DNA from: Bacteroidota bacterium | GTDB taxonomy: Bacteria > Bacteroidota > Bacteroidia > Chitinophagales > Saprospiraceae | DNA length: 64,000 bases | Assembly: GCA_003045895.1 (NCBI GenBank) | Contig: PZPC01000021.1 | Span: 2,142-66,141 of the forward strand | Direction: 5' to 3' | Part shown: one piece after another, positions 1-64,000 of the stretch | Numbering within the stretch: position 1 is the first letter of the stretch | Layout: the number at the start of each line of letters is the position of its first letter | Made by a program: the position numbers and the translations under genes | Notes under the pieces: generated by a model | The model's input: only the letters and a program-made list of their open reading frames with translations | Told to the model about the DNA's origin: nothing | Database searches by the model: none

Positions 1-1004
1 ACCACATCGGGGTTCGTCTTGTCTTCCGCCAGGACGTTGCCCCAGCAGGTGTAAACCACCACACCGTTCTGAATCACATCAACAGAATAGGTGTGTACGC
101 CACAACCAGATACCACGTCGGTAGAACCGCCGTCAACCGTCACGATGATATCGTCTGCACAACCCAGGCTACCCGTCAATACCATTTGTGGGGTAATGGT
201 GGCCGTACAAGCGTTACCTAAAGTAACGTTGAGGTTGGCGATACAACCCAGGTTCAGTTCCTCATTACAAGGAACGACCAGGTCGTTGTACATGATCATC
301 ATGGCCGCTTCGGTACTTACACCAATGCCACAATCAGTATTTGCGTTGCCCCATGCACCTGCACAAGGACCACCGCCCAGAAGACCGTCGGTATCCTGGA
401 AATGCAGTTGGTTGCCATTCGCCGTACTGTTGGTTTCCCAACCCCACTGGCCAAAAGTGCCAATGGCCATAATAGGCGCTACGGTCATCCAGTAAGTGGT
501 ATTACCCGCCAGCACCATGGGTGTGGTTGGCTCAATAAAGAGGTCAGCGTCAGCTTCGGGGTCTACGGTAGAACCCGCAAAATCTTCCTGATAGATGACT
601 GCTCCGGGAGAGCCACCGGCATTGGCATAAATGATCACACGTACCGTGTTGGCATTTACACTGGCCGGCGTACCACCGCCGAAAGCTACCCCAGGAACGG
701 TGACCGAGCAAATGCTCACGTCAGCAGGTCCGGTGGTAAAATCTTCCGCCGCCAAAAGGCCAGCGCCACCGAAGTCTGGAAAAAATTGGGAAGCAATTCC
801 GTTGTTGTTCACTACGGAGTTGTCGTAAGAGGGCACATTGCCGACACAATTGCCAGCACGGACTTGCCCGGAACTCCAGCCATTGAAGGCAGCCGAAGCG
901 GCACTCTGCCCTACTACCGGACTCGCAAAAGCAAGCCCAACCAGCAGGAGAAGTGCACTGAAAAGTTGGGCAAGATTGCCCGCACTTAGTTTGTTTGAAT
1001 ACAT
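1..1004 (-). CDS. Secreted protein, N-terminal fragment (ORF runs off the left edge of the window)
   Basis: Read by hand on the minus strand. The ATG at 1004-1002 gives MYSNKLSAGNLAQLFSALLLLVGLAFASPVVGQSAASAAF..., which looks like a signal peptide, and the frame stays open to position 1. It is missing from the ORF track only because it is open-ended. The plus-strand ORFs at 91..1026 are its shadows. No family recognised. Confidence 0.6.
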   Translation of the reverse strand, partial: MYSNKLSAGNLAQLFSALLLLVGLAFASPVVGQSAASAAFNGWSSGQVRAGNCVGNVPSYDNSVVNNNGIASQFFPDFGGAGLLAAEDFTTGPADVSICSVTVPGVAFGGGTPASVNANTVRVIIYANAGGSPGAVIYQEDFAGSTVDPEADADLFIEPTTPMVLAGNTTYWMTVAPIMAIGTFGQWGWETNSTANGNQLHFQDTDGLLGGGPCAGAWGNANTDCGIGVSTEAAMMIMYNDLVVPCNEELNLGCIANLNVTLGNACTATITPQMVLTGSLGCADDIIVTVDGGSTDVVSGCGVHTYSVDVIQNGVVVYTCWGNVLAEDKTNPDV

Positions 1005-1231
1005 AAGATTACAATTTGTTAAATGAAAATATCATACTTAAAACCACAAGCCCCCCTTAGACAGGAAAACTGCTGGTTATTGAAAGCAAGCAAGACAAAA
1101 GCCAGCCACCTTTGGGCGGTGGTGTGCTTCGTTTTTTAGGTCGAAAAAAACGTATTATAAAATACGCGATAAAGCTACGTATTATTTCTCACTAACCTAG
1201 CCCTGTTTGTTTATTTTTGGTTAATAATTAA

Positions 1232-1264
1232 CACCCCGTATTATTTAAAAAATAATACGGGGTG
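1232..1264 (-). terminator. Perfect 15-bp hairpin downstream of the 1302..2861 gene
   Basis: caccccgtattattt / aaa / aaataatacggggtg is a 15-bp perfect stem with a 3-nt loop. It lies 38 nt past the minus-strand stop and is followed by AU-rich sequence. There is no clean U-run. Confidence 0.5.
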
Positions 1265-1301
1265 ATTGGCGAAAAGCCTGCAAAGCAGCTTTACCGTTGA
1301 G

Positions 1302-2861
1302 CTAGTCACGTACCCGCTTGCGCCGGGTGTATTCCGAGAAATTGATGGGGCCGTACCCGGCTTCGGCCGGGGCATCCAGCGAGCGCGACTGTACCGCCGC
1401 CGGGGCGGGCTGATAGGAAAACCGTTCGCCGCTCAACCTGCCTTTATCCAGGTAGTTTTTGATTTTGGCGGCGCGCTCGCGGCCGTGGGTCATCGAGGAA
1501 GCAGCGCGCAGGGGAAGGTAGGCGGCCAGCAGTTGGTTTTCTTCCGTGGTACCCCAGGAAGCAGGAGACGTGTTGGCTAAACCGGCCTGCTTGAGGGCCT
1601 GTCCGATAATATCTTTTTTGCCAATGGCGTAGGAGGCCAGGTGTCCGGGCCGGTTGACGTGGTGGTCGAGCAGCAGGCAAATGCCGTATTCAGAAGTGAC
1701 GAGATCGCTGATATAGAATTTGTTCAGCGGGCGGTAATCGTCACTGTGCCAAAAGGAATTGATCCGGTCGAGGGCATGGGCAATTTGCACAAACTTGACC
1801 CGGTCGTCGAGGCCGGCCCGCCAGAAGCGAAACGCCCATTCCGGGCCCTTGCGAAATTTCTCCTTAGCGGCCGAAGAACTGATCTTTTCGCCATTCAGGC
1901 TTAGGTACCCTGTTGTTTTATTGGTATCTACCAGGTCGATGCCATACTGACCGAAGTACTGCTGGAAGGCTTCGGGTTCGTCGTTTTTGATCCGCAGCAG
2001 CAGGGCCGGCAGTTCGCCTTTGCCGCTGCCCACGCCCAGCGTCCACTGGAACATGCCGAAGGTGAGGTAACAATTATCCCAGGAGTTGATGGCGTTGAGG
2101 TTCCCCTCGTTGGCCGACACGGGGGTAATGACCCGAATATCGGATTCGGTCAGCCCGCTGGCCATGAGCTTTTCGGTATTCGCCTGGATAAAAGCCAGGG
2201 GGGTATCGCTGCCAATAGTCCATACCCCTTTATCTTTGCGGTTGAATTTGACGCGCACCCAGGCATCGCCAACGATGTAGCGATTGGATTGGGTCTCTAC
2301 CGTCAGGTCGGGAGTGGAGTCGTCTTCCAGGTTGGAGGTTTGCCAATCTTTGCCGTAACCTGGTTCCAGGGCCGCCAGGGCCTGATCTGTTTCGCTGGTT
2401 GTGGGTACGCTGGCTGCGAAGCTGATTCCCGCAGCCTTTTGCAGCTGGGCCGCTTTGTTCGCTCCGGCAGGTCCGGCAAAAAGTGCCGCCAATTGATTCG
2501 ATTCCCGGGCCTTTTTCACTTCCCGCAACAGCGGTAACAAGGCGTAGCGGTCCAGTAATTTCTGCAGGGTAAGTGGATCCAGTTGGGTACCATCACCTGG
2601 CAGACCATTGGCCCGTTGGAAGGCTTGCAAGGCCGTGGTGGTACCACCGCCATAGTCGCCATCGGCCCGGTAAGCTTCCCACTTGAGTTCATTGCTGTAG
2701 CCCAGGCCGTGGAGCAGCCCTTGCAAGGAACGCACTGCACCGGGGTGGTCTTCTCCCTTTTGAAGCAAGACGTCGGTTTGTTTTTTTAACAATTCCTGGA
2801 GGGAAGCCTGGATCTGCATAGCTAAAGTGGGTTCGGTGAAAAATGGTTCTTTTTTGGCCAA
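1302..2861 (-). CDS. Peptidoglycan-binding domain protein with an unassigned C-terminal domain
   Basis: 519-aa ORF. The N-terminal third has a PG_binding_1-like segment (LQGLLHGLGY...DGDYGGGTTTALQAFQRANGLPGDGTQLDPLTLQKL). The C-terminal 300 aa or so are unassigned. FGMFQWTLG weakly resembles a muramidase/transglycosylase motif. Confidence 0.7.
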   Translation of the reverse strand: MAKKEPFFTEPTLAMQIQASLQELLKKQTDVLLQKGEDHPGAVRSLQGLLHGLGYSNELKWEAYRADGDYGGGTTTALQAFQRANGLPGDGTQLDPLTLQKLLDRYALLPLLREVKKARESNQLAALFAGPAGANKAAQLQKAAGISFAASVPTTSETDQALAALEPGYGKDWQTSNLEDDSTPDLTVETQSNRYIVGDAWVRVKFNRKDKGVWTIGSDTPLAFIQANTEKLMASGLTESDIRVITPVSANEGNLNAINSWDNCYLTFGMFQWTLGVGSGKGELPALLLRIKNDEPEAFQQYFGQYGIDLVDTNKTTGYLSLNGEKISSSAAKEKFRKGPEWAFRFWRAGLDDRVKFVQIAHALDRINSFWHSDDYRPLNKFYISDLVTSEYGICLLLDHHVNRPGHLASYAIGKKDIIGQALKQAGLANTSPASWGTTEENQLLAAYLPLRAASSMTHGRERAAKIKNYLDKGRLSGERFSYQPAPAAVQSRSLDAPAEAGYGPINFSEYTRRKRVRD

Positions 2862-2878
2862 TCCCGGTGGCCAACGTA

Positions 2879-5458
2879 TTAAAACTGCTGATAAATACCT
2901 TGCAGTTGGGGGTTGGTTTCCGCGGCCTTGATGGCCGTAATCATGTCGGCAATTTGGGTGGCCGTAGCTTCCGCTCCTTTTTCCAGTAGCGCACCTTTCA
3001 CCTGACTAAGGGTCCGTACTGCAGACAAGCGGCGCCAGGGCGACTGCCCCATGTCGGTACCGATCGCTTGCAATTCCTGGGCACCTTGCAACAGGGCCGC
3101 TGGTTCGGCCACCAGCAGCAGCACACTGAAGCTTTCGTAAAAATCGAAAGCAGCATAACCGTCTACGTGGGACAGGTGCTGAGAAAAATACGGCAGGTAC
3201 TGCACCTCGTTGGACGTCGCATAAATTCCACCAATCGTAGCGACGATCTCGCTATTGGTTTCCTCCTGCAATTGGTTGGCCGCTTGCTGGGCCGCTGCGG
3301 GGTCCAGTTCAACGAGGGCACCTAAGCCAGCAGCTACGACCGCGTAGGATTCGGCTTGCAGCGCTTTCGTGGCCAGGGCCTGGGCACCGGGATAGCCTAA
3401 GCTCGCCAGCATGGACAAGGCCGTCGCCCGAACTTCGGAGTGCGGGTCGTTTTCGGCCAGGCCGGCAACGACATCCATTAGTTCCGGGGTAGCATCAGTT
3501 GCGGAAATGTTTTCCAGCGCCAGGGCGCGAATACCGTGGTAGGGATCCTGGAGGCCGGGCAGCAATAAGTCGGTCAGTTGGTCGTCTCCCATGCCGGCCA
3601 ACGTAGCCAGCGCCTGGAAACGGTCGAGGAACAAGGGCGCGTGGATAAACTGATAGGCCAGTTGGTCCGCTGACTTAGCGTCGGACCATTCGGCCAAAAT
3701 GCTTCTTTCGGCATCTACATTGACCAGCGCGGGTTCCTGGCTGGCGGGCAGCCGGAAGGTTTGTTCCCGCTCCAGGAGGAGCACCTGGTGGCGGGTAGGC
3801 TCGGACTGGCCCGGCAAATACACGTCGATCGGCAGGGGCAACTGGTAGATCGGAGACATTTTGCGGCCATCCTGGGTTTGCTTCACCAGCACAATGGCTT
3901 CCTGCGTGGCAGCATCGTAGTCGTAGCTCAGGGATAGTGACGGATGCCCTTCCTGAAGGTACCACTGGTCGAAGAACCAGTTTAGATCTTGCCCCGTGAC
4001 ATCTTCAAAAGCCATGCGCAACTCATCTACTTCCACGGCCGAATAGGCGTGCAGTTCCAGGTAGTGTTGCAACCCGGCAAAGAAAGCTTCGTCGCCGATG
4101 ATCTTGCGCAGCATGTGGAGCACAGCCCCCCCCTTATTGTAGCTGTGGGCATCGAACATATTTTCTTTGTCGGCGTAGCCATAATCAATCAGCGGATGAA
4201 TACCTTCCTGCGCGGAAGACAAATAGCCGTCCCATTCTTCCAGCAGGTGGGCATCGGCTTCGTCGCGGCCGTACTGGTGTTCGAGCCAGAGGTACTCGCT
4301 GTAATTGGCAAAACCTTCGTTCAGCGTCAGGTTAGCCCAGCTTTCGCAGGTCACGTAGTCGCCGAACCAGTGGTGAAACATTTCGTGGGCAACGATCTTA
4401 TCGTTCATCAATTCGTCAATCAGCTCGCGCTCGGTGTGCTGCATGAATTCACCAAAAATGACGGCGGTTGTATTCTCCATAGCGCCGGAGACGTAGTCGC
4501 GAACCACCACCTGCGAAAATTTGGCCCACGGATAGGGTACCCCCAAGACATCCGAGAAGAAGGTCAGCATCTCCGGAGTATGGGGAAAAATAGCTTTGGC
4601 GTCTTTTTCAAAGGCGGGTTCTACGTAGTAGGACACGGGTTTGCCGTTCCAGGGCGCATCGTTAACGACGGCAAATTCGCCCACCGTCAACATAAACAGG
4701 TAAGGTGCGTGGGGCTGATCCATTTTCCAGTAATCGGTGCGGGTACCGTCGGGATTTTTTGTCGACGACACCAGGACACCATTGGAAAGCGTAACGTACT
4801 TGTCGGCTACCGTGAGGTAAATTTCCTCGGTACAGCGCTCGTTGGGTTTGTCGATAGTTGGAAACCAGCGGGAATTGTTTTCGGTTTCGCCCTGGGTCCA
4901 GATTTGTTGGGGTTTGCCGGGGTCTTCGCCACGGGGATTGATAAAGAACAATCCCTTGTCGGAGGTGATGGCGTTGCTGCCACCGTCGGCCCGGGGAGTG
5001 GCGACGTAGTCGATGACCACCGTATATTTTTCGTCGCGGGTGTAAGTGCGCGGCAATTTGATGACGACCTGCCGATTGTCATCATAGCTGTATTTCAGCG
5101 CAGTACCTCCCAGGCTAATGTTCTTGAAGGTAAACCCTTTGGCGTCGAGCACGAGCAGATCGGTGGGATAGAAATAAGGCTTTAGGTCGAGGGTAGCCTT
5201 GCCCATGACCTGCTCCTTTTCCCAGTCGAAGGACAAGTTCAACCGCGTATGCAGGAGGTCATTGGTTTGGGTGAAACTCGCGTTGTAGACAGGGAGAGCG
5301 TAAACTTTCTCGTCTTCCTCAATGGGCGGAGCGGTGATGACGAGGGTATCCAGTTGACGGACTTCGGCAACGGCAGGTTCTGCAATGGTAACTACCCGCG
5401 GTGTACCGCAGGCTACAATTAAAGAAAGCAGACCAAGACCTGCAAGGTAACGATACAT
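2879..5458 (-). CDS. M1-family aminopeptidase (aminopeptidase N-like) lipoprotein with C-terminal HEAT-like repeats
   Basis: 859 aa. It has the GAMEN exopeptidase motif (SGAMENTTA), the zinc site HEMFHHWFGD...NEGFA (HEXXH-18-E), and a lipobox-like signal (LLSLIVACG). Confidence 0.92.
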   Translation of the reverse strand: MYRYLAGLGLLSLIVACGTPRVVTIAEPAVAEVRQLDTLVITAPPIEEDEKVYALPVYNASFTQTNDLLHTRLNLSFDWEKEQVMGKATLDLKPYFYPTDLLVLDAKGFTFKNISLGGTALKYSYDDNRQVVIKLPRTYTRDEKYTVVIDYVATPRADGGSNAITSDKGLFFINPRGEDPGKPQQIWTQGETENNSRWFPTIDKPNERCTEEIYLTVADKYVTLSNGVLVSSTKNPDGTRTDYWKMDQPHAPYLFMLTVGEFAVVNDAPWNGKPVSYYVEPAFEKDAKAIFPHTPEMLTFFSDVLGVPYPWAKFSQVVVRDYVSGAMENTTAVIFGEFMQHTERELIDELMNDKIVAHEMFHHWFGDYVTCESWANLTLNEGFANYSEYLWLEHQYGRDEADAHLLEEWDGYLSSAQEGIHPLIDYGYADKENMFDAHSYNKGGAVLHMLRKIIGDEAFFAGLQHYLELHAYSAVEVDELRMAFEDVTGQDLNWFFDQWYLQEGHPSLSLSYDYDAATQEAIVLVKQTQDGRKMSPIYQLPLPIDVYLPGQSEPTRHQVLLLEREQTFRLPASQEPALVNVDAERSILAEWSDAKSADQLAYQFIHAPLFLDRFQALATLAGMGDDQLTDLLLPGLQDPYHGIRALALENISATDATPELMDVVAGLAENDPHSEVRATALSMLASLGYPGAQALATKALQAESYAVVAAGLGALVELDPAAAQQAANQLQEETNSEIVATIGGIYATSNEVQYLPYFSQHLSHVDGYAAFDFYESFSVLLLVAEPAALLQGAQELQAIGTDMGQSPWRRLSAVRTLSQVKGALLEKGAEATATQIADMITAIKAAETNPQLQGIYQQF

Positions 5459-5500
5459 AGTCGGTTGATTTAATGCTTACAAAGGGGTTGAGGCCTTTGG

Positions 5501-6262
5501 TTAAGTTACGCGGTTGAGAAAATTTTCCAGGATTTCGTTAAAAACTGCGGGATGTTCCATCATGGGAGCATGGCCACATTGTTCTACAAAATGAAGTTCG
5601 GAATCTTTAATCAGTTCGTGAAATTTCTCCCCGACGAAGGCAGGGGTAATGCTATCTTCCCGTCCCCAGATGAGTAAGGTCGGGGTTTGGATCTGTCCTA
5701 GTTTATCGCTCAGGTTATGGCGCACCGCCGATTTGGCCGTGGCGATGACCCGGATGGCTTTGTTGCGGTCATTGACGATGTCGTACACTTCATCAATGAG
5801 TTCTTTGGTTGCTACCGCCGGGTTGTAAAAAGTCCCCTCGGTACGCTCCTTGATGAAATTGTAGTCCCCCCGTTTAGGGAAAGAACTGCCCATGGCATTT
5901 TCAAAAAGCCCCGAACTCCCCGTCAGCGTAGTAGAATTCACCTTTTCGGGATGCGCCAGGGTGTAGAGCAGGCTAATGTGCCCGCCCAGCGAATTGCCCA
6001 GCACATTGACCTTGTCGAAACCTTTGGCTACCACAAAATCGGTAACGTGGTCCACTAGTCCGGCCAGGGAAACCTTGCGCAAGGGTAATTCGAAAATTGG
6101 CAGCAATGGGACCACGACGTTGAATTTCTTTCCGAAATGGTCCATGATTCCGGAAAAATTACTCAATGCGCCAAAAAGACCGTGCAAGAGCAGAATGGTG
6201 TGTTCTCCTCCATTCGTCTCTAAATAACGAAATTCCCGCTCTTCAATAATTGGATACTCCAT
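5501..6262 (-). CDS. Alpha/beta-fold hydrolase
   Basis: 253 aa. It has an HG oxyanion motif (LLHGLFG), the nucleophile elbow GNSLGG, and a C-terminal His (CGHAPMMEHP). Confidence 0.8.
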   Translation of the reverse strand: MEYPIIEEREFRYLETNGGEHTILLLHGLFGALSNFSGIMDHFGKKFNVVVPLLPIFELPLRKVSLAGLVDHVTDFVVAKGFDKVNVLGNSLGGHISLLYTLAHPEKVNSTTLTGSSGLFENAMGSSFPKRGDYNFIKERTEGTFYNPAVATKELIDEVYDIVNDRNKAIRVIATAKSAVRHNLSDKLGQIQTPTLLIWGREDSITPAFVGEKFHELIKDSELHFVEQCGHAPMMEHPAVFNEILENFLNRVT

Positions 6263-6641
6263 GTAGTGTAAAAGACAATGTAAAATCTATTATAATGCAT
6301 ATTATCTAAGCGAAAGCGAAAATAACAGACAAAAATGGCTATTTTTTTTTGCAAAAATAGCTTTTTTACCCGTTTAGACGAATGAATATGTAGATAAGAA
6401 CGTATCTTTGACAAACATTAGCTACTTCAGCGGTTTTTATCAGGAAACTAAAATTACACCCCCTTTTATACCAGCTATCCGCTGGAATTTTCCTATTATG
6501 GAGAATTGGACGACTGAAACTTTGTTTTATTCGAAAATAATTCCTTGCTTTGCGAGGAATTGTTGGAGCAAACATATTTGCAATAACTCTAGTTATTGAA
6601 GACAATCATTTAACATTTTCTAAATTAAATTTAAGGAGAAC

Positions 6642-7400
6642 ATGCGTTTTATACTCACTGCATTGATCTTTGTAATGGTAGCCACTTCCTTCCAGTCTTG
6701 TGTGTCAAAGAAGAAATTTGACGAGCTGACTGCTGCCAAGGCCGCTACCGACCAGGCACTTGCTGAAACACAATCACAAGTGAAGACTTTATCACAAGAA
6801 AAGGACGCTTTGGCTGCCGAAATGGCCGCTGAAAAGACCCGCTTGAATGGTGAAATCAGCAGCATCCGTACGGAAATGACCGCACAGATCGCTCAAGTCA
6901 ACGAAAAGTTGAACATGACCGAAGCTGAACTGAAAGCCGTTAAAGACGAAATCAACGGTATGTTTGCCGCTTACACGAACTCCGGTCTGACGATGGAGGA
7001 GCGTGATGGCCGACTGTACCTGGTAACTGAAGCTCCGGTTGGATTCCGCAGCAGTTCTTCCAGCCTGACCCGCGACCAGCGTAAAGCTATCGACGCCATG
7101 GCCGAAAAACTGAAGGCAAACCCTGCCGTTAAAGTATTGGTAGAAGGTCACACGGACAACAAGCAGTTCGCTGCTGGTGCCGGTACCGACAACTGGGACC
7201 TGAGCTACGCACGTGCCAAAGCCGTTGCTACGCGCCTGATCAAGTCTGGCGCAAGCCCGGCTCAGATCACGATCGCTAGCCACGGTGACACGATGCCAAT
7301 GGGTGACAACGCCACCAAAGAAGGTCGCGAGTCTAACCGCCGCACCGTTCTTGCCCCTAATCCTGATTTGGGTGGCCTGATGAAGGCGGGAGGCAACTAA
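6642..7400 (+). CDS. OmpA-family peptidoglycan-associated lipoprotein with a coiled-coil segment
   Basis: 252 aa with lipobox SFQSC. The middle is heptad-like and rich in Ala/Glu/Lys. The C-terminus is an OmpA/MotB domain (VLVEGHTDN...SYARAKAV...NRRTV). Confidence 0.85.
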   Translation: MRFILTALIFVMVATSFQSCVSKKKFDELTAAKAATDQALAETQSQVKTLSQEKDALAAEMAAEKTRLNGEISSIRTEMTAQIAQVNEKLNMTEAELKAVKDEINGMFAAYTNSGLTMEERDGRLYLVTEAPVGFRSSSSSLTRDQRKAIDAMAEKLKANPAVKVLVEGHTDNKQFAAGAGTDNWDLSYARAKAVATRLIKSGASPAQITIASHGDTMPMGDNATKEGRESNRRTVLAPNPDLGGLMKAGGN

Positions 7401-7434
7401 GAATTGTCTGTTTTACTTATTGATACCAAAGGCA

Positions 7435-7475
7435 AAGCCGGATCTGCGCAAGCAATCCGGCTTTTGCTTTTTAAG
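7435..7475 (+). terminator. Rho-independent terminator after the ompA-like gene
   Basis: aaagccggat, an 11-nt loop, then atccggcttt, followed by tgcttttt. It lies inside the 5' extension of track ORF 7420..9258, which supports the later recJ start. Confidence 0.7.
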
Positions 7476-7536
7476 TAGCCTGGCCATTGCCATTGCCAGG
7501 AAAAGATTACCTTGCTCCGTCTCTAAATTTTCCAAC

Positions 7537-9258
7537 ATGCAAAGTTCCCGCTGGCTTCCTCCTGTTTTTGCCGAAGAACACGCGGTGAACTTACAGCAAG
7601 CACTAGGTCTACATCCGGTTTTGTGCCAGTTGCTGGCCCAGCGGGAAATTGATACGCCGGAAAAAGCCAAAGCCTTCTTCGAACCCCAGTGGGATTTACT
7701 GCACGACCCCTTTCTCATGCAAGACATGGAAAAAGCGGTTGTCCGGTTAGCGCTGGCCCTGAAGCGGGGCGAAAAAATCCTCATCTACGGCGACTATGAC
7801 GTGGATGGCACCATGTCTGTTTCTTTTCTTTACCAATTTCTGCTGAACCAGGGCCACCGCGCAATCGATTTCCACATCCCAGACCGCTACAAGGAAGGCT
7901 ATGGCTTGTCGGCCGAAGGCGTCAGCTACGCTGCCCGGCAGGGGGTAACCTTACTGATTACCGTCGATTGCGGCATTCGCGCCCAGGAACAGGTAGATAA
8001 TGCCCGCCGCCAGGGAATGGACGTCATCATCTGCGACCACCACCTTCCGGGAGACGATTGGCCTTTTGCCACGGCCGTACTGGACCCCAAGCGCCCCGAC
8101 TGTAACTATCCGGACAAAAACCTGAGTGGTTGTGGGGTTGCTTTTAAACTGGCCCAGGGGCTACTCCAGCACTGGGGACGAGCGAGCGAGGAATTGCAAA
8201 GTCTTACTGATTTTGTTGCCATTAGCATTGCCTGCGACGTCATGCCGGTAATGGGTGAAAACCGCGTACTCGCCAGTTTTGGCCTGCAACAAATGAACAA
8301 CACCCGCAAGTACGGTTTGCGGGCGCTGATCAAAGTCAGCAACCGAAAGACCCCCCTGCGCATCAGCGACATTGTCTTTGGTATTGGCCCCATCATCAAT
8401 GCTTCGGGCAGGATGGCCGATGCTGGCCTGGTCGTAAAACTGATGTTGGCGAGTTCCCGCCAGGTCGCCAAAGAACACGCAGAACAGCTTCGCCTGCGCA
8501 ACGAACTACGCCGCGAATACGATAAGCGAACCGCCGACGAAGCCCGGGAGGAAGCAGCAGAAATTCCCTTGTGGAAAGAGCGAAAAAGCTTTGTGCTCTA
8601 CCAGCCACACTGGCACAAAGGCGTCATTGGCATTGTGGCTGCCCGCCTGTCGGCTGATTTTCATCGACCCACCATTGTGCTGACCAAATCGGATGATGTG
8701 CTGGTGGGGTCGGCCCGATCAGCTGGCAACGTAGACCTTTTCAGCGCAATCACATCCTGCGAGGATCTGCTCTTGAGCTTCGGCGGGCATACCCATGCCG
8801 CCGGCTTATCTTTACGCGAAGAAAATTGGGCGGCTTTTGCTACCCGCTTCGAAGCCGCTATTGATACGTTGATGCCGGAAAATGGCCTCCAACCTCAGCT
8901 ACCGATCGCCGCCGAGCTGAAACTTGCGGAAGTTACCCCCGAATTTTACCAAATCCTCCGTCAGTTTGCCCCCTTCGGACCCGCCAATCGCAACCCCGTT
9001 TTTGTGTCCACCCAGGTGGCTGCCTTCGGCCCCATCGATTTGCTCAAAGCCGAACATATCCGACTGATGGTTCAGCAGGATGGCGGAGCGCCCCTGCACG
9101 CGATTGCTTTTGGTCTGGGGAAATATTTTGACCAATTCGCGCAACACGAAGAATTTACCATCTGCTATTCCATCGAAGAAAACCACTGGGGAGGCACCAC
9201 CAACCTGCAGTTGATGATCAAAGACATCGATTTTACGGGTGAAAAATGGGCCGTTTAG
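7537..9258 (+). CDS. recJ: Single-stranded-DNA-specific exonuclease RecJ
   Basis: DHH motifs (IYGDYDVDGT, TVDCG, ICDHHLP) and the DHHA1 motif (GGHTHAAG). I moved the start to the in-frame ATG at 7537 (MQSSRWLPPVFAEEH...), downstream of the terminator hairpin. Confidence 0.9.
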   Translation: MQSSRWLPPVFAEEHAVNLQQALGLHPVLCQLLAQREIDTPEKAKAFFEPQWDLLHDPFLMQDMEKAVVRLALALKRGEKILIYGDYDVDGTMSVSFLYQFLLNQGHRAIDFHIPDRYKEGYGLSAEGVSYAARQGVTLLITVDCGIRAQEQVDNARRQGMDVIICDHHLPGDDWPFATAVLDPKRPDCNYPDKNLSGCGVAFKLAQGLLQHWGRASEELQSLTDFVAISIACDVMPVMGENRVLASFGLQQMNNTRKYGLRALIKVSNRKTPLRISDIVFGIGPIINASGRMADAGLVVKLMLASSRQVAKEHAEQLRLRNELRREYDKRTADEAREEAAEIPLWKERKSFVLYQPHWHKGVIGIVAARLSADFHRPTIVLTKSDDVLVGSARSAGNVDLFSAITSCEDLLLSFGGHTHAAGLSLREENWAAFATRFEAAIDTLMPENGLQPQLPIAAELKLAEVTPEFYQILRQFAPFGPANRNPVFVSTQVAAFGPIDLLKAEHIRLMVQQDGGAPLHAIAFGLGKYFDQFAQHEEFTICYSIEENHWGGTTNLQLMIKDIDFTGEKWAV

Positions 9259-9285
9259 CCGTTGCGGAGCATCGCCCTGGTAATT

Positions 9286-11082
9286 TTACTCTTCCGGCTT
9301 CAGATCGAACTTGCTTACCAATTCTTTTACGGCGGGGTTTTGCTCCACCATGGTCACGTACTTGTCACGGGGCGTGAGTGTTTTGGGTTTTTCCAACGGT
9401 TCTTCTTTGCGCAGGCTTGGATCAACAATGATTTTGAGCATGAGTCCGGGCGCTTTCAATTTCTGGCGGAGGACTTCCGTCAGGTCCGACTCGCTGCGGA
9501 TAGCTGCTTCCGTGAGGTTGGAACCGACCGTCGTGGTGATGGTCAGTTCCTCCACCGTCAATTGAACACTTTGTAGTTGGTAGCGTTGGCTATCGCGCTC
9601 AATGCCCAGCACGTAGGCATCCCAGGCGGCCTGAACGGTGGGCAAGTCGAGGATTTCCGTGGTTTCCACCACGATTTTATTTTCCGCTTTGAGTTGAGCC
9701 AACAGGCTGCGGGGATCCACTTTGCTCAGGGCATTGGCCACGGGCGGAACTGCATTTTTAGCAGTAGCGGAGGTAACGGCGGCTGGCGAAGGGGTGGCGG
9801 CTCCCGGTGGCGGTGTCTGCGCTGGCGCAGGCGGTGTCACCAGGGTGGTTGATGCAGGCGTAATGGGTAATTCTTCCGCAGGTTTTGTGGCCACCGGTTG
9901 GGCCACCGGGCTCCCGGGAAGTATTACGCTGGGGTCAGGTGTTTTTTTTTCCGCGATTTCCCCCAGGGGGAGTTCTGCCAGCCGAAAAGCGCGACCCACA
10001 CTGGCCATCTTAATTAGCGACATTTCCACGTGCAGCCGCTTATTGCGTGCCAGTTTAAAATTCAGGTCGCAATCGTTGGCCAGGTTGAGGGTGGTCAGGA
10101 TAAAGTCGGCCCCGCAGAGGCTGGCCTGCTGGCGGTAGCGTTCGCGCAGGTTATCGCTGGTGTCGAGTAGGCTGAGGGTTTGTTCGTCTTTGCAGACCAG
10201 CAAATTACGCAGGTGTTCAGCCAGGCCCGTCATGAAAAGGTCGCCGTCAAACCCCTTCCGTTGAATGTCATCGAAGATGAGGAGGGTCTGTTGGAGGTCT
10301 TCGCCGAGCAGGGCGTCCACCACCCGGAAAAAATAGTCGTAATCGAGGACGTTGAGGTTGGTGATGACGTCTTCGTAGGTGATCTGCTTGCCGGCGAAGG
10401 AGACGATCCGGTCAAAGATCGACAGGGCGTCGCGCAGGGCGCCATCGGCTTTCTGGCCAATGATGTGGAGCGCATCGGGGTCGGCCTGGATTCCCTCCTG
10501 AGCGCAGATACCCGCCAGGTGATCAACGATATCCGGCGCCTGAATGCGCTTGAAGTCGAAGATCTGGCAGCGGGAAAGGATGGTCGGAATGATCTTGTGC
10601 TTTTCCGTGGTAGCCAGGATAAAGATAGCGTAGGAAGGCGGCTCTTCGAGCGTCTTCAAAAAAGCGTTGAAGGCCGCTTGCGAGAGCATGTGAACCTCAT
10701 CGATGATGAACACCTTGTACTTACCTTGCTGGGGCTGAAAACGCACCTGCTCAATGAGGGCCCGAATGTGTTCGACCGAATTGTTCGAGGCGGCGTCGAG
10801 TTCGGTGATGTTGAAGGAAGCATTGTGGCTGAAGGACACACAGTTGTCGCAGGTGTTGCAGGGTTCAAAGTCGCTGGTCGGATTCAGGCAATTCAGGGTG
10901 GTCGCCAAAATGCGGGCACAGGTCGTTTTTCCTACTCCCCGCGGGCCGCAAAAGAGGAAGGCGTGTGCCAGGTGGTCGCTTTGCAGCGCATTCTTCAGCG
11001 TTTGGGACACGTGCTGCTGGCCCACCACCTCGTCAAAGCGATGGGGACGATATTTACGGGCCGAAACGACAAAGTTGCTCAT
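9286..11082 (-). CDS. dnaX: DNA polymerase III subunit gamma/tau
   Basis: 598 aa. It has KYRPHRFDEVVGQ, Walker A GPRGVGKTT, a zinc module CNTCDNC, IIDEVHML, and the sensor LSRCQ. A Pro/Ala/Thr-rich linker and a tau-type C-terminus follow. Confidence 0.95.
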   Translation of the reverse strand: MSNFVVSARKYRPHRFDEVVGQQHVSQTLKNALQSDHLAHAFLFCGPRGVGKTTCARILATTLNCLNPTSDFEPCNTCDNCVSFSHNASFNITELDAASNNSVEHIRALIEQVRFQPQQGKYKVFIIDEVHMLSQAAFNAFLKTLEEPPSYAIFILATTEKHKIIPTILSRCQIFDFKRIQAPDIVDHLAGICAQEGIQADPDALHIIGQKADGALRDALSIFDRIVSFAGKQITYEDVITNLNVLDYDYFFRVVDALLGEDLQQTLLIFDDIQRKGFDGDLFMTGLAEHLRNLLVCKDEQTLSLLDTSDNLRERYRQQASLCGADFILTTLNLANDCDLNFKLARNKRLHVEMSLIKMASVGRAFRLAELPLGEIAEKKTPDPSVILPGSPVAQPVATKPAEELPITPASTTLVTPPAPAQTPPPGAATPSPAAVTSATAKNAVPPVANALSKVDPRSLLAQLKAENKIVVETTEILDLPTVQAAWDAYVLGIERDSQRYQLQSVQLTVEELTITTTVGSNLTEAAIRSESDLTEVLRQKLKAPGLMLKIIVDPSLRKEEPLEKPKTLTPRDKYVTMVEQNPAVKELVSKFDLKPEE

Positions 11083-11111
11083 ACGTCAGTGGTTATTTAT
11101 CCCAAAGATAA

Positions 11112-11279
11112 TCAATAAAAATAGGTCTTTATCCACGCCCAATAATCATAGCGGTTTTTAAAGACCCAAACCACCACCGCCAGCGTAAAAAAAAAGGCCA
11201 CGAGTTTGGTGTTTCGCCAGACCACTGCATTTTTTTCCCGGGGGGATCGGTAGTTCCGTTTTCTGCTTTGGTAAGCCAT
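11112..11279 (-). CDS. Small single-pass membrane protein (hypothetical)
   Basis: The internal ATG of track ORF 11112..11360 gives the 55-aa MAYQSRKRNYRSPREKNAVVWRNTKLVAFFFTLAVVVWVFKNRYDYWAWIKTYFY, a basic N-terminus followed by one TM helix. The longer form would overlap the epimerase gene. It sits between mce and dnaX on the same strand. Confidence 0.35.
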   Translation of the reverse strand: MAYQSRKRNYRSPREKNAVVWRNTKLVAFFFTLAVVVWVFKNRYDYWAWIKTYFY

Positions 11280-11304
11280 AGGTATTAAAATTGAAGTTAC
11301 TTTT

Positions 11305-11706
11305 TTAAATGGGTTGGCACAATTCCACCAACACCCCGTTGGCTGATTTGGGGTGTACAAAACACACCAGCATATTGTCGGCCCCCTGCTTGGGTTGGTC
11401 GTTGAGCAACTGAAAGCCGGCCAGCCGCAAGCGTTCCATTTCGGCGCAGATGTCGGTTACCCGAAACGCAACGTGGTGGATACCTTCCCCTTTCTTGTCG
11501 ATGAATTTGGCAATAGCGCTTTCCTCGCTGGTAGCGGCCAGCAATTCCACCTTGGACTCCCCGGTTTGGAAAAAGGAGGTCAGCACGTGCTCGCTGGCTA
11601 CCGCCTCTTCTTTGTAGGGCGCTACCCCCAGTAGTGCGGTGTACAGGTCATTGGCAGCAGCCAAATTGCTGACGGCGATTCCGATGTGTTCGATTTTCAT
11701 GGACAA
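11305..11706 (-). CDS. mce: Methylmalonyl-CoA epimerase (VOC/glyoxalase fold)
   Basis: 133 aa. MKIEHIGIAV...EGIHHVAFRV...HPKSANGVLVEL is the typical pattern of this family. Confidence 0.8.
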   Translation of the reverse strand: MSMKIEHIGIAVSNLAAANDLYTALLGVAPYKEEAVASEHVLTSFFQTGESKVELLAATSEESAIAKFIDKKGEGIHHVAFRVTDICAEMERLRLAGFQLLNDQPKQGADNMLVCFVHPKSANGVLVELCQPI

Positions 11707-11886
11707 AATTTTGGCAAAGATAGGTCATTGTCGTTCGGCTAAAATGACCAGCGCCTTTTTTTTAATACCTACCAGATAAACTTAACTTATCTGCTGGTCT
11801 GAATAACAACCGGGCATTTTTCGTTGTTGTGATAGAGTTGGGTTAATTTTACCCTTTTATCTGGTCATTTTTTGTGGACAAAATAA

Positions 11887-13590
11887 TTGAAAACCGTGAT
11901 TCGATATAGTTTACTGTTGTTGTTGCTGGCCGTCTTGTCCTGTCCCGTCGTTGCGCAGGAACGCTTTTCTGAGGCGGAAGTCAACCAGGAAAAAATGTTC
12001 ATTGAGGCCAACCGCGAGAAACTGCTCGGCCACTTTGACAAGGCCATCACCATCCTCCGCGAGCTCCACCGGCAGCAGGGTGATAACGCGGCTATTACTT
12101 ACGAGCTGGGGCGGCTGCTACAGGCCGAGGGCCAGTTGGAGGAAGCCATCCGTTACCTCCAACTGGCGACTACCCTGGACCCCGCCAACGAATGGTACCC
12201 CAAGTTCCTGGCCGATATTTACCAGCAGGAAGGCCGCAATGCCGAAGGGGCAGCGCTGTACGAAAAGCTGGTTCAAAACTCCCCCAACGACGAATTCCTC
12301 TACTTTCGGTGGGCCTATTTCCTGGTGCGGGCCCAACAGGTGGACAAAGCCCTGAAGGTGTACGACGAACTGGAAAAGCGCGTCGGCCTGAACGAAGAAA
12401 TTGCCCGCCGCAAGCACACCCTCTACCTGGGCATGGGCGACACCAAACGCGCCAGCCGCGAGCTGGAACGCCTGGCCGAAGCCTTCCCCACGGCCATTGC
12501 TTACCAACACCTGCTCGCCGATTTCTACGAAAGCCAGGGCGACACCGCTGCGGCCCGCAAAGTGTACGAGCGGATCATCAGCCAGAACCCCTCCGATCCC
12601 CAGGCCCAACTGGCGCTGGCCGGTGGCTCCAATGTCCAGAACGACGAGCTACGCTACCTGGCCGACCTCCAGCCAGCCTTCGAACGCAGCGATGTCCCGA
12701 TTGATCAAAAGATCAGTAAGCTCTATCCGTTCATTACCAAAGTAGCCGCAACCGGTGACCGTGAATTGGCCGATGCTGCGTTGTTGTTGACCCAAATCAT
12801 GGAAGTCATTCACAGCAACGAAGCCAAGCCTTTTGCCGCCGCTGGCGACTTGTACTACCACTCCGGCCGGCCCCAGGAAGCGATTGCCAAGTACCGCGAG
12901 ACCTTGGAGCGCGACGAGAACGTCTTCCCCGTTTGGGAACAACTGCTGGTATCTCTCTACGAAACGGGGGATACCAAAGGCTTGTACCAGACCGCCAACG
13001 CTGCCCTTGATGTATTTCCCAACCGGGCAATTATTCAGTACTATTTGGCCATCGCGGCCATACAACAAGGCAACTATACCGAAGCCCTCGATGCGATCAG
13101 CCTGGCCGAACTCATGAGCGGTCGCGACCCCGAGCTGCTGTCAGCCGCCAAAGCCCTTGCCGGAGAAGTGTATAGCTACCAAAAGAAAGCTGCCGACGCT
13201 GCGGCAGCTTTTGCGAAAGCCCTGACCCTGGCCCCCCGGTCACCGGAAGTCAACTACCGCTACAGCCAGTATATGTTGGCCCAAAACCAGCTTCCAGCCG
13301 CGAAAAACGCAGCCCGGATCGCTGTAGATGCCGCCAGCGACAATCCCTACTACGCTTACGGAATGGCGCGGATCCTATACGAAGAAAAGGCCTACGACCA
13401 GGCGGAGCAGCAGCTCGCCGAAGCCCGCAAAAATGGCGCCCGCTACTGGGCCAGTGCCCTGGAACTCTCGGGCGATGTCCAGTTTCAACTCAACCAGGTT
13501 GAAAAAGCCGTTGAGTATTGGCAACAGGCCAAAGTACTAGCCGGTGCCAATCCACGTTTGGATATTAAAATAACTAATCGCAGCTTATGA
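11887..13590 (+). CDS. Secreted tetratricopeptide-repeat protein
   Basis: 567 aa with a signal peptide (LLLLLLAVLSCPVVAQ). Repeated 34-residue A/Y/L-rich units run throughout (e.g. AITYELGRLLQAEGQLEEAIRYLQLATTLDPAN). The start is a TTG; a GTG three codons downstream is an alternative. Confidence 0.8.
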   Translation: MKTVIRYSLLLLLLAVLSCPVVAQERFSEAEVNQEKMFIEANREKLLGHFDKAITILRELHRQQGDNAAITYELGRLLQAEGQLEEAIRYLQLATTLDPANEWYPKFLADIYQQEGRNAEGAALYEKLVQNSPNDEFLYFRWAYFLVRAQQVDKALKVYDELEKRVGLNEEIARRKHTLYLGMGDTKRASRELERLAEAFPTAIAYQHLLADFYESQGDTAAARKVYERIISQNPSDPQAQLALAGGSNVQNDELRYLADLQPAFERSDVPIDQKISKLYPFITKVAATGDRELADAALLLTQIMEVIHSNEAKPFAAAGDLYYHSGRPQEAIAKYRETLERDENVFPVWEQLLVSLYETGDTKGLYQTANAALDVFPNRAIIQYYLAIAAIQQGNYTEALDAISLAELMSGRDPELLSAAKALAGEVYSYQKKAADAAAAFAKALTLAPRSPEVNYRYSQYMLAQNQLPAAKNAARIAVDAASDNPYYAYGMARILYEEKAYDQAEQQLAEARKNGARYWASALELSGDVQFQLNQVEKAVEYWQQAKVLAGANPRLDIKITNRSL

Positions 13591-14384
13591 GCACTCTTCG
13601 TCTTTTTCGCACCCTCTTGGGTACCTTCTTGTTAGCAGGTGCCCTTCTGGGCAGTGGCTGTAACACCCAAAAGAAAGTGACGGACACCACCGTAGCGGCC
13701 CCGGCAGCTACCGCCGCCAACACCTTCATGAACACCATGGTACGCAACCAGGTGCAGGCCGACTGGCTCAGTGGCAGCGCCCGGCTCTCCTTCGATGATG
13801 GCAGCACCTCGGTAGGCGCCACGGCCAATATCATTATGCAAAAAGACCAGGCCATCTGGATGAGCGTCAAGAAATTTGGCTTCGAGCTGGCCCGGGCCAT
13901 GATCACGCCAGATTCCATCTTCATCCTGGACCGGATCAACAACGAATACGCGGCCGAACCCCTGAGCTACGTAGCAGAGCGCTTTAAGTTGCCTGCTGAT
14001 CTGGCCCTTCTGCAGCAGTTGCTGCTCGGCAATCCGGTGTTCCTGACCACCGCCAACGCCAAAGCCGATGCCCAGGAAGCGCAACTCCGCTGGTCGGCGC
14101 AGGAAGGCGATACCCGCAACGATTTCTGGTATACCCTGCCCGGCTACCAGCTGGACCGCATGGAGGTACAGCAAGCCCAACAGGGCCGCAACCTGGCTAT
14201 TCAATTGCTAAATTACCAGGACGCCGGTACCAATCGCGATTTTTCTTACCTTCGTAAAATTACGGTGAACAGTAAGGAAACTGGTGCCGCTGAAATAGAA
14301 TTACAATTTACCAAAATTGAGCTCAACGTTCCTACAACCATTAGCTTCGATATTCCACCCCGCTACCAAAAGATGGCTAAGTAG
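13587..14384 (+). CDS. DUF4292-like lipoprotein
   Basis: 265 aa with lipobox LLGSGCN. There is a 4-nt overlap with the TPR gene stop. The family call and the usual TPR / DUF4292 / M23 neighbourhood come from memory of Bacteroidota genomes. Confidence 0.6.
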   Translation: MSTLRLFRTLLGTFLLAGALLGSGCNTQKKVTDTTVAAPAATAANTFMNTMVRNQVQADWLSGSARLSFDDGSTSVGATANIIMQKDQAIWMSVKKFGFELARAMITPDSIFILDRINNEYAAEPLSYVAERFKLPADLALLQQLLLGNPVFLTTANAKADAQEAQLRWSAQEGDTRNDFWYTLPGYQLDRMEVQQAQQGRNLAIQLLNYQDAGTNRDFSYLRKITVNSKETGAAEIELQFTKIELNVPTTISFDIPPRYQKMAK

Positions 14385-15591
14385 CCTCCTCTTGGTATGG
14401 GTGCTGGGCGGTGTGGCGTGCCCCTTGCACGCGCAGTCGGCCAGCGACCTGAAGTCGAAGCGGGAGCAGCTGCTGGCCGAAATCAAGGCCAACACCCGCC
14501 GGCTCACCAACACCCGCCGCGACCAGGCCGCGACGCTGGAACAGCTGGCGTTGCTGCAACAGCAAATCCGCAATCGGGAACAACTCATCGTCACCCTCCA
14601 ACAGGAAATCGGGCAAACCGATGCCAATATTTTGCGCACCACCGAGGTCGTGGGCGCGCTCAGCGAAGACGTCACCCGCCTGGGCAATGAATACAGCCAC
14701 CTCATGCGGGCGGCTTACCGGGCCCGGCTGCAGAACAGCTGGCTCAAATTCCTGCTCTCCTCGCGGAGCTTCAACGAAGCTTTCCGCCGTTGGCAGTACC
14801 TCCGCCAGTACCAGCGCTTCCGCAGCCGCCAGGCCAAACTCATCGTCGCCACCCAGCATACCCTGCAGGACAAATTGGGCCAGCTCAATAAACGCCGCCA
14901 GGAAAAGGAAGACCTCCTGCGCACCCAACAAAACCAAAAGCAAGCCATCGGCCGTGAAAAATCCACCCAGGACCAGCTGCTCGGCCGCCTGAAAGCCAGC
15001 GAGTCGACGATCCTGACGGAAATGAAACGGCAGGAAGCAGCCAAAGAAGAACTGAACCGCTCCATTGAAAACGCCATCGCCGCCGAAATGGCCCGGATGC
15101 GACGCGAAGAACGCACCACCCGCACCACCACCACTACCACCACCACTACGGCCGCGGCCAGCCCCAGCACGGCTAGTAGTACGGCACCGGCATCGGGAAA
15201 TTTCAGCGCCCTGCGCGGTCGGTTGCCCTGGCCCGTCAACGGGCCCATCGTCAAGCATTTTGGCCGCCAGCCCCACCCGACGGTCAAGGGAGTAGAGATT
15301 TCCAACAACGGCATCGACATCAATGTGACGGGGAATACGGCCGTCAAATCGGTAGCCGACGGCGTGGTAGTGAGCACCCATTTTGTTCCCGGCTACCGCA
15401 ACATGATCCTGGTGCGGCACGGCGACTACTACACGGTGTACTCCAACCTGGAAACCATCCGGGTCAGCAGTGGCAATCCCCTCACCGCCGGCCAGGATAT
15501 TGGCGAGATGGGCAGCCAGGGCGGCGCCCTCCACTTCGAAGTCTGGCGCCAGAAAGAACGGCTGAATCCGGAGCAGTGGATTGGGAAGTAG
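14317..15591 (+). CDS. M23/LytM peptidase with EnvC-like coiled coil (murein hydrolase activator-like)
   Basis: 424 aa with a signal peptide, a long Gln/Leu/Arg coiled coil, a poly-Thr linker (RTTRTTTTTTTTAAAS) and a C-terminal M23 domain (GIDINV...ALHFEVW). ATG 14317 is the only in-frame ATG ahead of the hydrophobic core. It gives a 68-nt overlap with the upstream gene, so the exact start is uncertain. Confidence 0.85.
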   Translation: MSSTFLQPLASIFHPATKRWLSSLLLVWVLGGVACPLHAQSASDLKSKREQLLAEIKANTRRLTNTRRDQAATLEQLALLQQQIRNREQLIVTLQQEIGQTDANILRTTEVVGALSEDVTRLGNEYSHLMRAAYRARLQNSWLKFLLSSRSFNEAFRRWQYLRQYQRFRSRQAKLIVATQHTLQDKLGQLNKRRQEKEDLLRTQQNQKQAIGREKSTQDQLLGRLKASESTILTEMKRQEAAKEELNRSIENAIAAEMARMRREERTTRTTTTTTTTTAAASPSTASSTAPASGNFSALRGRLPWPVNGPIVKHFGRQPHPTVKGVEISNNGIDINVTGNTAVKSVADGVVVSTHFVPGYRNMILVRHGDYYTVYSNLETIRVSSGNPLTAGQDIGEMGSQGGALHFEVWRQKERLNPEQWIGK

Positions 15592-15621
15592 GTCCGGTTC
15601 CACTAAACGAATGTCCCCCTC

Positions 15622-16764
15622 GTGATCATCACCCTCCTCCAAATTTCACTCCTCCTTTTAGCCGCTGCTTACGCCGGGGTATTGTGGGGGATCGCCCGCA
15701 GTTGGCGCCGCCAGGTTGCAGCACCGCTGGCAGCCGCAGCCCAGGAAACGAACCTGCCCTTGCTTACCGTCCTCATCCCGGCCCGAAACGAGGCCGCGGG
15801 GATTGAGCAGTGTATACACGCGGTGTTGGCACAAGACTACCCCCGGGAATTGCTGGAAGTGATCGTCATCGACGACCATTCGACGGACACCACGGCAGCG
15901 CTGGTAACGGCGCTGGCCGATGATCGCGTACAATTGCTGCGACTGTCGGACATACCAGGTTCCCCGACGGGCAAAAAAGCGGCCCTGCAGGCAGGTATTG
16001 ACCAGGGCCGGGGAGCATTTATCGTTACCACCGATGCCGACTGCCGGGCGCCGGCGGGGTGGCTGCGGGCGTTTGCCCGGGCACGGGCGCAAGGCTACGA
16101 GATGGTGCTGGCGCCGGTAAGCATAGCCTATTCCCCCGGCTTGCTGACCGCCTGGCAGGGCCTGGACGTAGCGGGCACGATGCTCCTGACCGGGGCCGCG
16201 GCAGCCAGCGGGAAGCCGCTGCTGGCCAACGGAGCAAATTTTGGGTTTACCCCAACCTTCTTTGCGGCACTGGGCGGCTACACCGGCAACGACCACCGGG
16301 CCTCGGGTGACGACCTCTTTCTGCTGCAGAAGGCCGTGGCGCAGCGGCCCGCAGCGCTCACTTTTCTGTACGTTGCCGAAGCCCTCGTCACAACGGCGGC
16401 GGCGCCTACCTGGTGCTCGCTCTTTTGGCAGCGCCTGCGGTGGGCTGCCAAAACAACGGCTTACCGCGATCGGCGGCTGGTAGCCTTCCAGGCGGCGGTG
16501 TACTTGCTCTGTGCGTCCTTGTGCCTGGGTTTGGCCGTGGCCTGGTGGTTTCCCGGTGTTTGCGCCGCGCTATTGGCAAGCTGGCTGATCAAGCTGGGGG
16601 CCGACTTTTTCTTCCTCCGCTACGCTTGCCGGCAAGTAGGCGACCGCCGGTGGCTGCGCTGGTTCTTGCTGGCCCAACCCTTGCATACGGGCTACGTTTT
16701 TCTGGTGGGTAGCCTGGCCTTACTGCCCATCCACTTCTATTGGAAAGGCCGCCGGGTGAAATGA
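15622..16764 (+). CDS. Family 2 glycosyltransferase, processive type, membrane-integrated
   Basis: 380 aa with a GTG start. It has VLIPARNE...VIVIDDHSTD, TDADC and the Q-x-x-R-W motif (QRLRWA). There are N- and C-terminal TM helices. Confidence 0.8.
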   Translation: MIITLLQISLLLLAAAYAGVLWGIARSWRRQVAAPLAAAAQETNLPLLTVLIPARNEAAGIEQCIHAVLAQDYPRELLEVIVIDDHSTDTTAALVTALADDRVQLLRLSDIPGSPTGKKAALQAGIDQGRGAFIVTTDADCRAPAGWLRAFARARAQGYEMVLAPVSIAYSPGLLTAWQGLDVAGTMLLTGAAAASGKPLLANGANFGFTPTFFAALGGYTGNDHRASGDDLFLLQKAVAQRPAALTFLYVAEALVTTAAAPTWCSLFWQRLRWAAKTTAYRDRRLVAFQAAVYLLCASLCLGLAVAWWFPGVCAALLASWLIKLGADFFFLRYACRQVGDRRWLRWFLLAQPLHTGYVFLVGSLALLPIHFYWKGRRVK

Positions 16765-16835
16765 GCCCGACAATAAATTTATTCTATATTTGTAGCAAAG
16801 TGGCGTTGTTTTTGCCCCACTACAAAGGTTAATGT

Positions 16836-17582
16836 ATGATTTATGCTTCCCTGCTCAACGCCCACAAAAGGCGCGAAAAACAGTTAGCCGTTCTGATTGA
16901 TCCGGATAAAACCAACCGCCAAGCCATCATACAGTTGTGTGAACTGGCCGGGCAGGGTGGGGTGAGTTACTTTCTGTGGGGAGGTAGCCTCGTCAATGAG
17001 ATCCAGGCGGAATATTACCTGTCGTTGCTGCGGGCCCATACCCAGCTACCCATCATCTTGTTTCCGGGGAGTATCTACCAGCTTTCGGCCCAGGCAGACG
17101 CCCTCCTCTTTTTGTCGATGATCTCGGGCCGCAACCCCGAGTTGCTTATTGGCCAACACGTGTTGGCGGCACCGCGGATCAAGCGGATGAAGCTGGAAGT
17201 GATTGCCACCAGTTACCTTTACATTGATGGTGGCCGACCGAGTTCGGTGGGCTACATGAGCAATACCCAACCCATTCCGGCCGACAAGCCCGAAATTGCA
17301 CGGGCCACGGCCCTGGCCGGTAAATACCTGGGGCATAAGATTGTCTACCTCGATGCGGGTAGTGGCGCGCTGAACCCCGTCAGCCCGGAGATGATTGCGG
17401 CGGTGCGCCACGAAACCGAAGACTTGCCCCTCATCATCGGTGGCGGTATCCGCACACCTGCCCAGGCTGAGCAGGCTTTTACCGCTGGTGCCGATTGTAT
17501 TGTCGTAGGCAATAGCCTGGAAGAAGATCCCCAACTGCTGCCGCTGCTCGCGGAAGTCGTGAAAGGAATTACCGTACCTTAA
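16836..17582 (+). CDS. Geranylgeranylglyceryl / heptaprenylglyceryl phosphate synthase family (PcrB/GGGPS-like)
   Basis: 248 aa TIM-barrel pattern: LIDPDK near the N-terminus, YLDAGSG, and GGGIRTPAQAEQAFTAGADCIVVGN at the C-terminus. Confidence 0.8.
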   Translation: MIYASLLNAHKRREKQLAVLIDPDKTNRQAIIQLCELAGQGGVSYFLWGGSLVNEIQAEYYLSLLRAHTQLPIILFPGSIYQLSAQADALLFLSMISGRNPELLIGQHVLAAPRIKRMKLEVIATSYLYIDGGRPSSVGYMSNTQPIPADKPEIARATALAGKYLGHKIVYLDAGSGALNPVSPEMIAAVRHETEDLPLIIGGGIRTPAQAEQAFTAGADCIVVGNSLEEDPQLLPLLAEVVKGITVP

Positions 17583-17584
17583 CC

Positions 17585-18712
17585 ATGGACAACCAGGACC
17601 ACCTCCACAAATGGCGACTCATCCTGGGCGGCAAAGCCGACCCCGAAGGAGAAGTAGAACTCGGCGGCGACCTACAAGGTATGAGCGACACCCTCGACGC
17701 CCTCTACGATAGCGAAAAAAAAGGCGGTCTGGGTGCATCCGTGCCCAATGTCAACCGCTGGCTGGGCGACATTCGCCGGTATTTTCCTACGCCGGTCGTA
17801 CAGATTATGCAACGCGACGCCCTGGAACGGCTGGGCCTGGCCCGCATGTTGCTGGAACCCGAGTTGCTGGCTTCCGTGGTGCCCGATGTGCACCTGGTGG
17901 GCACCCTGCTGAGTTTGGCCAAGACCCTCCCCGACCGCAGCAAGGAAACCGCCCGCCAGCTGGTGCGCCAGGTGACCGACCAACTGGAGCAGCGCCTGCG
18001 GCAGCCCCTGCTACAGGCCATTCGGGGGAGCCTGCACCGCGCCGCCCGCACCCGCCGCCCGCGCCCGGGCGATATCGACTGGAACCAGACCATTCGCGCC
18101 AACCTCAAGCATTACCAACCCGACTACCAGACCATCATTCCCGTAGATCTGCGCGGCTACGCCCGCCGGCAGAACCAATTGCGCCACCTTATTCTCCTCA
18201 TCGACCAGAGTGGCTCGATGGCCGATAGCGTGGTCCACGCCGGGGTGATCAGCTGCGTCATGGCCAGCTTGCGGAGCGTCCAGACCCAGGTGGTGGCGTT
18301 TGATACCAGCGTCACCGATCTTACCGAATTCCTCACCGACCCCGTGGAGCTCCTTTTTGCAACCCAGCTCGGTGGCGGTACCGACATCAACCAGGCCCTC
18401 GCTTACGGCGAGCAGCTCGTGACCCGCCCGCGGGATACCATCTTCGTGCTGCTCAGCGACCTGTTCGAAGGGGGTAACGTGTCGGAAATGTTTCGCCGCA
18501 TCGCCCGCCTGCAAGCTACGGGCCTGCAGTTTATCTGCCTGTTGGCGCTCAACAACGAGGGAGCCGGGGTTTACGACCACCAGCACGCCCAGCAATTACA
18601 CCAAATGGGTATCCCGGCCTTTGCCTGCACCCCCGACCGGTTTCCGGAGCTCATGGCGGCGGCCATCCTGCGCGAAGATTTGGCGCATTGGAACCCTACC
18701 GAGGCGGAATAA
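17585..18712 (+). CDS. VWA domain protein (CoxE-like)
   Basis: 375 aa with a KWRLILGG N-terminus. The MIDAS motif DQSGSM is followed by a Rossmann-like VWA fold (VVAFDT...GGGTDI...LLSDLFEG). The start lies 2 nt after the upstream stop. Confidence 0.8.
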   Translation: MDNQDHLHKWRLILGGKADPEGEVELGGDLQGMSDTLDALYDSEKKGGLGASVPNVNRWLGDIRRYFPTPVVQIMQRDALERLGLARMLLEPELLASVVPDVHLVGTLLSLAKTLPDRSKETARQLVRQVTDQLEQRLRQPLLQAIRGSLHRAARTRRPRPGDIDWNQTIRANLKHYQPDYQTIIPVDLRGYARRQNQLRHLILLIDQSGSMADSVVHAGVISCVMASLRSVQTQVVAFDTSVTDLTEFLTDPVELLFATQLGGGTDINQALAYGEQLVTRPRDTIFVLLSDLFEGGNVSEMFRRIARLQATGLQFICLLALNNEGAGVYDHQHAQQLHQMGIPAFACTPDRFPELMAAAILREDLAHWNPTEAE

Positions 18713-18749
18713 GTGACGGGATAAAAATAGCGCCTGCCGCGCCACGCGG

Positions 18750-18851
18750 TAACTGATCCCATTTTTGATTCGCTAAAATTTTCTAAGCGAGTGACTAAAA
18801 GGAGCTTGCGTGAAAATATTCGCGAATCGTTGGAAAAAATGGGATCAGTTA
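18750..18851. repeat. 17-bp perfect inverted repeat enclosing 68 nt
   Basis: taactgatcccattttt (18750-18766) and aaaaatgggatcagtta (18835-18851). The interior holds smaller palindromes (attcgcgaat). It lies between the VWA stop and the M28 start. Confidence 0.6.
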
Positions 18852-18902
18852 TTTCCGTCAAACTACTAAAGCTTACCTTTGCCGGGCATCAAATCTTTCG
18901 CC

Positions 18903-19901
18903 ATGCGCACCCGTTCATTCGTTCTCGTCGGTACTCTTTTGCTCTTGGTCAGCCTGCTGAACAGCAGTTGCAAGTCCGAGCCACAACCACCCAAAACACC
19001 AGTCGTCATAAAACCACCAGTTAACATCCCCGCCTTCAACGCCGATACGGCTTACGCGTACATTGCGCAGCAAGTCGGTTTTGGCCCCCGCGTACTGGGT
19101 AGTGCGGGCCACGAAGCTTGTCGGGCCTGGTTGGTAGAGACCCTCAAGGCTACGGGCGCCCAGGTGATGGAGCAGACCTTCCAGGCCAACGTATATACGG
19201 GAAAATCTTATCCGGCGACCAATATCATCGCCCAGTTCAATCCGGAGGTGTCGGACCGCATCGTGCTCACTGCCCACTGGGATACCCGCCATATTGCCGA
19301 CAGCCCCCTGAGCACCGAACGCCGCGATGAACCAATCCTGGGTGCCGATGATGCCGGTAGTGGTACTGCGGTACTGCTGGAACTGGCCCGCCAACTGCAG
19401 GCCCAAAAAGTGGGCATCGGGATTGATATCGTCCTCTTCGACGCCGAAGACTACGGCGAAAGTGGGGGCGAAGCGACGTCCTATGGTCTCGGCAGCCAGT
19501 ACTGGGCGCGCAATCCGCATTCGCCCTACAAGCCTCGCTACGGCATTCTGCTCGACATGGTAGGCGCCAAAGGTGCACAATTCCCCATCGAGGCCTACAG
19601 CTACCAGTTTGCTCGTCCGGTGGTAGAGAAGGTCTGGTCTCTGGCCAAACGCATCGGCAAAGGCAACTACTTCCTGAACCAGCGCGGTGGCGGCATCACC
19701 GACGACCACTACTTCGTGAATACCATTGGCAATATTCCGATGATCGATATCATCAACCTATCTGGTGGCAAAGAATCGGCTTTTGGTGCCCACTGGCACA
19801 CCCACGACGACAACCTGGATATCATTGATAAGAATACCCTGCGCGCCGTGGGGCAGGTGCTGCTGGCGCTGCTCTATAAAGAGGACGCCGGGGAGATTTA
19901 G
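18903..19901 (+). CDS. M28-family zinc peptidase / glutaminyl-cyclase-like lipoprotein
   Basis: I moved the start to ATG 18903 (MRTRSFVLVGTLLLLVSLLNSSC, with a lipobox). It has M28 metal ligands (HWDTRH, GADDAGSG, FDAEDYG, HTHDD). Confidence 0.8.
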   Translation: MRTRSFVLVGTLLLLVSLLNSSCKSEPQPPKTPVVIKPPVNIPAFNADTAYAYIAQQVGFGPRVLGSAGHEACRAWLVETLKATGAQVMEQTFQANVYTGKSYPATNIIAQFNPEVSDRIVLTAHWDTRHIADSPLSTERRDEPILGADDAGSGTAVLLELARQLQAQKVGIGIDIVLFDAEDYGESGGEATSYGLGSQYWARNPHSPYKPRYGILLDMVGAKGAQFPIEAYSYQFARPVVEKVWSLAKRIGKGNYFLNQRGGGITDDHYFVNTIGNIPMIDIINLSGGKESAFGAHWHTHDDNLDIIDKNTLRAVGQVLLALLYKEDAGEI

Positions 19902-19946
19902 GCAGATTTGCCCAGGACTTAGTTTTTGAAAATTTTTGTTATTTGA

Positions 19947-19978
19947 TTTGCAAAAACAAACATTTAAAAGTATATTTA
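19947..19978 (+). promoter_or_regulatory. Bacteroidota-type promoter-like site (TTTG-N20-TATATTTA) for repeat copy 1
   Basis: TTTG at 19947-19950 and TATATTTA at 19971-19978. The same arrangement is conserved in copy 2. Confidence 0.4.
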
Positions 19979-19983
19979 CCACG

Positions 19984-20232
19984 TAAGTTGAAAGCAATTT
20001 CTTTTTGACCACTTTTTAGCTTACTCATCGGTAACTACCCCTTGCGGTGACTCGTTTCGCCAGGTCAGCAAGGGCATTCAGCGGTTTTGTTTTCCTTGCT
20101 TGGTTGTTGGCAGTGCATAACTGGCAGCAATGGTGGTGGTTTGCCCCGTACGACCGGTTGGTCAGAAACGGGGCCGGCGTTCAGGCCTTGAGGGTGGGCC
20201 CCTCCCAAGGGGCTTTTACGCCCTGGCAATAA
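19984..20232 (+). ncRNA. Candidate structured ncRNA, copy 1 (family not recognised; ends approximate)
   Basis: Paralog of 41493-41740. The cores are almost invariant (20055-20149 has one substitution; 20176-20214 is identical). Five predicted hairpins differ between copies only by wobble-compatible or loop changes. It lies in a 763-bp gap between convergent genes. Confidence 0.45.
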
Positions 20233-20438
20233 ATTCCCCCTCAAAATCGTCGCAAGCTCCAGCCTTCGATAAAATTTTAAGCGGCCTTCCGCCCGCAGTA
20301 TAATCCTACCCACATTTTCATCTCTGACCAATTGTTATAAGGGCTCTTATGACTTATCTTGCCAGCCCGGCAATGTATAAATTCAGCCCCGGCCAGTAGG
20401 CCATATGATACGGTATCGTAGGCTAGTGATAATTAGCA

Positions 20439-20614
20439 GGTAGACCTCCGAGGTTCGCACTATTCAAAGGAGTGCAGAAAGTAAAGATATCGCTTTCTAG
20501 GTTGGGTAAACCTCGGAGGTCGGAGACCGCTGACCTCCGAGATTTACCCCTTGAAAAAGAAAGAAAAGTAACCCTGTTACTATCCTTAAATAGAATTAAT
20601 CTCGGAGGTCTACC
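20439..20614. repeat. Nested palindrome / MITE-like element built from four copies of a CCTCCGAG-containing unit
   Basis: The outer arms are ggtagacctccgag (20439-20452) and ctcggaggtctacc (20601-20614). The inner hairpin is gggtaaacctcggaggtc (20504-20521) and gacctccgagatttaccc (20532-20549), 18 bp with 1 mismatch and a 10-nt loop. There are also small hairpins at 20476-20498 and 20569-20581. Confidence 0.6.
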
Positions 20615-20664
20615 CAGCGGGAGCGGCGCCCTTAAAGGGCTGCCTATTTTTACCTGTCAGACAA

Positions 20665-22962
20665 TCACTCCGCCGCTTCCAACCGCACCACAATCCGCTT
20701 CGAAGCGGGCGTTTTGCTGTCCTTGTCGTGGCTGCCGATGGGTACCAGCACGTTGACTTCGGGGAAGTAGGCGGCCAGGCAGCGGCGGGGGATGGCGTAG
20801 GGTACGAGCAGGAAGTTCTCGGCTACGCGCCGTTGGTCACCGTGTTCGTTGATCAGCTGCACGATTTGTTGGGCCTGCCAGCCGCGGTCGGCCATGTCTT
20901 CGGGGTTCATAAACACCACGCGACGCTCGTTTTTAACGCCCCGGTAGCGGTCGTTGAGGCCGTAGATGGTGGTATTGAACTGGTCGTGGCTGCGCACCGA
21001 CGTCAGGATGTACTCGTCATCCGCCAGCTGCTGCACCGGCACCGAATTGATGGTAAACAATGCTTTCCCGGCGGGCGTCGGAAAGTGCCCTTCGCGGGGA
21101 TCATTCGGCAGGTAAAAACCGCTTTCTTCCCGGACCTTTTCGTTGAAATTTTCGAATCCCTCGACCGTGTGGGCAATTCCGTCGCGCACGAGGTCATAAT
21201 TGCCGATCCACTGTTCCCAGTTGACGGGTCGTTCGCTGCCGAGCGTGGCGGCGGCCAGGCGGCCCACGATGGCCGGTTCGCTCAGCAGGGCGGCCGACCG
21301 CGGCGCAAGGATACCCTTGCTGCGGTGCACCACCCCCATGCTATCTTCGACGGTCACGAACTGCTCGCCTTCGGCCTGCAGGTCGATTTCGGTACGCCCC
21401 AGGCAAGGCAGGATCAGCGCCGTTTGTCCGTGTACGAGGTGGCTGCGGTTGAGTTTGGTACTCACGTGGGCCGTGAGCCGACACCGGGTGAGGGCGGCGG
21501 CCGTGTAGGCGGTGTCGGGGGAAGCCGACAAGAAGTTGCCCCCCAGGGCAAAAAACACCCCAATTTTACCGGCGTGCATGGCCTGGATGGCATCCACCGT
21601 GCCCAGGCCGTGGGCGCGGGGCGGGTTGATGTGGAAATTGTCGGCCAGCCGGTCCAGGAATTCGGGCTGGGGCGCTTCCCAGATGCCCACCGTCCGGTTG
21701 CCCTGCACGTTGCTGTGGCCGCGAACGGGACAAGCGCCGGAGCCTGGCTTGCCGAAGGCGCCTTTGAAGAGGAGCAGGTTGACGATCTCCTGCACGTTGT
21801 CGACGCCATTTTCGTGCTGGGTAATGCCCATGGCCCAACAGACGATCATGCTTTTGGCCTTGCGGATCATTTCTACCGCCGCCAGAATCTGGGGGCGGGG
21901 TACGCCGCTGGCTGTGGCCAGGGTGTTGAAATCCTGCTTGCGCAAATCTTCGATGAAGGCTTCGTAGCCCAGGGTCTTGTTGGTGATAAAATCCCAGTCG
22001 AGGAACTCGCCGCCCTGTTCGCGGTCCTGGTGCCAGAGCCGGAGCATGATGGCCTTGAGGAGCGCGATATCGCCGTTGACGGCGACGGGCAGGTGGAGGT
22101 CGGCGAGGGCGGTGCCGCCCCGGAGAATTTTTGCGGGGCTTTGCGGATCCACAAAGCGCACCAACCCCGCTTCTTCCAGTGGATTGATGGCGATAATCTG
22201 GCCGCCGTTTTCCTTGCATTTTTCCAGTGCCGACAGCATGCGGGGGTGGTTGGTACCCGGATTCTGGCCGATGACGAGGATGAGGTCCGACTGGTAGAGG
22301 TCCTGGAGTTTGACCGTTCCTTTGCCGATGCCGATGGTGCGCGACAGGCCTACGCCCGTGGATTCGTGGCACATGTTGGAGCAGTCGGGCAGGTTGTTGG
22401 TCCCAAAGGCACGGACAAAAAGCTGGTACATAAAGGCCGCCTCGTTGCTGGTGCGGCCCGAAGTGTAGAAGACCGCCGCGTGGGGCGAGGGCAGGTGGTT
22501 GAGTTCAGCAGCCACGAGTTCAAAAGCTTCGTTCCAGCTGATGGGCGCGTAGTGGGTAGCGCCGGCGCGCAGGACGAGCGGTTCGGCCAGCCGACCGGCT
22601 TTGCCCAGCTTGAAATCGGACCAGGTGCCTAGTTCTGCTACCGAATGCTGGGCGAAGAAATCGGCGCCAATGGTTTTCTTCTGTGCTTCTTCGCTGATGG
22701 CTTTGATGCCGTTTTCGCAGTATTCGCCGATCTTGCTGCGGTCGTCATCGGGATCGGGCCAGGCACAACCCGGGCAATCGATCCCACCTTTCTGGTTGAG
22801 CTGTAGGGATGCCCGCAGCGCTTCGCCCGGCCGCATGTAGGTAGCGGCATGGCCCACCGCTGCCACCACGGCAGGGATGCCTGAGGACTTGCGTTTGGGC
22901 TTTTTGATCTTCAAACCCGTATGCTCGGTAGGGGTATTGAACGGTGGCTGCTGCTCTGACAT
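20665..22962 (-). CDS. FdhF/YdeP-family molybdopterin oxidoreductase
   Basis: About 765 aa. The N-terminus is typical of YdeP (GIPAVVAAVGHA...NQKGGIDCPGCAWPD). Molybdopterin oxidoreductase and dinucleotide-binding regions follow. I preferred the ATG at 22962 (MSEQQPPF) over the TTG at 22986. Confidence 0.85.
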   Translation of the reverse strand: MSEQQPPFNTPTEHTGLKIKKPKRKSSGIPAVVAAVGHAATYMRPGEALRASLQLNQKGGIDCPGCAWPDPDDDRSKIGEYCENGIKAISEEAQKKTIGADFFAQHSVAELGTWSDFKLGKAGRLAEPLVLRAGATHYAPISWNEAFELVAAELNHLPSPHAAVFYTSGRTSNEAAFMYQLFVRAFGTNNLPDCSNMCHESTGVGLSRTIGIGKGTVKLQDLYQSDLILVIGQNPGTNHPRMLSALEKCKENGGQIIAINPLEEAGLVRFVDPQSPAKILRGGTALADLHLPVAVNGDIALLKAIMLRLWHQDREQGGEFLDWDFITNKTLGYEAFIEDLRKQDFNTLATASGVPRPQILAAVEMIRKAKSMIVCWAMGITQHENGVDNVQEIVNLLLFKGAFGKPGSGACPVRGHSNVQGNRTVGIWEAPQPEFLDRLADNFHINPPRAHGLGTVDAIQAMHAGKIGVFFALGGNFLSASPDTAYTAAALTRCRLTAHVSTKLNRSHLVHGQTALILPCLGRTEIDLQAEGEQFVTVEDSMGVVHRSKGILAPRSAALLSEPAIVGRLAAATLGSERPVNWEQWIGNYDLVRDGIAHTVEGFENFNEKVREESGFYLPNDPREGHFPTPAGKALFTINSVPVQQLADDEYILTSVRSHDQFNTTIYGLNDRYRGVKNERRVVFMNPEDMADRGWQAQQIVQLINEHGDQRRVAENFLLVPYAIPRRCLAAYFPEVNVLVPIGSHDKDSKTPASKRIVVRLEAAE

Positions 22963-23045
22963 GGTACGGCTTATTTTGCGGGGCAAATTTAGCCATTATC
23001 CAGCAAAATACCGTGTACCAGTAAAGATGCCTTCTGGCAAAATCT

Positions 23046-23489
23046 TTAAAACCGGCCTAAGCCCGCCGCCATGAGCGTTGCCAGCAGTGGAATGATGGCC
23101 ATGAGGACCAACTCCAACACCACCAGGCGGCGCACCAGCGGTGGAATGGCGATGGGAGAGGGATCGTCGTGGGGTTTGCGGTGGCGCAAAAAGAAGACGG
23201 TCGGGTAAATAGACAGCAAACCAACCAGTACGGCCAGCGAGATCTTGAGCTGGAAGATCCAGTTGCCAGAATAAAATTCGGCGGGCTTGCCCACGCCTAA
23301 CCAGAGTGCCAGCCCCATGCCCACGACTACGATAGCACTAAGGCCGTAAACGGAGTCGATCCGCGCCAGACGCTGAATCTCGACCCGACTGAGGGTTGGT
23401 TTTAAGAGCAACCATTCGGCCACCAGGGTAGCGACCCAGGTAAAAACACCGATGAAGTGAAAATAGCGGGCGAGGATTTCTGCCGTCAT
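23046..23489 (-). CDS. Four-TM membrane protein (DUF2214-like)
   Basis: 147 aa with four hydrophobic helices. The family name is from memory only. Confidence 0.55.
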   Translation of the reverse strand: MTAEILARYFHFIGVFTWVATLVAEWLLLKPTLSRVEIQRLARIDSVYGLSAIVVVGMGLALWLGVGKPAEFYSGNWIFQLKISLAVLVGLLSIYPTVFFLRHRKPHDDPSPIAIPPLVRRLVVLELVLMAIIPLLATLMAAGLGRF

Positions 23490-23614
23490 GAGGATCTAAG
23501 GTTTTCAACTAAACCACCGGTAGTGGTTTTAGTTCAGGGAAGTAACCCGGCCCGTGTACGGGATATGGAAACGAATTTTCCTATCTTTACCAATCTTCAA
23601 AACACGTACTGTTC

Positions 23615-26404
23615 ATGGTTGATAAACGTCTTTTCTTGCTGGATGGTCACGCGTTGGTGTACCGGGCCCACTTTGCCTTCATCAACCGACCGTTGATTAA
23701 TTCCAAGGGTTTCAATACCTCGGCCGTAACTGGCTTTACGCGTACCCTCTGGGATCTGATGCGCAACCAGAAACCCACCCACCTGGCGGTTGCTTTCGAC
23801 CCCTCGGGGCCCACGTTTCGCCACGAAATGATGGAAAGCTACAAGGCCAACCGCGAGGAGCAACCCGACGATATCCGGGCTTCCTTTCCGTACATTCACC
23901 AGATTTTGCAGGCTTTCAAGATTCCGATCATTACGGTAGACAACTACGAGGCCGACGACGTCATCGGTACGCTGGCCAAGCAGGCCGAAGCCGAAGGATA
24001 CGACGTGTACATGGTTACGCCCGACAAGGATTTCGGGCAGTTGGTGTCTGATCACATTTTCATGTACAAGCCTTCGCGCCAGGGTGACGGCGTCGAGATT
24101 CTGGGCGTCAAGGAGATTTGCGCGAAGTGGGATATCGAGCACGTCGACCAGGTGGTGGATATGCTGGGTATGCAGGGCGATGCGGTGGACAATATCCCCG
24201 GCATTCCGGGCATCGGCCCCAAGACGGCGGCCCAACTGCTGAAGACTTACGGCTCGCTGGAAAACCTGCTGGCGCATACCCACCAGCTCAAGGGCAAACA
24301 GCGCGAAAAAATAGAAGACAACCGCGACCTGGCCATCCTGAGCAAACAGCTGGCCCGCATCAAGACGGATGTCCCGATCCGCTTCAACGCCGATGACTAC
24401 GTGCTCGACCCCTTCGACCGCGACTGGCTGTCGGAAATTTTCAAGGAACTTGAGTTCCGGGCCCTGGCCAACCAGATCCTCGGACAGGAAGAAGAGAAAC
24501 CCGTAGCCGGCACCCAGGGCAGCCTCTTCGCTACCGAACCGGTGGTGAACAAGGAATCGGGCCTGACCCAGCACGACATTGCCGACAAGAACCTGGCGAA
24601 TACTGCCCATACCTACCACCTGACGGATACGCCCGCGGCACAGGCCGCCCTGGTGGCGCAGTTGCTGAAAGAACCAGTGGTCTGTTTTGATACCGAAACG
24701 ACGAGCGTCAACGCCAACCAATCGGAACTGGTGGGGATGTCCTTCGCTGTGAAACCCGGCGAGGCCTGGTACGTGCCGGTGCCCGCCGAGCGCGCCGCAG
24801 CTCAGGCGATCGTGGAGGTGTTTCGCCCCTTCTTTGAAGCCGACAATATCACCAAGATTGGCCAAAACCTGAAGTACGACATGCTGGTGTTGCGCTGGTA
24901 CGACACCGAGGTGCAAGGCCCGCTGAAGGACACCATGGTGATGCACTACCTACTGGAGCCCGAGCGCCGCCACAACATGGACTACCTGGCGGAAACCCTG
25001 CTGAAGTACAAACCCGTGTCGATCAAAGAGCTCATCGGCAAAAGTGGCAAGGACCAGATCACCATGCGCGAAGTGCCGGTGGCTACTGCCGCCGACTACG
25101 CCGCCGAAGATGCCGACGTGACGCTGCAACTGTACGATGTGCTGGCGCCCCAACTGGCCGCCGAGGAAAAGATCCAGGAACTGTACGACAAGATCGAAGG
25201 CCCGCTGGTGCGGGTGCTCGCCGAGATTGAATTTGAAGGCATTAGAGTGGATGCCGATTTCCTGGCGAATTATTCCCAGGAACTGGTGGCCGAAATCGTG
25301 GCGCTGGAAGACAAGGTGATGGCCGAGGCCGGGGTGCCGTTCAACATTGCGTCGCCCAAGCAGGTTGGCGAAATTTTGTTCGACCACCTGAAAATCCCTT
25401 ACCGCTGGGGCAAGACCAAGTCGGGACAATACTCGACCGACGAGGAGAAGATGAGCGAAATTGCCCTGGAATACCCCATTGCGGCCGATATTTTGCGGCA
25501 CCGGGGCCTGACCAAGCTGCGCTCGACCTACCTGGATGCCCTGCCGAAACTGATCAACCCCAAAACGGGCCGCATCCACAGCTCCTTCAACCAGACGGTG
25601 GCTGCTACGGGCCGCCTGAGCTCCAAAGACCCCAACCTGCAAAATATTCCCGTGCGCACGGCCGAAGGCCGGCGGGTGCGCGAAGCCTTTATTCCCCGCG
25701 ATGCCGACCACATTCTGCTGGCCGCGGATTACAGCCAGATTGAATTGCGGCTCATTGCCGAAATCAGCAAGGACGAGGCTATGCTGGAAGCTTTCCAATC
25801 GGGACGAGACATTCACCGGGCCACCGCCGCCCGCGTCTTCGACACGCCCTACGACGAGGTGGATCGCGAGCAGCGCAACCGCGCCAAGACGGTGAACTTT
25901 GCCATCATCTACGGCGCCGGCGCCACCAATCTGAGCCAGCAGCTGAGCATCAGCCGCAACGAGGCCAAGGAACTGATCGAGACCTACTTCAGCCGCTACC
26001 CCGGCCTGAAAAATTACATGGAGGAGACCATCCAGTTTGCCCGCGACAATGGCTTTGTAACCACCCTGCTGGGCCGCCGCCGCCAACTGCGGGACATCAA
26101 CAGCAAGAGCTCCCTGACGCGCAGCAATGCCGAGCGCATGGCCATCAATACGCCCATTCAGGGTACGGCCGCCGACATGATCAAGCTGGCGATGCTCCAC
26201 ATCAGCGACGCCCTGCGGACGCAAAAATTCCAGTCGAAAATGATCCTGCAAGTCCACGATGAATTGGTCTTCGATGCCCGCCGCGACGAGCTGGAACGGC
26301 TGAAGCCCGTGGTGGAGGAGCTCATGCGCAACGCGCTACCGGGCCTGAGTGTGCCCATTGTGGTGGAGTTGGGCGAGGGGGAGAATTGGTTGGAGGCGCA
26401 TTAG
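23615..26404 (+). CDS. polA: DNA polymerase I
   Basis: 929 aa. It has a 5'-3' exonuclease N-terminus (LLDGHALVYRA), a 3'-5' exo domain (CFDTETTS), pol motif A (DYSQIELR), motif B (RNRAKTVNFAIIYG) and motif C (QVHDE). Confidence 0.97.
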   Translation: MVDKRLFLLDGHALVYRAHFAFINRPLINSKGFNTSAVTGFTRTLWDLMRNQKPTHLAVAFDPSGPTFRHEMMESYKANREEQPDDIRASFPYIHQILQAFKIPIITVDNYEADDVIGTLAKQAEAEGYDVYMVTPDKDFGQLVSDHIFMYKPSRQGDGVEILGVKEICAKWDIEHVDQVVDMLGMQGDAVDNIPGIPGIGPKTAAQLLKTYGSLENLLAHTHQLKGKQREKIEDNRDLAILSKQLARIKTDVPIRFNADDYVLDPFDRDWLSEIFKELEFRALANQILGQEEEKPVAGTQGSLFATEPVVNKESGLTQHDIADKNLANTAHTYHLTDTPAAQAALVAQLLKEPVVCFDTETTSVNANQSELVGMSFAVKPGEAWYVPVPAERAAAQAIVEVFRPFFEADNITKIGQNLKYDMLVLRWYDTEVQGPLKDTMVMHYLLEPERRHNMDYLAETLLKYKPVSIKELIGKSGKDQITMREVPVATAADYAAEDADVTLQLYDVLAPQLAAEEKIQELYDKIEGPLVRVLAEIEFEGIRVDADFLANYSQELVAEIVALEDKVMAEAGVPFNIASPKQVGEILFDHLKIPYRWGKTKSGQYSTDEEKMSEIALEYPIAADILRHRGLTKLRSTYLDALPKLINPKTGRIHSSFNQTVAATGRLSSKDPNLQNIPVRTAEGRRVREAFIPRDADHILLAADYSQIELRLIAEISKDEAMLEAFQSGRDIHRATAARVFDTPYDEVDREQRNRAKTVNFAIIYGAGATNLSQQLSISRNEAKELIETYFSRYPGLKNYMEETIQFARDNGFVTTLLGRRRQLRDINSKSSLTRSNAERMAINTPIQGTAADMIKLAMLHISDALRTQKFQSKMILQVHDELVFDARRDELERLKPVVEELMRNALPGLSVPIVVELGEGENWLEAH

Positions 26405-26493
26405 GGGGCGGGGTTGGTGGTGCTATAAGAAGGGTAGGACGGCTAATCGGCTGGTCTTATCCTATTCGATGCTGTGGCATGCGCCTTCAAGCC

Positions 26494-27006
26494 CTAAAGA
26501 ATCTTAATCTGCAATCTCCGACCAAACCCTCCTTCAATTATCCTGGTTAAAGTGGCTAATTCTATACCTGATTTATTATTCTCTAGTCGGGAAATATAAT
26601 GTTTTGAGGTGCCGCTTTTCGCAGCTAATTCTTCCTGCGTGAGCCCTAAATCTTTTCTTGCCTGTTTGATCATCAGTCCTATTTCCAGGCCTCTTGATGG
26701 ATCTGCCTCACTTAATTCATACATCACGATCGAATCCAGATCATAATAATCAACAACTCGTTTGCCTGTTTCATCCAACCATTCAATTTCAATATTCTTC
26801 CACGTTAATGCGCCATCTCTTAATTCAACTTTTTGGAATTCGGCTACTGATTCAAGCAATTTATATTCTAAATCTCCTTGTTTTATTTTCCAGGTCGTGA
26901 ATATTTTTTCAAAATCAATTATTCTTGATTCTCCTGTATTGAAAAGACAATACATCTTGTATCCTTTTATTTCATGAATTTTGATTATCCTTCTTACCGT
27001 TCTCAT
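26494..27006 (-). CDS. DUF2442 domain fused to an XRE-type helix-turn-helix (antitoxin-like)
   Basis: 170 aa. The N-terminal 100 aa or so are DUF2442-like (IHEIKGYKMYCLFNTGESRIIDF...). The C-terminus is HTH_3 (IKQARKDLGLTQEELAAKSGTSKHYISRLENNK). There is an ATGA overlap with the upstream DUF4160 gene. Confidence 0.7.
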   Translation of the reverse strand: MRTVRRIIKIHEIKGYKMYCLFNTGESRIIDFEKIFTTWKIKQGDLEYKLLESVAEFQKVELRDGALTWKNIEIEWLDETGKRVVDYYDLDSIVMYELSEADPSRGLEIGLMIKQARKDLGLTQEELAAKSGTSKHYISRLENNKSGIELATLTRIIEGGFGRRLQIKIL

Positions 27007-27251
27007 TCCTCTGTTTTTTCGTTGTCTGGATTATATTCTGCCCATTTCTCATTGAGATACGCCTCATTTTCTTTTGCCCATTTAATCACTTTTTTTCTCT
27101 GTTTACTTGGCACCGACCCTGAATAGGTTGTTAGTGTTCTCATATCTATTAATTCCTCATGTTCGGCATAAATAATATGAAAATGTGGCGGATTATGATC
27201 TCGCAAATAAATGTAAATCTTAATCGAGTCTATTGTTATGATTAACGGCAT
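27003..27251 (-). CDS. DUF4160 protein (toxin-like partner of DUF2442)
   Basis: 82 aa with the family signature DHNPPHFH, followed by SGSVPSKQRKKVIKWAKENEAYLNEKW. Confidence 0.75.
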   Translation of the reverse strand: MPLIITIDSIKIYIYLRDHNPPHFHIIYAEHEELIDMRTLTTYSGSVPSKQRKKVIKWAKENEAYLNEKWAEYNPDNEKTEE

Positions 27252-27658
27252 TTAAATGCAGTATGGTTTCTACAAAAATAGCAAATGTTGTACAATTATG
27301 CAACTTTTGGCGTTTTTTAACGCCCCATTGTTAACTCTATTGGATATTTTAATACCACCCAACTCAAAGGACGATCCGCCCCCCCTAACCAATCCCCAAT
27401 TCATCCGCCAAATCTGGGTTATTCTTCCTAATCTCCCGCTCCAAAGTCTTCACCCGGGCTTCCAGCAACTCATTCAAGCGTTTGAAGGTCTGCTCGGCAG
27501 GGTCATTGCTTTGGGGTGCTGGTGCGCCGGAAGTGCCTTCTTTTTCAATTTGGAAACCATGCATATGGGGAACTATCCGATATTGCCAGAGAATAGGAGG
27601 AGACCCTTACCTCGAAGATTAGTTACACCCGCCGGTAGCGGCACAACACTCAGATAAG

Positions 27659-27955
27659 GTGAAAGTTAATAGAAGAACTGATGTAGAAACAGAATCCGCA
27701 TTCGATATTCGTTTCATCAATGAAAAGTTGGAAGGAAAGTACGATAACATCTACATCATTCTCAGCACCCTCGAAGACGAACCTACCGCAGCCTGGGAAG
27801 AATCAGGAGACAATTCCCTGCTGATCAATTTGCCCAAGGAAAAGATACTGAATGCGTCCATTGACTACAAAGCGGAAATCATGCAGCACCTGCCCAAATT
27901 ATCCTGGTTGGAATCAGAAGTTTTGTTAGCGTATGTGCAGGAGCGTTGGGAATAG
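27659..27955 (+). CDS. Hypothetical acidic protein (weak call)
   Basis: 98 codons with a GTG start and no recognisable motif. It is the only plus-strand ORF in the island. Confidence 0.3.
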   Translation: MKVNRRTDVETESAFDIRFINEKLEGKYDNIYIILSTLEDEPTAAWEESGDNSLLINLPKEKILNASIDYKAEIMQHLPKLSWLESEVLLAYVQERWE

Positions 27956-27956
27956 T

Positions 27957-28217
27957 TTACGGGTGGTGGAAAAACCCTATTTCCAAACCTCTTGATGGAT
28001 CTGCCTCACTTAATTCATACATCACGATCGAATCCAGATCATAATAATCAACAACTCGTTTGCCTGTTTCATCCAACCATTCAATTTCAATATTCTTCCA
28101 CGTTAATGCGCCATCTTTTAATTCAACTTTTTGGAATTCAGTTACTGCTTGATTATCAGCAACTAAAGAAGAGGAAAGCAGCTTTTTGATAGTATTTATC
28201 AACGACTTATCAACCAA
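27957..28217 (-). pseudogene. Remnant of a second DUF2442 gene
   Basis: 27976-28147 is about 97 percent identical to 26678-26849. The 86-codon ORF lacks the DUF2442 N-terminus and the HTH, and ends in unrelated residues (GFFHHP). Confidence 0.6.
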
Positions 28218-28261
28218 TCAGATGTTATTTCACTCTTTATCGTTGATAAAATACTTGACTT

Positions 28262-29093
28262 TCAGCCTTCACTTCCCCCCATTTCAGGCTTCTCCGCTGG
28301 TTGTGCGAACCCCTTGATCGTCCTTCCGCCGTATTTCCAGGCGGTGGCGTTTTCCTGCTGCAGGTATCCTTCCAGGTTGTTATTGGGCGTGAAATTTTCC
28401 TCTGCTTTTTGAGCCAGTTCGGTCAGTTTTTTAATGGCTTGATTTTTATCGGTTTCACCAATTTTTGCCCGTTCAACTGATTTTTTTAATGTAACAATGA
28501 CTTCATCATAAACTTTGGTGGGTACCGGAAAGGGGTTGCCACCTTTGCTTCCGTGAGCAAATGAGAAGCGGGCAGGGTCGCTAAATCGGGAAGCGGTTCC
28601 ATGTATTACCTCGCTTACGAGGATTAGGGACTGCAAGGTTCTGGGGCCTAATCCTTTTAACAACAGCAATTCATCAAACCGTTGTACCTCGTTTTCCTGG
28701 GCCAACCACAGGATGCTCCCCAATCTTTTCAGGTCGATGTCTTTTTCTTTGACACCGTATTGCACAGGTAATTTGAGGTGCGCAATGCCCTGTAAAATGA
28801 CTTCAGGCCTTTCTTTGGCAATTGCTAAAATACCGTCCTGGGTTGGCAGGGCTTTTTTGTGAACCAAATTGATGATTTCGCCTTGGTGGTCGCCGCAGAT
28901 AGCGGTGTGCGGTTCCTGGGTAAAAGATTCCAGCGCGTTTGAATTCCAGTGGTAGCGCCTGGCCAGGGAAGAATTTGGCTGCATCCCTTGTTGCACGACA
29001 GATAGGCAAAGAAAGCTTCGTCATTCTGTCAAACAGCCAAGTGGGGATACGTCCTCCCATTAACGCTAAATCTGCTGAGCCGGAACGTTTCAT
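28262..29093 (-). pseudogene. DUF763-family gene interrupted by a frameshift near 29000
   Basis: The N-terminal 30 aa (MKRSGSADLALMGGRIPTWLFDRMTKLSLPI, from ATG 29093) are in one frame. The rest (from ...VVQQGMQPNSS to ...FSFAHGSKGGNPFPVPTKVYDE...) is in the +1 frame. An HhH-like motif LLKGLGPRTLQSL is present. This could instead be a sequencing error. Confidence 0.55.
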
Positions 29094-29098
29094 TTTCG

Positions 29099-29725
29099 TT
29101 ATTTATTAAATTTTTTCCAATCTATCAGGTAGTGAAAAGCAGTAGATCGATAAGGGCTCCACGGTTTGGCTACTTCCACCAGCTGGGCTTTTAACTTAGC
29201 TTGGGGGTTCAGGTTATAAAGCGGCGTCATAATTTGTTTGATGTGATAATCATCATACGAAAATACATCTGGTCGCCGGAGGGTGAATAGCAGAATCATC
29301 TCAATGGTCCACTTTCCTACTCCTTTAATTTCGGATAATTTATGCTGTACTTCTTCGTCCGTAAGCGCTTCCCAATCAACAGCATTTTTGTCCCAGTGTT
29401 GAACAATACGCATCATTGTTTCGTATTTTTCCACAGAAAGTTGGACTCCAGCAAACGCAGTTCGCTCAAATTCCGGAAAATTAGCGGGCGTAAGCAGGGT
29501 CAAATTCGACTTGTCGAGCATTTTTTGAAACACTTTTTTCGTACTTCGGTAATGTATCTGCTGCTCTATGACACAACTCATCAAATCGTGGAAAACAGAA
29601 TGGGTGCCGTGTACTTCCGGGGGAGGAATGGTGGCTATTATTTTCCCTAAAATGGGGTCAACTTTTGCCAGGTGTTCAATTTCCAGTTTCAACATACTAT
29701 AATATAATGACAAAACCCCGCTCAT
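29099..29725 (-). CDS. HhH-GPD DNA glycosylase, AlkA / 3-methyladenine glycosylase II-like
   Basis: 208 aa with HhH-GPD motif IKGVGKWTIEMILLFTLRRPDVFSYDDYHIKQ. The real start may be the internal MLKLEIEHL. Confidence 0.8.
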   Translation of the reverse strand: MSGVLSLYYSMLKLEIEHLAKVDPILGKIIATIPPPEVHGTHSVFHDLMSCVIEQQIHYRSTKKVFQKMLDKSNLTLLTPANFPEFERTAFAGVQLSVEKYETMMRIVQHWDKNAVDWEALTDEEVQHKLSEIKGVGKWTIEMILLFTLRRPDVFSYDDYHIKQIMTPLYNLNPQAKLKAQLVEVAKPWSPYRSTAFHYLIDWKKFNK

Positions 29726-29922
29726 AGGGATAACCCCCAGCCTATTTTTTATTTTTTTTCCAGCAAATAATTGGCCAGATCAATCATCTTAGCGCCCAGG
29801 GCAGCGTGCTGTTCTTCCGTTCTGGTTTTGTATTCGCGTCGGGGGGCATAGCTGATCAATAGCCAATTGTCATAATTTTCGTTGAGCACGATAACCCGGC
29901 CGTAAGCGGGATTTTTTGCCGG

Positions 29923-30648
29923 TCAGTATTGGTAATCACACCGCAGCAGGCTGGTGCCCATACTGAACTCAAATTCCTGCGCGATGGCCAGGCCTTTCGC
30001 ATTTTCTGCGGGTTGCCATTTGGGCATATTACAAATGGCTTCCAGGATTAATTTGTCGATTTCACGATCTTCGGAGGTCTGGGAAATCTGCGCATCGGCA
30101 ACCTGACCTTGCGCGTTGACATTGAACCTCACTTTTGCCAATGCTATGGGCTCGGCCGTGGTGGCGGTAATTTCAGCTATGATGTGTTCCTTTAGGTAGG
30201 CTTTCAGCTGTTGGTAGCCACCCGGATATTTGGCTTCGACGATTGGAATCACCGTCAGGGAAAAATTCATCTTCCGGGGCGGATTATCTTTCAGCGTATT
30301 GCGGGGTATGTAATCCACTTCCACATCGATGCGGCAGCCCAGGTCTGCCATTTTCAAAATGTCCATTTGTTCATGGGTCAACAGGTCGTTTGTACCGACT
30401 GCCCTTTTGACGCGCTCCCCACAGGTAGAAGCAACTTCTACCGCAATATAGCGGGCCACCCAGGAGGGCCGGTACCTGGCGTCGATATCCGCTAGTGTTT
30501 TAGCTGTTTTTAGGGTATCCAGCGTTACTAACGAATACGGGCCCGAACGGGGGTTGGTCAGTGTTCCAAAAACGTCGTAACCCATTTCTTGGGGAAAGCC
30601 GGAGAAAGCCAGGAGGAGTAAAAACGATGCAACCAGGTAATTTTTCAT
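29923..30648 (-). CDS. Secreted protein with TonB_C-like C-terminal domain
   Basis: 241 aa with a signal peptide (LLLLAFSGFPQ). The C-terminal YPGGYQQLKAYLKEHI...VRFNVNAQGQVADAQI...FEFSMG resembles the TonB C-terminal fold. Confidence 0.5.
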   Translation of the reverse strand: MKNYLVASFLLLLAFSGFPQEMGYDVFGTLTNPRSGPYSLVTLDTLKTAKTLADIDARYRPSWVARYIAVEVASTCGERVKRAVGTNDLLTHEQMDILKMADLGCRIDVEVDYIPRNTLKDNPPRKMNFSLTVIPIVEAKYPGGYQQLKAYLKEHIIAEITATTAEPIALAKVRFNVNAQGQVADAQISQTSEDREIDKLILEAICNMPKWQPAENAKGLAIAQEFEFSMGTSLLRCDYQY

Positions 30649-30915
30649 AAAATTATTTTAAAGAATGACCGCAAAAAGAGGAAAAGGAACCCGCCCTTTG
30701 TCCTGGTATAAAGGTAGGTTGACCCCGCTGGTTTAGCACCCTGGTGATTGTAAATTAATGTAAATTAATGCAAAAGGGCGGGTGAAAAAAGGTGAGAAAT
30801 GTTCGCGCTGGCGGAGTTGGTGGTCTGGAGGGTTGGGCAGCGGGCGCAAGGCACCACCTCGTGCCCGCTGGTCGACGTAAGTTTAAAAAGCCAGCCCTCC
30901 ACCACATCCAGGTTG

Positions 30916-31767
30916 CTAGTTTAACAACTTGGTGAACGACAAGGAAGCCAATTGCCATTGGCCAGCGGCCTCCTGGATATAGACTTCGGTAACCATAAAG
31001 GGATTCGTCACTTCATTTCCCCCAACCACCGCCAGCAAGGTGATTCTATTCAGGAGGACGGCTGTGTTGTCAATAATGTTTACGGACACTTCATGGATAT
31101 CCGCTTGCTTGTAATGGATCCCGCCACTTTTAATGATCTGGAGTTCTTGCTCTTTCCCCCAGGATCCGCCCATGTGAACGAAAACAGCTTTTTCATGGAA
31201 GAGAGCGGCCAGCGTATCTATTTCTTTGGCTGCCATCCAGTCCCACTTATCCTTCGAAAGGTGGATGACTTCCTGCTCCCTGGCGGTATCGGTGTTGTTC
31301 ATCATGGTTTGGTTGGTTGGTTTGATGTCGTGATAGTCTTCATCGCTTACCCGTTCCAACCATTGCGTGGGTTGGTTCCCGGTTATCGCCAGGTAGGTTA
31401 CGCCAATTTCCGCCGACGCTGCGTGCCAGTGTGCTACCCCCGGTGAGCATTTAATGACATCTCCCTGGCGAACGATTTGTGCCAGCTTGTTCCGCTCCTG
31501 GTAATAGCCTACCCCGGCGGTAACCAGTAATTGCTGCCCCGCAGGATGAAGGTGCCAATCTAACCTGGAACCGGGCGCACAGGTGGCAAGCGCTATATTG
31601 TAGGCAAAGGATGAGTCTGCCGCGCTCAGGTGATTGAGCCAGATATCTCCGGTATGATGGACATTGGGGGCTTTTTCACCTTTTTCAAAAATGGCTGTTT
31701 CTTGTGCCCATGTGGGCGTAGAAAAAGCGGCAAATAGGAAAACCAGTAGATATAGTACAGGATTCAT
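30916..31767 (-). CDS. Secreted cupin domain fused to an NTF2-like (SnoaL/DUF4440) domain
   Basis: 283 aa with a signal peptide. It has the cupin metal motif (LDWHLHPAGQQLLV...VAHWH) and a C-terminal NTF2-like segment (LSKDKWDWMAAKEIDTLAALFHEKAVFVHMGG). Confidence 0.7.
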   Translation of the reverse strand: MNPVLYLLVFLFAAFSTPTWAQETAIFEKGEKAPNVHHTGDIWLNHLSAADSSFAYNIALATCAPGSRLDWHLHPAGQQLLVTAGVGYYQERNKLAQIVRQGDVIKCSPGVAHWHAASAEIGVTYLAITGNQPTQWLERVSDEDYHDIKPTNQTMMNNTDTAREQEVIHLSKDKWDWMAAKEIDTLAALFHEKAVFVHMGGSWGKEQELQIIKSGGIHYKQADIHEVSVNIIDNTAVLLNRITLLAVVGGNEVTNPFMVTEVYIQEAAGQWQLASLSFTKLLN

Positions 31768-31821
31768 GTTTTTTTGATTTTGTCATTGGTTATAAAAACG
31801 ATAGTCTGAGCAGGCAAAAGA

Positions 31822-31977
31822 TTATTTGTCAACCAACTTTTGCAGCTGTTCCGGATAACGAGTGCCCTGCACATCAATCTGTGAAATGGCCTGGTGGATA
31901 GCTTGCAGATCCTCGGCACCCAGGTTTTCGGTCAGGCGGTGTATTTTGGTGGTACCTGGAACAGGAACTGATGGGGA
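31822..31977 (-). pseudogene. C-terminal remnant of an aldo/keto reductase gene
   Basis: Hand translation gives SPSVPVPGTTKIHRLTENLGAEDLQAIHQAISQIDVQGTRYPEQLQKLVDK*. This matches the conserved AKR C-terminus (IPGTTK..RL.EN...G.RY). There is no start codon and a stop lies immediately upstream. Confidence 0.6.
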
Positions 31978-32049
31978 TTAAAAAACCAGCCGCTTAAAGG
32001 ATCTTTGCTTCAACGAAGTGGCGGGACAATAATAAATGGTTTCCAGCCC

Positions 32050-33258
32050 TCACCCCGCCAACCAGGCTTTTATCCTGGCGTAGACCGCAGGGTCATCCAG
32101 CAGATCCAGGTGACTCCGCTCATAAGCAATCCAGGTGTTCTCCGCCTTGAAGTGCAGTTCTTTAGCCGGGTCTTTATGCTGTCCCAGTGCACTTTTTACA
32201 TCCACCAAACCATCGCCTGGTGCGCGAAGCGATGCCGGGTCGGTCTCTTTTCCGGCAACGGCGGCGATGCTGTAGCAATCGATCTGCTCGGGCAAAGGAA
32301 TGGTTTGTCGGCGGTCGGTGGACCGTTTAAAGCGGTCGTAGCCTTGCCAGTCTTCATCCGTCAGGTTGCCGTACCTTAGATCGGTGACGCCCGCGCTGCG
32401 GATTTCCCCCAGGCGGGCAAAAGGTTTGGCGTAAGGGATGGCCTCCAGGATGACGTCCAGGTAATTGCCGGCCCGCTCCAACGGGGCGCCGTGGTGGGGG
32501 GTACCCAGGAACACCATTTTTTGGAGGTAGGTCGGCCAGGTCTTTTGCTGTTGCTGGCCATCATGCAGCGCACTGCGCGTGACCAGGCCGCCCATGCTGT
32601 GCGCCACTAGAACCAGTTCGGTCACGGGCACGGGCCACTGCAACACGAGTTGTTCCAGGAGCGCACTGAATTGTTGCCCGTTGGTAGACACGTGCAGTCC
32701 GCTGTTGTAATACAGGTACAGGGGTGTCAGGTGCAGCTCTTTGGCCAGGGCTTCACCGTGATCGTGGCCATTGCGCGTCCATTGCCGGTCGTTCATACAG
32801 GAACCGTGTACCAGCACCAGGATTTTCCCGTTGAGGGCGGGGTAGGTCTTTTCCAGGCTTTCCCGATCCAGCGGCACCGCCGCTCCCCGGTACCGGAACT
32901 GCATGGTAATTTGTAAGGGATTTTCTTTTTCTTCCAGGTAATCACCAACGACCCCGTTCAGGACGGCGCGCAGCGCTTCACTTTCCTCGCTATTGCCCAT
33001 GGATCCGAGCACCGGCGCCAATTGACCCAGTGCTTTGTCCAGACCACCGCCGATGAAGCGGGTGCTCCACCTGATGTTTTTATAAGTGAAACCCGCCACA
33101 CGGGTAATCAGGTGCTGAATGGGGGTGGAGGGCAAAAAAGGCGGATGAACCACCCGCCGGTGCATGGCTTCAACCAGGTCGGTTATACCAAGGGTGGCTT
33201 CCGTGAGCAAACGGGTAAGGCCTTGTAAATCAGAACTGGTGTTTTTTTTTTTTGCCAT
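32050..33258 (-). CDS. Alpha/beta hydrolase, lipase/esterase-like
   Basis: 402 aa with nucleophile elbow AHSMGG and LVHGSCMN upstream. An A12 tract covers codons 2-6. Confidence 0.75.
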   Translation of the reverse strand: MAKKKNTSSDLQGLTRLLTEATLGITDLVEAMHRRVVHPPFLPSTPIQHLITRVAGFTYKNIRWSTRFIGGGLDKALGQLAPVLGSMGNSEESEALRAVLNGVVGDYLEEKENPLQITMQFRYRGAAVPLDRESLEKTYPALNGKILVLVHGSCMNDRQWTRNGHDHGEALAKELHLTPLYLYYNSGLHVSTNGQQFSALLEQLVLQWPVPVTELVLVAHSMGGLVTRSALHDGQQQQKTWPTYLQKMVFLGTPHHGAPLERAGNYLDVILEAIPYAKPFARLGEIRSAGVTDLRYGNLTDEDWQGYDRFKRSTDRRQTIPLPEQIDCYSIAAVAGKETDPASLRAPGDGLVDVKSALGQHKDPAKELHFKAENTWIAYERSHLDLLDDPAVYARIKAWLAG

Positions 33259-33311
33259 TTGTGGTGGGACTACGTCTTGCCTTGGTTTTTTTTTGTTGGG
33301 CGGCTGGTTTC

Positions 33312-33560
33312 CTACTCTAATTCTCCCGATTCTTTCAATACTTTTTCTCTGATAGATTGGGATATTCGAAAGTCTGTTTTATCAATTAAAGCTAGTATTT
33401 TTCTTACCGATTTTATTACTCCTTTTTCCTTAGCTTTGATTAAAACCCCTAATGATCCGATTATTTCAATTAAATCTGAGAATGTCTCCTGTAGAATTTT
33501 AAATTGGCCAATCTTGTGGTAAATTATCAAACAGCTTGTGTCTGCAATAATTACTTTCAT
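33312..33560 (-). CDS. DUF3368 (PIN-like) toxin homolog, apparently internally deleted
   Basis: 82 aa. It keeps the N-terminal IIADTSCLIIYHKIGQFKIL and the C-terminal GSLGVLIKAKEKGVIKSVRKILALIDKTDFRIS, but it is roughly half the usual family length as I remember it. Confidence 0.55.
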   Translation of the reverse strand: MKVIIADTSCLIIYHKIGQFKILQETFSDLIEIIGSLGVLIKAKEKGVIKSVRKILALIDKTDFRISQSIREKVLKESGELE

Positions 33561-33566
33561 GTCCGC

Positions 33567-33791
33567 TTACAATTCAATATCGCCAACTTTTTCAAGATCT
33601 TCCGCTGTTTCCCCAAATATTGATACGCCATATTTTCCAACTTCCTCTAAAAATTGCCTTCTTGTTATTCCAACTAATTCAGCAGCCTGCCCCGATGACA
33701 ATTTCCCTTGTTCAAACAATGCAACTGCTATGATCATCTTGACGCTGTGAAGCTCAACTTCTTCCGGCAGATTTATTGTTAATATTTTCAT
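33567..33791 (-). CDS. UPF0175-family antitoxin-like protein
   Basis: I moved the start to ATG 33791 (MKILTINLPEEVE...). ALFEQGKLSSGQAAELVGITRRQFLEEVGKYGVSIF is typical of UPF0175. It lies 6 nt upstream of the DUF3368 gene. Confidence 0.65.
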   Translation of the reverse strand: MKILTINLPEEVELHSVKMIIAVALFEQGKLSSGQAAELVGITRRQFLEEVGKYGVSIFGETAEDLEKVGDIEL

Positions 33792-34004
33792 TATCAAGTC
33801 TTTAAAATTAAGCCAACTTGTCCCTGTCAACAAGATAACACTTTTCCTCTTGGTTCAGTTCATTACCCGTTTAATGCTCGGCGCCAACTTAATTATACCA
33901 GCAAGTCGTGCCCGGCTTCTCCAAAAATGTAAGTCGTGGGGAGGCCGCAGCGTGCAGTGCGACACGAGGTAAAACCCGGCACAGGGTCTGCTTCGCCCCC
34001 CTCC

Positions 34005-36845
34005 CTACTTCAACAAAGCCTCCCCACCCCCGGCGCTGATCTTCACCGGATCACCCAGGCCCAAAGCCTTCAGTCGATTGTACTGGGTAGCCGCATCGCC
34101 CACCACCAGGTAGTACATGGCATTCGGGTTCAGGTATTTGCCCGACAGCGCTTTGATCCTGTCCACGGTCATTCCCTGCACGGTCTTTTCCCGCTGCTTC
34201 AGGTAATCATTCGGCCAGCCGTAGGTACTGATGTCCGTCAGCATGCTCAGTTTGGAATTGCTGGTTTCAAATGCCCGGGCATTGCTTTTTATCAGGGCGC
34301 TCTTGGTCACCTCCAGGTCGGCCTCGCTGTAGTTCTTCCCGTAGTCTGATACTATCTGGCGGATCAGTTCGCTGGCCTCCAGGGTGACGTTGGTGCGAAC
34401 CCCGCTGGCAATGACAAAAGGACCGGGAATGGTCGAGCCCGAGAAATCGGAATAGATGCCGTAGGTATATCCTTTGCCTTCCCGGAGCTGCTGGGTGAGC
34501 TGAGAAGCAAAACTGCCACCGCCTAGAATGTAGTTCATCACCTCGGCGGGGTAGAAATCAGGGTCGGTAGCGGCCAGGGCCCGGTAGCCGAAGCGGAGGA
34601 CCGATTGTTTGGCGTCGGGTACATCGTAAATAAACAAGGCGGGCTGGGTCAGCGCTGGCGCCATGGCGTAGGTGGGCCAATTGACGGTCACCGGCTTCCA
34701 CTCGCTGGCCAGGGTGGCCAGGGACGCCACCACTTCTTTTTCCGAAATAGCCCCTACCACCTGCATGCTGGTGCGCGCGGGCGATAGTTTTTGGGCGTAG
34801 TATTGTTGGAGGTCTGCCAGGGAGATCTTAGCCACCGACGCAGTCGTACCCAGGATGTTATTGGCGAGGATATGATCCTTCCCGTAGATCAATTTCCGGA
34901 AGGCCAGGGTGGCGATGTTGTTGGGATTGGCCTGTTGCTGCTGGATGCTGCTGATCGTACTTTGCTGGGCCAGCAGCAGTTCTTTTTCATCCCAGCGCGG
35001 GTGCAGAATCATTTCTGTCAGCAGGTCAATTGTGGCCTGGTAATTCCGGGACAGGGTACTACCGGAAATGGTTAGGTCTTCGTCCGACGCCCGCACGTTG
35101 ATCACGGCCCCCAATTTCTGGATGGCTTCTTCCAGCTCTTCGGCCGTCTTGGTAGTTGTGCCTTTCGTAAGCATTTCGGCCAGTAGATTGGCCACGCCTA
35201 CCCTGGCCGGATCATCGAGGAACAACCCGCCGGCTATGCGCAGGGTGAACTGAACCATGGGTACCTCATCGCTGTAAATGCCCAACACCCGCAGGCCATT
35301 GGCCAGGTTGTCTTTCCAGATCGCGGGGGCGCTGATCTCCGGGGTTTTGCCGGAAGGGGGTTCTACCGTCCGATCAAAACTGGAAGGCGTCTTTTCGTAG
35401 GTGGCCGCCAGCGAAGCATCAAACTGCTCCTCGGCGCCCTGCACGATGGCCTCTTCTACAATCGCCGCTTTCGCGGAACCCGCCAGGGCGAGGTCCTTTT
35501 GTCCGACGGGCACAAAGCTCGTGGCTACGTAGGCTTTGTCTTTGATGTATTGTTGGTACACCCGCATCACATCTGCTGCCGTAACGGCCTTGATATTGGC
35601 CACGTACTGGTTGATGAAATCCGGGTCGCCGGTGAAGATGTTGTACTGCGCCAGTTGAAATCCTTTGCCCAGCACACTGGAAATGCCGTTGTAAAAACGC
35701 ACCTCCCGACCAGCCTGGATGCGGGCCAGGTCGACGGCGCTGATTCCCGCTTGCTCAAACGCCGCAAAGGTCTCAAAAACAGCCGCCTGAACGCTGTCGA
35801 GGGGGGTGTTTTCGTAAGCCCTTACCGCCAGGGATATTTGCCCCGTCAGCTCAGCATCGTCACTGTAGAAGTCGATATCAGCAGTCAGTTGCTTTTGCGC
35901 GACCAGCGTTTTGTACAGGGGCGCTTTCTTGCCTACTGCCAGGTATTGCGTCAGTATGTCCAGGGCGAAAGCATCCGGATGATAGAGGTAGCTGCCCGGC
36001 CAGGTGAGGGTGAGTTCCGGGAGCCGCGCAAAATTATCTTCGTGGTACAGCTTTTTGGTTTCGGTCAGCATCACTGGTTGCTTTTCGACTGCCGGAATGG
36101 CTGGGCCGGCTTTTATTTCGCCAAAGTACTTGTTGATCCATTCCTTCGCCTGCGCGGGATCGAAGTCGCCGGAAACCGAGAGGGTCACATTATTGGGGAC
36201 GTACCAGCGGTTGAAAAATTCTTTCACATCGGCCAGCGTGGCGTTTTGCAGGTCCTCCAGCGAGCCAATCACCTGCCAGTGGTAAGGATGATCCGCCGGG
36301 TAGAGGTTCTCGTCGATCACCAACTGGGTGAACCCGTAAGGTTGGTTGTCGTACGACTGGCGTTTTTCGTTCTTAACGACTTGCTTTTCTTTCGCCAGCA
36401 CTTCCTCGCTGACGGTATTGATGAAGAAACCCAGTTTGTCGGCTTCGGCCCACAGCATCTTCTCCAGGGCATCGGCGGGAACCGTTTGGTAATAGTTGGT
36501 GCGGTCTCTGTTGGTCGACCCATTGGCGCCGGATCCTCCTACGCGGGCGCTCAGCTTATCCAGCCCCCCTTTGCCCAGGTTTTCGGATTCCAGGAACAAC
36601 AAGTGTTCAAACAAATGCGCGAACCCCGTTCTGCCTGCTTTTTCCCGGGCCGAACCTACGTGCGCGGTCAGGGCGACGGCCACCACCGGATCGGACCGGT
36701 CCAGGTGAAAGACCACCTGCAAGCCATTGTCCAGGGTGAATTTTTCGGTATTGATATTCAGGGTTTTCTCTTGCTGCACCACCTCCGTAGGATGGGTGCA
36801 ACTCCAACAGGAAAAGAGTACGGCAAGCAGTAGGAACTGGCGCAT
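34005..36845 (-). CDS. M16-family (pitrilysin/insulinase-like) zinc peptidase, double-length
   Basis: About 946 aa with the inverted zinc motif HLFEHLLF and two M16 halves. I moved the start to ATG 36845 (MRQFLLLAVLFSCWSC, with a lipobox). Confidence 0.9.
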   Translation of the reverse strand: MRQFLLLAVLFSCWSCTHPTEVVQQEKTLNINTEKFTLDNGLQVVFHLDRSDPVVAVALTAHVGSAREKAGRTGFAHLFEHLLFLESENLGKGGLDKLSARVGGSGANGSTNRDRTNYYQTVPADALEKMLWAEADKLGFFINTVSEEVLAKEKQVVKNEKRQSYDNQPYGFTQLVIDENLYPADHPYHWQVIGSLEDLQNATLADVKEFFNRWYVPNNVTLSVSGDFDPAQAKEWINKYFGEIKAGPAIPAVEKQPVMLTETKKLYHEDNFARLPELTLTWPGSYLYHPDAFALDILTQYLAVGKKAPLYKTLVAQKQLTADIDFYSDDAELTGQISLAVRAYENTPLDSVQAAVFETFAAFEQAGISAVDLARIQAGREVRFYNGISSVLGKGFQLAQYNIFTGDPDFINQYVANIKAVTAADVMRVYQQYIKDKAYVATSFVPVGQKDLALAGSAKAAIVEEAIVQGAEEQFDASLAATYEKTPSSFDRTVEPPSGKTPEISAPAIWKDNLANGLRVLGIYSDEVPMVQFTLRIAGGLFLDDPARVGVANLLAEMLTKGTTTKTAEELEEAIQKLGAVINVRASDEDLTISGSTLSRNYQATIDLLTEMILHPRWDEKELLLAQQSTISSIQQQQANPNNIATLAFRKLIYGKDHILANNILGTTASVAKISLADLQQYYAQKLSPARTSMQVVGAISEKEVVASLATLASEWKPVTVNWPTYAMAPALTQPALFIYDVPDAKQSVLRFGYRALAATDPDFYPAEVMNYILGGGSFASQLTQQLREGKGYTYGIYSDFSGSTIPGPFVIASGVRTNVTLEASELIRQIVSDYGKNYSEADLEVTKSALIKSNARAFETSNSKLSMLTDISTYGWPNDYLKQREKTVQGMTVDRIKALSGKYLNPNAMYYLVVGDAATQYNRLKALGLGDPVKISAGGGEALLK

Positions 36846-36922
36846 ATTTTTAATTGATTTTTCCACCATGATACGATCATTTGGTCGTATCAAAGGTGCA
36901 GATTAGCTTTATTAAATTCCAA

Positions 36923-37756
36923 TCAAACCACCCGGATGCACCCTTCTTCAATGGTGATCTTGCGCTGCTTGTACAGGTCGCCCACGGCTTTCTTGAAGGC
37001 TTTTTTGCTGATGCCAAATTTTTCGTAGATCATGGCTGGCGCACTCTTGTCGGTGACCGCCAAAAAGCCCCGGTTAGCGACCAGGACTCGGTAGACCTCC
37101 TCGCTGGTGCTTTCGATAAAATTGATATACCCGCTGGGCTGCAGGGCGATGTCGATTTTATTCTCTTCGCGAATTTTCTTCACGTAGCCCGTCACCTTAT
37201 CGCCGACGCGCAGCTCGGTGAACACTTCGTTCTTGAAGAGGAGGCCCTTGTGGGCGTTGTTGACGATGACCGAAAAGCCGATGTCGGTTTTTTGGAATAC
37301 CAACACTTCCACCTCATCGCCTTCGGCGACGGTCAGGGTATTGTTTTGCAGGCGTTTTTCGATGCGGTTACTGGCGTAGAGCCGGTTGGTCTGTTCGTCG
37401 ATGTCGAGGTAGACGATGTACCAGCGGCCCACTTCCATTTTTTGCCGTTGCTCTTTGAAGGGGACCATGAGGTTCTTCTCCATTCCCCAGTCTAAGAAAG
37501 CGCCGACGTTGGCCACGGCGGTCACTTCCAAGAGGGCAAATTCGTGCAGGTTGATCTTGGGCGTCAGGTTGGTGGCCACTTTCCGCTCGTCGTAGTCGAG
37601 GTAGACAAAAACCCGGATCTTATCGCCGATGTCGAATTTTTCGGGGCAGTATTTGTTGGGCAGCAGCACGTCTTCGCCCTCGTCGTCGCCCAGGAACAAG
37701 CCGACGCTGGTTTCCCGTAAAATGGTCAATTCGCTGTATTCGCCTATTGCTATCAC
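36923..37756 (-). CDS. S1-like RNA-binding protein, CvfB/YitL family
   Basis: 277 aa with repeated OB/S1-like segments (e.g. GDKVTGYVKKIREENKIDIAL) and a C-terminal winged-helix-like tail. The family call is from memory. Confidence 0.75.
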   Translation of the reverse strand: MIAIGEYSELTILRETSVGLFLGDDEGEDVLLPNKYCPEKFDIGDKIRVFVYLDYDERKVATNLTPKINLHEFALLEVTAVANVGAFLDWGMEKNLMVPFKEQRQKMEVGRWYIVYLDIDEQTNRLYASNRIEKRLQNNTLTVAEGDEVEVLVFQKTDIGFSVIVNNAHKGLLFKNEVFTELRVGDKVTGYVKKIREENKIDIALQPSGYINFIESTSEEVYRVLVANRGFLAVTDKSAPAMIYEKFGISKKAFKKAVGDLYKQRKITIEEGCIRVV

Positions 37757-37907
37757 TGCCGGAAATTTTTATTATTTGACGGTGCTCTGGTAACGATCGG
37801 CGCACCAAATGCCCCGCAAAGATAGGCATTTATCCAGTGGCTGAAAATGCCGCTGCTTTTTATTGAAGCGCGGTAAAATCGCCGTGCTTTCGTAGCTCCG
37901 GGACAAG

Positions 37908-37994
37908 AAAAAAAACGGCCACCAAAGCACAGAAAACACCAAATCCCACTAACATTGTTTTGTGAAATTTTCGTGCCCTTTGTGCTTCTGTGGC
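37908..37994 (-). terminator. Long imperfect hairpin followed by U8 (terminator or 3' end of a small RNA)
   Basis: On the minus strand, GCCACAGAAGCACAAAG pairs with CUGUGCUUUGGUGGC (about 16 bp with 2 mismatches and an interior of about 40 nt), followed by CGUUUUUUUU. It lies downstream of the 2OG oxygenase stop. Confidence 0.45.
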
Positions 37995-38032
37995 TATAAA
38001 AATCGCCGCGCTTTAGGGGCAAAAAATGCCCA

Positions 38033-38659
38033 CTAAGAAGTCCGTTTCAGCCAGCCGGCAATACTCAGTCGGGGACGTTGGGGGGCGGCGTGTACTTCGT
38101 GCTCGGTCTGGTCACTTTTGAAGAAGACCACCCGGCCGGCCTCGGGAGACACGCTGAGGGTGTTTTCGCCGATGTAGAGGCTCAGCGAGCCGCCGTCGGT
38201 TGCCTGCCAGTTGTCGTTGAGGTAGATGACCAGGGAGTACTGGCGGCCCCGATCCGATTTGAACTGGTCGAGGTGGCGCCGGTAGAAGCTATTGGGCTCG
38301 TAGTAGGCGTAGTGGAATTCGTAATCGTCGATGTTCGTGTAACAACTGGCGTTGAGGTACTGAATGAAGTGTTCGATCTTTTGAATGAACCGGGCTTCCA
38401 GTTCATTCTGAGCATCCTTGTCGATCCAGTAAATGGCGTCGCCACGAATGGCCGTGTTCTTCTGGTAGTCGAATTTTTTGCCCACTCCAGCGGGATGCAT
38501 CAGCCCGGCCTCGCGGTAGGCCAGTAGGTTTTCGCGCAGGCCCTGGATCATATCTGGCGGAAAAAAATGATCACAACAACCGTATTCCTGCCCGATGAGC
38601 CCTTCGATCAGCAGCTCAAATTGTTGCTCATCCGTTACTGGCCGTATTTCGTTGCTCAT
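38033..38659 (-). CDS. 2OG-Fe(II) oxygenase (prolyl 4-hydroxylase-like)
   Basis: 208 aa with the facial triad HLD (RRHLDQF) plus HEVH, and Arg in RLSIAGW. Confidence 0.75.
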   Translation of the reverse strand: MSNEIRPVTDEQQFELLIEGLIGQEYGCCDHFFPPDMIQGLRENLLAYREAGLMHPAGVGKKFDYQKNTAIRGDAIYWIDKDAQNELEARFIQKIEHFIQYLNASCYTNIDDYEFHYAYYEPNSFYRRHLDQFKSDRGRQYSLVIYLNDNWQATDGGSLSLYIGENTLSVSPEAGRVVFFKSDQTEHEVHAAPQRPRLSIAGWLKRTS

Positions 38660-38727
38660 CGTTGTGTATTAAGGAAGAAACACAAAGATGGTTATAAAAA
38701 AAATGGTCTCGCTGGTTCTTTTTCAAA

Positions 38728-39534
38728 CTAAACTTGTGCTGTTTTATTTTCTAAATGTTCCCCGTATTTTCTGGCTATCCACAGTGCAACCAGGATAACC
38801 AAAGCACTCATGACGGCGGGAAAACGGGGGTCAATCTTATCGCTCGTCGTAAAGAAATTAAAGGTACCGTGCCAAAGAATGACCGGCCACAAATTCCAGT
38901 TCGCTTGCTTTACCAGCCAGCCCAGCAGCAGGGAACCGCATACCAGGCCGATCAGCCAACCCATCAACCCACTGATACCCAGGTTGCCCAGGTCCTTGTC
39001 GTAAAAAAAAACGGGAATATGCCAGGGTGCCCAAACACAAACCACATACAGGGTGGATAGCCGGGCGGGGTATTGCTCCGCAAAGGCAGGAAACAGAAAG
39101 CCACGCCAGCCCGCCTCTTCCCCCAATCCGTAGAAAAAACACCACATCAGCCAAATGAGCAGGGCATTCGTAACGGGTAGTTTGTCGTTCTGGCCCAGTT
39201 CAGATAAAGTAACCCACTCGCCTTGGGTCAGCACCATAAAAAGCAAGGCGACCAGAAAAAAGACAATGGGCATACCGAAACCGATCAGCAGCCATTTGAG
39301 CGAAACCCGGCCAAACAACTTTTCCTGGACGAAGGCCACTACGCCCACTCTTTTCTCAAAAATAAGGGTGGTCATGATGGCCCCTAAAAGCGGGCCAAGG
39401 CCGCCAAGCAGGTGGTTCCATTGTGAAATTTTCCAGCCAAAATAAAAATTATCATTTAAAGCCAGGGGCAACCAAATGCCCCAGGAGATGCTATAGGTTA
39501 TGGCAATGAAAGTGATGACTTTTTTCCAATTCAT
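38728..39534 (-). CDS. CPBP-family intramembrane glutamic endopeptidase
   Basis: 268 aa, polytopic. It has the EExxxR motif (GLGEEAGWRGF) and HxxxN (WHGTFNF). Confidence 0.8.
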   Translation of the reverse strand: MNWKKVITFIAITYSISWGIWLPLALNDNFYFGWKISQWNHLLGGLGPLLGAIMTTLIFEKRVGVVAFVQEKLFGRVSLKWLLIGFGMPIVFFLVALLFMVLTQGEWVTLSELGQNDKLPVTNALLIWLMWCFFYGLGEEAGWRGFLFPAFAEQYPARLSTLYVVCVWAPWHIPVFFYDKDLGNLGISGLMGWLIGLVCGSLLLGWLVKQANWNLWPVILWHGTFNFFTTSDKIDPRFPAVMSALVILVALWIARKYGEHLENKTAQV

Positions 39535-39693
39535 GTTTAAGCTCTTTTTTCACCGTATTTTTTTTACCGCACGGACCATTTTGCTGCCTTATGGCCAGCA
39601 AAACCAAGGCAAATTCCCGGTCGAACGCCACCCGTTTTTACTGGTGTGGGGTTCCTGAGTTTGTCAAAGCCTGCTGGATTTTTTTTAAGGCGG

Positions 39694-40704
39694 TCATTTA
39701 ATCCGATACAGCCCCCTCTGGTAAGACACTACGTACAAGGCCAGACTGTTGCTATTCAGACAAAGGCTACTAACAATATGACCCGCTAAACCGATGAACT
39801 CAAAGTCTTCCCCCTCGTTATTGGATAAAAACACACCACCCGATCGTTGCAATGCCGTATGATGACTTCCCCAAAATCGCTGCGGATTGTTTTTATCAAT
39901 AATAAAATCAAGCCAAAATTGACTGGTCAGGAAATGCCAATGGTCGCCGAAATCGGTGGAATAATACAACCCCGCTCCGGGGATTAGCACAAACACCTTG
40001 TGGTTGAGCGGATGTACTTGAATTCTGAGCGCATTATTGGGTAAGGTACCAGAGACGTCTTCCCAGGTTCTTCCACCATCCGATGACCTCAGGAATGGCG
40101 GATTATTGGGTGGCGAATGATCATAGATCTCGGTGGCAATGTAAAGTTTACCGTTTACGGGGTCTTCTTCTATGTCCCACGGGATTAGTCCCTTGGCAGC
40201 CACCTGGTAGGAATAACAGGTCCACGTCTCCCCTCCGTCCTCGGATTTAAAGATTCCATTGGCGGTCTCACTGTCTTCCCAACTGACACCTACATACACC
40301 GCATGATCCACCTCGCTTATCAGGAGAGAACTAATAGGTCTGGAAAAAGTATGAAGCGAAAACCAGTTTTTCCCGTAGTCTTCAGACCGATAAAGGGTAA
40401 ATCCCGACCCTACCCATATGCGGGCGGGATCAAAAGGATCTATCTCCAACGCTGGCGAAAAGCCGGACAAATGGTTTTCCCAACTCACCCCTCCGTCTCT
40501 CGTTACATAGATCCCGCGCCAGGCGGTAACCAACCACAAATCATCATTTTCGGGGTGAATCGTGATGGTATTCAGCAGGGAGTCACCCAGCGGTTGGCCC
40601 AAATACGTCAAATCCCATTGAGGAGCAGAGACCTCCTCTTTGTGGCAACTCCAAATGACAAGTGCAACGAGCGTAACAAGCAGGATGGTATTTTTGAATT
40701 TCAT
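39694..40704 (-). CDS. BNR/Asp-box repeat beta-propeller lipoprotein
   Basis: 336 aa with lipobox VIWSC. It has five Asp-box-like motifs (TRDGGVSW, SEDYGKNW, SEDGGETW, SSDGGRTW, STDFGDHW). Confidence 0.7.
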   Translation of the reverse strand: MKFKNTILLVTLVALVIWSCHKEEVSAPQWDLTYLGQPLGDSLLNTITIHPENDDLWLVTAWRGIYVTRDGGVSWENHLSGFSPALEIDPFDPARIWVGSGFTLYRSEDYGKNWFSLHTFSRPISSLLISEVDHAVYVGVSWEDSETANGIFKSEDGGETWTCYSYQVAAKGLIPWDIEEDPVNGKLYIATEIYDHSPPNNPPFLRSSDGGRTWEDVSGTLPNNALRIQVHPLNHKVFVLIPGAGLYYSTDFGDHWHFLTSQFWLDFIIDKNNPQRFWGSHHTALQRSGGVFLSNNEGEDFEFIGLAGHIVSSLCLNSNSLALYVVSYQRGLYRIK

Positions 40705-40818
40705 CTTCGTAAAATACGCCTAACCCGCAGGAAGCACAATGACCAAAATCATTCAATCGTACAATAAAATTAAAACAAAAACGCCTTTATCGACCAGTCT
40801 GCTGGCCCGATATCGTTT

Positions 40819-41301
40819 TCAAACGCCGCTTCTAGCCGTCGGGGGGAGCATTTTTTTAATCACCACCATCTGCCCCAAATGGTAGTGGTGGTGCTCTATC
40901 ATACCGCATATATTGCGGTAGTAATTGCCGTACTTTTCGTCGGTGAAGACTTCCCAGAGCCGCTCCTCGGGTAGTTGTTCAATGAGGTTAGCCAGGTCGT
41001 CGGCATCGCTCCAGGTCTTATCCAACAGCCTTTCCCAGCCTATTTCAGACTGGATGGGCGGGAGGTCAAAGCTGTACTTGTCCTTGATCTCGAGGGTGCC
41101 ACCCCGAAAAACCGGCAGGACGCCACTGACGTAATAATTCAGGTGAAAAACGAGGAGGGCGATGGTATTAACGGTTCCGAGCCCGGTGGTTGCCTGCTGC
41201 CAGGTGACGTCGGCTAAGGTCGTCTTTAGGTCCACTGCCGTCCAGTTGCCACCGTAATGGACAGCCCGGAAGTGCTGCGCTAGTTGTGCGGGTAAATTCA
41301 T
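40819..41301 (-). CDS. DinB-family four-helix-bundle protein
   Basis: 160 aa with conserved His residues in a helical bundle pattern (LVFHLNYY..., MIEHHHYHLGQM). Confidence 0.7.
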   Translation of the reverse strand: MNLPAQLAQHFRAVHYGGNWTAVDLKTTLADVTWQQATTGLGTVNTIALLVFHLNYYVSGVLPVFRGGTLEIKDKYSFDLPPIQSEIGWERLLDKTWSDADDLANLIEQLPEERLWEVFTDEKYGNYYRNICGMIEHHHYHLGQMVVIKKMLPPTARSGV

Positions 41302-41457
41302 GGGTATGGTCTTTGTTTTTAATTAGGAAGTAGTCCCAAAGAAGGTTTTGACGCCTTAAAAATAAACGGTCCGCGGGTAAAAGTCAATTTTTTTTGCCAA
41401 CGCGATTAAGTATTTGGACAATAAGAAACTTACATTTAAAAATTTATGTTATTTTAT

Positions 41458-41488
41458 TTTGTAAAACAAACATTTTAAGGTATATTTA
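41458..41488 (+). promoter_or_regulatory. Bacteroidota-type promoter-like site (TTTG-N19-TATATTTA) for repeat copy 2
   Basis: TTTG at 41458-41461 and TATATTTA at 41481-41488. It is conserved with copy 1. Confidence 0.4.
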
Positions 41489-41492
41489 CACG

Positions 41493-41740
41493 GTAAGTTG
41501 AAGGCAACTTCCTTTTGATCCCCTTTCAGCTTACTCATCGGTAACTACCCCTTGCGGCGGACATCTTTCGCCAGGCCAGCAAGGGCATTCAGCGGTTTTG
41601 TTTTCCTTGCTTGGTTGTTGGCAGTGCATAACTGGCAGCAATGGTGGTGGTTTGCCCCGTGTGACCAGTGGGTCGGAAGTGGGGCTGGCGTTCAGGCCTT
41701 GAGGGTGGGCCCCTCCCAAGGGGCTCCTATGCCCCGGCAA
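41493..41740 (+). ncRNA. Candidate structured ncRNA / mRNA leader, copy 2 (ends approximate)
   Basis: Paralog of 19984-20232, oriented toward the GH16 gene that starts 220 nt downstream. Confidence 0.45.
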
Positions 41741-41960
41741 GAAATCTACCCGTTTCAGTCACCCTTCCAATCCTTATTATTCGCCGACCCCTAAGGGTCG
41801 CTATGGCCATAGCTCTTTCGCTTTAGCTTAGCCACAAAATTTGACCGCGCCTGAAACGTCTGTCTGATAGCCGACCCTATGACCCGTCCTTAATGCTTTT
41901 CCCCAATAAATGGCTTAATTTTGTATATTATTTCAGTAGTCTTTCAAAATCCAACTTAAC

Positions 41961-43577
41961 GTGCAAAACCTACTCCTCCCACTATTCTGCCTGTTTTTAC
42001 TCCCTCTATTTGCCCAGGTTCAAACCGTCGAAGACGACTTCGAAGGCAACGGGACCATCCTGAGCTGGTACGGCGACGACTGCGGCATGGACAATGCCGC
42101 GGCCAACCCTTTTCCCCAGGGCAGCAACACCTCGGCCACGGTGCTGGCCTACACCGATGCCGGCGGCCTCTACGCCAACGTAGGTTTCAATGTGTCGGAT
42201 AATTTCAACCTATCGGTTAACCACACCTTTTCGCTGAAAATTTACGTGCCGGGCAGCAGCATCACTGGCCAGCAGCCCCGCCAGCTGTCGCTCAAGCTGC
42301 AAAACGGAACCCTGGAGCAGCCCTGGAGTACCCAGAGTGAGATCATCAAACCCATCGTCCTGGACCAATGGCAAACCATCACCTTTGATTTTGCCAACGA
42401 TGCCTTTCTGAACCTGGAGCCCGGTTCCCCCGCTCCGACCAGCAGAACCGACTTCAACCGGATCATTCTGCAGGTCAATGGCGAGAACAACAACGACCTG
42501 GTGGTCGCCTACCTGGACGATTTCCTTTACGACGGAACGATTGGTTACGAATTCGACCCCTCCAACTCGATCTACAACCAACTGGTGTGGTCGGACGAAT
42601 TCAGCGGCAGCGGTGCGGTGGACGCCACCAAATGGCACCACCAAACCCGGCTACCCAACGGAGAGAGCTGGTTCAATGGAGAAGCCCAACACTACACCAA
42701 CCGCACCGCCAATTCCTCCGTGGCCGATGGCTTTTTAACGATCATGGCCAAAAAAGAGCAATTCACCGACCAGGGGCAAACCAAATCCTACACCTCCGCC
42801 CGGCTGAATTCCAAATTTGCCTTCACCTACGGACGCGTGGAGGTGCGGGCCAAACTGCCCATCGGCCTGGGCACCTGGCCCGCCATTTGGATGTTGGGTA
42901 AGAACATCAATGAACCCGGTGGCTACTGGGCCAGCACCCATGGTACCACTTCCTGGCCAGCCTGTGGCGAAATTGACATCATGGAACACTGGGGCTACAA
43001 CCAAAACTACGTGCAGAGCGCACTCCATACCCCGTCTTCATTCGGCGGTACGGTCAACCTGGGTGGTATCTGGGCGACCGATGTATCCAACGTTTTCCAC
43101 GTGTACGCCCTGGAATGGTCGCCGGAAGCCATGGAATTCAGCATCGACGGCAATGTATATTACACCTACGCCCCCAACCCGCAGAATGCAGCTACCTGGC
43201 CATTTGATGCCGATCAATATCTTTTGTTAAACGTGGCCATGTCGGGCTCCATTGCCCCCAATTTCACCCAGAGCCCCATGGTGGTAGACTACGTCCGGGT
43301 GTACCAGGAAAGTCCGACCGCTACGGCCGAATCAGCCGCGCTACCCAACGTTCGCTTGTTTCCCAATCCGGTAGTGGACAAATTGAATATGCGCGTTCCG
43401 GCCAGCCTGCTGGGTGCACAGGTGACAGTTTACACGGCGCTGGGCCAGGCGATCGCTACCTTTATCCAGGAGGAAGCAACCATGACTTTGGATTGGTCGG
43501 CCTACCCCCAGGGAACGTATTCCCTGACCTATACGACCAGCGCGGGGCAGACCACTTACAAGGTCGTGAAGCTATAA
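41961..43577 (+). CDS. GH16 beta-glucanase (laminarinase-like) with N-terminal carbohydrate-binding-like region and T9SS C-terminal sorting domain
   Basis: 538 aa with a GTG start and a signal peptide. It has the catalytic motif EIDIMEHWG (E-x-D-x-x-E) and a Por-type tail (VRLFPNPVVDKLNMRV...YKVVKL). Confidence 0.85.
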   Translation: MQNLLLPLFCLFLLPLFAQVQTVEDDFEGNGTILSWYGDDCGMDNAAANPFPQGSNTSATVLAYTDAGGLYANVGFNVSDNFNLSVNHTFSLKIYVPGSSITGQQPRQLSLKLQNGTLEQPWSTQSEIIKPIVLDQWQTITFDFANDAFLNLEPGSPAPTSRTDFNRIILQVNGENNNDLVVAYLDDFLYDGTIGYEFDPSNSIYNQLVWSDEFSGSGAVDATKWHHQTRLPNGESWFNGEAQHYTNRTANSSVADGFLTIMAKKEQFTDQGQTKSYTSARLNSKFAFTYGRVEVRAKLPIGLGTWPAIWMLGKNINEPGGYWASTHGTTSWPACGEIDIMEHWGYNQNYVQSALHTPSSFGGTVNLGGIWATDVSNVFHVYALEWSPEAMEFSIDGNVYYTYAPNPQNAATWPFDADQYLLLNVAMSGSIAPNFTQSPMVVDYVRVYQESPTATAESAALPNVRLFPNPVVDKLNMRVPASLLGAQVTVYTALGQAIATFIQEEATMTLDWSAYPQGTYSLTYTTSAGQTTYKVVKL

Positions 43578-43592
43578 GCCACCGCATAAAAC

Positions 43593-43636
43593 AGAAGGAG
43601 CAGCCTTCAAAAAGAAAACTGCTCCTTCTATTTTTA
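43593..43636. terminator. Bidirectional terminator hairpin between the GH16 gene and rsmG
   Basis: agaaggagcag, a 15-nt loop, then ctgctccttct (11 bp), followed by atttttat. An A-rich run lies on the other side. Confidence 0.7.
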
Positions 43637-43669
43637 TCCAACGGCTCAGCTAACATCAGTTGCTGCGCA

Positions 43670-44299
43670 CTAGTACTGCACGTACACGACCACCTTTTCT
43701 TCAAAAAAATCACCGGCAAACATTTTCTGGATGGGGTACACTTCCGTGTACGCACTGCGGGGCAGGGTTTTAATCTCGGCCTTGACATCGCCTCCTTTCA
43801 GGGCAATCAATCCATTGGGCAGGCCGTGCCGTTGTTCGTCTTTGATGAGCGGCATGCTCCAGAGCACCAGCTTTTCCAGCGCAGCTACGGCGCGGGTAAC
43901 CACGAAGTCAAAAGATTTTCCTTTGCGTTCTTCGGACCGTTGCTGCCGGGCTTCCACGTTTTTCAAGCCGAGGGCTGCGGCCACTTCATTGACGACCGTG
44001 ATTTTTTTCTTGATGCCGTCAATCAGCACAAATTCAGTCTCAGGAAACAAAATAGCCAGAGGAATGCCTGGGAAACCACCACCGGTGCCCAGGTCGAGTA
44101 CGCGCGTACCGGGTAAAAACTGGAGTACTTTGGCGATGGCCAGGCTATGCAAAACGTGGTGGGGGTAAAGGTTGTCAATATCCTTACGGGAGATGACGTT
44201 GATTTTTTCGTTCCACTCGCGGTACAGGGGGTCCAGTTGTCCCAACTGGGCTTGCTGAATCGCTGATAGATCAGGAAAGTAAGTGAGTAGCTGTTCCAT
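43670..44299 (-). CDS. rsmG: 16S rRNA (guanine527-N7)-methyltransferase
   Basis: 209 aa with SAM motif LDLGTGGGFPGIPLAI. The overall pattern is typical of GidB. Confidence 0.9.
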   Translation of the reverse strand: MEQLLTYFPDLSAIQQAQLGQLDPLYREWNEKINVISRKDIDNLYPHHVLHSLAIAKVLQFLPGTRVLDLGTGGGFPGIPLAILFPETEFVLIDGIKKKITVVNEVAAALGLKNVEARQQRSEERKGKSFDFVVTRAVAALEKLVLWSMPLIKDEQRHGLPNGLIALKGGDVKAEIKTLPRSAYTEVYPIQKMFAGDFFEEKVVVYVQY

Positions 44300-44320
44300 C
44301 GTCTTTTAATTGACCGTGCC

Positions 44321-45016
44321 TTAAAATTCAAATAGCCATTCTTCCCAGTTGATCCCAAAACCACCCCACAGCGGGGTTTCCGGCGGGGCGACCCGCAGTT
44401 TTTCTTCCTGCCCGGTACGTGGATGGGTGAAGATCAACTCCAGGGCGTGCAGGTCGATGCTGCGGTCGGGATTGCGGCGGCGGAAGCCGTATTTGGCATC
44501 TCCCCGGATAGGGCAGCCGATGTGCGCCAATTGAGCGCGTATCTGGTGGTAGCGGCCGGTCTGCAAGTCAATGCGCAGCAAAAAATAGCGTTCGCTCTGC
44601 GCCAGCAGGGTATACCCCAGGCGAGCTTCCTGGGTATCGGTGGTGGGTTCGTCCAGTACGACGGTTCGGTAGTTGCCTTTTTCCTTTTTCAGGTAGTGCA
44701 CCAACTCGCCTTGTTTTTCGGGGGGCGCCACCGCTGTAATGGCCAGGTACGATTTACGCACCTCGCGCTCCCGAAACTGGCGGTGCAATTCCTGCATGGC
44801 ATCTTTGCGCTTGGCAAATAGCACGATCCCGCTCACTGGCCGATCCAGGCGGTGAATCAGGTGCAGGGACGTCTGGCTGTAGGTAGACCCCAATTGCAAC
44901 AAAGACGGATCTTCGGTTTGGTCGGGTTGAACCGGAATGCCGTTGGGCTTATTGAAGGCAATCAGGTGGTGGTTATTGTAAATAACGGCATCACCGATCG
45001 CGATATATTCTGACAT
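44321..45016 (-). CDS. RluA-family pseudouridine synthase
   Basis: 231 aa with the catalytic motif HRLDRPVSG and a conserved C-terminal HQIRAQLAHIGCPIRGD. Confidence 0.9.
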   Translation of the reverse strand: MSEYIAIGDAVIYNNHHLIAFNKPNGIPVQPDQTEDPSLLQLGSTYSQTSLHLIHRLDRPVSGIVLFAKRKDAMQELHRQFREREVRKSYLAITAVAPPEKQGELVHYLKKEKGNYRTVVLDEPTTDTQEARLGYTLLAQSERYFLLRIDLQTGRYHQIRAQLAHIGCPIRGDAKYGFRRRNPDRSIDLHALELIFTHPRTGQEEKLRVAPPETPLWGGFGINWEEWLFEF

Positions 45017-45038
45017 ATTGGTGGAAAAACTTGTTTAA

Positions 45039-45494
45039 TTAATTCCAGTCGGCATCATCCTTGTCCGCAACAGACCCGGCTACATCATCATCCGCATCAT
45101 CGTCGTCATCATCATCCGCATCGTCATCGTCATCAAAGTCGGCGTACTCTTCGTCCTCCTCTTCTGAGACAATGTCCAACACATTGGATTGCAGGGAATA
45201 ATCAAAAAACTGCTCAAAGGCTTCCCAATCCAGCTTTTCGGGCCACTCATCCATATTTTCGCACCACTCCTCCAGGGAGTTTTCAAAAAATACGAGGAAA
45301 TTATTCTCCAGCCACTGGCGGGCTTCTTCGAGGTCGTCCATCTCCGGGATCAGGTACACATCGGTATTATCGTCCAGCATACCGGCTTCGTAAGCAATGG
45401 GATCGGCAGGATAAATTTTGTTTATCCAGTTGATCATCGACTGGCTAGGTCGGATTAAGAGGACATAACGATTAATGGCATAAAATTCCGACAT
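45039..45494 (-). CDS. Hypothetical protein with poly-acidic C-terminal tail
   Basis: I moved the start to ATG 45494 (MSEFYAINRY...). The C-terminus is EEEDEEYADFDDDDDADDDDDDDADDD. No family recognised. Confidence 0.5.
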   Translation of the reverse strand: MSEFYAINRYVLLIRPSQSMINWINKIYPADPIAYEAGMLDDNTDVYLIPEMDDLEEARQWLENNFLVFFENSLEEWCENMDEWPEKLDWEAFEQFFDYSLQSNVLDIVSEEEDEEYADFDDDDDADDDDDDDADDDVAGSVADKDDADWN

Positions 45495-45652
45495 GGCTAT
45501 TTTTTTTTGAACAAACAAACATCCGCTTTTTAAAGGGAAAAACGGTGCTTATTACTAAAAAACGAAATTAATAGGCTTAATTTACACAAAATAACCCTTT
45601 CTCCTCCGCTTTAGGACAGAAAAGGATCAGCTGCAAATCAATACGACCAACC

Positions 45653-46489
45653 ATGTACTGTTACCTCAACGGCAAAATGCTGCCCACTCACGAAGCATCG
45701 CTGGGACTCAACGATTTGGCGCTCCTGCGTGGTTACGGCATTTTCGACTTTTTTGTCTTCGAGCATTTCCACCCCCGTTTCCTGGAAGACTACCTCGACC
45801 GGTTCTTCCGCTCGGCTGCCTACCTGGGGCTGCAGTCGCCCGTTTCCCGAGCTGACTTTCGCACCAGCATTCTGCAACTCATCGCCGCCAACCAACAGGA
45901 GAAAGGAGGTATTCGGCTCGTCCTCACCGGCGGCTATTCCGATGACGGCTTTACACCGGGCCTCGGTAATATCTTTATTCTGCAGTCGGCCTTTGTCGTA
46001 CCGCCAGCGCACCAGTTTGCCACCGGCGTGCGGGTGATGACCTACCAACACCAGCGCGAACTACCCCTGGTCAAGTCGTTAAACTACCTGACGGGGATCA
46101 ACCTGCTGCCTACCTTACGCGAACAAGAAGCTGACTTTGTGCTTTTTCACGACGGCACCTACGTCCGCGAAAGCGACCGCTCCAATTTTTTCATCATCAA
46201 CGAGACCGGCCAACTCGTTACGCCCAAAGAAAAAGTACTTGCGGGCATTACCCGGGCCAAGATCATCGAACTGGCCAAAGCCCTGGGTATTCCGGTTGCC
46301 GAACGGGAGATTCCGCTGGAAGAATTGGCTACTGCCCGGGAAGCTTTCCTGACCAGCTCCACCAAAGGCGCCCTACCCGTGACCTTGCTCGACGGCCAAC
46401 CCGTTGGCGATGGCCAACCCGGACCAATAAGCCAGCAGCTACAGACCGCGTTTCTTGACCTCGTAGAACGGTCGCTGCTGGTAAAATGA
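45653..46489 (+). CDS. Class IV (fold type IV) PLP aminotransferase / aminodeoxychorismate-lyase-like
   Basis: 278 aa with the catalytic Lys context PLVKSLNYL and LTSSTKGALPV near the C-terminus. Confidence 0.85.
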   Translation: MYCYLNGKMLPTHEASLGLNDLALLRGYGIFDFFVFEHFHPRFLEDYLDRFFRSAAYLGLQSPVSRADFRTSILQLIAANQQEKGGIRLVLTGGYSDDGFTPGLGNIFILQSAFVVPPAHQFATGVRVMTYQHQRELPLVKSLNYLTGINLLPTLREQEADFVLFHDGTYVRESDRSNFFIINETGQLVTPKEKVLAGITRAKIIELAKALGIPVAEREIPLEELATAREAFLTSSTKGALPVTLLDGQPVGDGQPGPISQQLQTAFLDLVERSLLVK

Positions 46490-46550
46490 GTGGTATTTCG
46501 ATAAGCTGCTTATATTTAGTGTTTGATTAGTAATGAAGCGTCAAAACCCA

Positions 46551-46657
46551 CTTAAACCGTATGATATGACCAGCATCGTCAGCAAGCCTTGGAGCCCAAT
46601 TTGGCAGCACCGCCGCCCTTACTTAAACCGTATGATATGACCAGCATCGTCAGCAAG
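46551..46657 (+). repeat. 36-bp perfect direct repeat (46551-46586 and 46622-46657) duplicating the start region of the HD gene
   Basis: cttaaaccgtatgatatgaccagcatcgtcagcaag occurs twice, 71 nt apart. Confidence 0.85.
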
Positions 46658-47812
46658 GCCGAACAGTTTGTGAAACAACTGCTGCAGGACAACCTTACCC
46701 CCGATCACTACTACCACAACCTACCCCATACGCTGGCAGTAGTGGATGCTGCCCGTTTGCTCTCGGCCCGCCACGAACTATCGGGGCAGGCCTGCGAGAC
46801 CATCGAGCTGGCGGCCTGGTTTCACGATACAGGCTTCACCCAAACCTACGAAGGACACGAAGAGGCCGGGGTAGAAATCGCCAAAGCTTTCCTGACCAAC
46901 GAAGGCTATCCGCAGGAAAATCTACCTACCCTGGAACGCTTGATCCTGGCCACTAAAGTGGGCCACCAACCCAACGATGAACTGGAAAAAATTATCCGCG
47001 ACGCCGACCTGAGCAATGTGGGCCGAGCCGACTACCTGGCGCTTCTCTCCGGGTTGCGCCACGAATGGGAGGTCTTCCGCAACGAAATCCACAAAGACCG
47101 CGCGTGGTATCAACTCAACTACGAATTCGTCAGGAACCACAAATACAATACCGCTATTGCCCAGGAAATTTATGGTATCCAACACAAACAAAACGAGCTC
47201 ACTTTAAAGAAACTGGCGGCCAAAAAGAAGAAGAAAAAAAAGAAGAAGCCCGAAAAAATAAATGACCGCACCGGCGACACCATCGGCACCAATCGCAGTG
47301 CACAGATGATGTTTAAAACCGCCTTGCGCAACCACATGGACCTCAGCAACCTGGCCGACAACAAAGCCAACATCATGCTTTCGGTTAATGCCCTGATCGT
47401 CACCATTGCCGTACCGCTGGCAGCGGGCTACGTGAATGATGCCCCCCACCTGATGGTCCCCGTCATCATCTTACTGCTGACGTGCCTGTGCTCTATGATC
47501 TTTGCCACCCTGGCCACCCGCCCCATCCCCATGACCGGGCTTACTACCCAGGAAGATATCTTGCAAGGACGCTCCAACCTTTTCTTTTTTGGCAACTTCT
47601 ACCGCATGAGCCTGCCGGAATACGACCAGGGAATGAACAACGTCATCAAAGATGACGACAGCCTGGAGTCGGCCATCAAACGCGACCTCTATTTCTTGGG
47701 CCGCTCACTCGGAAAAAAATACAACCAGTTGCGCATTTGCTACAACCTCTTCATGATCGGGGTCGTATTATCCGTGGTGTTATTCGGGGTGAGTTATGCC
47801 ATTTTTCAGTAG
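46637..47812 (+). CDS. HD-domain phosphohydrolase fused to a C-terminal 2TM module (DUF5706 / Pycsar-effector-like)
   Basis: I moved the start to ATG 46637 (MTSIVSKAEQF...). HD motifs are HNLPHTLAV and AAWFHDTGF. A poly-Lys linker (KKKKKKKKK) follows. The C-terminal region has two TM helices and NLADNKANIMLSVNALIV...FFFGNF...YNLFMIGVVLS. The family name is from memory. Confidence 0.75.
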   Translation: MTSIVSKAEQFVKQLLQDNLTPDHYYHNLPHTLAVVDAARLLSARHELSGQACETIELAAWFHDTGFTQTYEGHEEAGVEIAKAFLTNEGYPQENLPTLERLILATKVGHQPNDELEKIIRDADLSNVGRADYLALLSGLRHEWEVFRNEIHKDRAWYQLNYEFVRNHKYNTAIAQEIYGIQHKQNELTLKKLAAKKKKKKKKKPEKINDRTGDTIGTNRSAQMMFKTALRNHMDLSNLADNKANIMLSVNALIVTIAVPLAAGYVNDAPHLMVPVIILLLTCLCSMIFATLATRPIPMTGLTTQEDILQGRSNLFFFGNFYRMSLPEYDQGMNNVIKDDDSLESAIKRDLYFLGRSLGKKYNQLRICYNLFMIGVVLSVVLFGVSYAIFQ

Positions 47813-48165
47813 GTTGGTCTGGGCGCACGCCTCCACAAAAACAACCAGCCCAGCCCGGCAAGCAATAACCCCAAAAACTCCCGGGTCAGTTCTACGTGTG
47901 GCGCTTCGGCCTTCATTGTCCCAACGATGGTAGGCATCCCCATCTTCACCCAGTGGATAAAATCGGGCAACAAACTCAGCATCCAACCTAGAATAATCAC
48001 CAGCCCCAGTTGTAGCAGCAGGGGCGGCAAAGGCCGGAAATTGGTGACGACGAATAAGACACCCGTCGTTCCGTAGAGTAGCATCCAAGCCAGGGGATCC
48101 GGATCATTGAGTTGCACGGCGGCAAAGAAGAAGTACAGCGCCGCCAGGGTCAGGCGTAAAATCAT
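47806..48165 (-). CDS. TMEM220-family small membrane protein
   Basis: 119 aa with four TM helices and the N-terminal AAVQLNDPDPLAW motif. Its 3' end overlaps the HD gene by 7 nt (convergent). Confidence 0.6.
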   Translation of the reverse strand: MILRLTLAALYFFFAAVQLNDPDPLAWMLLYGTTGVLFVVTNFRPLPPLLLQLGLVIILGWMLSLLPDFIHWVKMGMPTIVGTMKAEAPHVELTREFLGLLLAGLGWLFLWRRAPRPTY

Positions 48166-48187
48166 AGGCGATAATTGTCCGCGATGA

Positions 48188-50455
48188 TTAAAAGTTTATC
48201 CGGTAACTGAGCAACGGAATAAATTCCAATTGGTAGCGGGTGTTCACCGCATCCAGTAGCCGGTCATAATAGGTGTAAGCCGTATTTTGCTGGCCCGTCA
48301 CGTTCTGGATATCCAGAGAGAGCATGGAACTCCAGTGCAAGCGGTTTTTTTGAAAGTAGAGTCGTATATCCGTACGAAAATAGGCCGGCAGTTGCTGGGT
48401 AAAACCCGTATCGTAGTCAAAAACCGTGGTGCGAACCGCCCGGGAGTTGTCCAGTAAAATCGGAGCAGCCCGCAAGCCACCGTTGTACTGGATCCGCACA
48501 TTAAAACCAAACCGGTTGAACTGGCCCTTACGATCCAGGCCACTCCACTCCTTACCTAGCGTCAGGGTAGCGGCGTAGTCGTGGGCAAAGCGGGTTTTCA
48601 CCCAGTCGCCGTTGGTGTTTTCGTAGCGGGCATCGAAGATGGAACCGCTGAGCACATACCACCAGTTGCCCGTCGCAAATTGCTGTAAGCTGGCCTCCAC
48701 GCCGCGTGTACGCCCCCGCGTGGTGCCGGGCGTAGCCAGCTGCATGAGCTCCAGTTGGTTAATTTCCGAACGGGCAGCCTGCCCCGTAAATGCCGACAAT
48801 TGCTGCTGGTACACCTGAAGGGTCAGCTTGCGATCGGCCTGAAGCAAATAGGTCCAGAACAAGCTCGCCTGCTGCGCCTTGCGGGGGCGAAAAACCGGGG
48901 TATAGGGCGAAGGAGCCTGGGTACTCACGCCGTATTCCGCTCCCAGGATGTTTTTTGCACTGGCCAGGTAACTGACGGACAGGCGGGGTTCAAAATAGGT
49001 CTTTTGTTCTTTTTCGTTAGCCCAAAAGCTGGTGCGTGCGCCCAGTTGCAGGAGCACTTTCCTGACCTGGAACCGCCAGTCGAGGTAAGGACTAACCTGA
49101 TAGATGTCCGAAGAGATATCCAGCAAACCTTCCAACAACAAGGGGAATTCGCGTGCTACCCGCTGATCCAGGCGGAGCATTTCTACTCCAAGCGTTAAGC
49201 TGCCAAAAGGCAACAACTTGCGCCGGTAGCTGATTTGCAGCGAGGTCTTTTCCTGCCGCAGGTTGTCCCATTCGCGGGCAGGTAGATCGGCTGCCAGGGC
49301 CAGCCGTTCTGTCCGCAATCCAGACCAGGCACCCGCCAATCGCCACAGGCCTTTTTCCTGGTGTGGCCGCGTCCAACTGAAGCCGACCGTCGCCATCTCC
49401 GAAGAGAAGTCGATGGTGTTGTACAAATCTTTTTCGGTTCCCCATTCGGTCGTATCCGTTGGCGGGAGGAATACATTGCTGCTTTTCCCCAACAACCCAA
49501 AAACAGCCAGGCGGCTGCCCGCCGCGCCAGGCACGAGGAACTTAAAGCTCAAATCCTGAAAGCGAATATCTTCGTTGCCAAATTGTGCCCCCAGGTCGGT
49601 GAGCAGCCCCGTGAAGGAATAGCGATAATTGATGAGGTAGGAAGCACCCCCTGCCCGGAAAGGCCCTTCGGCGGCCAGGTCTATCCCGATCAGGCCCGCC
49701 TGCAGGGTATATTCTGCCTTTTCGTTGTTACCGGTCCGCAGGCGCATATCCAGCAGGCCGCCCGTGGCGTTGCCCAGCGCGGCGGAGTAGGTCCCCAGGT
49801 AGAAACGGCCTTCTTCCAGCAATTGGCTGCTGATGGCATTGACGCCACCACCACTCAATGAACTGCGGTCGGAGAAGGTGCCCGCGTTTGCCGTGTGGTT
49901 GGGATTAACAATTTCCAGTCCTTCCAGCCGCCAGTTTAGCCCCAGCGGCGATTGTCCGCGAATGATGAGGTGATTGGCCTGGTCGTCGGCCCCTACTACC
50001 CCGGGATAAGCCTGGGCAAGTCGCGCCGGGTCATTGAAGGTAGCAGGAAAACGGAGGGTTTCCTCCTGGGTAAGTCGCAACAGATTAGGCGAAACGCTCC
50101 CTTGCGCCGTCCGGCTACCTTTAACGGTAATCGTGGTCAGGCTGGTTGGTGCTTCTTCCAGTTCAATATCCAGTACCACTTCCTTGCCAGCCGAAACAAG
50201 GACTTCCTGCAACTCCAATTGTTGGTAGCCCAAATAAGCCACCTGCAACTGGTAGCGGCCCGGATCCAGGTCGGAAAAACGAAAACGCCCCAACGAATCC
50301 GTATCGGCGCCTCTGCCCAAATTCTTCAGTAAAACGGTAGCCCCCACCAGGGGCTGGCCATTGTCGGCATCGGTAATACTACCGCGCAGGGTGGCTTGGG
50401 CCGACAGGGTAGTGAGGACAAATAAAAGGGAAAGGGTCAGGCAGAACTGTTGCAT
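48188..50455 (-). CDS. TonB-dependent receptor with CarboxypepD_reg-like N-terminal domain
   Basis: 755 aa with a signal peptide. TLRGSITDADNGQPLVGATVLLKN is followed by a plug region and a beta-barrel ending in an aromatic residue (LSYRINF). Confidence 0.85.
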   Translation of the reverse strand: MQQFCLTLSLLFVLTTLSAQATLRGSITDADNGQPLVGATVLLKNLGRGADTDSLGRFRFSDLDPGRYQLQVAYLGYQQLELQEVLVSAGKEVVLDIELEEAPTSLTTITVKGSRTAQGSVSPNLLRLTQEETLRFPATFNDPARLAQAYPGVVGADDQANHLIIRGQSPLGLNWRLEGLEIVNPNHTANAGTFSDRSSLSGGGVNAISSQLLEEGRFYLGTYSAALGNATGGLLDMRLRTGNNEKAEYTLQAGLIGIDLAAEGPFRAGGASYLINYRYSFTGLLTDLGAQFGNEDIRFQDLSFKFLVPGAAGSRLAVFGLLGKSSNVFLPPTDTTEWGTEKDLYNTIDFSSEMATVGFSWTRPHQEKGLWRLAGAWSGLRTERLALAADLPAREWDNLRQEKTSLQISYRRKLLPFGSLTLGVEMLRLDQRVAREFPLLLEGLLDISSDIYQVSPYLDWRFQVRKVLLQLGARTSFWANEKEQKTYFEPRLSVSYLASAKNILGAEYGVSTQAPSPYTPVFRPRKAQQASLFWTYLLQADRKLTLQVYQQQLSAFTGQAARSEINQLELMQLATPGTTRGRTRGVEASLQQFATGNWWYVLSGSIFDARYENTNGDWVKTRFAHDYAATLTLGKEWSGLDRKGQFNRFGFNVRIQYNGGLRAAPILLDNSRAVRTTVFDYDTGFTQQLPAYFRTDIRLYFQKNRLHWSSMLSLDIQNVTGQQNTAYTYYDRLLDAVNTRYQLEFIPLLSYRINF

Positions 50456-50510
50456 CTTGGGTAAGTGTTTATTTACAAAGATGCAAATTCTTTGGCTAAA
50501 ACAGGACTAG

Positions 50511-51692
50511 CTAGGAGGCTACTTTCGGTAAGCTAATGGTAAAAGTAGCGCCTTTGCCCTCGTCCGAACGCTTGACAAAAATTTTCCCGCCGTGGTATTC
50601 CTCCACAATTCGCTTGGTAAGACTCAACCCCAGGCCCCAACCGCGTTTCTTGGTCGTGAACCCTGGTTGAAATACCCGTTTGTGATTCCCCGGCGGAATC
50701 CCCTTACCCGTATCGGTAATGTCGATGTAAACAAAATCGGGGTCTTCGTACACCTCCGCGCTAATCTGGCCGCGGCCATCCATGGCGTCGAGGGCATTGC
50801 GGAGGAGGTTTTCTATTACCCAATCAAAAAGCGGTGGATTGATGCTTACGGAGATGTAATACAATTCCGGGTCCGGAAAATGAAAGCTGACCTTGCGGGA
50901 GGCGCGCTTTTCCATGTAATTTTTACACAGGGCCAACTCCTGGTATATATTGACGGGGCTGAGTTTCGGGGCTGAGCCAATCTTTGAAAAGCGATCGGCA
51001 ATCAGCTCCAGGCGTTGTACGTCGTTGCGCAACTCCCCGACGATCTCCATGGTTTCGTCGTCTTCGGGGCGCAGCAGTTTCAGGTGTTCAATCCAGGCAA
51101 CAATCGCCGAGATCGGTGTGCCCAACTGGTGGGCCGTCTCCTTGGCCATCCCTACCCACACCCGGTTTTGCTCCGACTTCCGCGAAGAATTGAGGCTGAT
51201 GTAACCAAAAACGATAAAACCGCCGATCAGCAAAAACTGAACAACAGGAAAATAGCGGAGTTGCTGCAGGATTTTGCTTTCGCCAAAGTAGATCTTGGTG
51301 CCAAAACTTTCGATGGGAACTTCCCCGCTGGCAATGAGTTTTTCGAGTTCTTTTTGTAGAAAGACCTTATTGGTGTCGCGCTCCTCGCTGCCCCAGTTGC
51401 TGCCCCAATCCACCAGGCCCCGGTCATTGGCGATGATGACCGGAATGGTCGTGTTAGATTGCAAGATTTCAAAATGCAAGGTGAAATCACAGTATTCTTC
51501 GGCCTCCGGATCGGATTCATTGACCTCATTGATGTCTTCCTGGGCCAGGGCAAAAAAACGGGTATTGTTCATCTCCACCACGGCGAGGCGTTCGGCCATG
51601 TAGCTGGTATACCAGATGGAGAAAACGACAATGGCCAGCCCCAGAAAAGCCAGGTACAATTTTTGTCGCGATTTTTGTTGGTACATATCCAT
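50511..51692 (-). CDS. Sensor histidine kinase (two TM helices, orphan)
   Basis: 393 aa with H-box HQLGTPISAI, N-box LLRNALDA, and G-boxes DTGKGI and GWGLGLSL. No response regulator is nearby. Confidence 0.85.
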   Translation of the reverse strand: MDMYQQKSRQKLYLAFLGLAIVVFSIWYTSYMAERLAVVEMNNTRFFALAQEDINEVNESDPEAEEYCDFTLHFEILQSNTTIPVIIANDRGLVDWGSNWGSEERDTNKVFLQKELEKLIASGEVPIESFGTKIYFGESKILQQLRYFPVVQFLLIGGFIVFGYISLNSSRKSEQNRVWVGMAKETAHQLGTPISAIVAWIEHLKLLRPEDDETMEIVGELRNDVQRLELIADRFSKIGSAPKLSPVNIYQELALCKNYMEKRASRKVSFHFPDPELYYISVSINPPLFDWVIENLLRNALDAMDGRGQISAEVYEDPDFVYIDITDTGKGIPPGNHKRVFQPGFTTKKRGWGLGLSLTKRIVEEYHGGKIFVKRSDEGKGATFTISLPKVAS

Positions 51693-51741
51693 TTTGCTGA
51701 TTAAGGGCCGAAGAGTTGCTATGAAGTTAAACGCATTTTCC

Positions 51742-52767
51742 TTACGGTTGATTTTGTTGCCAAAACATTTCGCTGCGCAACAGGGCGTTTTCGCGAATAT
51801 TCAGGTAATAGATATTCAGGTCACCCGGATGGTAATTTTTGGTTTGCAACAACCAACTGCCTTTGAATTTGGGTTTCGATGCCCACAAAATCGACCCGTG
51901 GACCTGGGCGTCCGACGCCGCGGGCAGGATCGTCTCAAAAGGTCGGAGCACTGCACCTTCGTTCAGGGTAGCGGCAGCGTAGGTTTCGCTGGTGGTCCAC
52001 AGTAGCGGATTGGTTACGACGGTGCCGGGCAGCACCCTCTTGGGTTGGGTACCCCGCTTAAACGTCCGCCAGGCCACGTAACAGCCCGTGTCGGTACTGT
52101 CCTGGCAGGGCACCAGGGTCTGGAAAGAAGTAGCGGGCACGGCGATCCCTACCACGTAGGCAGCAACCAGCTGTTTGGCCAACGGCTTCCCGTCAAAAAA
52201 TTCCTGGAGCAGCCGAATAGCGTGGGTTGTACCTTGGCTGTGCGAGGCAATAATAATGGGCCGCCCCTGGTTGTGGTTGGCCAGGTAGTAGCGGAAGGCT
52301 TGCCGCACATCACCGTAGGCCAGGTTGAAAGCCCGCTGGGCACTGAGGGTATCTTCGGTGAAGTAGGCGTGCAGGTGAGCCTGTCGGTAGAAGGGTGCAA
52401 AAATCCGGCCCACCCCATTGAAGATGGTCGCCTGGAATTTGATGGGGGTATTGGCTGTGCGTTCGTTCAACTCCGCATCCCGCACGGGGCCATTCCACAG
52501 TTTTTCTCCTTTCCGGCCCACGTAAGTGGTGGGGTGCAGAAAAAAAACATCGACCCGGGCATCAGCCTGGACATTGGTCAACCCGGTTGGCGTGAGATCG
52601 GCAGAATCCACCTGCCAGGGCAAGGCCGCCCAGTACCGATCCTGGCTGTAATCGGGCGCCACCGGTACCCATTCAGAAGCGAAGGCATCCCGGGGGTGAA
52701 CCCGGCAATTGCTAAAAAAAAGAACGATGAGCGCCAGGGACGCCACCAGGAGGATGGGACTTTTCAT
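51742..52767 (-). CDS. DUF3089-like alpha/beta hydrolase lipoprotein
   Basis: I moved the start to ATG 52767 (MKSPILLVASLALIVLFFSNC, with a lipobox). It has a nucleophile-elbow-like SHSQG. The family name is from memory. Confidence 0.7.
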   Translation of the reverse strand: MKSPILLVASLALIVLFFSNCRVHPRDAFASEWVPVAPDYSQDRYWAALPWQVDSADLTPTGLTNVQADARVDVFFLHPTTYVGRKGEKLWNGPVRDAELNERTANTPIKFQATIFNGVGRIFAPFYRQAHLHAYFTEDTLSAQRAFNLAYGDVRQAFRYYLANHNQGRPIIIASHSQGTTHAIRLLQEFFDGKPLAKQLVAAYVVGIAVPATSFQTLVPCQDSTDTGCYVAWRTFKRGTQPKRVLPGTVVTNPLLWTTSETYAAATLNEGAVLRPFETILPAASDAQVHGSILWASKPKFKGSWLLQTKNYHPGDLNIYYLNIRENALLRSEMFWQQNQP

Positions 52768-52920
52768 AAGGTACTTTCTGGGCAGCATAGGAGATTGGTG
52801 TAAGCAATAAAGACAAAATTAACGGTCACCCGGGAATAGACAAGCTAAATTGCAGCAATATCATGGACAATGCGCTATTTTAGAGCTGATATATGCTAGT
52901 TTGCAAAAAAAAACTAACCC

Positions 52921-53781
52921 ATGAAATCACTACCCATTCTCCTTTTCTGCTTACTGCCGGTTTGCTTACCTGCCCAGACCTCTGCCGCCGAAGAACAAGC
53001 CGTCACCGAGGTCATCACCACTTTATTCAGCAGCATGCTGGCGGGCGATAGCGCCGCAGTAGCACCGCTTTTTCACCCCGCTGCCCGCCTGCAAACGGCG
53101 AGCTACAATAAAGCCGGAGAATCTATCCTGGAAGACGGCAACATCAGCGCCTGGATGCACGGCATTGCCACCAGTCCGGCTGGCACGCTCGACGAACGCC
53201 TCACCTCCATGAAAATTGCCCTTGATGTCCCCCTGGCTACCGTCTGGACAGACTACCGCTTCTTCTTCAAGGGCCAGTTTCACCACTGCGGCACCAACGC
53301 CTTCCAGCTCGTGAAGACGGCTGCTGGCTGGCGCATTCACCAGGTGACCGACACCCGCCGCCAAGACAATTGTCCGCCGTCAAAACCGGAGGTGGTTCAT
53401 GCTTTTCTCGATAACTGGCACCACGCTGCCGCCGTCGCCAATGCCGACGCCTTTTACGGCGCCATGGCCGCCGATGCCATCTATCTCGGTACCGACGCCA
53501 GTGAACGGTGGCTGCGCGACGAGCTGCGTGCCTGGGCCCAGTTTGCTTTCGACCGGGAGTCGGCCTGGGCATTCACGGCCTATGACCGCCACCTCTACTT
53601 CAGCCAGGACGAAAATTACGTCTGGTGGGAAGAAAAACTCACTACCCAAATGGGACCCTGCCGGGGCTCAGGCGTAGCGCATTTCGAAGACGGCCACTGG
53701 CGCATCAAGCATTACAACCTGGCCCTGTTGGTGCCCAACGACAAAATGGATAGCGTCAAAGCCCTGATTGGTGGAAAATAG
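52921..53781 (+). CDS. Secreted protein with two NTF2-like (SnoaL/DUF4440) domains
   Basis: 286 aa with a signal peptide. It has two segments of the NTF2-like pattern (VTEVITTLFSSMLAGDS...; VVHAFLDNWHHAAAVANADAFY...). Confidence 0.6.
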   Translation: MKSLPILLFCLLPVCLPAQTSAAEEQAVTEVITTLFSSMLAGDSAAVAPLFHPAARLQTASYNKAGESILEDGNISAWMHGIATSPAGTLDERLTSMKIALDVPLATVWTDYRFFFKGQFHHCGTNAFQLVKTAAGWRIHQVTDTRRQDNCPPSKPEVVHAFLDNWHHAAAVANADAFYGAMAADAIYLGTDASERWLRDELRAWAQFAFDRESAWAFTAYDRHLYFSQDENYVWWEEKLTTQMGPCRGSGVAHFEDGHWRIKHYNLALLVPNDKMDSVKALIGGK

Positions 53782-53805
53782 GAGAGTGAGCCCGGACAGC
53801 CGGAT

Positions 53806-55377
53806 TTACTGCTTCACTACCTTCCAGATGCCCTGGTATGCACCTACGTCTATGCGCAGCAGGTAGGTACCCGCGGGCAGGGCACTGATATCCAGCTGTG
53901 TGGTCCAGCGATTCCCGTTTTTTTGCGACTGCTCGCTGAGCAGCGTACGCTGGGTGAGGTCCAGGATTTGCACCAGGAGTTTACCTTGCCAGGAACCGTT
54001 TAACTCCAGTTGCAGCAAGTCACTTGCCGGATTGGGTGACAGTCGGAGGGCTGTCGCCGGAATCCGTTGCTCGTCTACGCCCACCACGCTGGTATTGATC
54101 TCCAGCACATTGCTGTAAGTCGAGATTTCTGCTTCGTTGTAGGCCAATATCCGGTAGCGGTAAATTTCGTCCAGGACCAGATTTTCTTCCACAAAGGTCA
54201 GGGTATTCGCGGGTAGGTCGGCCCGTATCTCAAATGCCGTGCTGCCGGGCGGAATCCACTCCAGCCGGAAGCCGGTTTCATCGGGCGAATTGTGGCTCCA
54301 GGACAGCTGGTAGCTGCTGGCGTCCAGCTGGGTGGCAGTCAGGTTGATGGGGCTAGCCAAGCCGCTACAGTTGGTAGCAATCTCGTTGGCCGTACCCTGG
54401 CGTACGGTGGGCAGCAGCGGGTAGAACGCATCGCCCGGGCAAGCCGTACTGCACCCGTCGCGGTGGCCAGAGATGTTCTTTAGGTTCAGGCCGGAACTGG
54501 GGTGGAAAGCGCTGCCCAGCGGATCAACACCACTGTCGCAAGCCTTCCAGGCCAGCAGGCGCTGCAGGTTGGTAATGGCATCTTCGGTGGGCGTAACGTT
54601 CGTGAAATCGCCCATGACGCAAACGCCCATGGTATTGCCATTCTTCCCGCAAAAGTGTGCGCCCAGGATATTGTTGCCCCGGCCTTCGTACACGACCCCA
54701 TTGGGATCCACGAGGTAGTTGTAACCGATGTCGGACCAGCCGTTGCCGTTTACGTGGTAATCCCAAATGGAACGCACTACGGCCGCCCAGTTGGCAGACG
54801 TATTGCTGCCCGCCGAATGGTGGACAATCAGGTGGGTTACCACCGTAGTAGTCGGTGAAGGATTCTCCGGGCAGTCGCCAGCGGGGCACCAGGCGCTACG
54901 GAGGGTGACTGTTGGTTGGGCGCAGGGGCAGGCGAGTGGTTCATTGACCGGGGTCGGTGACACCACCGCAGCGGCAACACCCTCGCCAGGCGTGTAAAAA
55001 TGCAGGATAGCACTTTGTGTTCGGTTACCGTGGCTGTTGATCCGCAGTTGGTAATACCGGTAGGTGGGTTCACCAAACTGAAGTTCGGTAATACCCTTTT
55101 CGTCATTGTGCTCATCGCGGAGCATGGCCTGCCAATCGGTCCAGCGCTTGCCGTCGGCAGAGAACCGCATAGCTGGAGCCAGGTCGCCGGTCGGCCATTC
55201 GATAAAGAAAGAAAAGAAAGGCGTTTTTTGGTCAAACGGCACGGTACCAGACTGGACAAAGGTGCTTTCCCCACGGGAAAGATCAAGCGCTACCGTGGTG
55301 CGTTGAGACTGCTGTGCCAGCAGAGATGACCCGTTCCACAACAGAAGAATAAATAGCAAAGAAAAAAATAGCCGCAT
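53806..55377 (-). CDS. N-acetylmuramoyl-L-alanine amidase (Amidase_2/PGRP type) with Fn3-like domain and T9SS C-terminal sorting domain
   Basis: 523 aa. It has HLIVHHSAG, GWSDIGYNYLVDPNGVVYEGRG, HRDGCSTACPG, and a Por-type tail (LRLSPNPASDLLQLEL...WKVVKQ). Confidence 0.85.
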   Translation of the reverse strand: MRLFFSLLFILLLWNGSSLLAQQSQRTTVALDLSRGESTFVQSGTVPFDQKTPFFSFFIEWPTGDLAPAMRFSADGKRWTDWQAMLRDEHNDEKGITELQFGEPTYRYYQLRINSHGNRTQSAILHFYTPGEGVAAAVVSPTPVNEPLACPCAQPTVTLRSAWCPAGDCPENPSPTTTVVTHLIVHHSAGSNTSANWAAVVRSIWDYHVNGNGWSDIGYNYLVDPNGVVYEGRGNNILGAHFCGKNGNTMGVCVMGDFTNVTPTEDAITNLQRLLAWKACDSGVDPLGSAFHPSSGLNLKNISGHRDGCSTACPGDAFYPLLPTVRQGTANEIATNCSGLASPINLTATQLDASSYQLSWSHNSPDETGFRLEWIPPGSTAFEIRADLPANTLTFVEENLVLDEIYRYRILAYNEAEISTYSNVLEINTSVVGVDEQRIPATALRLSPNPASDLLQLELNGSWQGKLLVQILDLTQRTLLSEQSQKNGNRWTTQLDISALPAGTYLLRIDVGAYQGIWKVVKQ

Positions 55378-55672
55378 AGCTTAAATTTTTGAGTTGGATG
55401 ATCTTACCCGTAATCGATTAAAAAATCAACTGCTGTCTTTAAAACAGTAAAATAAGTGATTAGGCCCACGCAAAATGACTATTATTTCTTTTCACAAGAC
55501 TTAATCTGTGATTATCAGGGACTAATGTTTGCGCCTGTCAGTTGGGCGACGTAATTTTGAATTTGTAATATCTTAAATCATGGTAGCTTTGTTTTAGCGT
55601 GTCTTGATTTACATAAAATCCTACCCACAACCACCTTCCCTTTTCAAAGATCCAACTTGCTTTAAATGAGGT

Positions 55673-57628
55673 ATGAAAAAAAACGACGATCCCGGTCTTT
55701 CCTTTAACTGGCGAATATTCACCATTGCCGGCCTATTCATCGCCGTGACCCTTCTTTTCAGCGCCGATATCCAGGCTACCCGAAACGAGCAGACCTTTCA
55801 CACAACTGAAGAATTTGCTTTCTTCACGACGCTGACCGACTCTCTGCCCCGTGGCTATAACGGCTTGTTTGCGGGTTCAGGTATGTGCGTGCAATGCCAC
55901 GGCTTCGACACCGCCATGGTTGCCAGCATCGATCCGCTCGGCAACGACATCAATCTGGTCGACGACTGGCGCGCTACCCTCATGGCCAACTCCGCGAAGG
56001 ACCCTTTCTGGCGGGCCAAGGTCAGTCACGAAGTTCTCGTCTACCCACAGCACCAGGCTGCTATCGAAACAAAATGCACGTCCTGCCATGCACCGCTGGG
56101 GCATTTCGCCGCTTTTCACCAGGGGGCTACCACCTATAGCATGGCGGAAATGTTCCGGGACAGCATCGCCCAGGACGGGGTTTCCTGCCTGGCTTGCCAC
56201 CAGCAATCTGCTACCGACATCGGGAACCGCCATTCGGGCAACCTCCTCTTCGATACTGCCCGGGTTGCCTATGGGCCATTCACTTCGCCCCTCTCCTCAC
56301 CCATGCTCAACGCTACCCAGTACGAACCCCTGTTTAGTGAACACATCAGCGATGGCGGATTGTGTGCAGGTTGCCACACCCTCATCACGGAAACCATCGA
56401 CCTCGACGGCAACTTCACGGGTGCCACCTTCGTGGAACAGGCCACCTACCACGAATGGGTCAACTCCGATTACGAACGCAATAGCATCAGCTGCCAATCG
56501 TGCCATATGCCCGTCATTACCAAGGGTGCATTTTACCTGGCTGCCGGTATCGAGACGCCGCCCCGCGACCGCTTCTTTACCCACGAGCTGGCTGGCGCCA
56601 ACGTGAGCATGCTGAAGCTGATGCGCGACAACAGCGCAGCCCTGCAAATTTCAGCTACCCCCCAGGATTTTGACAATGTCATTGCTGCTACCGAAAACAT
56701 GCTCCGCTTCCGTACGCTGGACGTGGCGCTCACGGAATTGGAGCGCACCCCCGACACCGCTTTCGTTGCCCTGCGCCTGACCAACAAAGCGGGCCACAAA
56801 TTCCCCTCCGGCTATCCGGCCCGCCGTGCTTTTGTGAGCCTGGTTGTCGCCAATGCCACTGGCGACACCCTCTTCCACTCGGGGGCCATGGACAACAACT
56901 TCGAGGTCATCGGCCACAATCCTACCTTTGAACCCCACTACGCCACTATCCGCGCCAGCGACGAAGTCCAGATCTACGAACAAGTGCTGGGCGACGTGAA
57001 CGGCCAGGTGACTACCGTACTCACCCGGGCAGCTTTTGCCCTGAAGGACAACCGCCTGCCTCCCAAAGGATTCAGCAGGGACCACCTGGTATACGACACT
57101 ACCCAGATTGCCGGGCAAGCCCTCCTGGATACGGACTTCAACGAAAATGAGCTGGGCGAAGGCACCGGCTCCGACGTGGTCTATTACCACATCCCCACCC
57201 AGGGCTTCCTCGGTGAATTATCCCTGACCGCAACCGTCTACTACCAGTCGATGCCCCCCAAATGGATGGCGCCGATGCTGGCAGAAAGCACCCCGGACAT
57301 CGACCGCTTCCGACCCATGTTCAACGCCACCAACCGCCAACCCAGTCTGGTGGGCACCGCCGATCTTACCCTGAGCAGCCTGGTAGGTACGTCAAATCCC
57401 CAACCCGCACTGGAAGCCAGTATTCGGGTGCTGGGTAGCCAACAATTACAGATTTCCTGCCCGGCAGCAACAGAAATGACGATTTACAATTATTTTGGCC
57501 AAATTTTGCAACGACAACAGCTCGTGGCCGGTTTAAATAACATTGCACTGAACTGGAGCCAACAACTCGTCATTGTCCATTTAAGGCAGGGCAACCGTAC
57601 CTTTGCCCGAACTTGCTGGCTGCCGTAA
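55673..57628 (+). CDS. Multihaem c-type cytochrome (five CxxCH sites)
   Basis: 651 aa with an N-terminal signal/anchor. The haem sites are CVQCH, CTSCH, CLACH, CAGCH and CQSCH. The C-terminal 70 aa or so are beta-rich and loosely resemble a T9SS tail. Confidence 0.8.
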   Translation: MKKNDDPGLSFNWRIFTIAGLFIAVTLLFSADIQATRNEQTFHTTEEFAFFTTLTDSLPRGYNGLFAGSGMCVQCHGFDTAMVASIDPLGNDINLVDDWRATLMANSAKDPFWRAKVSHEVLVYPQHQAAIETKCTSCHAPLGHFAAFHQGATTYSMAEMFRDSIAQDGVSCLACHQQSATDIGNRHSGNLLFDTARVAYGPFTSPLSSPMLNATQYEPLFSEHISDGGLCAGCHTLITETIDLDGNFTGATFVEQATYHEWVNSDYERNSISCQSCHMPVITKGAFYLAAGIETPPRDRFFTHELAGANVSMLKLMRDNSAALQISATPQDFDNVIAATENMLRFRTLDVALTELERTPDTAFVALRLTNKAGHKFPSGYPARRAFVSLVVANATGDTLFHSGAMDNNFEVIGHNPTFEPHYATIRASDEVQIYEQVLGDVNGQVTTVLTRAAFALKDNRLPPKGFSRDHLVYDTTQIAGQALLDTDFNENELGEGTGSDVVYYHIPTQGFLGELSLTATVYYQSMPPKWMAPMLAESTPDIDRFRPMFNATNRQPSLVGTADLTLSSLVGTSNPQPALEASIRVLGSQQLQISCPAATEMTIYNYFGQILQRQQLVAGLNNIALNWSQQLVIVHLRQGNRTFARTCWLP

Positions 57629-57684
57629 AAGCAACTCAACTATCTTCAACCATTTTCTTCTGTTTTTTTTGTAAAACTCATGCA

Positions 57685-60426
57685 ATGAAGAACCATTTAC
57701 TTCTTAATTTTTTCCTGATCTTAGCCATTGGAGGTAGCCTCCTGGCTCAGCCGGTCAGTTTTACCAACCGTAGCAACCTGCTGGCTAATATTGGTGGCTC
57801 CACCAACGACTGTGCCGTGGACATGAACGGCGACTTCCTCGACGACGTCGTGCGGGTACAGAATAACGGAATCAATATCGATTACCAGAAAAGCGATGGC
57901 ACCTTCATCCACCAGTTCATGCCTGTAGCTTTGGGCAATTCGCCGAACTGGAGTATTTGTGCAGGTGATTTGGACGAAAATGGTTTCAACGACCTCCTCT
58001 TCGGTGGTGGCAACGCCGTTTCCTTCGTGATGGCCAACGCCGATGGGACCGCCTACGAAGAGCATATGATCAACGACTACATCTTCTCCCAGCGCTCTAC
58101 CCTATTCGACATCGACAACGACGGCGATCTCGATGCCTTCGTCTGCCACGACGTCGACCTCAGCCACCCCTACCGCAATGATGGGGCCGGCAATATGGTG
58201 GAAGACCAGGACCTGATCCACACCATCAACCTACCTGGCAACTACGCCAACATCTGGGTAGATTACGACAACGACGGCTACACCGACCTCTACCTCACCA
58301 AGTGCCGGGGTGGCGCCTCTCCCGGGAATCCGGCCCGTACCAACGCCATGTACCACAACAACGGCGACGGAACCTTCACGGAGGTGGCCGCCGAGATCAA
58401 TATGGCCGACAACGCACAGTCGTGGGCGACGGTCTTCGAAGATTTCGACAACGATGGCGATTTCGATGCGTTCATCGTCAACCACGATTTCCAAAACCGC
58501 TTCATGCTCAACGATGGTACGGGCGTTTTCACCGATACCATTGCATCCACCGGCATCCCGCCCCTCAATCTCGGCGCCTGGGAAAATGCTTCCGGCGACT
58601 TCAACAACGACGGTTTTATCGACATCTTCTCCGAACTGGCCAACCACCTCTACCGGAATAACGGCGACCTGACCTTTACGGGGCAGACGCTTCCTTTTGA
58701 CGAAGGTGGCATTGGCGACTTCAACAACGATGGCTTCCTGGACGTTATCAACGGCAGCAACCTCTGGATCAACAATGGCAACGACAACAATTGGGTGAAG
58801 ATCAACCCCCAGGGTATAATTTCCAATCGCAATGCCATTGGTGCCCGTATCCAGATCTACGGCGCCTGGGGCATGCAAATGCGGGAAGTTCGCGCCGGGC
58901 AGAGCTTCAGCCCCATGAGCAGCCTGTGTACCCACTTCGGCCTGGGTACCGCTACGGCTATCGATAGCCTGGTGATCAAATGGCCCTCCGGTATCCGGAC
59001 CGTCATTGAAAACCCCGCTGTCAACACCATGCACAACATCTCGGAAATCAGCTGTACCCTGGACGCCGCTACCATTGGCGTAATAGGTGATTTGAATATC
59101 TGTGCCGGCGAAACGGTGCAATTATTGGCCCCTGCTGGTTTTGAGAACATCCTTTGGTCTACCGGTGTATCCAATCCCAGCCTGGAGGTTTCTACCCCGG
59201 GCACCTACGGACTGACGCTGATCGATGGCAACAACTGTGCTGCCATCGCGACCCCCGTAACGGTCAGCCTCGTGGAAGATGTTCTACCTACTATTTCCAT
59301 CGACGGTGACCTCGCATTCTGTGCCGGTTCTGCCGTTCGGCTGAGCACCAATAGTAACGCCAACCCCGTTTGGTCTACCGGCGAAAGCGGTGCTGCCATC
59401 AACGTAACCGAAACGGGCTTGTACAATGTCAGTGTAGAAGCTTTGTGCGCAGCAGGCACCCTGACCGCCGCAGCGTCGGTGTACGTGGAAGTATTCACGG
59501 TACCCGCACCCGTAGTGGAAAGTGTAGAAGTTGACCCCACTGGCGTTGCCCTCCTGGTGGCCAGCGGCGAAAACCTGCAGTGGTACGCCGCCGAGACCGG
59601 TGGCGCCCCCCTGGGTGAAGGTGCTACGTATACCACCGAACCACTGACCGAAGATGTTACCCTCTACGTGGAAGCCAGCCAGATCTTTGGTGGCGAACTG
59701 CTGGCCGGTGGAAAACTGCTGGCCGAAGGACCGGGTGGTGTTCCCTCGGTGGGCGCGTACAGTTTCTTTGACGCCTACGAACTTTTCACCATCCTGACGG
59801 TCGACGTGCTTGTACCCGAAGGGCAGGCAGAAGGTATCCGTACCATTCAGCTGTTCGATGGCGCCGACAACCTGCTCAATTCTGCGGAAGTAGAACTGGT
59901 CACCGGCCTGCAAACGATTGAACTCAACTTCGAGGTTCCCGAAGGTACCGAATACTCGCTGCGCTGTGTAGAGAACAACCTCTTCCGCAACAACGGCGAC
60001 GTCAGCTACCCGTATCCCATCGGAGACGTGGGGGCACTTACCACCTCCCTCTACGGTGACGGTTACTATTATTACTTCTACAACTGGCAGGTAGAAACAC
60101 CAGCCTTCCCGTGTGTATCACCGCGCGTACCCGTAGAAGTGGTCATCGTTGACGTGGCCGAAATTCCGGAAATCGCCGAAATGCGCCTCTTCCCGAACCC
60201 GGCGCCAACGACCCTCAACGTAGCCCTGGTACTGGTAGAAAAAGCCGATCTGCAACTGACCCTGTCCAACGCCCTCGGCCAGCAAGTGTTCCAGCAGCAA
60301 CTGGTAGTCGCTGCAGCAGGCTTGCGTACCCAGGATATCGATGTCAGTCAGCTCCCCGCCGGTGTATACCAACTGCAGGTGCGCCTGGGTGACCGCATCG
60401 CTACCCGTAAAGTAGTAGTCGAGTAA
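57685..60426 (+). CDS. CRTAC1-like FG-GAP/VCBS repeat protein with ASPIC/UnbV domain, Ig-like repeats and T9SS C-terminal sorting domain
   Basis: I moved the start to ATG 57685 (MKNHLLLNFFLILAIGGSLLAQ). It has repeated D-x-D/N-x-D-G-x-x-D calcium-type FG-GAP units (FDIDNDGDLD, VDYDNDGYTD, EDFDNDGDFD, GDFNNDGFID/LD), an UnbV-like segment (NAIGARIQIYGAWGMQMREVRAGQSF) and the tail MRLFPNPAPTTLNVAL...RKVVVE. Confidence 0.85.
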   Translation: MKNHLLLNFFLILAIGGSLLAQPVSFTNRSNLLANIGGSTNDCAVDMNGDFLDDVVRVQNNGINIDYQKSDGTFIHQFMPVALGNSPNWSICAGDLDENGFNDLLFGGGNAVSFVMANADGTAYEEHMINDYIFSQRSTLFDIDNDGDLDAFVCHDVDLSHPYRNDGAGNMVEDQDLIHTINLPGNYANIWVDYDNDGYTDLYLTKCRGGASPGNPARTNAMYHNNGDGTFTEVAAEINMADNAQSWATVFEDFDNDGDFDAFIVNHDFQNRFMLNDGTGVFTDTIASTGIPPLNLGAWENASGDFNNDGFIDIFSELANHLYRNNGDLTFTGQTLPFDEGGIGDFNNDGFLDVINGSNLWINNGNDNNWVKINPQGIISNRNAIGARIQIYGAWGMQMREVRAGQSFSPMSSLCTHFGLGTATAIDSLVIKWPSGIRTVIENPAVNTMHNISEISCTLDAATIGVIGDLNICAGETVQLLAPAGFENILWSTGVSNPSLEVSTPGTYGLTLIDGNNCAAIATPVTVSLVEDVLPTISIDGDLAFCAGSAVRLSTNSNANPVWSTGESGAAINVTETGLYNVSVEALCAAGTLTAAASVYVEVFTVPAPVVESVEVDPTGVALLVASGENLQWYAAETGGAPLGEGATYTTEPLTEDVTLYVEASQIFGGELLAGGKLLAEGPGGVPSVGAYSFFDAYELFTILTVDVLVPEGQAEGIRTIQLFDGADNLLNSAEVELVTGLQTIELNFEVPEGTEYSLRCVENNLFRNNGDVSYPYPIGDVGALTTSLYGDGYYYYFYNWQVETPAFPCVSPRVPVEVVIVDVAEIPEIAEMRLFPNPAPTTLNVALVLVEKADLQLTLSNALGQQVFQQQLVVAAAGLRTQDIDVSQLPAGVYQLQVRLGDRIATRKVVVE

Positions 60427-60473
60427 CCTTTCCCTGGAGTAGACCAGGCCAAGGAATAAAAGACAAAAAAAAG

Positions 60474-60517
60474 CCGCCCGGACACTTGGTCCGGGCGGCT
60501 TTTTTTTATCCTCCCCC
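60474..60517. terminator. Bidirectional rho-independent terminator
   Basis: aaaaaaa-agccgcccgga-cacttgg-tccgggcggct-tttttttt is an 11-bp GC-rich stem flanked by A and T runs. It lies between the convergent CRTAC1-like and GH13 genes. Confidence 0.85.
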
Positions 60518-60534
60518 TCCTGGGTCTGCAACGG

Positions 60535-62382
60535 CTACTTCACCTCCAGCACCAGGGTAGCCCGCCCGGGCAGCGCCAGGGTTCCGCTCAGTGGGTAGGT
60601 TTTTCCCGTTAGCACATCCTTGCCCGTTTTCATCCCGTGGAGCAACTCCGCGTAGGGTGTCAGGTCCAGGTCGGTAGCGGTTTTGTTTTTATTGAAGATC
60701 ACCATTACCTTTTGCGCCGTATCGTAGCGAAAGTAGACGTAGCTACCGTTCTGCGGCAGGAAATGGGTCAGCTTACCGGTATGTACGGCCGTAGCGGTTT
60801 GGCGCCAGTGCAACAATTGGCGGACAAAATCTTTGGCGGCTTGCTGCTCTTTGGTAAGGCCAGCCCCCGTAAAGGCATTTACTTGGTCACCGGCCCAGCC
60901 GCCGGGAAAATCGGCACGGATATCGCCGTGATCGGCGCTCGCCGGATTGCTCATGAGCACTTCTGTACCGTAGTACAACTGCGGAATACCGCGGATGGTC
61001 AGGAAGTAGACAATGGCCATCCTGAACAAGTCCTGGTCTTCGCCCACCTGGGCGTAGATGCGACTCATGTCGTGGTTATCGGGAAAAACAACCAGGTCGT
61101 CGGGTGCGGCGTAGAGGAAATCCATGGCCAACATCTCGTAAGCCGTGATCCACCCCGCCTTGAAAGCTTCATCTTCATTCAAAGCCCTGACCACGGCCTG
61201 CTGCAAGGGGAAATCCATTAGGCTGGGCAGGTAAGAGGTGTAACCGTTGGCATTTTGCTTGCCGCGTTGCCAGTAGGCCACAATGGCCGGGTTCTCAAAC
61301 CACTCCTCCCCGACGATGTTCAGGAGCGGATATTCGGCCATCACTTCTTTGGTCCATTCGGCCATAAAATTTTCGTCGGGATAGGGATAAGTATCCATGC
61401 GAATGCCCGCCAGGCCCAGGTATTCCACCCACCAAACCGTATTCTGAATCAGGTATTTGGCCAGCAGGGGGTTGCGTTGGTTCAGGTCGGGCATGGTGGG
61501 TACAAACCAGCCATCGCTGAATATTTGCCGGTCGATAGCCGCCGCGTGGGGATCTTGCAACACGGTCTTGCGATGATTGGTCTGGGTGTAGGTCGGGAAG
61601 GTATTGATCCAGTCGGGTGTCGGCAAGTCTTCCATCCACCAGTGCCGGAGGCCACAGTGGTTGACAATCATGTCCATGATCAACTTGATCCCCTTACTGC
61701 TGGCTTCGGCGGCCAGCTGCCGGTATTCTTCGTTGCTGCCGAAGCGCGGATCTACCCGGTAAAAATCGGTGGTTGAATAGCCGTGGTAGGAGTAATCTTC
61801 CATATCGTTTTCCAGCAGGGGGTTCACCCAGATGGCGGTAAACCCCATCTCCTTGATGTAGTCCAGGTGTTGGCGCATACCGGCAATATCGCCGCCGTGA
61901 CGGCCACCCCGCTTGTTTCGGTCGGGCTGTTCGCGCATGCCCGCCACCGCGTCGTTGCGGGGGTCACCGTTGGCAAAGCGATCGGGCGTGATGAGGTAGA
62001 GGGCATCGCTGTTGTCAAAGCCAACGCGCTGTTCAGCCGTTTGGGCCCGTGGCCAGATGGGCCAGGTTGTCGTTATGGTTTCCATCTCGTCTTTAAAGAA
62101 TAAAAACGGCACTTCTCCCGGTGCCACGTCGGGAGCCAGGAGTAGATCCACAAACAAGTAGTTGTTGTTGCTTACCCGAATGGTTCGTTCAATCGTCACG
62201 CCGGGATAGGAGGTAGCAGGTTGCCAGTCGCCCATATTATCACCATAAAAAAGAACTTGCACCCGGGGATTGTGCATCCCTACCCACCAGTTGGCAGGTT
62301 CGGTGCGGGCAATCAGGCCTTGGCCGGATAAATCAACTCCCAGGCTACAAAAGAGAAGGACGAATAGCAAAAATGATCTCAT
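60535..62382 (-). CDS. GH13 alpha-amylase-family enzyme (cyclomaltodextrinase/neopullulanase-like), secreted
   Basis: 615 aa with a signal peptide. GH13 regions are I DMIVNHCG, II GIRMDTYPY, III VGEEW and IV FPDNHD. Confidence 0.9.
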   Translation of the reverse strand: MRSFLLFVLLFCSLGVDLSGQGLIARTEPANWWVGMHNPRVQVLFYGDNMGDWQPATSYPGVTIERTIRVSNNNYLFVDLLLAPDVAPGEVPFLFFKDEMETITTTWPIWPRAQTAEQRVGFDNSDALYLITPDRFANGDPRNDAVAGMREQPDRNKRGGRHGGDIAGMRQHLDYIKEMGFTAIWVNPLLENDMEDYSYHGYSTTDFYRVDPRFGSNEEYRQLAAEASSKGIKLIMDMIVNHCGLRHWWMEDLPTPDWINTFPTYTQTNHRKTVLQDPHAAAIDRQIFSDGWFVPTMPDLNQRNPLLAKYLIQNTVWWVEYLGLAGIRMDTYPYPDENFMAEWTKEVMAEYPLLNIVGEEWFENPAIVAYWQRGKQNANGYTSYLPSLMDFPLQQAVVRALNEDEAFKAGWITAYEMLAMDFLYAAPDDLVVFPDNHDMSRIYAQVGEDQDLFRMAIVYFLTIRGIPQLYYGTEVLMSNPASADHGDIRADFPGGWAGDQVNAFTGAGLTKEQQAAKDFVRQLLHWRQTATAVHTGKLTHFLPQNGSYVYFRYDTAQKVMVIFNKNKTATDLDLTPYAELLHGMKTGKDVLTGKTYPLSGTLALPGRATLVLEVK

Positions 62383-62423
62383 TGTTTTTCGACTTTAGGA
62401 AGGAGAAATAGAATTATCCTGAA

Positions 62424-62939
62424 TTAGTCAGGTTCGTTCAGTGTATTCAAATCAAAATCATCGTACAAGCCCAAGGGTTGGTCCTGGCGCCATTTTACCA
62501 GGTAGGCAATCTGGCCGGTGTGGTAAGAGAGGTGCTCCACCACGTGCAACACCACGCCCAGGCCCGAAAATTCAAAACCCTGCACTTTGCGCACGCGCAA
62601 CATTTCCCCGGCCGGGCAGGCCGCGATGGCTGCACAAGCCTGCGAGATGGTCGTATCCAACAATTCCCAGGCTTCCGCTTTACGGAAACCGTCCGTGGCC
62701 GCAAACTCGGCAGCGCGCTGGCGGGTGTCGGGCTGGTTGGCCAGGGAGGAGAGGATGTACTGACCGATATTGCCAGCAAGATGCAACAAGAGATTCCCTA
62801 CACTGTTGGACGACGCATTGGGGCGCCACCACAACTCGGTTTCGTCGAGTTGGTGAAGACATTTGGCAATATGCGTCCGCTTCTCTTCCATGCGGAAGAT
62901 GGCCTGTGCTTTGAATTCCCGGTGGTAAGCTGGATCCAT
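62424..62939 (-). CDS. DinB-family (DUF1572-like) protein
   Basis: 171 aa four-helix-bundle pattern with conserved His residues (LLLHLAGN..., VVEHLSYHTGQI). Confidence 0.7.
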   Translation of the reverse strand: MDPAYHREFKAQAIFRMEEKRTHIAKCLHQLDETELWWRPNASSNSVGNLLLHLAGNIGQYILSSLANQPDTRQRAAEFAATDGFRKAEAWELLDTTISQACAAIAACPAGEMLRVRKVQGFEFSGLGVVLHVVEHLSYHTGQIAYLVKWRQDQPLGLYDDFDLNTLNEPD

Positions 62940-62950
62940 TCTATTCTAAC

Positions 62951-64000
62951 TTAGATGACAACAACCTGTGGCTTTTCCTTCAACATTTTGATCTTGATCT
63001 GGAAAGCAGCAAAAATGAGGGTCATAATAGGGCTGAGGTAATTGAAGATGGCGTAGAAAAAATAGTCGGATACGGCTACTCCCAGTACGCCCGACTGGTA
63101 GGCGCCGCAGGTATTCCAGGGTACGAGTACCGAGGTGACGGTGCCCGAGTCTTCGAGCGTACGGCTCAGATTTTCGGGAGCCAGCCCGCGTTCTTCGTAA
63201 GCTTTGGCAAACATCTTACCGGGTACGACGATGGCCAGGTACTGATCGGAGGCTGTGACGTTGAGCGCCAAACAACTGGCCACCGTGCTGGCAAAAAGGC
63301 TAAAAGTGGTCTTGGCCATATCGAGCAACACCCGACTGATGCGCGCCAGAGCACCGATGGCTTCCATGATGCCACCAAAAACCATGGCACAGAGAATGAG
63401 CCAGATGGTACCCAGCATGCCCGCCATCCCCTTGGCCGAAAACAGGTCGTTGAGCAGGGCGTTGTCGGTTTCGACGGATGTACTCACCGTGATCGACTTC
63501 ATCACGCCCATATAGGCCGAGCGAAAATCGAGGGTTTCTACTCCTGCTACCCCGGCCACAATATTTGGCTGAAAAATAACCGCAAATACGCCTCCCAACA
63601 GCGTGCCCGCCAGGAGGGCGATCAGCGGCTTGGTTTTGCGGACGATCAGAAAAATAACCGTCGCCGGCACCAAAAACAGGATCGGGCTGATGTAGAATTT
63701 CTCTTGCATGGCTGCCAACAAGTCTTTGCTGTCGGCAGCACCCGCCGGATGGAGGGTTAAACCAATGATGGTAAAAATAACAATGGTAATCGTAATGGTA
63801 GGTACCGTCGTCAGCGCCATGTAGCGGATGTGGGTAAACAGGTCGCCACCTGCCATGGCGGGTGCCAGGTTGGTGGTATCGGACAGCGGTGACATTTTAT
63901 CCCCAAAATAAGCGCCCGAAAGGACAGCGCCAGCCACCATTCCCAGCGGGATGCCGATGGCCTGCCCAATACCTACCAGGGCAATGCCGACGGTAGCAGA
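62951..64000 (-). CDS. NhaC-family Na+/H+ antiporter, C-terminal part (ORF runs off the right edge)
   Basis: The frame is open from 64000 (...SATVGIALVGIGQAIGIPLGMVAGAVLSGAYFGDKMSPLSDTTN...), which is a typical NhaC core. The stop is at 62951. Confidence 0.85.
   Translation of the reverse strand, partial: SATVGIALVGIGQAIGIPLGMVAGAVLSGAYFGDKMSPLSDTTNLAPAMAGGDLFTHIRYMALTTVPTITITIVIFTIIGLTLHPAGAADSKDLLAAMQEKFYISPILFLVPATVIFLIVRKTKPLIALLAGTLLGGVFAVIFQPNIVAGVAGVETLDFRSAYMGVMKSITVSTSVETDNALLNDLFSAKGMAGMLGTIWLILCAMVFGGIMEAIGALARISRVLLDMAKTTFSLFASTVASCLALNVTASDQYLAIVVPGKMFAKAYEERGLAPENLSRTLEDSGTVTSVLVPWNTCGAYQSGVLGVAVSDYFFYAIFNYLSPIMTLIFAAFQIKIKMLKEKPQVVVI

Follow-up and report, generated by a model that had tools for sequence, protein, structure and literature searches.

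A family of structured non-coding RNA genes, each with its own promoter, would account for a repeat that occurs twice in the 64,000-nt stretch of DNA analyzed here (the window) and in at least 11 further copies elsewhere. The likeliest role of these genes would be to supply an RNA that acts in trans and is dosed through gene copy number, and we regard this reading, which comes from sequence comparison, as fairly probable. The observations behind it are the copy number itself, a common promoter motif, the loss of reading frames, helices maintained strand-specifically by compensatory changes, and an RNA body that changes much more slowly than the flank co-duplicated with it.

Identification of a dispersed repeat family

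Copy 1 (19925–20240) and copy 2 (41435–41750) both lie on the plus strand and are 88% identical over 311 nt (88.1% by blastn), and a repeat search recovered them as two pieces, 20055–20234 / 41566–41745 (180 nt, 92%) and 19925–20047 / 41435–41557 (123 nt, 85%). An earlier note on this DNA had described a same-strand repeat of 19916–20232 at 41427–41740; the repeat was borne out by alignment, repeat search and blastn, but the limits were not, the actual unit being slightly larger, from ~19922 to 20260. As that note had also stated, pairwise alignment placed a single difference in the 95-nt block 20055–20149 (T/C, at GGTCAG/GGCCAG) and none in the 39-nt block 20176–20214, which is identical in both copies. 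A 31-nt core probe matched the two copies alone in the window (chance expectation 0.00).

The pair is not a two-copy duplication, as had been supposed, but belongs to a dispersed family with at least 13 members. A scan of JGI metagenome contigs with a pattern for the loop of hairpin P5 (described below) returned 26 loci, 10 of which were chance matches and 16 of which carried the element. Once contigs of two sample sets that were identical or nearly identical had been collapsed, these 16 loci gave 11 further distinct copies, 83–92% identical to copy 1 and located on different contigs of the same assemblies, so that with the two in the window the family comprises at least 13 distinct copies; one 159-kb contig holds two. 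Divergence from copy to copy is 5–17%. Ten copies are of A type and three of B type, in which the 3′ part is replaced by another repeat; copies replaced in this way include those on contigs L098 and L099. Two distinct copies are 5′-truncated and promoterless, one on L093 and the other at the locus represented by L080, L083 and L095, where the copy begins directly after the argS stop.

The tetranucleotide correlation to the window was 0.86–0.97 for the copy-bearing contigs and 0.20–0.77 for controls, other Saprospiraceae included, compared with 0.96 between the two halves of the window. Because of this matching signature and the shared assemblies, the copies were taken as one population genome, and thus as a dispersed paralogous family in one uncultured Saprospiraceae (Lewinella-like) population. 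DNA identical to the window is found on two JGI metagenome contigs, and the best named relative of the flanking proteins is Lewinella sp. LCG006 (69–75% amino-acid identity; family Saprospiraceae).

No homologs outside this population were found in metagenome contigs, genome contigs, plasmid and phage collections or contigs of relatives. Over 842 kb of collected contig sequence nhmmer gave no more copies, and a separate run on three later contigs, including two from further relatives, gave none. The element is absent from contigs carrying relatives of the neighbouring M28 peptidase (L001–L003 and L007; 69–74% identity), where a different gene lies downstream, and from those carrying relatives of the neighbouring oxidoreductase (L107 and L108; 76–77%). 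A P6-loop pattern, YRGCAGTGCATAACTGGYRRY, had 41 matches in genome contigs, all by chance, in a collection of GTDB representatives that does not include the source genome; three core 17-mers had chance matches only among viral sequences, and blastn in distant mode found no match in plasmid and phage collections. Two 33-nt viral matches (L015 and L023) were rejected as they lie in phage coding sequence. The best reading of this distribution would be a recent, lineage-restricted expansion of the RNA gene family.

Promoter, unit edges and 3′ tail

The promoter block of copy 1 occupies 19922–19982 on the plus strand, with an AT-rich upstream part, TTTG at 19947–19950, a 20-nt spacer and TATATTTA at 19971–19978, and that of copy 2 occupies 41433–41492 on the plus strand, with TTTG at 41458–41461, a 19-nt spacer and TATATTTA at 41481–41488. 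Both strings read in the earlier note, TTTG-N20-TATATTTA in copy 1 and TTTG-N19-TATATTTA in copy 2, were thereby verified, and the Bacteroidota-type promoter that it had proposed proved to be conserved across the full-length copies of the family: all 11 share TTTG, 19–20 nt and TATATTTR, with the consensus AAAATttaTgTT.tTTtttTTg.AAAAAcAAACATTTtaAAGTATATTTat, in which GTATATT is invariant, and in all 11 the −33 T-tract with its G stands at fixed spacing. Bacteroidota promoters are of the −33 TTTG / −7 TAnnTTTG type, and we take the family promoter to fit it. Transcription would start at ~19983 in copy 1 and ~41493 in copy 2.

In every pairwise comparison the left edge of the unit was constant, at about −150 from an anchor at window position 20072. 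This edge lies ~60 nt upstream of the inferred transcription start, indicating that the unit begins where the complete promoter begins. The right edge varied, from +170 to +190 for most pairs to +370 to +416 for two subgroups, and was +130 for the three B-type copies.

The structured body is followed by a C-rich, G-poor tail, at 20227–20330 in copy 1 (plus strand; C 35.6% and G 13.3% over +166 to +255) and at 41738–41840 in copy 2 (plus strand; C 34.4% and G 15.6%). In 10 of 10 A-type copies the 90 nt after hairpin P8 contain 33–42% C and 11–22% G, with C about equal to G in the body, and the excess of C over G persists where the tails cannot be aligned. No intrinsic terminator at the element end was conserved across copies, and no terminator-like site was found in the tail of copy 2. 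From a C-rich, G-poor tail that lacks an intrinsic terminator we infer Rho-dependent termination, for which the tail would be a rut-like Rho-loading region. The string GCTRTCGAATCT was considered as a mark of the 3′ end of the family and rejected, being present only in L096/L105 and L098/L099.

Structure and constraint of the predicted RNA body

The predicted RNA is ~245–260 nt in length, and its structured body lies on the plus strand at 19983–20226 in copy 1, its start being that of the predicted transcript, and at 41493–41737 in copy 2 (from the alignment column map and helix pairing in copy 1, and from alignment, RNAalifold and helix pairing in copy 2). It begins with the 5′ hairpin P1 (19983–20024; 41493–41534), followed by the long-range helix P2 (20028 to 20226 in copy 1) and by P3 (20033 to 20141; 41543 to 41652), which encloses P4 (20046–20061; 41556–41572), P5 (20067–20100 with an 18-nt loop at 20075–20092; 41578–41611 with its loop at 41586–41603) and P6 (20103–20131; 41614–41642). 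P7 (20143–20174; 41654–41685) and P8 (20176–20222; 41687–41733) then follow, all of these helices being on the plus strand.

In the two window copies RNAalifold predicted 82 pairs, with 9 one-sided wobble-preserving changes, no broken pair and no two-sided compensatory change. The claim of the earlier note that every difference placed in a helix preserves pairing was thus correct for these two copies; with 13 copies it no longer held, as a small number of mismatches in P5, and likewise in P3, are not compensated. Since no two-sided compensatory change separates the two copies, they prove little on structure. The comparison of 13 copies, on the other hand, supported the proposal of a structured RNA, with several hairpins kept by compensatory changes. 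P1, P4, P6 and P7 form in every copy although their sequences differ: in P1, U-A is replaced by A-U in L084 and L099 and G-C by U-A in L105; in P7, GACC/GGUC is replaced by GGCU/AGCC in L095 and L101; and P6 is rebuilt in L098, where G-C is replaced by C-G.

For quantification, a 13-sequence alignment with a hand-defined 77-pair structure was used, and a second alignment, in which P1 was misaligned, was left out of the pair counts. Across the 13 copies 94.2% of cells pair, a value reached by none of 500 shuffles (0/500), two-sided changes occur at 7 pairs (matched by 6/500 shuffles), and the covariation score was 0.128 compared with 0.107 in the control (0/500 shuffles). When the partners were slid, pairing dropped to 36–54%. 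G-U pairs make up 17.5% of cells, which is why the same helices pair in only 78.4% of cells on the minus strand compared with 94.2% on the plus strand. This strand-specific pairing matches the orientation of the promoter and argues for an RNA rather than a DNA structure. Folding-energy z-scores were weak (mean −1.0 vs shuffles), and alternative folds exist for the long-range pairs P2 and P3 and for P8. Most of the RNA is too conserved for covariation, and all sequences are related paralogs from one population. The fold that RNAalifold gave for the 13 sequences was different and less convincing, the truncated and B-type copies disturbing the alignment, and it was not adopted.

Variable sites are concentrated in the P4 and P7 loops and at compensating stem positions, with no variation in the P6 loop or at the junctions. 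Mean pairwise identity was 94% in the core, where the P5 loop is invariant in part because the scan pattern selected for it, 96% in the 5′ part of P8 (P8a, +104 to +131), 83% in P7, 76% in P1, 76% in the promoter and 58% in unrelated upstream DNA. For the older pairs (L081 vs L105 and L096), the body was 89–91% identical and the co-duplicated 3′ tail 66–67%. The pair L096 and L105 showed mosaic identity (promoter 72%, body 91%, tail 92%), indicating that recombination among copies also occurs, and gene conversion may explain part of the core identity.

Coding capacity, known RNA families and gene neighbourhood

Regarding the small Trp-rich ORF that overlaps the body, the earlier note had argued that it is not coding and had named its retention in homologs of other genomes, with synonymous-biased changes, as an observation against the RNA interpretation. 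Across the copies compared here the frame is not retained, in line with that argument: it has no ATG, and its start is shifted between copies by a 1-nt indel; every frame is broken by core indels, of 1 nt in L084, L096 and L098 and, as a deletion, of 2 nt in L099; stops are not conserved, and the changes between copy 1 and copy 2 are almost all non-synonymous. With the translations of all six frames joined into one query, a search of 5.8 billion proteins gave no match at E ≤ 1. These observations support a non-coding element.

The absence of a known RNA signature, which the note had reported by eye, was upheld by the Rfam search that it had proposed and by ARAGORN. Rfam 15 had no match over the whole window at gathering thresholds, and in E-value mode copy 1, copy 2 and the copy on L105 had only sub-threshold matches of 10–24 bits, to eukaryotic miRNA and lncRNA models and to bacterial sRNA and leader models of unrelated families; ARAGORN found no tRNA or tmRNA. 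Judged by these searches, the family matches no catalogued RNA family.

The neighbours of the copies are unrelated housekeeping genes in either orientation, several of them convergent, and include ArgRS, a CoA-transferase, a GH65-like enzyme, BioA, and SurA-like and imelysin-like proteins. This agrees with the earlier view that the element is not tied to a downstream gene and argues against a cis-regulatory leader. Downstream of copy 2, a GH16 gene with a T9SS tail starts at 41961, behind its own AT-rich promoter-like stretch. No sites complementary to the P5 loop were found in the window besides the copies themselves.

Presence and absence of copy 1 and associated repeats

Copy 1 lies between the convergent genes of an M28 peptidase (ending at 19901) and an FdhF/YdeP-type molybdopterin oxidoreductase (ending at 20665). 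The earlier note had given this gap as 763 bp and unusually long; the length stands, and the unusual size is now reinterpreted as a 765-bp block (19907–20671, neither strand) that contains copy 1 and its 3′ flank and is missing in a sister species. The sister contig, L106, aligns to 25631–20672 (92.3%) and 7 nt later to 19906–19509 (89.2%), its oxidoreductase is 96% identical in amino acids and 92% in nucleotides to that of the window, and the two convergent stop codons overlap in it. The absence of this block may open a reading of the family as a mobile or duplicative element.

Both junctions of the block show a 4-nt CAGA microhomology. The oxidoreductase ends with ...LEAAE* in the window and with ...LEAAVTSA* in the sister species, and LEAAEG in an outgroup resembles the LEAAE of the window. 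By this comparison, the indel carrying copy 1 rewrote the last codons (20665–20671) of the conserved oxidoreductase. Because its C-terminus is variable among relatives, insertion and deletion of the block are indistinguishable. A distance of 15 nt separates the left breakpoint from the left edge of the family, which fits insertion, and the breakpoint also adjoins the M28 stop codon. Neither terminal inverted repeats nor clear target duplications were present at the aligned ends of the 11 copies.

Several other repeats accompany the element or lie in the same DNA. Inside the 765-bp block, a nested palindromic MITE/REP-like repeat occupies 20439–20613 (175 nt, neither strand; fold z = −7.9), whose inverted termini of 17 bp, GGTAGACCTCCGAGGTT / AATCTCGGAGGTCTACC, enclose a further inverted repeat; it contains the motif GACCTCCGAGG 4 times, compared with 0.87 expected for the whole window, and a 56-nt piece of it recurs in the same genome (L093, 284–339). 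It looks like a family separate from the RNA gene. On the minus strand of L098 (~652–420) and L099 (~349–120) and in L083 from +133, the element is cut in the middle of P8 and continues into a ~235-nt unit that contains an inverted repeat, GAGCTTGCCACGCTTTTTAGCGT / ACGCTAAAAAGCGTGGCAAGCTC; an ORF for an IS4-like transposase follows ~500 nt further on in L083. The break point common to these three paralogs suggests either a repeat that targets this hairpin or one event that was later copied. L081, L096 and L105 have in common a GC-rich palindromic stretch, GGCCGCCGCCGCGGCGGCGCC ... CCCGCAGGGGGGCGCCC, at +330 to +416, which may be another repeat travelling with the element. L104 and L105 carry tandem 102-nt units ~2 kb upstream of the element, whose register differs between sample sets, and a single 102-nt unit just upstream of the RNA gene (−368 to −268). 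Elsewhere in the window, a 175-nt direct repeat (26678–26852 / 27976–28150, 97%) lies in a low-GC island (~26–30 kb, GC 0.42–0.47), the former inside the ORF 26494–27006 on the minus strand and the latter looking like a fragment of the same gene, and a perfect 37-nt direct repeat (46550–46586 / 46621–46657, starts 71 nt apart) flanks the start of the ORF 46589–47812 on the plus strand.

Alternative explanations

An mRNA of a small protein, such as a type I toxin whose hydrophobic, Trp-rich stretch would be FSGFVFLAWLLAVHNWQQWWWF, would account for both the copy number and the heavy structure, type I toxin loci being often multicopy; a 61/80-aa ORF with a hydrophobic stretch spans the invariant core in both window copies, and the same frame is open for 110–117 aa in L094 and L105. 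This reading is close to refuted by the lack of an ATG and the start that varies with a 1-nt indel, the core indels of L084, L096, L098 and L099 that break this and all other frames, the unconserved stops and almost entirely non-synonymous changes, the empty six-frame search at E ≤ 1, and the source's own JGI contig, on which no gene is called here. We likewise give very little weight to a cis-acting leader, attenuator or riboswitch for a downstream gene: copy 1 and the copies on L093, L094 and L096 face a convergent gene, and the genes that do lie downstream are functionally unrelated (GH16, amine-oxidase-like, SurA-like and others) and separated by spacers of several hundred nucleotides, GH16 having its own promoter-like stretch, even though a same-strand gene lies 380–870 nt downstream of copy 2, L081, L084 and L105, and no terminator turned up on the way from copy 2 to the GH16 gene. 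A dispersed repeat of no function, in which gene conversion maintains the similarity and the promoter-like and hairpin features are incidental, would fit the mosaic identity of L096 and L105, the weak folding z-scores and the confinement to a single population; it is nonetheless improbable in view of the variation that falls in the P4 and P7 loops and at compensating stem sites while the P6 loop and junctions stay fixed, the canonical promoter that all 11 full copies keep at constant spacing, and the C over G skew kept even in tails that cannot be aligned.

More weight, as a serious although still unlikely alternative, goes to the unit being primarily a DNA element that moves or duplicates non-autonomously, in effect a selfish ‘cuckoo’ RNA gene; its promoter and structure would then promote its propagation, or be passengers, and would not perform a regulatory role in the host. 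This partly overlaps with the main reading and is not exclusive of it. The dispersal of at least 13 intergenic copies among unrelated neighbours points in this direction, as do the constant left edge (about −150) with a right edge varying from +130 to +416, the 5′-truncated (L093; L080/L083/L095) and 3′-replaced (L098 and L099) copies, the co-occurrence with other repeats, and the absence of the block with copy 1 from a sister species at 92% nucleotide identity, with CAGA at both junctions and an altered oxidoreductase C-terminus; the copies differ from one another by 5–17%, a level comparable to that of the species split. Weighing against it, terminal inverted repeats and clear target duplications are lacking, no transposase, TnpB or IscB lies in or beside the copies except for the unrelated IS4-like ORF at one locus, and the polarity of the sister-species indel is ambiguous, the outgroup LEAAEG resembling the LEAAE of the window. 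Furthermore, the left edge falls where the complete promoter begins, an outcome also expected from selection on a gene; conservation is far higher in the RNA body than in the flank duplicated with it; and the structure is strand-specific and uses G-U pairs. A self-propagating RNA gene, copied at the DNA level in a one-ended manner (fixed left end, variable right end), appears distinctly unlikely; in such a version the RNA itself might be the guide, scaffold or ribozyme partner of a trans-encoded mobilizing enzyme. If true, this would represent a novel type of non-autonomous element in bacteria, with an RNA and not inverted repeats as its defining feature.

Proposed organization and action of the RNA genes

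For the preferred reading, a family of trans-acting RNA genes, each unit would consist of a ~60-bp Bacteroidota sigma-A-type promoter, the 5′ hairpin P1, a multi-helix core, P7 and P8, and the C-rich tail. The predicted transcript would run from ~19983 in copy 1 and ~41493 in copy 2 and be ended by Rho on the tail. The RNA would act in trans, in a regulatory or protein-binding capacity, and the number of gene copies would multiply its dose. The interaction surface would be the near-invariant core, with the P5 and P6 loops as part of it, and P1, P4 and P7 would be needed only as helices. If expressed, the family would offer a tractable case for studying the mechanism of, and the reasons for, the amplification of a bacterial RNA gene beyond 10 copies, and for mobile-like spread; if it is only a repeat, it still accounts for long intergenic gaps in this genome.

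Comparison with known systems

REP/BIME, ERIC, Correia and BOX/RUP elements have terminal inverted repeats or palindromic units, occur in both orientations inside other transcripts, and have no complete dedicated promoter at a fixed end. The present family resembles REP/MITE repeats in its many intergenic copies, in presence and absence between close relatives and in stable hairpins, but differs from them in that it has no inverted termini or target duplications and that its helices rely on G-U pairs of one strand. HEARO/IscB omega RNA and IS605-orfB/TnpB reRNA adjoin or overlap iscB or tnpB and have a variable guide at one end. They are 150–300 nt in length, and the present family is like them in being multicopy, of a size within that range and multi-helix, with sharp element boundaries; unlike them, it has no iscB or tnpB near any copy, no variable guide-like segment abutting the scaffold and no Rfam match.

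Rhizobiales ‘cuckoo’ sRNAs, Qrr, LhrC and csRNA are near-identical, independently promoted genes scattered in intergenic regions. Such cuckoo or sibling sRNAs are 80–150 nt in length, usually have Rho-independent terminators and are conserved across genera. The sibling-sRNA description, several homologous copies at unrelated loci of one genome, applies to the 13 copies found here, which are likewise scattered in unrelated intergenic regions, the full-length ones with a promoter motif of their own, whereas the RNA is longer and the family so far confined to one population.

To our knowledge, multicopy regulatory RNA families in Bacteroidota have been characterized essentially only in gut Bacteroides, as FopS. 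In Bacteroides thetaiotaomicron, FopS comprises 14 paralogous sRNAs of 65–70 nt with canonical sigma-A promoters, which repress susC translation, base-pair at the start codons of susC through a 5′ seed and bind RbpB, and dosage multiplexing has been proposed for the co-expressed paralogs (PMC11697453). The family described here is found in the same phylum with about the same copy number per genome, is mostly intergenic, carries a predicted sigma-A-type promoter at each full-length copy and contains no ORF. In contrast to FopS, its RNA is ~250 nt, about four times longer, with at least 7 helices, a 95-nt near-invariant core and no intrinsic terminator, and thus lies outside the short (<~150 nt) seed-RNA format. 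No sequence relationship between the two was apparent from their descriptions. The present family would add an example from an environmental Saprospiraceae that is unrelated, much larger and more elaborate in its fold, set apart by its 95-nt near-invariant core, the lack of an intrinsic terminator and signs of a recent gain or loss between sister species.
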